Shown here: positions 1 through 15,337 of the stretch, piece after piece
Position numbering within the stretch: position 1 is the stretch's first letter
How the letters are laid out: each line of letters opens with the position of its first letter
Assembly (NCBI GenBank): GCA_000004985.1
Contig: GG738973.1
Length of the DNA stretch: 15,337 nucleotides
Reading direction: 5' to 3' (one strand)
Origin: Naegleria gruberi
Lineage: Eukaryota
Program-made: the position numbers and the translations under genes
The notes under the pieces: model-generated
Seen by the model: only the letters and a program-made list of their open reading frames with translations
Told to the model about the DNA's origin: nothing
Database searches by the model: none

Positions 1-253
1 CGGGTCAATTTAAGGTATTGTCTGATTTCAATTCCGCAACCATTCTAAAAGAAAATCAAGAATTGGGATTATTAACTACTGAAAAACAAGCTGTATTACT
101 GCTGTTGAGAAGGAGAATCAAGACTTCAAGAAGGAAAATCAAGACCTCAAAACCCGTATTACTGATGTTGAGAAGGAGAACGAAGGCTTTAAAATCCGTA
201 TTACTAATGTTGAACAAGAATTGCAACTTATGCAAATTCTTAATGCCTTATAA
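1..253 (+). CDS. 3' end of a heptad-repeat coiled-coil protein gene. It is partial, continues upstream of the window, and has an apparent 1-nt frameshift near 97-101.
   Basis: Frame 3 is open from the window edge to ~100 and reads ...GQFKVLSDFNSATILKENQELGLLTTEKQAV. Frame 2 is open from 83 to the TAA at 251-253 and reads ...AVEKENQDFKKENQDLKTRITDVEKENEGFKIRITNVEQELQLMQILNAL*. Both segments are E/K/Q/N-rich heptad sequence, so a single indel around gctgtatta|ctgctgttgag is the simplest link between them. Frame 2 has a TGA at 80-82, so neither frame alone is complete. This may be a true pseudogene or a draft-assembly error. Confidence 0.4.
104..214 (+). repeat. Internal coding tandem repeats (21-nt heptad units) inside the coiled-coil gene.
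   Basis: aatcaagac recurs at 116-124 and 137-145 (21-nt spacing, ENQDFKK/ENQDLKT). gttgagaaggagaa[t/c][c/g]aag recurs at 104-122 and 167-185 (63-nt spacing, 17/19 identical). cgtattact[g/a]atgttga recurs at 155-172 and 197-214 (42-nt spacing). Confidence 0.6.
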
Positions 254-262
254 TGCTCCTTT

Positions 263-556
263 ATGTTGTTTACTGAAAAGTATTTACAAGAAAAAACTGG
301 AAGTTGGTGGGAAAAAATGGATAATTACATCAACCTTACTAATCCACAAGTTCTTACTGTTGGGTTATCTTTCTCTGATATCAAAACACTTTGGCAATTC
401 TATACCAACAATTACCCTCAAAGGAATAAGATTGCACACACTGCAACAAAAACAATATCTTTATTTAATGATATATTAAACAAGCTCATTGAAGAATTCC
501 TAAACTGGGCAGAACAACACGATCCTTTTATTCACACTCTCTGTGAACTCACTTAG
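263..556 (+). CDS. Hypothetical 97-aa ORF whose stop codon lies inside the left terminal inverted repeat.
   Basis: ATG at 263 lies in the same frame as the coiled-coil reading frame, 9 nt after its TAA. The protein is MLFTEKYLQEKTGSWWEKMDNYINLTNPQVLTVGLSFSDIKTLWQFYTNNYPQRNKIAHTATKTISLFNDILNKLIEEFLNWAEQHDPFIHTLCELT. Composition is plausibly coding but I recognise no family. The last 19 nt, including the TAG at 554-556, fall within the 43-bp inverted repeat. By chance, roughly one ORF of this length is expected in this much AT-rich DNA. Confidence 0.3.
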   Translation: MLFTEKYLQEKTGSWWEKMDNYINLTNPQVLTVGLSFSDIKTLWQFYTNNYPQRNKIAHTATKTISLFNDILNKLIEEFLNWAEQHDPFIHTLCELT

Positions 557-580
557 TGTGAATTAGACTAACGCTGAAGC
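538..580. repeat. Left terminal inverted repeat, 43 bp.
   Basis: tctctgtgaactcacttagtgtgaattagactaacgctgaagc is the exact reverse complement of 1387-1429 (43/43). The match ends on both sides: 537 versus 1430 and 581 versus 1386 do not pair. Confidence 0.65.
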
Positions 581-1386
581 AGTGAAAGTTGGCCCAAAAA
601 ATTTTTTGTCAAAAAAATGGCAAAGTCAAGAAAAATGGGCAAAAAAATGCAAAGTCAGAGATTTCCCTCCTTGCAAAACAGCCCGCCAACACCGTTACGA
701 ATAAAATTTGAAATAAATAGAAATTTTTCACCTTTAAATAGTGGTTTTATTGAAGATTAAAGTAATGTTTCTACCAACAACCGTATCAGAGTACCTCGTA
801 AGCTAGTGGACAAGGATGACAAGCAACCTAGAGTGCTCCAATAACTGGTCAAAGAATAAGGTGTAACTTCTCCAAATTCGTTGGTGGTCAACAGCAAGGA
901 TTTGTCTACTTCCATCTATGATATTCTTGCTGAAGGAAGACAACCCTTAAAACCATTTCACATTCTTCATGTTAACAACACTATGGCTACTTGTTTTCCT
1001 GCGGCACTTGGCGATGTTCTTTACAGCAATGGAATCCATCATACAACAATTACGAATTAATTAATGGTCCACGAGATGAGTATGAAGTTTTCGAAAAGAC
1101 TTACCTTAGAGGAGAGAGGCAGAGAAAGTACATAACAAAAACTACCTCCACTGTGGTGGGAAGGCGAACGAGGTGAATAGGATTGACATCATCACAAGAT
1201 ATTTGTTTTTGACCAATGATATGGAAGATGACTTGGTGCCTCTGGTGCTGACTACAGTTCCGATGATGGTGTGAGTAGTGATGATGAGTAATTAATTTTT
1301 TTTTATTAAATTTAAACATTAAGAGGGGCGCGAGTTTTTGTAACTTTGCCATTTGTTTAAGGGTCGCGAGCGACACTTTTTACCAG

Positions 1387-1429
1387 GCTTCAGCGTTAGT
1401 CTAATTCACACTAAGTGAGTTCACAGAGA
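1387..1429. repeat. Right terminal inverted repeat, 43 bp.
   Basis: gcttcagcgttagtctaattcacactaagtgagttcacagaga is the reverse complement of 538-580 (43/43). Confidence 0.65.
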
Positions 1430-1938
1430 CAAGAAGTACTACTCTCAACACTTCAAGATGATTCAAATGGTCAGACTGCAACTGCACATGAAATAAATAT
1501 GAATTTCGGTTGATATTTTAATAGCAGATATATGAATGGTAAAATTACCAGCTCTATTGAGTGAGTTGGTCTGTATCTATGGTTAAGGGATTGAGCGATG
1601 ATCATTGATCTTTGATACAGAAAGAGTCTTAACAATGATTGAGAACAAATTTCCAAACCCTCTGATTCGTCAAATATGAATACTTCACCAATCAAAATAT
1701 TGAATTCTTCCATTCAAATTTTTAGTAACTTATCTATTGCTTCCCATACGTTCTAAATTTGCTCAATTTGAATGATTTTAAGAATGATTGAAATGCGCTC
1801 ATTTATCTTCTGAATAGTATTAAAAGATAAAAACTCAATGATGTTGGTTCGTACCCGTAATCAATTACTAATAAAGAGTTGTTTCTTTGAAATATCTGAA
1901 TCGTCCAATGAACATGACTCCACACAATAGTAATTTAG

Positions 1939-4900
1939 NNNNNNNNNNNNNNNNNNNNNNNNNNNNNNNNNNNNNNNNNNNNNNNNNNNNNNNNNNNNNN
2001 NNNNNNNNNNNNNNNNNNNNNNNNNNNNNNNNNNNNNNNNNNNNNNNNNNNNNNNNNNNNNNNNNNNNNNNNNNNNNNNNNNNNNNNNNNNNNNNNNNNN
2101 NNNNNNNNNNNNNNNNNNNNNNNNNNNNNNNNNNNNNNNNNNNNNNNNNNNNNNNNNNNNNNNNNNNNNNNNNNNNNNNNNNNNNNNNNNNNNNNNNNNN
2201 NNNNNNNNNNNNNNNNNNNNNNNNNNNNNNNNNNNNNNNNNNNNNNNNNNNNNNNNNNNNNNNNNNNNNNNNNNNNNNNNNNNNNNNNNNNNNNNNNNNN
2301 NNNNNNNNNNNNNNNNNNNNNNNNNNNNNNNNNNNNNNNNNNNNNNNNNNNNNNNNNNNNNNNNNNNNNNNNNNNNNNNNNNNNNNNNNNNNNNNNNNNN
2401 NNNNNNNNNNNNNNNNNNNNNNNNNNNNNNNNNNNNNNNNNNNNNNNNNNNNNNNNNNNNNNNNNNNNNNNNNNNNNNNNNNNNNNNNNNNNNNNNNNNN
2501 NNNNNNNNNNNNNNNNNNNNNNNNNNNNNNNNNNNNNNNNNNNNNNNNNNNNNNNNNNNNNNNNNNNNNNNNNNNNNNNNNNNNNNNNNNNNNNNNNNNN
2601 NNNNNNNNNNNNNNNNNNNNNNNNNNNNNNNNNNNNNNNNNNNNNNNNNNNNNNNNNNNNNNNNNNNNNNNNNNNNNNNNNNNNNNNNNNNNNNNNNNNN
2701 NNNNNNNNNNNNNNNNNNNNNNNNNNNNNNNNNNNNNNNNNNNNNNNNNNNNNNNNNNNNNNNNNNNNNNNNNNNNNNNNNNNNNNNNNNNNNNNNNNNN
2801 NNNNNNNNNNNNNNNNNNNNNNNNNNNNNNNNNNNNNNNNNNNNNNNNNNNNNNNNNNNNNNNNNNNNNNNNNNNNNNNNNNNNNNNNNNNNNNNNNNNN
2901 NNNNNNNNNNNNNNNNNNNNNNNNNNNNNNNNNNNNNNNNNNNNNNNNNNNNNNNNNNNNNNNNNNNNNNNNNNNNNNNNNNNNNNNNNNNNNNNNNNNN
3001 NNNNNNNNNNNNNNNNNNNNNNNNNNNNNNNNNNNNNNNNNNNNNNNNNNNNNNNNNNNNNNNNNNNNNNNNNNNNNNNNNNNNNNNNNNNNNNNNNNNN
3101 NNNNNNNNNNNNNNNNNNNNNNNNNNNNNNNNNNNNNNNNNNNNNNNNNNNNNNNNNNNNNNNNNNNNNNNNNNNNNNNNNNNNNNNNNNNNNNNNNNNN
3201 NNNNNNNNNNNNNNNNNNNNNNNNNNNNNNNNNNNNNNNNNNNNNNNNNNNNNNNNNNNNNNNNNNNNNNNNNNNNNNNNNNNNNNNNNNNNNNNNNNNN
3301 NNNNNNNNNNNNNNNNNNNNNNNNNNNNNNNNNNNNNNNNNNNNNNNNNNNNNNNNNNNNNNNNNNNNNNNNNNNNNNNNNNNNNNNNNNNNNNNNNNNN
3401 NNNNNNNNNNNNNNNNNNNNNNNNNNNNNNNNNNNNNNNNNNNNNNNNNNNNNNNNNNNNNNNNNNNNNNNNNNNNNNNNNNNNNNNNNNNNNNNNNNNN
3501 NNNNNNNNNNNNNNNNNNNNNNNNNNNNNNNNNNNNNNNNNNNNNNNNNNNNNNNNNNNNNNNNNNNNNNNNNNNNNNNNNNNNNNNNNNNNNNNNNNNN
3601 NNNNNNNNNNNNNNNNNNNNNNNNNNNNNNNNNNNNNNNNNNNNNNNNNNNNNNNNNNNNNNNNNNNNNNNNNNNNNNNNNNNNNNNNNNNNNNNNNNNN
3701 NNNNNNNNNNNNNNNNNNNNNNNNNNNNNNNNNNNNNNNNNNNNNNNNNNNNNNNNNNNNNNNNNNNNNNNNNNNNNNNNNNNNNNNNNNNNNNNNNNNN
3801 NNNNNNNNNNNNNNNNNNNNNNNNNNNNNNNNNNNNNNNNNNNNNNNNNNNNNNNNNNNNNNNNNNNNNNNNNNNNNNNNNNNNNNNNNNNNNNNNNNNN
3901 NNNNNNNNNNNNNNNNNNNNNNNNNNNNNNNNNNNNNNNNNNNNNNNNNNNNNNNNNNNNNNNNNNNNNNNNNNNNNNNNNNNNNNNNNNNNNNNNNNNN
4001 NNNNNNNNNNNNNNNNNNNNNNNNNNNNNNNNNNNNNNNNNNNNNNNNNNNNNNNNNNNNNNNNNNNNNNNNNNNNNNNNNNNNNNNNNNNNNNNNNNNN
4101 NNNNNNNNNNNNNNNNNNNNNNNNNNNNNNNNNNNNNNNNNNNNNNNNNNNNNNNNNNNNNNNNNNNNNNNNNNNNNNNNNNNNNNNNNNNNNNNNNNNN
4201 NNNNNNNNNNNNNNNNNNNNNNNNNNNNNNNNNNNNNNNNNNNNNNNNNNNNNNNNNNNNNNNNNNNNNNNNNNNNNNNNNNNNNNNNNNNNNNNNNNNN
4301 NNNNNNNNNNNNNNNNNNNNNNNNNNNNNNNNNNNNNNNNNNNNNNNNNNNNNNNNNNNNNNNNNNNNNNNNNNNNNNNNNNNNNNNNNNNNNNNNNNNN
4401 NNNNNNNNNNNNNNNNNNNNNNNNNNNNNNNNNNNNNNNNNNNNNNNNNNNNNNNNNNNNNNNNNNNNNNNNNNNNNNNNNNNNNNNNNNNNNNNNNNNN
4501 NNNNNNNNNNNNNNNNNNNNNNNNNNNNNNNNNNNNNNNNNNNNNNNNNNNNNNNNNNNNNNNNNNNNNNNNNNNNNNNNNNNNNNNNNNNNNNNNNNNN
4601 NNNNNNNNNNNNNNNNNNNNNNNNNNNNNNNNNNNNNNNNNNNNNNNNNNNNNNNNNNNNNNNNNNNNNNNNNNNNNNNNNNNNNNNNNNNNNNNNNNNN
4701 NNNNNNNNNNNNNNNNNNNNNNNNNNNNNNNNNNNNNNNNNNNNNNNNNNNNNNNNNNNNNNNNNNNNNNNNNNNNNNNNNNNNNNNNNNNNNNNNNNNN
4801 NNNNNNNNNNNNNNNNNNNNNNNNNNNNNNNNNNNNNNNNNNNNNNNNNNNNNNNNNNNNNNNNNNNNNNNNNNNNNNNNNNNNNNNNNNNNNNNNNNNN

Positions 4901-6386
4901 NNNNNNNNNNNNNNNNNNNNNNNNNNNNNNNNNNNNNNNNNNNNNNNNNNNNNNNNNNNNNNNNNNNNNNNNNNNNNNNNNNNNNNNNNNNNNNNNNNNN
5001 NNNNNNNNNNNNNNNNNNNNNNNNNNNNNNNNNNNNNNNNNNNNNNNNNNNNNNNNNNNNNNNNNNNNNNNNNNNNNNNNNNNNNNNNNNNNNNNNNNNN
5101 NNNNNNNNNNNNNNNNNNNNNNNNNNNNNNNNNNNNNNNNNNNNNNNNNNNNNNNNNNNNNNNNNNNNNNNNNNNNNNNNNNNNNNNNNNNNNNNNNNNN
5201 NNNNNNNNNNNNNNNNNNNNNNNNNNNNNNNNNNNNNNNNNNNNNNNNNNNNNNNNNNNNNNNNNNNNNNNNNNNNNNNNNNNNNNNNNNNNNNNNNNNN
5301 NNNNNNNNNNNNNNNNNNNNNNNNNNNNNNNNNNNNNNNNNNNNNNNNNNNNNNNNNNNNNNNNNNNNNNNNNNNNNNNNNNNNNNNNNNNNNNNNNNNN
5401 NNNNNNNNNNNNNNNNNNNNNNNNNNNNNNNNNNNNNNNNNNNNNNNNNNNNNNNNNNNNNNNNNNNNNNNNNNNNNNNNNNNNNNNNNNNNNNNNNNNN
5501 NNNNNNNNNNNNNNNNNNNNNNNNNNNNNNNNNNNNNNNNNNNNNNNNNNNNNNNNNNNNNNNNNNNNNNNNNNNNNNNNNNNNNNNNNNNNNNNNNNNN
5601 NNNNNNNNNNNNNNNNNNNNNNNNNNNNNNNNNNNNNNNNNNNNNNNNNNNNNNNNNNNNNNNNNNNNNNNNNNNNNNNNNNNNNNNNNNNNNNNNNNNN
5701 NNNNNNNNNNNNNNNNNNNNNNNNNNNNNNNNNNNNNNNNNNNNNNNNNNNNNNNNNNNNNNNNNNNNNNNNNNNNNNNNNNNNNNNNNNNNNNNNNNNN
5801 NNNNNNNNNNNNNNNNNNNNNNNNNNNNNNNNNNNNNNNNNNNNNNNNNNNNNNNNNNNNNNNNNNNNNNNNNNNNNNNNNNNNNNNNNNNNNNNNNNNN
5901 NNNNNNNNNNNNNNNNNNNNNNNNNNNNNNNNNNNNNNNNNNNNNNNNNNNNNNNNNNNNNNNNNNNNNNNNNNNNNNNNNNNNNNNNNNNNNNNNNNNN
6001 NNNNNNNNNNNNNNNNNNNNNNNNNNNNNNNNNNNNNNNNNNNNNNNNNNNNNNNNNNNNNNNNNNNNNNNNNNNNNNNNNNNNNNNNNNNNNNNNNNNN
6101 NNNNNNNNNNNNNNNNNNNNNNNNNNNNNNNNNNNNNNNNNNNNNNNNNNNNNNNNNNNNNNNNNNNNNNNNNNNNNNNNNNNNNNNNNNNNNNNNNNNN
6201 NNNNNNNNNNNNNNNNNNNNNNNNNNNNNNNNNNNNNNNNNNNNNNNNNNNNNNNNNNNNNNNNNNNNNNNNNNNNNNNNNNNNNNNNNNNNNNNNNNNN
6301 NNNNNNNNNNNNNNNNNNNNNNNNNNNNNNNNNNNNNNNNNNNNNNNNNNNNNNNNNNNNNNNNNNNNNNNNNNNNNNNNNNNNNN
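1939..6386. other. Run of 4,448 N (scaffold gap or hard-masked sequence).
   Basis: Uninterrupted n characters. The ORFs in the provided track that span it are X-translation artefacts. Confidence 0.99.
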
Positions 6387-6512
6387 TGTGGCACTAAAAC
6401 ACCACCATTTGCAATCCGCTAATGTCAATGCAATGAATAGAGGAAAAATAGAAAGCATTGATATCCCAACAATCTTACTATGAAATGAAGATTTCTTTTG
6501 TTTAGACTTGGC

Positions 6513-6674
6513 TTAATTAAACTTGAAGAAACTCATTACATAATGAACTGCACCAAGTATGGTGCCACTCAAGATATTCACATACGATCCAATTTGACTT
6601 AGATTAGAATTGAAAATGGCTCCATAATCACCAGTTGAATAATCAGTTTTCAAAAAGAAAAAGTAGATTGACAT
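6513..6674 (-). CDS. Possible small ORF or terminal exon encoding a hydrophobic C-terminal segment. Weak.
   Basis: The minus-strand ATG at 6674-6672 opens a 53-aa ORF (MSIYFFFLKTDYSTGDYGAIFNSNLSQIGSYVNILSGTILGAVHYVMSFFKFN*) with TAA at 6515-6513. The frame is open upstream to a TAA at 6812-6810 (99 codons in total). A polypyrimidine-AG motif (ttttcatttcag) lies just 5' of the ATG, around 6685-6695. The ORF is too short for the supplied track, and I recognise no homology. Confidence 0.15.
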   Translation of the reverse strand: MSIYFFFLKTDYSTGDYGAIFNSNLSQIGSYVNILSGTILGAVHYVMSFFKFN

Positions 6675-7030
6675 AACTATGCCTATAACTGAAATGAAAA
6701 CATGAGGATAATTCTCCTGCCCATTTTTTTTGATATCTTTCTCTTCTATTAATAGTAGAGATTTGGAGTTACTAGTATTAGAAAATATTATGCTTTTAAA
6801 TGATTCTTCTTAATGAAATTTATTCAAAATATTGTTTGTAATATTGTACTTTACAATATTGAGCCAATGGTAGGTCTAAATATGTGTTCGTAATCATAGT
6901 AATGCGACAGCCCATTGTATTTGGAAGTATTTGCATGAAGTGATAACATTCTTAAAAAAAACGAAATGAATGTATGTTGATGCTCTGTAATTATTAGTTT
7001 GAAGACTAACACCCCATTCTCGTTGTTATT

Positions 7031-7133
7031 TGATGATCATCTTTTGATATATTGGTGGATGATGAATATTTGTGATTTTTAATATGTGATGATATTTTGT
7101 GTGGATGACGACGGCTAATCATCAATAATCATC
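7031..7133. promoter_or_regulatory. Cluster of (T)GATGA motifs in both orientations, 100-200 bp upstream of the secreted-protein gene.
   Basis: tgatga at 7031-7036. gatgatga at 7058-7065. tgatga at 7087-7092. gatga at 7104-7108. tcatca at 7119-7124 and tcatc at 7129-7133 are the reverse-complement forms. That is six or more copies in ~100 bp of AT-rich intergenic DNA. Function is inferred only from position. Confidence 0.2.
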
Positions 7134-7229
7134 TTTATCATAATGGAATAATTATCTTCTATTAATATGAATAATAATATTTACATGCTATCATCTCATT
7201 ATTAACTTCTAACATGTATTATTGCTTTC

Positions 7230-7316
7230 ATGAAAATTATAACAAAACAGCCTAGAAATATTTGCCTCGTTCTCCTCCTTCTCATTGTTGCTCTCGTAGT
7301 AGCTCCATCATACCAA
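7230..7316 (+). other. Predicted signal peptide of the secreted protein, about 26-29 aa.
   Basis: A basic n-region (KQPR) is followed by a 16-residue hydrophobic h-region (NICLVLLLLIVALVVA) and a small polar c-region (PSYQ). The exact cleavage site is not determinable by eye. Confidence 0.55.
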
Positions 7317-7862
7317 TTGTCTCTCTCACCAGAACTTCGTGCCACTTGTTTGGCTGCCATTCAAAGCTATGATAAGTGTACCTTCTATACACAATGTTTG
7401 GAAAAGATCAAGCCTTGTGGTCCTAATGGTTATGCTCTTGGATATGGTTACAAGTATTGTTCTAAATTCTTCTCTGATGTTAATAGTGGAGCTTACAAGA
7501 GTGAATATGCTCAAAAGTGGGTTTCTTCAACTGGTCACTGTTTGCAAAAGTTCTTGATGCAAAATGTTGTTGAAAAGTTGTTGTCTAATACTGGATCTGA
7601 ATGGAATTGTGAACGTATCATTGATGCTAGCTTTAATTCCCATCCTGGATGTTATACTGATTCCATCTCACCTATTGATGGTCAAAAGTATAGTATTTGT
7701 AAGCTTAGAAATGTTTTTGATGTCAAGACTGTTTTGATGACTGTCGATGCTAAGGACTTGTTGACTGCTAGATCTATGAAGCAAATTGTTGGTGTCTTGA
7801 AGAATTGTATGTCTGATGTCTTGTCTTTGGATGAAGTCAATGAATTGAATGATTACCTTTAA
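7230..7862 (+). CDS. Secreted cysteine-rich protein, 210 aa, with a signal peptide and stanniocalcin-like cysteine spacing.
   Basis: ATG at 7230 to TAA at 7860-7862, uninterrupted. Strong yeast-like codon bias (ttg, aag, gct, tct, ggt, aga) with no CTG codons. The N-terminus MKIITKQPR-NICLVLLLLIVALVVA-PSYQ has the n-region, h-region and c-region of a signal peptide. The mature part has 10 Cys with spacings 9,5,6,13,26,22,13,15,35. Human STC1 is 8,4,5,8,23,15,13,6,34. Shared local motifs include RATCL/VVRCL, QCLEK/ACLEN, YCSKFF/ICKSFL, ERIIDA/QRMIAE and GCYTD/ECYSK. The STC1 sequence is recalled from memory. Confidence 0.8.
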   Translation: MKIITKQPRNICLVLLLLIVALVVAPSYQLSLSPELRATCLAAIQSYDKCTFYTQCLEKIKPCGPNGYALGYGYKYCSKFFSDVNSGAYKSEYAQKWVSSTGHCLQKFLMQNVVEKLLSNTGSEWNCERIIDASFNSHPGCYTDSISPIDGQKYSICKLRNVFDVKTVLMTVDAKDLLTARSMKQIVGVLKNCMSDVLSLDEVNELNDYL

Positions 7863-8081
7863 ATTATTTTCCAATTAATTAATTATATTAAATAAATATT
7901 AATTTATTACTACATTTAATACTACGTAGTATGAGAATCATGATGTTATTGAACAAGAACAATTAAGAAGTAGTAACAATTAATTGGTGATGGTGATAGA
8001 AAATTCTCTCTTCCACGTAAGTGCCAGCTAATACAATCCAAAAATTATCATCACAACAATAAAAATTAATTATAAAAAAAT

Positions 8082-8618
8082 ATGAGTGCTTCTACTTCAT
8101 CACATTCAACTGCTCCAATTAAAACCTTCTCATCTGAACATCAGGATATGATCCATGATGCTCAAGCTGATTACTACGGAAAGAGATTGGCCACTTGTTC
8201 AAGTGATGCTACAATTAGAATTTTTGATTTGGCTCCAAGTAATTCTGAGGAACCAAAGTTGGTGGATACTCTCATCGGTCATGAAGGTCCAGTCTGGCAA
8301 GTTAGTTGGGCTCATCCACAATTTGGATCGATAATTGCCAGTTGTTCCTATGATCATAGAGTTATTATTTGGAAGGAAAATCAACAAACTCACAAATTTA
8401 CTAAAGTTTTTGAATATAGACTTGAGAGTAGCGTAAATTCAATCTCTTGGGCTCCTCACGAACATGGACTTCATTTGGCTAGTGCAAGCTCCGACTCACA
8501 AATTACATTCTTCTCCTACGATGAACAAAGCAATAATTGGAAGGTTTCTAATATTAGAGATGCTCACAAAACTGGATGTAACTCTGTTTGTTGGGCTCCT
8601 GCATCACACACTGGTGCT
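8082..8618 (+). CDS. SEC13: SEC13 orthologue (WD40 protein of the COPII coat and Nup84/Nup107 complex). Only the N-terminal 179 codons are present; the rest is lost in the N run.
   Basis: ATG at 8082 in an A-rich context (aaaaaaatATGagt). The translation is [50 protein letters not shown]...[36 protein letters not shown]...[22 protein letters not shown]...GCNSVCWAP. It matches the conserved SEC13 blocks [51 protein letters not shown] and GCN.V.WAP, as recalled for the yeast and human proteins. The ORF is open to the gap edge at 8618. Confidence 0.92.
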
Positions 8619-11600
8619 NNNNNNNNNNNNNNNNNNNNNNNNNNNNNNNNNNNNNNNNNNNNNNNNNNNNNNNNNNNNNNNNNNNNNNNNNNNNNNNNNN
8701 NNNNNNNNNNNNNNNNNNNNNNNNNNNNNNNNNNNNNNNNNNNNNNNNNNNNNNNNNNNNNNNNNNNNNNNNNNNNNNNNNNNNNNNNNNNNNNNNNNNN
8801 NNNNNNNNNNNNNNNNNNNNNNNNNNNNNNNNNNNNNNNNNNNNNNNNNNNNNNNNNNNNNNNNNNNNNNNNNNNNNNNNNNNNNNNNNNNNNNNNNNNN
8901 NNNNNNNNNNNNNNNNNNNNNNNNNNNNNNNNNNNNNNNNNNNNNNNNNNNNNNNNNNNNNNNNNNNNNNNNNNNNNNNNNNNNNNNNNNNNNNNNNNNN
9001 NNNNNNNNNNNNNNNNNNNNNNNNNNNNNNNNNNNNNNNNNNNNNNNNNNNNNNNNNNNNNNNNNNNNNNNNNNNNNNNNNNNNNNNNNNNNNNNNNNNN
9101 NNNNNNNNNNNNNNNNNNNNNNNNNNNNNNNNNNNNNNNNNNNNNNNNNNNNNNNNNNNNNNNNNNNNNNNNNNNNNNNNNNNNNNNNNNNNNNNNNNNN
9201 NNNNNNNNNNNNNNNNNNNNNNNNNNNNNNNNNNNNNNNNNNNNNNNNNNNNNNNNNNNNNNNNNNNNNNNNNNNNNNNNNNNNNNNNNNNNNNNNNNNN
9301 NNNNNNNNNNNNNNNNNNNNNNNNNNNNNNNNNNNNNNNNNNNNNNNNNNNNNNNNNNNNNNNNNNNNNNNNNNNNNNNNNNNNNNNNNNNNNNNNNNNN
9401 NNNNNNNNNNNNNNNNNNNNNNNNNNNNNNNNNNNNNNNNNNNNNNNNNNNNNNNNNNNNNNNNNNNNNNNNNNNNNNNNNNNNNNNNNNNNNNNNNNNN
9501 NNNNNNNNNNNNNNNNNNNNNNNNNNNNNNNNNNNNNNNNNNNNNNNNNNNNNNNNNNNNNNNNNNNNNNNNNNNNNNNNNNNNNNNNNNNNNNNNNNNN
9601 NNNNNNNNNNNNNNNNNNNNNNNNNNNNNNNNNNNNNNNNNNNNNNNNNNNNNNNNNNNNNNNNNNNNNNNNNNNNNNNNNNNNNNNNNNNNNNNNNNNN
9701 NNNNNNNNNNNNNNNNNNNNNNNNNNNNNNNNNNNNNNNNNNNNNNNNNNNNNNNNNNNNNNNNNNNNNNNNNNNNNNNNNNNNNNNNNNNNNNNNNNNN
9801 NNNNNNNNNNNNNNNNNNNNNNNNNNNNNNNNNNNNNNNNNNNNNNNNNNNNNNNNNNNNNNNNNNNNNNNNNNNNNNNNNNNNNNNNNNNNNNNNNNNN
9901 NNNNNNNNNNNNNNNNNNNNNNNNNNNNNNNNNNNNNNNNNNNNNNNNNNNNNNNNNNNNNNNNNNNNNNNNNNNNNNNNNNNNNNNNNNNNNNNNNNNN
10001 NNNNNNNNNNNNNNNNNNNNNNNNNNNNNNNNNNNNNNNNNNNNNNNNNNNNNNNNNNNNNNNNNNNNNNNNNNNNNNNNNNNNNNNNNNNNNNNNNNNN
10101 NNNNNNNNNNNNNNNNNNNNNNNNNNNNNNNNNNNNNNNNNNNNNNNNNNNNNNNNNNNNNNNNNNNNNNNNNNNNNNNNNNNNNNNNNNNNNNNNNNNN
10201 NNNNNNNNNNNNNNNNNNNNNNNNNNNNNNNNNNNNNNNNNNNNNNNNNNNNNNNNNNNNNNNNNNNNNNNNNNNNNNNNNNNNNNNNNNNNNNNNNNNN
10301 NNNNNNNNNNNNNNNNNNNNNNNNNNNNNNNNNNNNNNNNNNNNNNNNNNNNNNNNNNNNNNNNNNNNNNNNNNNNNNNNNNNNNNNNNNNNNNNNNNNN
10401 NNNNNNNNNNNNNNNNNNNNNNNNNNNNNNNNNNNNNNNNNNNNNNNNNNNNNNNNNNNNNNNNNNNNNNNNNNNNNNNNNNNNNNNNNNNNNNNNNNNN
10501 NNNNNNNNNNNNNNNNNNNNNNNNNNNNNNNNNNNNNNNNNNNNNNNNNNNNNNNNNNNNNNNNNNNNNNNNNNNNNNNNNNNNNNNNNNNNNNNNNNNN
10601 NNNNNNNNNNNNNNNNNNNNNNNNNNNNNNNNNNNNNNNNNNNNNNNNNNNNNNNNNNNNNNNNNNNNNNNNNNNNNNNNNNNNNNNNNNNNNNNNNNNN
10701 NNNNNNNNNNNNNNNNNNNNNNNNNNNNNNNNNNNNNNNNNNNNNNNNNNNNNNNNNNNNNNNNNNNNNNNNNNNNNNNNNNNNNNNNNNNNNNNNNNNN
10801 NNNNNNNNNNNNNNNNNNNNNNNNNNNNNNNNNNNNNNNNNNNNNNNNNNNNNNNNNNNNNNNNNNNNNNNNNNNNNNNNNNNNNNNNNNNNNNNNNNNN
10901 NNNNNNNNNNNNNNNNNNNNNNNNNNNNNNNNNNNNNNNNNNNNNNNNNNNNNNNNNNNNNNNNNNNNNNNNNNNNNNNNNNNNNNNNNNNNNNNNNNNN
11001 NNNNNNNNNNNNNNNNNNNNNNNNNNNNNNNNNNNNNNNNNNNNNNNNNNNNNNNNNNNNNNNNNNNNNNNNNNNNNNNNNNNNNNNNNNNNNNNNNNNN
11101 NNNNNNNNNNNNNNNNNNNNNNNNNNNNNNNNNNNNNNNNNNNNNNNNNNNNNNNNNNNNNNNNNNNNNNNNNNNNNNNNNNNNNNNNNNNNNNNNNNNN
11201 NNNNNNNNNNNNNNNNNNNNNNNNNNNNNNNNNNNNNNNNNNNNNNNNNNNNNNNNNNNNNNNNNNNNNNNNNNNNNNNNNNNNNNNNNNNNNNNNNNNN
11301 NNNNNNNNNNNNNNNNNNNNNNNNNNNNNNNNNNNNNNNNNNNNNNNNNNNNNNNNNNNNNNNNNNNNNNNNNNNNNNNNNNNNNNNNNNNNNNNNNNNN
11401 NNNNNNNNNNNNNNNNNNNNNNNNNNNNNNNNNNNNNNNNNNNNNNNNNNNNNNNNNNNNNNNNNNNNNNNNNNNNNNNNNNNNNNNNNNNNNNNNNNNN
11501 NNNNNNNNNNNNNNNNNNNNNNNNNNNNNNNNNNNNNNNNNNNNNNNNNNNNNNNNNNNNNNNNNNNNNNNNNNNNNNNNNNNNNNNNNNNNNNNNNNNN

Positions 11601-12832
11601 NNNNNNNNNNNNNNNNNNNNNNNNNNNNNNNNNNNNNNNNNNNNNNNNNNNNNNNNNNNNNNNNNNNNNNNNNNNNNNNNNNNNNNNNNNNNNNNNNNNN
11701 NNNNNNNNNNNNNNNNNNNNNNNNNNNNNNNNNNNNNNNNNNNNNNNNNNNNNNNNNNNNNNNNNNNNNNNNNNNNNNNNNNNNNNNNNNNNNNNNNNNN
11801 NNNNNNNNNNNNNNNNNNNNNNNNNNNNNNNNNNNNNNNNNNNNNNNNNNNNNNNNNNNNNNNNNNNNNNNNNNNNNNNNNNNNNNNNNNNNNNNNNNNN
11901 NNNNNNNNNNNNNNNNNNNNNNNNNNNNNNNNNNNNNNNNNNNNNNNNNNNNNNNNNNNNNNNNNNNNNNNNNNNNNNNNNNNNNNNNNNNNNNNNNNNN
12001 NNNNNNNNNNNNNNNNNNNNNNNNNNNNNNNNNNNNNNNNNNNNNNNNNNNNNNNNNNNNNNNNNNNNNNNNNNNNNNNNNNNNNNNNNNNNNNNNNNNN
12101 NNNNNNNNNNNNNNNNNNNNNNNNNNNNNNNNNNNNNNNNNNNNNNNNNNNNNNNNNNNNNNNNNNNNNNNNNNNNNNNNNNNNNNNNNNNNNNNNNNNN
12201 NNNNNNNNNNNNNNNNNNNNNNNNNNNNNNNNNNNNNNNNNNNNNNNNNNNNNNNNNNNNNNNNNNNNNNNNNNNNNNNNNNNNNNNNNNNNNNNNNNNN
12301 NNNNNNNNNNNNNNNNNNNNNNNNNNNNNNNNNNNNNNNNNNNNNNNNNNNNNNNNNNNNNNNNNNNNNNNNNNNNNNNNNNNNNNNNNNNNNNNNNNNN
12401 NNNNNNNNNNNNNNNNNNNNNNNNNNNNNNNNNNNNNNNNNNNNNNNNNNNNNNNNNNNNNNNNNNNNNNNNNNNNNNNNNNNNNNNNNNNNNNNNNNNN
12501 NNNNNNNNNNNNNNNNNNNNNNNNNNNNNNNNNNNNNNNNNNNNNNNNNNNNNNNNNNNNNNNNNNNNNNNNNNNNNNNNNNNNNNNNNNNNNNNNNNNN
12601 NNNNNNNNNNNNNNNNNNNNNNNNNNNNNNNNNNNNNNNNNNNNNNNNNNNNNNNNNNNNNNNNNNNNNNNNNNNNNNNNNNNNNNNNNNNNNNNNNNNN
12701 NNNNNNNNNNNNNNNNNNNNNNNNNNNNNNNNNNNNNNNNNNNNNNNNNNNNNNNNNNNNNNNNNNNNNNNNNNNNNNNNNNNNNNNNNNNNNNNNNNNN
12801 NNNNNNNNNNNNNNNNNNNNNNNNNNNNNNNN
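8619..12832. other. Run of 4,214 N (scaffold gap or hard-masked sequence). It swallows the 3' ~0.4 kb of SEC13 plus ~3.8 kb of unknown sequence.
   Basis: Uninterrupted n characters. The ORFs in the track that span it are artefacts. Confidence 0.99.
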
Positions 12833-12853
12833 GAATTCATTCAAATGATTCAA

Positions 12854-13369
12854 TTATTCTTCATCGTACAAGTGAGAGAATTCAATAACATCATCCAAAT
12901 CATCCACATCAACCATTCTCTTCTGATAAATACCATCTTTTGGATGATTTCTATGCCACTTTTTATGATTTCTTCCTTCAGATCTGAATCTTCCATTTCT
13001 AGTCTGTTTTTTGAAAGCTCTTTCTTCATGATGAATTGCATTCCATTCCACCTTATTAAATCCCTTCTCAGTATTAAACTTGTGAAAGGAATTCAAAAGA
13101 ACAGGTTCTGCTCTCTTTATATTCGCTCTCTCTGCAACCCAATCACATCGTTGATGATTTTCCTTATACTGACGATCATAGAGTTCCAATTCAGCAGTAT
13201 AATTCCTCTCCAATCGATGAGCTCCGGCAGAATATTCCAAATTACTTGATGATTTTTGTTTGTATTTGGAGCAACCTCCGTGATAGGATGTATCACTAGT
13301 CTTTGCTACACGAGGTGTTTGCCATTTAACTTTACCACTTCTAGCCAATGAGCCGTGAATAACTGCCAT
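12854..13369 (-). CDS. 171-aa protein with a ribosomal protein eS30 (RPS30/FAU)-like N-terminal motif fused to a non-ribosomal basic/acidic extension.
   Basis: Minus-strand ATG at 13369-13367 and TAA at 12856-12854, uninterrupted. The 5' leader is A-rich (aaacaaagaacaatATG). The N-terminus is MAVIHGSLARSGKVKWQTPRVAK. The canonical eS30 is (M)[22 protein letters not shown] in yeast and [21 protein letters not shown] in human FAU, so ~17 of 20 residues are identical. From residue ~24 onward (TSDTSYHGGCSKYKQ...RNGRFRSEGRNHKKWHRNHPKDGIYQKRMVDVDDLDDVIEFSHLYDEE) there is no resemblance to eS30. The extension keeps the AGA/TTG/AAG codon bias and a 148-codon open frame, so it is coding and not an intron. 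Confidence 0.7.
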   Translation of the reverse strand: MAVIHGSLARSGKVKWQTPRVAKTSDTSYHGGCSKYKQKSSSNLEYSAGAHRLERNYTAELELYDRQYKENHQRCDWVAERANIKRAEPVLLNSFHKFNTEKGFNKVEWNAIHHEERAFKKQTRNGRFRSEGRNHKKWHRNHPKDGIYQKRMVDVDDLDDVIEFSHLYDEE

Positions 13370-13560
13370 ATTGTTCTTTGTTTAATTGTTGTTTGTTTTT
13401 TTTGGGGTTAAAAATAGAAGAATTCACTTGAAAAAATATGAAATTTGCTTTTGTTCTATTTTTATAATATTGTAAGGAGTTTTATGTAACCTCATTATTC
13501 GGATAGGTTGTTGCATTGATATTTCAGCAGGAAATATGTTAAGGTATTGATGTTTCCAAT

Positions 13561-13908
13561 GTGGACAGTTCTTTTGGTGTTGAATATGCTTTAAACGACG
13601 ACACCTTCTCATCAAACAATGTAGAAGAAAGAGCTCAATTCATCAAGACACTCACTGCCAAATTGTATTGCATCCAAACAATCACTTTTGAGAAAAAGGA
13701 ATACTCCCTTGTGGCAATACCTAAAATATCATGTAGCAAAGTGATAAACAAGGGAACAAAAGAGGATTTTGAAAGGTTTATGGACCACGAGTTCATTACC
13801 AATTCACTGCTGAATGATTTGAAACGATATTTCAAGAGTTATGAATTTGAATTAACAGACAAAGCGAGAATTGACAATCAAAAGAGAAAAGAGTACAAAA
13901 GAGAATGA
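13561..13908 (+). CDS. Hypothetical protein (~115 aa) whose start is unresolved.
   Basis: A 121-codon open frame runs from the TAA at 13540-13542 to the TGA at 13906-13908. The sequence is charged and protein-like with AGA/AAG/TTG bias (…NDDTFSSNNVEERAQFIKTLTAKLYCIQTITFEKKEYSLVAIPKISCSKVINKGTKEDFERFMDHEFITNSLLNDLKRYFKSYEFELTDKARIDNQKRKEYKRE). No in-frame ATG occurs before 13783. An ATG at 13559 sits in the +1 frame and runs only 11 codons. This suggests a 1-nt indel or an unseen upstream exon. Confidence 0.35.
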   Translation: MDSSFGVEYALNDDTFSSNNVEERAQFIKTLTAKLYCIQTITFEKKEYSLVAIPKISCSKVINKGTKEDFERFMDHEFITNSLLNDLKRYFKSYEFELTDKARIDNQKRKEYKRE

Positions 13909-13959
13909 TGGCCGCTGGCTTGTGCAATTTTACAAAAACATTCAATTTACTGCAGTAAC

Positions 13960-14100
13960 AATTCCTTAAATAAAACACCATCGTTTCAGAAAAATAATAG
14001 AGAACTCTGATAATATTTTCTGATGAAATTCTCCAAGTGAAATCTCCACAGTTGTCTGAAAGGAATTAGAAAAATTAGCCAATTTTCCAATACTTTAAGG
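13960..14100 (-). pseudogene. Degenerate LRR-like remnant downstream of the LRR gene, on the same strand.
   Basis: aaattagccaattttccaa at 14072-14090 is identical to 14524-14542 inside the LRR CDS (19/19; it encodes LGKLANL). The minus-strand translation around it reads ...IGKLANFSNSFQTTVEISLGEF..., resembling the gene's NSLGKLANLSKLEILDL repeat, but is broken by stops. The 3' part also loosely resembles the gene's terminal ctggaattgagactgaaaacaagaaaataa. Confidence 0.25.
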
Positions 14101-14201
14101 AAATCAAGTTTCAGTGAGAAAATTTGTAAAATAAAAATGTCTCAACTCCTACATTATCTTTGACATTAGAATAGCCAGTCTGTTTTCTTGTAGCTGTAAA
14201 C

Positions 14202-15281
14202 TTATTTTCTTGTTTTCAGTCTCAATTCCAGAGGGAGAGAATTGACATCAACCTTTGAACAGCCACCAACATGAATTGTTTGCAACTTTGAACATGCTTT
14301 GGCAATAGTAACAAGTCCCTTATTAGTAATATCACAAAATCTTACATCCAATTCTTCCAAATTAGTTAAAGAACTCAACTCGGTTACCCCCTTGTCATGA
14401 ATTTGATCCTCTCCTAAATTCATTACATAGAGCTTTCTCAAAGATTTCACATTTCCAATCATGGCGCAACCAGCATCACCAAAAGCTGTGTTTTGTTTCA
14501 AATCCAAAATTTCCAGCTTTGATAAATTAGCCAATTTTCCAAGAGAATTTAATGAGTTACCAATGATTGAATCAGCATAAAGATGTTTAAGATTGGAGAA
14601 AGTACTGATCGTATTGAAAACGTCTTCGCTCATTGTCGCCCTACTCAGATTCAAAACTTGAATAGTATGATTATTTTTGAGGCCTAAGAATTCCTCTCCA
14701 GATATTGCATAACCCTCAAGTTTCAGAGTGTGTAATGTCTGTATTGTGTTAAGTGCTGTAAAGAAAATATATGCATTTGCCTTCTTCTCGTGTCCAAAAT
14801 GGTTTCTATCAAATTTACAATCCAAAACTTGAAGATTTTTCCAATTAGCAACACAATCTCCAACGTCACTAATGAAATTACGACTTTCAATTCTAATAAT
14901 TTCCAAATTGGGCGTGTGAGTAACAAACTCGCTAGTTATGAATGTAGTCGGTCCACAATATTCCAAATGTTTCAAAGCATAATTGGTTTCTGCAAAAACT
15001 TTTGCAAAATTCTCATCCAAATAGTAAGATCTTGAATTTGTCATCTTTGTCCTGAGAACACTTCTCCCAAAGCAAATTTTCTCCAGATTGTTAAATTTAC
15101 GTACGGCCAATGTTATTAAAGACTCAAATGTTTCAATTCCTTCAATATTGAGCTCGGTTATTTTGGTACAAAGAGAATTGTCAGTTGTAAAGAGTTCTAA
15201 TTTCTCAACAAGATTGTTCTCAATTTCATTTTCATCAGCTAATTGGATAGTTCTCTTAGGGAATGAAAAAAGNGTAATGGC
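14202..15281 (-). CDS. Cysteine-containing leucine-rich-repeat protein (F-box/LRR, AMN1/GRR1-like LRR class) with an unresolved N-terminus.
   Basis: The minus-strand frame is open from the TAA at 15284-15282 to the TAA at 14204-14202. Successive ~24-26-residue LxxLxLxxCxxIT/SDxG(L) repeats are present, for example NLSKLEILDLKQNTAFGDAGCAMIG, LRKLYVMNLGEDQIHDKGVTEL, LTNLEELDVRFCDITNKGLVTIAKACSKLQTIHVGGCSKV. The first in-frame ATG is at 15044-15042. LRR-like sequence (…LVEKLELFTTDNSLCTKITELNIEGIETFESLITLAVRKFNNLEKI…) continues upstream with no ATG, and the track's 15110 start is a TTG. An ambiguous base at 15273 lies in this stretch. Codon bias is consistent with the other genes. Confidence 0.8.
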   Translation of the reverse strand, partial: AIXLFSFPKRTIQLADENEIENNLVEKLELFTTDNSLCTKITELNIEGIETFESLITLAVRKFNNLEKICFGRSVLRTKMTNSRSYYLDENFAKVFAETNYALKHLEYCGPTTFITSEFVTHTPNLEIIRIESRNFISDVGDCVANWKNLQVLDCKFDRNHFGHEKKANAYIFFTALNTIQTLHTLKLEGYAISGEEFLGLKNNHTIQVLNLSRATMSEDVFNTISTFSNLKHLYADSIIGNSLNSLGKLANLSKLEILDLKQNTAFGDAGCAMIGNVKSLRKLYVMNLGEDQIHDKGVTELSSLTNLEELDVRFCDITNKGLVTIAKACSKLQTIHVGGCSKVDVNSLPLELRLKTRK

Positions 15282-15337
15282 TTATTGGATAAACTATTGA
15301 CATTTGGTGTCTATGTAGACTTTGAATTGAATGAGGT

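What the first reader, a model, noticed from the sequence alone, without database searches (positions are those of the whole stretch)
538..1429. 892-bp element bounded by perfect 43-bp terminal inverted repeats (MITE-like)
538-580 and 1387-1429 are exact reverse complements (43/43) with sharp boundaries. The interior is non-coding, contains low-complexity A/T runs, and has local GC-rich islands atypical of the surrounding DNA. Perfect TIR identity implies recent mobility or copying. No clean target-site duplication is visible, so the superfamily cannot be assigned.
Basis: seen in the sequence. Interest (0 to 1): 0.5.

Follow-up and report, generated by a model that had tools for sequence, protein, structure and literature searches.

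The report
Gutted transposon copy in Naegleria
The 892-bp segment is a real but ordinary defective DNA transposon in the amoeba Naegleria gruberi: it kept both inverted ends and scraps of its own gene but lost the enzyme core. Its parent family is unclassified and shows no target-site duplication.

Summary
Positions 538-580 and 1387-1429 are exact reverse complements (43/43) with sharp outer edges, and chance expects about 1e-17 such pairs.

The window is a complete 15,337-bp Naegleria gruberi scaffold.

The interior is not anonymous non-coding DNA. On the + strand, 743-1161 holds frameshifted, stop-ridden, internally deleted remnants of the first ~276 residues of N. gruberi protein EFC35415.1 (tblastn E 3e-14). 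An acidic tail plus stop codon follows at 1232-1291.

Three things are shared with a near-full-length 2.8-kb relative on metagenome contig L003: the terminal TCTCT, the inner TIR, and the subterminal AAAAAATGGCAAAGTC-type repeats. So this is one unit, an internally deleted, non-autonomous copy of a TIR transposon.

The encoded protein family (4 members at E<1e-10 among 1.84 billion representatives) matches no Pfam transposase model. It is remotely related to DUF6589 (hhalign 92.7%) and has DDE-like motifs.

Neither interpretable insertion shows a TSD.

Verdict: an ordinary kind of object from an uncharacterised family. Interest is moderate.

The parts
538..580 (+). Left terminal inverted repeat, 43 nt, starting 5'-TCTCT
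   Evidence: Exact reverse complement of 1387-1429. The terminal TCTCT and the inner TTAGAC...GAAGC part are shared with the TIR of the L003 element.
1387..1429 (-). Right terminal inverted repeat, 43 nt
611..657 (+). Left subterminal direct repeats: AAAAAATGGCAAAGTCA at 612-628 and AAAAAAATGCAAAGTCA at 641-657. Inferred transposase-binding sites.
   Evidence: Family D10 and inverted pair I6; motif positions. L003 has three copies of AAAAAATTTGCAAGTCGAG at the equivalent place. Window left end vs L003 left end: Smith-Waterman z = 7.7.
1335..1358 (-). Right subterminal copy of the same motif, inverted (…ACTTTGCCATTTGTTT)
   Evidence: I6, 83% complementary to 611-634. Right end vs L003 right end z = 6.5.
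692..698 (+). CCGTTAC motif in the 5' leader, conserved upstream of the ORF in relatives. Possible promoter or Myb-type site; this is inference.
   Evidence: CCGTTAC at window 692 and L003 411; GTAACGG twice plus CCGTTA at L001 361, 391, 420, all within ~100 nt of the start codon.
743..826 (+). Gene remnant: GFIED*SNVSTNNRIRVPRKLVDKDDKQ = EFC35415.1 (P0121) residues 17-44, with an in-frame stop
   Evidence: tblastn E 3e-14 for the chained match 743-1033; translation.
859..943 (+). Gene remnants in two frames: RCNFSKFVGG (P0121 aa ~110-119) and SKDLSTSIYDILAEGRQ (aa 121-137, 16/17 identical). P0121 aa 45-~105 are deleted before this block.
974..1072 (+). Gene remnants: NNTMATCFPAALGDVLYSNG (P0121 aa 178-197, 15/20) and IHHTTITN*LMVH (aa 213-225, with Gln codon changed to TAA). 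aa 138-177 and 198-212 are deleted.
   Evidence: There is also a 21-nt 90% DNA match to the same codons of the P0124 gene in L001.
1075..1161 (+). Gene remnant in a third frame: DEYEVFEKTYLRGERQRKYITKTTSTVVG = family motif (S/Y)DN(L/F)EF....KY.IG......IHTITS (P0121 aa ~244-276). This includes the first conserved acidic motif and is the last N-terminal piece before the large deletion.
   Evidence: P0125 234-252 vs 1102-1158, 42% identity but E 1.9, not significant alone. Its support is position: colinear with the significant 743-1033 match. Alignments A1, A2.
1162..1231 (+). Probable junction of the large internal deletion and a weak C-terminal remnant: RRTR*IGLTSS vs KRTDFIGLPDS of L003 ORF2 and GRTDFNGVDEA of P0124
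   Evidence: Weak: 6/11 identical, tblastn E ~1; DNA alignment not significant, z 1.9. Suggestive only.
1232..1291 (+). Acidic Ser/Asp C-terminal tail LGASGADYSSDDGVSSDDE plus TAA stop (1289-1291)
   Evidence: It occupies the same position and has the same composition as the C-termini of P0124 (…DDSSDSDYLGTESENSEE…) and L003 ORF2 (…SSSDYCSDGESTDTDADMSDE*). The match is compositional, so weak on its own.
1292..1386 (+). 3' untranslated and subterminal region: T9 run and two CGCGAG boxes (1329, 1365) around the inverted ATGGCAAAGT motif
263..537 (+). Flanking host ORF that runs into the left TIR, where it stops at TAG 554-556
   Evidence: After clean removal of 538-1429 the frame continues for 22 codons to a TAA at 1496-1498. 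This is weak evidence, because about 1 in 3 random frames would also stay open that long.

Best explanation
Positions 538-1429 are one non-autonomous copy of a TIR-bounded DNA transposon family of Naegleria gruberi. The parent element is about 2.8-3.3 kb. Its layout is: 40-nt-class TIRs starting TCTCT, A-rich subterminal repeats (AAAAAATGGCAAAGTC type) inside both ends, a short leader with a CCGTTAC box, and a single ORF of ~800-880 aa ending in an acidic Ser/Asp tail.

This copy kept both ends and the subterminal repeats, which are everything needed in cis. Its ORF has been reduced to patches of the first ~276 codons, with several small deletions, two frameshifts and several stop codons, joined to the last ~20-45 codons. 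The whole central part carrying the conserved GDQ, GDWHFH and NDEFxE motifs is gone. It therefore cannot move by itself. If it moves at all, it would be mobilised in trans by the protein of full-length copies (EFC35415.1-like) binding the TIR and subterminal repeats.

Shown: the inverted repeat; the homology of the interior to the family's protein; the colinear 5'-to-3' order; the homology of both ends to a full-length relative; loss of the core; absence of a TSD.

Inferred: that the family protein is the transposase (a DDE-type enzyme, judged from conserved acidic motifs and single-ORF-between-TIRs architecture); that the subterminal repeats are its binding sites; that the internal deletions arose by abortive gap repair after excision; that the insertion interrupts a host ORF.
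For: - Inverted repeat: perfect 43-nt TIRs, with chance excluded.
- Source: the window is a complete N. gruberi scaffold.
- First protein hit: a concatenated six-frame translation of the interior retrieved one protein out of 5.8 billion, N. gruberi EFC35415.1 (P0121), E 5.8e-8.
- Mapping: tblastn places P0121 aa 17-197 on 743-1033 (+) at E 3e-14, with deletions and stops. Further colinear blocks reach aa ~276.
- Family: HMMER over 1.84 billion representatives found P0124 (881 aa, 8.5e-88), P0125 (704 aa, 2.6e-75) and N. gruberi EFC35548.1 (6.8e-16).
- Full-length relative: on L003 the P0125 gene lies between inverted GTTCTCT…CTAGATCGCGGGAAGT ends. It has three subterminal AAAAAATTTGCAAGTCGAG repeats, a CCGTTAC box and an acidic tail followed by a stop.
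- End homology: window ends vs L003 ends give z = 7.7 (left) and 6.5 (right) against dinucleotide shuffles.
- Conserved motifs: SDNLEF, NGDQVFASF, GDWHFH and NDEFxE across the family.
- Remote relationship: the same motifs align with a Pfam DUF6589 protein by hhalign, probability 92.7%, E 4e-7, 467 columns.
- Negatives: no RNA family or tRNA in the region.
Against: - No target-site duplication at this copy or at the L003 copy. Nearly all eukaryotic cut-and-paste families make one (PMC4122938).
- No second copy of the TIR was found, because no searchable collection holds N. gruberi DNA. Repetitiveness and mobility are therefore unproven.
- The family protein matches no Pfam transposase model and no solved structure.
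- Structure prediction failed (pLDDT 33 and 43), so 'transposase' rests on architecture and motifs only.
- P0121 is only ~70% identical in the matched blocks, so it is a relative, not the parent.
- The C-terminal remnant is weak.
Confidence: 0.82

Rival explanations
1. It is a TIR element carrying remnants of the EFC35415.1-like gene, but that protein is not the transposase. It would be a passenger or accessory gene, and the ends would be recognised by an unrelated enzyme encoded elsewhere.
For: No similarity to any known transposase model or structure. DUF6589 has no assigned function. No usable structural model.
Against: In L003 it is the only ORF between the inverted ends, and the same gene sits inside this element. 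The conserved D…D…E-like acidic motifs, with a conserved His ~25 residues after the second Asp, fit a DDE enzyme. That motif reading is my inference from the motif layout of hAT, Mutator, P and CMC enzymes.
Confidence: 0.1
2. The two 43-nt repeats are the ends of two different larger elements lying tail to tail or nested, and 538-1429 is not one unit.
For: No TSD brackets the 892-bp unit. The copy number is unknown.
Against: Left-to-right order inside the unit (5' subterminal repeats, leader, N-terminal codons, C-terminal tail, stop, 3' subterminal repeat) is the same as in the full-length L003 element, all on one strand. The outer flanks show no further homology to the family.
Confidence: 0.03
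3. Assembly or cloning artefact (a fold-back chimera) in a small, gap-ridden Sanger-era scaffold.
For: The scaffold is 15 kb with two gaps of 4.2-4.4 kb and a stray N. It duplicates a region of a 665-kb scaffold at ~99% protein identity.
Against: A fold-back artefact would give a long palindrome. It would not give a 43-nt repeat bracketing 806 nt of asymmetric sequence with the anatomy of an independently sampled transposon family.
Confidence: 0.02
4. A host structural or regulatory palindrome (an invertible segment or hairpin-forming regulator) rather than a mobile element.
For: Perfect arms and no TSD.
Against: The interior is a decayed gene of a family found between similar inverted ends in another organism. 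No RNA family matched.
Confidence: 0.02

Closest known systems
Internally deleted non-autonomous derivatives of cut-and-paste transposons (maize Ds from Ac, dSpm from En/Spm, Drosophila KP from P)
   Same: Both TIRs and subterminal repeats are kept. The middle of the single transposase gene is deleted while the 5' and 3' coding scraps remain. Movement would depend on a full-length copy.
   Different: No TSD. The parent family is not hAT, CACTA or P by Pfam. The parent copy itself has not been seen.
MITEs (Tourist/Stowaway type)
   Same: Under 1 kb, with TIRs, no intact ORF and A/T-rich subterminal runs.
   Different: MITEs are defined by high copy number, homogeneity and a TSD diagnostic of their superfamily. 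Copy number is untested here and a TSD is absent. The interior is still recognisably the parent gene, which classical MITEs usually are not.
Spy elements (PHIS superfamily): the described eukaryotic DDE/TIR transposons without TSD (PMC4122938)
   Same: TIRs, a single transposase gene and no TSD.
   Different: Spy inserts between AAA and TTT. Here the flanks are CACAC|…|CAAGA in the window and TTGT|…|ACGAG in L003. No PIF/Harbinger-type DDE_Tnp_4 match.
Pfam DUF6589 proteins (PF20231, function unknown; mostly fungal-like sequences)
   Same: A shared N-terminal module (AP.L..LL … P..LG..L…G..R.ID.L…G.T.SY.T), then the DN.E, GDQ, PG..H and DE..E motifs in the same order.
   Different: The Naegleria-type proteins do not reach the Pfam threshold. 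Identity is ~18-25%. Nothing is known about TIRs around DUF6589 genes, and the one contig fetched, L004, is cut at the gene start.
CMC/CACTA-EnSpm and Kolobok, reported in Naegleria genomes (PMC6125883, PMC9587614)
   Same: TIR DNA transposons of Naegleria. DDE enzymes with long D-to-E spacing.
   Different: CMC-type termini are 5'-CA…TG with 2-5 bp TSDs, and Kolobok makes TTAA TSDs with RR…YY termini. Here the termini are TCTCT…AGAGA and there is no TSD.

Membership tests
Non-autonomous TIR DNA transposon (deletion derivative) | Terminal inverted repeats bounding the unit | tested here: met
   43/43.
Non-autonomous TIR DNA transposon (deletion derivative) | No intact transposase ORF, but sequence derived from an autonomous relative's gene and ends | tested here: met
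   Longest interior ORFs are 59-91 aa with no family match. Remnants of P0121 aa 17-276 are present. Ends are homologous to the L003 full-length element.
Non-autonomous TIR DNA transposon (deletion derivative) | Target-site duplication flanking the insertion | tested here: not met
   None for k = 2-10 with +/-3 nt terminus shifts beyond chance 2-3-mers. The same holds at L003.
Non-autonomous TIR DNA transposon (deletion derivative) | Other copies, an empty site, or insertion polymorphism in the same genome | not testable with these tools
   N. gruberi DNA is not in the searchable collections. Exact look-ups of the host ORF with and without the element found nothing.
MITE (strict sense) | High copy number of homogeneous short elements | not testable with these tools
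   Same limitation. Only two annotated N. gruberi proteins of the family surfaced.
hAT / Mutator / P / piggyBac / Tc1-mariner / PIF-Harbinger / CACTA / KDZ / Plavaka | Transposase matches the superfamily's Pfam model | tested here: not met
   No Pfam hit for P0121, P0124, P0125 or P0126, even at E<=10 or 0.1.
hAT / Mutator / P / piggyBac / Tc1-mariner / PIF-Harbinger / CACTA / KDZ / Plavaka | Diagnostic TSD (8, 9, 7-8, TTAA, TA, TWA, 2-5 bp, 7-8 bp) | tested here: not met
   TSD lengths are from PMC12730594, PMC9587614 and general knowledge.
Kolobok, Sola, Zator, Novosib, Academ, Dada, IS3EU (superfamilies without a Pfam model known to me) | Transposase similarity to Repbase exemplars | not testable with these tools
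   No Repbase or Censor access. All of these make TSDs, which is not met here.
Spy (TSD-less PHIS) | Insertion between AAA and TTT; PIF-like DDE | tested here: not met
   Flanks; Pfam.
Pfam DUF6589 | Score above the Pfam gathering threshold (27 bits) | tested here: not met
   Only the distant hit P0136 scores (167.9 bits). P0121, P0124 and P0125 do not.
Pfam DUF6589 | Remote homology over the whole domain by profile comparison | tested here: inconclusive
   hhalign A1 vs P0136: probability 92.7%, E 4e-7, 467 columns, motifs aligned. HMMER N-terminal matches at E 1e-4 to 1e-3 to ten such proteins. The profile has only 4 sequences.
DDE/RNase H-fold transposase | RNase H-like fold with a catalytic D, D, E triad | tested here: inconclusive

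The most novel reading that the evidence does not exclude
The element and its full-length relatives (EFC35415.1, EFC35548.1, P0124, P0125) represent an undescribed superfamily, or a very deep branch, of eukaryotic TIR DNA transposons. Its transposase would be the first functional context for the DUF6589-like protein superfamily. It would integrate without making a target-site duplication, a property so far described for eukaryotic DDE/TIR elements only in Spy.
Probability: 0.2. Interest if true: 0.6.

Novelty: new member of a known kind. Interest (0 to 1): 0.35.

Why it matters
Taken alone, this is one dead transposon copy in a protist genome with few repeats (5.1%, PMC6125883).

Its value is as a handle. 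It links a set of orphan proteins (two 'predicted proteins' of N. gruberi, a few metagenomic relatives and, remotely, the DUF6589 domain of unknown function) to a concrete mobile-element architecture with defined ends and subterminal repeats.

If the lack of TSD holds up on more copies, the family would be a second, independent case of TSD-less cut-and-paste transposition in eukaryotes.

For genome annotation, it means EFC35415.1 and EFC35548.1 should be treated as transposon genes. It also means the ORF at 263-556 is probably a host gene truncated by the insertion.

Tried and rejected
- **TIR in public DNA collections.** An exact 24-mer of the TIR was absent from genome contigs, viral contigs and metagenome contigs. 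This is uninformative, because the N. gruberi assembly is not in them.
- **Fetching N. gruberi contigs.** The look-up of encoding contigs found nothing for P0121, the window ORF or its paralog.
- **Empty-site test at protein level.** Exact look-ups of the host ORF with and without the element, and of three interior or flanking ORFs, were not in the collection.
- **Pfam.** Interior ORF fragments and all family members gave no transposase family.
- **Rfam and tRNA scans of block 1.** Nothing real.
- **Word-indexed homology search with P0121.** It returned only itself.
- **The search for related loci with the family alignment.** Nothing in three collections.
- **PDB sequence and profile searches.** Nothing.
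- **A TIR for the P0124 locus (L002, TAGACAGTGAT… at 429 and 3691).** Rejected as evidence. Its alignment score of 47 equals the shuffle mean for that length, and it would enclose a carboxyltransferase fragment.
- **DNA-level homology of 1140-1300 to the 3' coding ends of L003 and L001.** Not significant, z 1.9 and 0.5.
- **Alternative terminus parses.** One gives a 2-nt 'AC' and another a 3-nt 'ACA' duplication at the window copy. Both are chance level given 49 shift combinations, they break TIR symmetry, and they are absent at L003.
- **CERE rDNA plasmid of Naegleria.** Considered because the size is similar, and rejected because the window carries Sec13, LRR and RPS30 genes.
- **Literature.** No description of this family, or of DUF6589 as a transposase, was found.

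Full report
**What the window is.**
The 15,337 bases consist of three sequenced blocks: 1-1938, 6387-8618 and 12833-15272. They are separated by N runs of 4448 and 4214 bases, and GC is 33-35%.

The window is eukaryotic. It carries:
- a Sec13-type WD40 gene running into the second gap;
- an LRR protein gene;
- the start of an RPS30 gene with an intron;
- a Cys-rich secreted ORF.

The Sec13 fragment is closest to Willaertia magna at 69% identity. The ORF at 7230-7862 is, residue for residue, Naegleria gruberi EFC35956.1 / XP_002668700.1, recorded on a contig of exactly 15,337 bp. So the window is one complete small scaffold of the N. gruberi assembly. A 209/210-identical protein (EFC47434.1) lies on a 665-kb scaffold. 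The window is therefore probably an alternative haplotype or a recent duplicate of that region.

**The observation.**
Positions 538-580 and 1387-1429 are exact reverse complements, 43 of 43. A 31-nt core occurs only at these two places even with 3 mismatches allowed, against none in 200 shuffles. The chance expectation is about 1e-17. The match ends abruptly on the outside. On the inside it is followed, after ~30 nt, by a second imperfect inverted block (611-634 / 1335-1358, 83%) built around ATGGCAAAGT. That motif also occurs twice as a direct repeat on the left (612-628, 641-657). No TSD exists.

**What the interior is.**
No ORF longer than 91 aa exists, and none matches Pfam. Rfam and tRNA scans are empty.

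A concatenation of all interior reading-frame segments retrieved a single protein from 5.8 billion: N. gruberi EFC35415.1 (P0121, 681 aa, partial, on a 2.5-kb contig). tblastn places P0121 residues 17-197 on 743-1033 of the + strand (E 3e-14), with large gaps and in-frame stops.

Block by block:

| Window | P0121 residues | Note |
|---|---|---|
| 743-826 | 17-44 | 20/28 identical, one stop |
| 859-888 | ~110-119 | |
| 893-943 | 121-137 | 16/17 identical |
| 974-1033 | 178-197 | 15/20 identical |
| 1034-1072 | 213-225 | a Gln codon has become TAA |
| 1075-1161 | ~244-276 | in another frame; includes the family's first conserved acidic motif |

After about 1161 the similarity to the N-terminal half ends. 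A weak match to a C-terminal motif follows (RRTR*IGLTSS against KRTDFIGLPDS; not significant). Then comes an acidic tail, LGASGADYSSDDGVSSDDE, and a TAA at 1232-1291. Family members end the same way.

Everything between, including the motifs GDQVFA, GDWHFH and NDEFxE, is missing. The interior is thus the wreck of one gene, read left to right on one strand.

**The family and a full-length relative.**
HMMER against 1.84 billion representatives found only four proteins below 1e-10:
- P0121 itself;
- P0124 (881 aa, 8.5e-88);
- P0125 (704 aa, 2.6e-75);
- N. gruberi EFC35548.1 (P0126, 6.8e-16).

It also found ten weak N-terminal matches.

P0125 lies on metagenome contig L003, and the gene there is framed much as in the window. 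The layout on L003 is:
- an inverted repeat, GTTCTCT…CTAGATCGCGGGAAGT, at ~247-279, with its complement at 2996-3029;
- three direct copies of AAAAAATTTGCAAGTCGAG just inside the left end, with inverted copies inside the right end;
- a CCGTTAC box ~60 nt before the ATG;
- an ORF (with one frameshift near 2570) ending in …SSSDYCSDGESTDTDADMSDE*, followed by an A/T run.

The window's left 250 nt align to L003's left end with z = 7.7, and its right 200 nt to L003's right end with z = 6.5, against dinucleotide shuffles. Both elements begin with TCTCT.

The P0124 locus (L001/L002) gave no statistically convincing TIR, and I do not use it.

**What the protein may be.**
None of the four proteins matches any Pfam family, including all transposase models, or any PDB sequence.

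One weak hit, P0136, carries Pfam DUF6589 (3.8e-49). A profile comparison of the family alignment with P0136 gives 92.7% probability (E 4e-7) over 467 columns. It aligns SDNLEF with YDNCEL, NGDQ with IGDQ, GDWHFH with PGLFHL, and NDEFTE with VDEDVE. The N-terminal module is shared by all ten weak hits.

**Mechanism, and what is not shown.**
The best reading is a cut-and-paste element that lost its enzyme core. It kept the cis sites, namely the TIR and subterminal repeats, and would be mobilisable only in trans. The patchwork of internal deletions is typical of abortive gap repair after excision, which is again inference.

The absence of a TSD at both interpretable insertions (window and L003) is the one anatomical oddity. 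Eukaryotic TIR/DDE elements almost always make one, Spy being the described exception (PMC4122938). Two sites are too few to claim that the family makes none.

The perfect identity of the TIRs does not by itself indicate a recent jump, because the two TIRs are not templated from each other during transposition.

Copy number, an empty site and polymorphism could not be examined. The TIR is absent from the three DNA collections, but N. gruberi DNA is not held there or in the contig index. Protein-level look-ups for an uninterrupted host ORF failed. Removing 538-1429 does extend the flanking ORF 263-556 by 22 codons, which is compatible with insertion into a gene but not significant.

**Comparison with known systems, and verdict.**
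Functionally this is a Ds-like or KP-like deletion derivative. It is MITE-like in size and ends, but it is not shown to be a MITE in the strict, high-copy sense.

It fails the sequence and TSD criteria of every superfamily testable here:
- hAT, Mutator, P, piggyBac, Tc1/mariner, PIF/Harbinger, CACTA, KDZ and Plavaka, all by Pfam;
- Kolobok by TTAA;
- CMC by CA…TG termini;
- Spy by its AAA|TTT target.

Superfamilies without Pfam models (Sola, Zator, Novosib, Academ, Dada, IS3EU) could not be compared by sequence, and Repbase was not available. I found no paper describing this family or assigning DUF6589 a function.

I therefore file it as a new member of a known kind, a non-autonomous TIR DNA transposon. 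I put a 0.2 chance on the family proving to be an undescribed, TSD-less superfamily that gives DUF6589-like proteins their first functional context.

Noticed in passing
window 1-15337: The window is an entire N. gruberi scaffold. ORF 7230-7862 is EFC35956.1, recorded on a contig of 15,337 bp, and it differs by 1 of 210 residues from EFC47434.1 on a 665-kb scaffold. The small scaffold is probably an unmerged second haplotype or a recent segmental duplicate, which would give a ready-made test for an empty site.
   Followed up: partly
window 1939-6386 and 8619-12832; 15273: Two N runs of 4448 and 4214 bases make up 56% of the scaffold, plus a single N. The Sec13-type gene starting at 8082 runs straight into the second gap, which may explain why no Naegleria Sec13 appeared among the hits (best hit Willaertia magna, 69%).
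   Followed up: no
window 108-212 and 2-253: Tandem 42-nt (14-codon) repeats encode a coiled-coil-like KENQDLKTRITDVE motif at the end of an ORF cut by the scaffold start. That ORF stops at TAA 251-253, and the next ORF (263-556) is in the same frame only three codons later.
   Followed up: no
window 692-698; L003 411-417; L001 361-426: A CCGTTAC / GTAACGG box (resembling a Myb-type site, from my own knowledge) lies within ~100 nt upstream of the family ORF in all three loci. It may be the element's promoter element.
   Followed up: partly
L002 586-810 (= L001 59-283): A 74-aa fragment of a carboxyltransferase (acyl-CoA carboxylase beta-like, Pfam Carboxyl_trans) sits directly upstream of the P0124 gene and breaks off right after …EELGGA. 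Either the element landed in that gene or it captured a host gene fragment.
   Followed up: partly
L003 2560-2600: The P0125 ORF (473-2587) and the following ORF (2568-2897) overlap by 20 nt in different frames. Together they match the uninterrupted P0124, so this is a single frameshift (or assembly error) in an otherwise intact full-length element.
   Followed up: partly
L003 ~180-246 and 3030-3140: The sequence flanking the L003 element on the right encodes a GTPase-like stretch (…FPMLFVINKTDLL…), and the left flank has an open frame too. The element may interrupt a GTPase gene, but the frames do not join cleanly at the proposed termini.
   Followed up: no
window 12854-13369 (-): The ORF begins with a ribosomal protein S30 motif (MAVIHGSLARSGKVK, Pfam S30 positions 2-23) and then diverges, which indicates an intron shortly after codon ~25.
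   Followed up: no

Follow-up and report, generated by a model that had tools for sequence, protein, structure and literature searches.

The window analysed here, 15,337 nucleotides of Naegleria gruberi DNA, carries on its plus strand an open reading frame (ORF) at 7230-7862 that a sequence-only reading had singled out as stanniocalcin (STC)-like. The ORF is present as that reading described it, runs from ATG to TAA and encodes 210 amino acids, and its product is identical (100%) to the database protein XP_002668700.1 (EFC35956.1; P0001), labelled 'predicted protein [Naegleria gruberi]'. The guess that the source was yeast-like or fungal was wrong in detail, as the organism is a heterolobosean amoeboflagellate. 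The 219-bp gap (7863-8081) to a downstream SEC13 gene is as claimed, and this neighbour matches human SEC13 with an E value of 1.8e-59. Only one STC-like gene was found in N. gruberi, in two 99%-identical copies. The twin, XP_002680178.1 on a 665-kb scaffold, shares 209 of 210 residues with XP_002668700.1, and it is this protein identity, and nothing else, that suggests an allelic duplicate. A literature search on the accessions and locus tags of the XP_002668700.1 gene returned zero papers. The features of the locus are as follows.

6966-6971, plus strand: proposed two-codon first exon (ATG AAT), with a GTATGT 5′ splice site directly after it
6972-7250, plus strand: proposed intron of 279 nt (GTATGT...AAACAG), from a comparison of four Naegleria-type loci
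7055-7064, plus strand: intronic motif GTGGATGATG, copy 1, a GTGGATGAYG match
7101-7110, plus strand: intronic motif GTGGATGACG, copy 2, common to the N. lovaniensis and L002 introns
7214-7255, plus strand: 13-codon out-of-frame 'uORF' with its stop at 7253-7255; the string exists and would be intronic if the revised model holds
7230-7862, plus strand: STC-like protein gene NAEGRDRAFT_76379, annotated as a single-exon ORF of 210 aa, the span including the stop codon
7230-7316, plus strand: putative signal-peptide coding part, residues 1-29, from hydropathy (core 11-25) and the orthologue leaders
7251-7862, plus strand: exon 2 of the revised model, giving a precursor that would read MN followed by PRNICLVLLLLIVALVVAPSYQ... 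(205 aa)
7347-7808, plus strand: STC core from Cys40 to Cys193, with ten conserved cysteines and a predicted all-helical bundle
7422-7457, plus strand: clade-specific segment NGYALGYGYKY between Cys4 and Cys5, five residues longer than in vertebrate STC1
7629-7658, plus strand: motif specific to the clade, SFNSHPGCYT (AFDSHPxCYT in the family consensus); His138 and Tyr142 are invariant
8082-8618, plus strand: SEC13, the downstream neighbour (context, outside the feature), with 179 N-terminal aa readable and then masked Ns

Comparison with related loci suggests that the annotated start is not the one used. The orthologues N. lovaniensis C9374_008232, P0002 and P0004 are 58-72% identical to the N. 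gruberi protein, conserve all ten cysteines and have the two-codon first exon and following intron that are proposed for N. gruberi; the N. lovaniensis annotation includes this exon. Each of the four Naegleria-type loci has a single match to the pattern ATGAA[GT]GT[AG][AT]G[CT], always upstream of the STC-like gene. The AAACAG acceptor ending at 7250 provides the only in-frame AG after an in-frame stop at 7203-7205. The most likely gene model therefore has a first exon of two codons, conserved among these loci, and an intron of 279 nt, and on that model the precursor probably begins MN-PRNICLV and not MKIITKQPRNICLV. In N. gruberi, translation from the annotated ATG at 7230 would keep the same frame and yield a usable leader, and the mature protein is the same under both models. 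Intron length ranges from 74 to 279 nt across the Naegleria-type loci. The neighbourhood is shared in part: a SEC13-like WD40 gene lies immediately downstream at the P0004 locus, as in N. gruberi, whereas the downstream neighbours in N. lovaniensis and L002 are TPR and pirin genes and not SEC13.

The revised model also changes how the region ahead of the annotated start would be read. A uORF and a TGATGA cluster had both been assigned to the leader, and the strings themselves are real: the ATG at 7214 and its stop exist, and TGATGA occurs at 7031, 7060 and 7087 on the plus strand and at 7119 on the minus strand. Under the revised exon-intron model, however, both most likely lie within the conserved 5′ intron, together with the GTGGATGAYG motif pair and the annotated ATG. 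TGATGA is marginally enriched in the whole window (17 copies against 9.6 expected, a count reached by 5 of 200 shuffles), while GTGGATGAYG has two matches against 0.01 expected. An intron-encoded snoRNA or other structured RNA in this region was considered and rejected, as there were no Rfam matches and folding energies were no better than those of shuffled sequences (z of +1.30, -0.58 and -1.54). Reading by eye, no CUGA box D was visible in the N. gruberi or L002 introns. On a separate reading, the conserved micro-exon intron with its private GTGGATGAYG motif may be a regulatory or RNA element.

The proposal that the product is STC-like holds at the level of profiles and of cysteine register, but fails in a direct HMMER comparison with the Pfam family PF03298. 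Using hmmscan, XP_002668700.1 and its three Naegleria orthologues gave no PF03298 match even at E<=10 and no STC match in NCBIfam, and XP_002668700.1 itself does not reach the PF03298 gathering score of 23 bits. Searches of PDB sequences with XP_002668700.1 (phmmer) and with a four-sequence Naegleria profile (hmmsearch) returned no STC chain, only chance matches at E>0.5 (fatty acid synthase thioesterase and NDUFS5). The Naegleria-only four-sequence alignment was too shallow (Neff 1.46), and with it hhalign against vertebrate STC1 found nothing. Word-indexed homologue searches reached only Naegleria and a few others, so that an exhaustive search was required. Among 1.84 billion proteins, the Naegleria-only profile then matched 1,381 at E<=1e-3 and 484 at E<=1e-10.

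The relatives recovered in this way provide the link to stanniocalcin. PF03298 matches 20 of the 92 aligned family members, and all ten relatives checked individually pass its gathering score (30-62 bits; for example, P0058 at 61.7). Against PDB, the 92-sequence family profile matches chains of human Stanniocalcin-2 (STC2) only, at an E value of 1.9e-6, and against 16 vertebrate STC1 sequences hhalign aligns 140 columns (probability 93.6%, E value 2.1e-7) and keeps the ten cysteines all in register. A profile built from only the 44 members that the vertebrate STC1 HMM does not detect still matches STC1 (E 2e-5). Because the Naegleria-only profile misses STC in both PDB and hhalign, family membership rests on transitive and profile evidence; this evidence supports XP_002668700.1 as a true, distant stanniocalcin-family member in a non-metazoan.

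The cysteine scaffold agrees closely with this assignment. XP_002668700.1 has cysteines at residues 12, 40, 50, 56, 63, 77, 104, 127, 141, 157 and 193; C12 falls inside the hydrophobic leader, leaving exactly ten in the mature part. Their spacings (9,5,6,13,26,22,13,15,35) are those given in the sequence-only reading, and the human STC1 spacings set beside them there (8,4,5,8,23,15,13,6,34) proved right on a sequence 97% identical to the database STC1. Of the local matches it listed, CLEK/CLEN, YCSKFF/ICKSFL and GCY/ECY share columns in the profile alignment, whereas ERIIDA/QRMIAE is off by three residues. In the hhalign alignment C40/50/56/63/77/104/127/141/157/193 pair with STC1 C45/54/59/65/74/98/114/128/135/170, and the ten positions are 94-100% conserved among the 92 sequences. 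Transferring the human STC1 disulfide map (PMC2744999) through this register suggests a 1-3, 2-5, 4-7, 6-8, 9-10 connectivity, in which five disulfides (C40-C56, C50-C77, C63-C127, C104-C141 and C157-C193) would lock the helical bundle.

Structure prediction points the same way. From four aligned sequences AlphaFold produced no usable model (pLDDT 41.7); it was replaced by an AF2 model from the 92-sequence alignment, with a pLDDT of 91.9, a pTM of 0.81 and ten helices in the mature part. The modelled architecture corresponds to the compact bundle of about 11 antiparallel α-helices that characterizes the STC fold. Foldseek ranked STC2 first for this model, but at a non-significant E value of 0.87 and a TM score of 0.40-0.48; the STC2 fold has been reported to be without structural homologues (PMC9579167).

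The gene had been presented as a possible non-metazoan STC-like gene. The homology is supported, but it is not a discovery, because N. gruberi, with other protists, is listed among the holders of STC homologues by Roch and Sherwood (2011, Genome Biol Evol 3:284; PMC5654410). Our profile matches include Branchiostoma, the nematode 'Protein W01A8.8', Ceratiomyxa, Andalucia, a chytrid and an ascomycete. Across the family as a whole, homologues occur in a jakobid, a ciliate, Ancoracysta, fungi and amoebozoans, and family members are found in bacterial metagenome-assembled genomes (MAGs) of Bdellovibrionia and Cloacimonadota. The N. gruberi protein belongs with amphioxus (STCc type), nematodes, fungi, amoebozoans, jakobids and ciliates in the non-vertebrate branch. 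Contamination or a recent transfer from an animal is rejected, because the gene with its conserved intron is present in four Naegleria-type genomes and a homologue exists in the discoban Andalucia.

According to Roch and Sherwood, an extra hydrophobic six-residue region between Cys4 and Cys5 typifies non-vertebrate STCs (PMC5654410). XP_002668700.1 has this region: its C63-GPNGYALGYGYKY-C77 segment appears in the hhalign alignment as a five-residue insertion relative to STC1, and G67, Y68, Y72, G73 and Y76 are 90-100% conserved in the 92 sequences. The non-vertebrate STCs of that paper have a signal peptide, which is putative in the Naegleria protein, and share with it a size in the range of 150-300 aa or so, the ten cysteines in STC register, the extra Cys4-Cys5 hydrophobic segment (here YALGYG) and a low identity to vertebrate STCs; we saw no material difference from the STCc, W01A8.8, fungal, slime-mould and amoeboflagellate proteins described there.

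The differences from vertebrate STCs are more substantial. Identity to human STC2 (PDB 8a7d/8a7e/7y5q) and STC1 is about 17-19%. The eleventh, dimerisation cysteine of vertebrate STCs (STC1 C202, STC2 C211) is absent, as is an equivalent of STC2 C120, which bonds covalently to PAPP-A. The whole sequence has no N-X-S/T sequon where vertebrate STCs have a conserved N-glycosylation site, and there is no long disordered C-terminal tail. Conversely, vertebrate STCs lack the five-residue Cys4-Cys5 insertion and the AFDSHPxCY motif. The analysis shows homology to STCs, ten cysteines in register, an all-helical fold of STC type, a hydrophobic leader and conservation of the gene in four Naegleria-type genomes. 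The reading that we hold with considerable confidence is that the gene is the N. gruberi member of the STC family, on its non-vertebrate branch, and that its product would be secreted and would bind a putative extracellular or cell-surface partner. The predicted partner-binding surface would carry the clade-specific invariant residues, namely E58, Y53 and Y68, those of the GYAxGYGxKYC segment and the AFDSHPxCY motif, and Q185. More tentatively, and with a rather small chance of being right, the invariant polar and aromatic residues E58, Y53, Y68, H138 and Y142 (both in AFDSHPxCY) and Q185, which are absent from vertebrate STCs, could form a ligand-, metal- or substrate-binding site serving an ancestral STC activity unrelated to PAPP-A inhibition. 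To our knowledge, stanniocalcin has no agreed receptor.

What such a partner might be can be weighed against known STC activities. Roch and Sherwood proposed a common eukaryotic STC function, such as the binding of a calcium channel, by which the protein could modulate the movement of calcium or phosphate at the cell surface. Such a role would fit the classical physiology of STC1 in the fish gill and reports, summarised in that paper, that STC1 blocks L-type channels in cardiomyocytes (PMC5654410). We consider this role unlikely in Naegleria: amoeboflagellates are without four-domain voltage-dependent calcium channels according to the legend of Fig. 4 in the same paper, no STC is known to have an established receptor or channel as its partner, and nothing in the window bears on the question.

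Secretion, as part of the preferred reading, depends on the N-terminus, which looks like a signal peptide. In XP_002668700.1 the basic residues K2, K6 and R9 precede a 15-residue hydrophobic core (residues 11-25; mean Kyte-Doolittle 3.65), and hydrophobic leaders are also present in the Naegleria orthologues. The precursor would enter the ER via a signal peptide of about 24-29 residues, with a putative cleavage site between residues 25 and 30, and the mature product would leave the cell as a ~20-kDa monomer without N-glycosylation. The C-terminus, read from the sequence, is NDYL and carries no KDEL/HDEL-type retention signal. Around residues 25-29 (VVAPSYQ) the -1/-3 positions conform only moderately to the canonical pattern, and this would also suit an uncleaved signal anchor, with the STC domain of a type II membrane protein displayed on the cell surface or facing the lumen of an organelle. 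We regard that arrangement as quite improbable, given that the core of just ~15 residues is short for a transmembrane helix, that the orthologues carry canonical ...TQA|A cleavage motifs and that Roch and Sherwood report predicted signal peptides throughout the STC family (PMC5654410).

Assuming a secreted protein that binds an extracellular or cell-surface partner, the vertebrate target can be set aside, since no PAPP-A homologue is found outside animals (PMC11925022). A secreted functional equivalent of STC1 and STC2 could still inhibit, with high affinity, a metalloproteinase of the pappalysin type (M43) from Naegleria itself or from bacterial prey, with such inhibition as the ancestral activity. 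Inhibition of PAPP-A and PAPP-A2 is the only mechanistically established STC activity (PMC9579167, PMC11925022), bacteria and archaea have 'lower' pappalysins of a single domain, and STC family members occur in bacterial MAGs, predatory or other. However, the domains by which STC2 engages PAPP-A, M2 (with the C732-C120 disulfide) and LNR3/C, are missing from lower pappalysins; besides the missing C120 equivalent, the position aligned with STC2 K104 is non-basic in the family consensus; and Kjeldsen and Oxvig deem even an invertebrate STC-PAPP-A interaction unlikely. Together with the restriction of PAPP-A to animals, these points make a protease inhibitor of this kind very unlikely. Our literature search found no functional study of any non-metazoan STC.

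Convergence, by which an unrelated cysteine-rich helical family would merely share the ten-cysteine spacing, is exceedingly improbable and largely refuted: the low identity to STC and the lack of a direct Pfam or PDB sequence match for XP_002668700.1 and the Naegleria-only profile speak for it, but they are opposed by an unbroken chain of significant matches to bona fide STCs, by the register of all ten cysteines and by STC2 being the unique top structural match, with a fold that is otherwise an orphan.

Our analysis leaves the picture of STC evolution unchanged. An N. gruberi homologue was already published in 2011; the gene-model detail is new. It adds independent confirmation, from profiles and a predicted fold, of a Naegleria STC whose earlier basis was mainly the cysteine pattern, for a protein that public databases list as a 'predicted protein' with no domain. 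It also adds a list of clade-specific invariant residues, which could serve as targets for mutagenesis, and a probable correction of the gene model. The sole mechanistically established STC activity that we found requires a protease reported only from animals, and homologues spread this widely imply that stanniocalcin has an older function. If the residues absent from vertebrate STCs do form a binding site of the kind suggested above, Naegleria could serve to uncover the ancestral activity of stanniocalcin.

The subject gene encodes a 210-residue protein related to stanniocalcin (STC):

7230-7862, plus strand: STC-like open reading frame, ATG to TAA, 210 aa

Its product is identical to XP_002668700.1 / EFC35956.1 / UniProt D2W4P4 (NAEGRDRAFT_76379), annotated merely as 'predicted protein [Naegleria gruberi]'. 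A second database entry, XP_002680178.1 (NAEGRDRAFT_64411), lies on a 665-kb scaffold and differs at one residue (S86R); our STC searches of N. gruberi found one gene, as these two entries, and no other. The small 15,337-bp scaffold probably represents the same region as the 665-kb scaffold a second time, as an uncollapsed copy, either allelic or duplicated. The protein begins with a basic n-region followed by a hydrophobic core of 15 residues (mean hydropathy 3.65), has cysteines at positions 12, 40, 50, 56, 63, 77, 104, 127, 141, 157 and 193, and is devoid of N-X-S/T sequons, while the mature form, counted from residue 30, is ~20.3 kDa with a pI of 6.9. The sequence-only reading had given the spacings of the ten post-leader cysteines as 9,5,6,13,26,22,13,15,35 and those of human STC1 as 8,4,5,8,23,15,13,6,34, and both series are correct, the latter in a sequence with 97% identity to the representative of the database STC1 cluster. 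Of the sources it suggested (fungal, protist-like or an unusual metazoan), the first and last fail, as N. gruberi is a heterolobosean amoeboflagellate.

The protein alone does not reveal its family. The check proposed earlier, against the Pfam stanniocalcin family PF03298, gave no hmmscan match even at E<=10, and the same was true of the three Naegleria-type orthologues. Among all PDB sequences, phmmer with the N. gruberi protein found no STC, and a profile built on the four Naegleria-type proteins found no STC in the PDB and no match to vertebrate STC1. An exhaustive run of the Naegleria-only profile over 1.84 billion representative proteins gave 1,381 matches at E<=1e-3, 484 of them with E<=1e-10, and 92 of the matched proteins were aligned (alignment A2). 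PF03298 is matched by 20 of the 92, and each of the ten members checked singly passes the Pfam gathering score (30-62 bits; cut-off 23); the amphioxus protein P0058 clears this score and matches the Naegleria profile at E 9.8e-21. Searched with the A2 profile, all PDB sequences yielded three entries, all human stanniocalcin-2 (E 1.9e-6), and nothing else. Alignment of A2 with 16 vertebrate STC1 sequences by hhalign gave a probability of 93.6% (E 2.1e-7, 140 columns), with all ten Naegleria cysteines aligned to the corresponding STC1 cysteines. As a guard against circularity, the profile was rebuilt from 44 members individually undetectable by a vertebrate STC1 HMM; it still matches vertebrate STC1 across the ten cysteines (E 2e-5, database of 177,635 sequences), and convergence as the source of the resemblance is essentially excluded. 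The link to STC thus becomes visible once the family is populated with intermediates, unlike with the protein or the four-sequence profile alone.

The STC2 match, the STC1 alignment and the relatives that pass PF03298 together support the STC-family interpretation made from the sequence. This interpretation is already published: Roch & Sherwood (Genome Biol Evol 2011, PMC5654410) sought STC homologues by relaxed BLAST and HMMs and named N. gruberi among the protists that have one. An STC-like gene outside Metazoa therefore holds as an observation but not as a novelty. In the literature searched, no paper after that study was found on Naegleria together with stanniocalcin, or on XP_002668700.1 or XP_002680178.1. 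Our analysis of the protein adds no new biology; it confirms the STC assignment through profile statistics and by setting the protein beside the STC2 structure, which was solved in 2022. AlphaFold2 returned a pLDDT of 41.7 with a shallow alignment and, run without templates, 91.9 (pTM 0.81) with A2; in the A2 model ten helices follow the leader. Those who solved the STC2 structure saw its fold in no other protein (PMC9579167), so the fold match to STC2 is specific. The disulfides of human STC1 are C45-C59, C54-C74, C65-C114, C98-C128 and C135-C170 (PMC2744999), and by register the Naegleria disulfides would be C40-C56, C50-C77, C63-C127, C104-C141 and C157-C193.

Within the family, the N. gruberi protein is a member of the non-vertebrate STC branch. 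Between Cys4 and Cys5 it carries an extra hydrophobic segment, GYALGYG, a five-residue insertion relative to STC1 in hhalign, and a hydrophobic segment at this place was highlighted by Roch & Sherwood as typical of newly found homologues (PMC5654410). In contrast to vertebrate STCs, the Naegleria protein lacks the dimerisation cysteine and the glycosylation site, as well as an equivalent of C120 of STC2, and the motifs GYAxGYGxKYC and AFDSHPxCY have no vertebrate counterpart. Besides cysteines, Y53, E58, G64, G67, Y68, Y72, G73, Y76, F80, W97, L105, Q106, L109, F135, H138, Y142 and Q185 are 88-100% conserved in the 92 relatives. Named relatives include animals (Branchiostoma, a nematode 'W01A8.8' protein, the dipteran Pseudolycoriella) and other eukaryotes (Ceratiomyxa of the Amoebozoa, Andalucia godoyi, a chytrid, an ascomycete, the ciliate Muranothrix, Ancoracysta). 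A. godoyi is a jakobid and, like Naegleria, a discoban. Bacterial metagenome-assembled genomes also contribute STC-like proteins, P0012 (Cloacimonadota, PCJ15011.1) and P0019 (Bdellovibrionia, MFZ9595676.1), echoing a Bdellovibrio protein that was one of the few bacterial hits of Roch & Sherwood, who set it aside as possible horizontal transfer (PMC5654410). Such bacterial proteins may reflect transfer, in either direction, or contamination. Outside Naegleria, the Naegleria profile matches P0005 (Pseudolycoriella hygida KAJ6643668.1, 357 aa) best, at E 9.6e-44; this protein has two STC-type stretches, matches PF03298 at 35 bits and lies on a 155-Mb scaffold. Arthropods have been reported to be without STC genes, so P0005 could be genuinely encoded by the insect, a product of transfer, or contamination. 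Some relatives are multidomain: Ceratiomyxa P0048 has a weak granulin-like N-terminus, amphioxus P0046 and P0058, which go by the name 'Lysozyme g/LYG2', contain two STC stretches, and the unnamed proteins P0020 and P0028 (466-793 aa) carry the STC domain C-terminally.

The gene and its leader are conserved in four Naegleria-type genomes, and their comparison bears on the gene model. The annotated N. lovaniensis orthologue reads ATG AAG, an intron (GTATGT...AATAG), then TCT TCC..., giving MK-SSVLLV.... The same arrangement lies upstream of the N. gruberi open reading frame, with ATG AAT and then GTATGT at 6966-6977, and the sole in-frame AG past the in-frame stop at 7203-7205 is 7249-7250. The pattern ATGAA[GT]GT[AG][AT]G[CT] occurs once per locus in 4/4 loci (34 kb, both strands), in each case with the hydrophobic core 74-279 nt further downstream and an in-frame YAG acceptor present.

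Probable two-codon first exon (ATG AAK) with its 74-279-nt intron:
6966-7250: N. gruberi window
5001-5220: N. lovaniensis locus L001
656-928: Naegleria-type locus L002
420-499: Naegleria-type locus L003, an ENA contig

Exon 2 of N. lovaniensis and of L002 comes directly after a stop codon, so in these two a complete leader requires splicing. For N. gruberi the revised precursor is probably MN-PRNICLVLLLLIVALVVAPSYQ..., its leader up to the conserved ...SYQ / ...SYTQA motif being 24 residues, as in N. lovaniensis. The database model (start 7230) probably begins inside the intron, with its first seven residues, MKIITKQ, wrong; the mature protein is identical under both models. Under the revised model the annotated ATG at 7230, the uORF (7214-7255) and the TGATGA cluster (7031-7124) would all be intronic; the last two were rightly spotted from the sequence, but the four-locus comparison would remove them from the leader.

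The intron also harbors the motif GTGGATGAYG, present twice in the window (7055-7064, 7101-7110) against 0.01 copies expected, and within the loci compared it is confined to this intron, in three species:

5022-5031, plus strand: GTGGATGAYG, same intron, N. lovaniensis L001
5194-5203, minus strand: GTGGATGAYG, same intron, N. lovaniensis L001
705-714: GTGGATGAYG, same intron, L002

The short L003 intron does not contain it. In the minimum-energy folds of N. lovaniensis and L002, the motif pairs with a complementary stretch near the intron 3′ end, a pairing absent from the N. gruberi fold, and 0/3 introns had better folding energy than shuffled controls. A C/D snoRNA was rejected, as no CUGA box D is visible in the N. 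gruberi or L002 intron sequence and Rfam gave no match for the intron. This conserved intronic motif may act as a regulatory site or as a pairing element at the intron end.

SEC13 lies 219 bp downstream of the STC-like gene, as the initial reading had it (E 1.8e-59 against human SEC13), and two long N runs (1939-6386, 8619-12832) mask neighboring genes. Gene order around the STC-like gene varies within the genus:

1245-2210, L003: WD40 gene resembling SEC13, downstream of the STC-like gene, as in N. gruberi, where SEC13 is confirmed
5906-8346, N. lovaniensis L001: TPR and pirin genes downstream of the STC-like gene
1644-4485, L002: TPR and pirin genes downstream of the STC-like gene

Elsewhere in the window, a minus-strand frame at 12854-13369 has a ribosomal protein S30 signature at residues 4-25 (PF04758, 32 bits) followed by unrelated sequence; it probably represents exon 1 of an eS30 gene together with intron sequence into which the frame continues. 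Another at 14202-15110 (minus strand) encodes a 302-aa leucine-rich-repeat protein (LRR_4, LRR_6 and LRR_14 matches).

Our literature search turned up no functional studies of STCs outside Metazoa. We rank first a role as a secreted binding protein. Metalloprotease inhibition is a minor rival, modeled on STC2, which inhibits the metalloproteinase PAPP-A through a disulfide between C120 and the M2 domain and contacts with the LNR3/C domain (PMC9579167). However, no PAPP-A homologues were found beyond the animals, and the 'lower' pappalysins of microbes consist of the catalytic domain alone (PMC11925022); for these reasons the vertebrate mechanism does not transfer to the Naegleria protein. Modulation of ion flux, along the lines of the calcium-channel idea of Roch & Sherwood, would be another minor rival, but the same authors state that amoeboflagellates are without four-domain voltage-dependent calcium channels (PMC5654410). 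As a secreted binding protein, the Naegleria precursor would enter the ER, fold oxidatively into a five-disulfide helical bundle and be released as a monomer, which may bind an extracellular or surface partner through its clade-specific conserved surface.

Follow-up and report, generated by a model that had tools for sequence, protein, structure and literature searches.

An uncharacterised gene family of Naegleria and Willaertia that combines an eS30-derived head with a lineage-specific C-terminal extension

The eukaryote-specific ribosomal protein eS30 is located at the 40S shoulder, between the 18S rRNA helices h16 and h18; its N-terminus reaches as far as the decoding centre of the A site, and basic residues close to its C-terminus line the mRNA channel (PMC8354635). 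A histidine residue of eS30 contacts the decoding centre/codon-anticodon region in mammalian ribosomes (PMC5119991). In the FUBI-eS30 fusion (FAU), eS30 is made within a larger polypeptide, from which the N-terminal ubiquitin-like partner is cleaved off to leave complete eS30, and a bulky addition to eS30 that is not removed interferes with late 40S maturation (PMC8354635). The gene family described here resembles FAU in that the eS30-like part is made within a larger polypeptide, but the addition is C-terminal, has neither a ubiquitin fold nor an evident cleavage site and replaces part of eS30. A different comparison is offered by the ribosomal-like placeholders of yeast, i.e., Rlp24 for eL24, Mrt4 for uL10, Imp3 for uS4 and Rlp7 for uL30, among which Rlp24 combines an eL24-like N-domain with an extension that recruits a release factor. 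The Naegleria family likewise consists of paralogues that keep that part of a ribosomal protein which docks on rRNA and that carry an added or replaced C-terminal extension, and in Willaertia a family copy was seen alongside a canonical-type protein. Rlp24-type factors, however, are ancient, single-copy and eukaryote-wide, whereas the Naegleria family is lineage-bound, multi-copy and fast-evolving. To our knowledge, no placeholder for eS30 is known in any organism. Factors of the Stm1/SERBP1 class, finally, act in hibernation or occupy the mRNA channel and bind complete ribosomes in trans. The family proteins are similarly small, basic and largely disordered, and, provided that the head occupies the eS30 site, their extension would come to lie at the mRNA entry channel; they share no sequence similarity with these factors, which in turn have no anchor derived from a ribosomal protein.

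The window, i.e., the whole stretch of 15,337 nucleotides of Naegleria gruberi DNA that was analysed, contains two N runs (1939-6386 and 8619-12832), and its readable part has a G+C content of ~34%. On the minus strand, an open reading frame of 171 codons runs from an ATG at 13367-13369 to a TAA at 12854-12856, 21 nt away from the second, 4.2-kb N run. Its translation is the one quoted in the first-pass annotation of this DNA and is 100% identical to NAEGRDRAFT_54652 (UniProt D2V6F2), which is publicly annotated as a 'predicted protein'. Not one out of 20,000 composition-preserving shuffles of the reading frame was free of stop codons. The encoded protein is basic (pI 9.35), with net charges of +7 in the head, +9 in residues 87-152 and -9 in the last 19 residues. 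The upstream intergenic region is shared with a divergent reading frame that starts at 13561 on the plus strand. The A-rich leader of the gene had been taken as typical of highly expressed genes in the first-pass annotation, which also noted that the codon bias is maintained. The 80 nt upstream of the start codon do consist of A to 47%, but so does the leader of the Sec13-like neighbour; GC3 amounts to 0.27 as compared with 0.27-0.30 in the neighbouring Sec13-like and LRR genes, and the counts for AAC (0/11), GAC (0/10) and ATC (0/4) are no different from those of the same two neighbours. Since both properties are those of ordinary neighbouring genes, neither of them suggests expression at the level of a ribosomal protein. 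The features of the gene are compiled in Table 1.

Table 1 Features of NAEGRDRAFT_54652 and of the region upstream of it, in coordinates of the window.
Feature	Position	Strand	Evidence or remark
Complete single-exon ORF, 171 aa + TAA	12854..13369	-	NAEGRDRAFT_54652 / D2V6F2 / XP_002680305.1
5' leader or promoter-proximal region	13370..13449	-	47% A on the coding strand
eS30-homologous head, residues 2-39 (AVIHGSLARSGKVKWQTPRVAKTSDTSYHGGCSKYKQK)	13253..13366	-	hhalign against canonical eS30; family profile matches eS30 only in PDB
Core match to Pfam Ribosomal_S30, residues 4-25, includes H5	13295..13360	-	32.2 bits, cutoff 27
Residues 40-55 (SSSNLEYSAGAHRLER), semi-conserved 'S..N..Y.SGAHR', not detectably eS30-like	13205..13252	-	mean pairwise identity 0.44
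Variable linker, residues 56-89	13103..13204	-	mean pairwise identity 0.11; many indels among paralogues
Conserved motif 1, residues 91-108 (LLNSFHKFNTEKGFNKVE)	13046..13099	-	mean pairwise identity 0.50
Basic, sequence-variable segment, residues 109-131, predicted long helix	12977..13045	-	mean pairwise identity 0.15
Conserved motif 2, residues 134-151 (NHKKWHRNHPKDGIYQKR), His/Lys/Trp-rich	12917..12970	-	mean pairwise identity 0.83
Acidic C-terminal tail, residues 153-171 (VDVDDLDDVIEFSHLYDEE), net charge -9	12857..12913	-	longer paralogues only

Judged by profile comparisons, approximately the first 40 residues of the protein are homologous to eS30. Positions 2-23 of the 58 positions of the Pfam profile Ribosomal_S30 (PF04758), which the first-pass annotation had named as a check of the N-terminal eS30 motif that it recognised, correspond to residues 4-25 with an E value of 1.2e-07, and the score of 32.2 bits exceeds the gathering cutoff of 27 bits, so that the motif was recognised correctly. 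The same profile is matched by all of the nine family members found first. When a profile of the family was compared with PDB chains, eS30 was the only protein matched, with ~36-50 positions aligned. In a comparison of the family with an alignment of 22 canonical eS30 sequences, hhalign reported a probability of 97.7% and an E value of 2.5e-12 over 38 columns, which pair residues 2-39 of the open reading frame with residues 2-39 of eS30 and include 'GGCSKYK' of the former opposite 'TGRAKKR' of the latter. Past residue 39, hhalign aligned nothing to eS30 (residues 2-39 of 66), and the canonical YNRRF end is absent. The likeness to eS30 thus comprises about the first 38 residues, with the GSLAR.GKVK.QTP.V core and the first part of 'GRAKKR', and extends to the initiator methionine, which directly precedes the motif as in non-holozoan eS30. 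While the homology claimed earlier for residues 3-23 stands, its extent was underestimated, because it runs to about residue 39; by the same token, the extension, for which 148 aa had been given, is genuine but its lineage-specific part comprises only ~130 aa.

The conserved core of the head coincides with that of eS30. In an alignment of 15 family members, the head has a mean pairwise identity of 0.54, G12, T18 and P19 are invariant and V21 is present in 14 of the 15 sequences. These residues fall on the canonical G-K-V..Q-T-P-K-V core, of which G, Q, T and P do not vary among the 22 canonical sequences and V hardly does. Matters differ for the histidine of the decoding centre. This residue, the third of mature eS30 (His76 in FAU), is invariant in 22/22 canonical sequences, whereas the equivalent column of the family contains histidine in a single sequence out of 15, and this is H5 of NAEGRDRAFT_54652. 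The best-preserved head in N. gruberi, histidine included, is that of the protein encoded in the window, and in several paralogues (P0133, P0134 and P0135) the head is visibly degenerate.

Downstream of the head, the lineage-specific part of ~130 aa replaces the last third of canonical eS30. It contains two motifs that are conserved across the family. Motif 1 has the family consensus NS(F/Y)HK(F/Y)N(T/S)xxGxx(R/K)xE, with N99 and E108 invariant and G103 nearly so in the 15 aligned members; K97 was invariant in the first nine members but gives way to N in two that were added later. Motif 2 (NHKKWHRNHPKDGFYQxR) is the most conserved element of the family with 83% pairwise identity, and N134, H135, K136, K137, W138, R140, N141, H142 and R151 are invariant in 15/15 sequences. 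A comparison with coding DNA from a metagenomic contig (L011), which encodes a protein closely related to the paralogue NAEGRDRAFT_80950, yielded an overall dN/dS ratio of 0.28 at a dS of 0.58; the ratio was 0.36 in the head and 0.25 in the extension, which indicates that head and extension are both under purifying selection. AlphaFold2 modelling resulted in mean pLDDT values of 55.9 for the full protein and 65.4 for the C-terminal module alone, with low confidence throughout save for one long helix at approximately residues 101-127 (pLDDT 76-87 in that block). The protein is thus predicted to be largely unstructured beyond this helix, which would suit a segment that acquires its fold on RNA. 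The extension does not match any Pfam family in any of the family members, and a search with the C-terminal module against PDB sequences returned nine matches at E<=10, none of which was significant. Two candidate relatives of motif 2 were rejected. One is the C-terminal hairpin of zinc-free bL32, in which HRRHHMTKDGFYRGRQLF resembles WHRNHP-KDGFYQxRxVF. The hmmsearch against PDB gave an E value of 0.12 for this pair, the Pfam family L32p was not matched, and the 77% hhalign probability over 19 columns is not significant, the partner having been picked after the fact; moreover, bL32 belongs to the bacterial large subunit and shows no similarity beyond the motif. The other candidate is the N-terminus of eL29, considered for its likeness to 'KKWHRN', but eL29 was not among the nine PDB matches at E<=10.

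The gene is not alone. Rather than being a one-off fusion, it belongs to a multigene family: full-length relatives of NAEGRDRAFT_54652 in N. gruberi are encoded by NAEGRDRAFT_80950, 65282, 75501, 75033 and 67609, giving at least six paralogues, all of them on different scaffolds. At least five copies reside on different contigs of N. lovaniensis (C9374_009951, 004537, 011131, 001053 and 005381), full-length homologues are present in N. fowleri (FDP41_006432) and Willaertia magna (ABK040_002574), and further full-length relatives are encoded on a few environmental contigs. One Willaertia copy looks decayed, and the 635-nt contig that carries the protein P0142 is metagenomic and not a transcript. 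The paralogues are 34-73% identical to one another, and the N. gruberi protein is 48% identical to its N. fowleri counterpart. An exhaustive HMMER search with the C-terminal module alone at a threshold of E <= 1e-3 retrieved only 15 proteins among 1.84 billion representative proteins. A 4,104-aa match (P0138) came without an aligned stretch and was treated as compositional. Every intact full-length protein with the C-terminal module also bears the eS30-like head; as the module is not found without the head in intact genes, the two form a fixed pair. By these comparisons, the family is multi-copy, dispersed, fast-evolving and confined to the amoeboflagellate lineage of Naegleria and Willaertia. 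An architecture that differs from both canonical eS30 and FAU, as had been proposed, is indeed what is seen, with the same layout in four species and many paralogues. A known but unrelated family that merely resembles eS30 at its N-terminus, the case named at the outset as a reason to abandon the eS30 assignment, is not what the homologues represent: they form an undescribed family, and their head is, on the profile evidence, truly eS30-homologous. The family is uncharacterised, and its members are annotated only as 'predicted' or 'hypothetical' proteins. The literature that we searched contained no paper linking Naegleria with eS30, RPS30 or S30 or naming these gene identifiers, no structure of a Naegleria ribosome and no description of a paralogue, placeholder or alternative form of eS30; nor were the identifiers of the protein found in the accessible portions of the supplements of PMC9035749 and PMC11964265.

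The position of the gene next to an N run calls for consideration of an artefact. In this case, only the first ~25-40 codons would be a true eS30 exon, with the canonical second exon hidden inside the adjacent N run, and the remainder would be a read-through intron or the gene would be a decaying pseudogene. The short distance between the end of the reading frame and the N run is compatible with such an arrangement, as is the decayed appearance of one Willaertia copy. When the readable part of the window was searched by tblastn with canonical eS30, both at full length and as C-terminal halves, the only match was the 5' end of the open reading frame itself (13369-13241), and the same approach did not reveal a canonical C-terminal exon in the 6 kb on either side of the N. 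fowleri orthologue, whose locus is free of gaps. The splice to a canonical eS30 exon that had been considered as a refutation was therefore not found at either locus. The N. fowleri orthologue is itself one uninterrupted reading frame, with a convergent gene beginning ~140 nt past its stop codon, and its extension is conserved, in full agreement with the unspliced frame that was originally read from the sequence. The lack of a second exon in these searches, the gap-free N. fowleri locus and the conserved extension together exclude a read-through intron. Given in addition that the extension with its invariant motifs is kept in 15 or more proteins of four species, that its dN/dS ratio is 0.25 and that stop-free shuffles were not obtained, we regard an artefact of either kind as having next to no probability. 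We thus state that NAEGRDRAFT_54652 is a genuine, intronless N. gruberi gene. The descriptive account as a whole, i.e., a genuine intronless gene that belongs to a lineage-restricted family, originated by duplication of eS30 and acquired a new tail, is in our view very probably correct.

Less straightforward is the question whether the family provides the housekeeping eS30 of Naegleria. The N-terminal motif scores above the Pfam gathering threshold, but the whole ~58-residue domain with the YNRRF segment is not present, and the protein is far from small, comprising 171 aa as opposed to 59-70 aa for canonical eS30. Neither does it show the evolutionary behaviour of a core ribosomal protein. Such proteins are highly conserved and their duplicates, if there are any, are near-identical, so six or more paralogues that share 34-73% identity are abnormal. 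As the motif is present but whole domain, size and evolutionary behaviour all deviate, we do not class the protein as eS30 proper. It also differs from the 55-70 aa of eS30 in that the C-terminal third (YNRRF...) is replaced by ~130 aa, in the number of copies (six or more divergent paralogues per genome compared with one or two near-identical ones), in the decoding histidine, which is not conserved across the Naegleria family, and in a codon usage unlike that of an abundant protein.

Independent information on this question comes from W. magna. Gene 4854, which the published transcriptome and proteome of this organism list under the annotation 40S ribosomal protein S30, has a diatom S30 as the highest-ranking database match (PMC7285305, Tables S1 and S2). 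In two samples, its product was detected by mass spectrometry, with five unique peptides and a coverage of 38% (PMC7285305). Thus, in W. magna a copy of the family coexists with an S30 that is of canonical type by annotation. The gene 4854 product, known here from its annotation, has a mass of 10.2 kDa compared with ~7 kDa for a typical eS30. Most Willaertia genes match N. gruberi, but the best match of this S30 is from a diatom, which suggests that the short gene is lacking from the N. gruberi annotation and that the annotated N. gruberi proteome is without a canonical eS30. Canonical eS30 in N. gruberi would then be either encoded by an unannotated short gene or absent. Genes of ~60 codons are often missed by annotation. 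Word-indexed homology searches were performed with canonical queries, namely Leishmania eS30 (checked against PDB 5t2a) and a profile of discoban-like environmental eS30s. No Naegleria protein was among the best 120 of 291 and the best 120 of 1,589 matches, respectively, and ten multi-member clusters that were followed up consisted of stramenopiles and dinoflagellates, with no Naegleria.

One may take these results at face value and conclude that the family supplies the true eS30 of Naegleria, the short canonical gene having been lost and one or more of the extended copies serving as the structural 40S protein. This would account for the lack of a canonical Naegleria eS30 among the matches listed and for the diatom as the best match of the W. 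magna protein, and it would also fit with the window protein having retained the best-preserved head of N. gruberi with its histidine. We nevertheless consider it quite improbable. The matches listed cover the best 120 of 291 and of 1,589, and short genes frequently go unannotated. Willaertia has a canonical-type S30 detected by mass spectrometry in addition to its family member, the multiplicity of 34-73% identical paralogues and the 48% identity between N. gruberi and N. fowleri are out of keeping with a core ribosomal protein, the C-terminal third that lines the mRNA channel is missing, and codon usage is ordinary. The separate canonical-type S30 of Willaertia makes it most likely that the family consists of extra paralogues. 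Because the copies share 34-73% identity, the histidine is confined to NAEGRDRAFT_54652, some heads are degenerate and codon usage is ordinary, we conclude with considerable confidence that NAEGRDRAFT_54652 is an additional paralogue and not the sole or housekeeping eS30.

Our preferred explanation is that the family consists of eS30-derived extra paralogues that take up the position of eS30 on 40S or pre-40S particles; taken as a whole, we assign a probability of roughly 0.6 to it. According to this explanation, an eS30 gene was duplicated, the part that runs from the decoding centre to h16/h18 was kept and the last third was replaced. The retained head would then dock on 18S rRNA at the eS30 site, which would be possible only on small-subunit particles without resident eS30. 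On such particles, the protein could stand in for eS30 as an alternative subunit, possibly one that is specific to a life stage, or it could be a placeholder on pre-40S particles, as Rlp24 is for eL24 and Mrt4 for uL10. As the extension begins where eS30 normally lines the mRNA channel, the conserved basic motifs of the new module would be placed at the mRNA entry channel, where the module could bind rRNA or mRNA or could block or modulate mRNA entry. The docking mechanism itself is put forward tentatively, as somewhat short of an even chance. With regard to the preferred explanation, it should be kept in mind that the C-terminal motif is more conserved than the head, so that the key activity may reside in the new module and might have nothing to do with the eS30 site. 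Also note that six divergent copies per genome are unusual for an assembly placeholder.

The main rival to docking at the eS30 site assumes that the head was co-opted. The eS30 site would no longer be used, the head would be a generic basic RNA-binding or import segment, and the activity would reside in the NHKKWHRNHPKDGFYQxR module of small, basic, largely disordered proteins, which might for example be nucleolar, RNA-binding or stage- or cyst-specific. The higher conservation of motif 2 (0.83 as opposed to 0.54 for the head) favours co-option to some degree, and degenerate heads in several paralogues, the poor conservation of the decoding-centre histidine, the multi-copy and fast-evolving nature of the family and a codon usage unlike that of an abundant ribosomal protein point in the same direction. 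Evidence against a head that had become a generic basic segment is its dN/dS of 0.36 and the fact that the residues conserved in it, the invariant G12, T18 and P19 together with V21 in 14/15 members, are those of the canonical core. The module is never found without the head in intact genes, and for the 38 alignable residues kept from a segment that is embedded in rRNA, retained rRNA binding would be the simplest explanation. We therefore regard co-option as unlikely, though it deserves to be taken seriously. A more far-reaching version of the alternative-subunit role sees the family as a set of alternative eS30 subunits that give rise to specialised or reversibly silenced (hibernating) small subunits in the amoeba, flagellate and cyst stages. 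Naegleria forms dormant cysts. The copies, which differ in linker length, share the His/Lys-rich motif and in some cases add an acidic tail, would be anchored by their heads between h16 and h18 and would place the motif in the mRNA entry channel or the A-site region. We deem this version still less likely than co-option; in its extreme form, canonical eS30 would have been lost in Naegleria and the family proteins would be its only eS30.

If docking at the eS30 site applies, retention of the docking half and exchange of the half that contacts the mRNA channel would amount to an experiment of nature in which the site of mRNA entry into the 40S subunit has been remodelled. Should the proteins be bound to ribosomes, they would provide a tractable case of ribosome heterogeneity, or of hibernation built into the ribosome, in an organism that passes through three life stages, and if they were alternative subunits, a translational regulator would have been built into the position of a ribosomal protein. 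Should they not be bound to ribosomes, a fragment of a ribosomal protein would have been recycled into a new family of basic proteins. The pathogen N. fowleri carries the family as well, and a lineage-specific ribosome component, if that is what the proteins are, would be of interest as a target.

Two N. gruberi scaffolds each have an entry (EFC35957.1 and EFC47561.1) for the identical 171-aa protein P0001, which carries an eS30-derived head and a lineage-specific extension. This double record suggests that the assembly contains a haplotig, or else that the gene was duplicated very recently. The family copy in Willaertia magna is co-linear with the Naegleria family proteins. Its degenerate head is interrupted by an in-frame TGA (L010 2992-2994), and a frameshift at an A-run around position 3200 of the same locus precedes the NHQKWHRNHPKDGFYQKR motif. 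The annotated W. magna model of 80 aa spans this disruption by way of an 'intron'. Either the W. magna copy is a pseudogene, or the assembly is in error at this locus.

The second conserved motif of the family weakly resembles the hairpin at the C-terminus of zinc-free bacterial bL32 (HRRHHMTKDGFYRGRQLF). An hmmsearch comparison of the two gave an E-value of 0.12, and hhalign returned 77% over 19 columns for a partner that was picked post hoc.

Features in the window and at loci carrying family or canonical eS30 genes
Feature	Location	Strand	Remarks
210-aa ORF	window 7230-7862	+	signal-peptide-like hydrophobic N-terminus; Cys-rich
Sec13-like WD40 protein, N-terminal part	window 8082-8618	+	Pfam WD40, 60.9 bits
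Family motif NHKKWHRNHPKDGFYQxR	window 12917-12970	-	
115-aa ORF	window 13561-13908	+	divergent from eS30-like gene, ~190-nt intergenic region; extent as called, real start and introns may differ
Leucine-rich-repeat protein	window 14202-15110	-	Pfam LRR_4 and LRR_6
W. magna family copy	L010 2914-3329		GCA_041937235.1
Canonical eS30 copies	L008 8001-8195, 9773-9967, 10513-10707		

Among the neighbours of the eS30-like gene, the Sec13-like reading frame is truncated by a 4.2-kb N run (8619-12832); a further N run occupies 1939-6386, and unreadable sequence makes up about 57% of the window. Pfam searches with the 115-aa and 210-aa ORFs yielded no match. The leucine-rich-repeat ORF was called by the bacterial code with TTG as start codon, and the eukaryotic start of this gene therefore probably lies elsewhere.

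Our comparisons also yielded insight into eS30 genes outside the window. On L008 (ENA contig ctg1432, eukaryote), three identical canonical eS30 genes reside within 2.7 kb, two of them adjoining and the first set apart by other called genes; a further copy is present on a second contig, L009. In P0158, a 93-aa model from Anaeramoeba flamelloides designated 'S30/FUBI', the eS30 head occurs twice in tandem, which is possibly a gene-model artefact. In the proteins P0066 and P0191, a genuine ubiquitin C-terminal half is joined directly to canonical eS30, and the same fusion is found in five exon-like ORFs (P0218, P0220, P0087, P0181 and P0207). The FUBI-eS30 fusion is given as holozoan (PMC8354635); the fusions listed here come from apparently non-holozoan eukaryotes. 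Note that a related cluster includes a member from the chrysophyte Spumella vulgaris.

W. magna also encodes a protein annotated as 40S ribosomal protein S30 (gene 4854), which is separate from the family and, at 10.2 kDa, exceeds the mass of a typical eS30 (PMC7285305). Its top match in nr is a diatom protein, while the entries adjoining it mostly have N. gruberi matches (PMC7285305 Table S1). This pattern implies that the N. gruberi annotation does not contain a canonical eS30 model.
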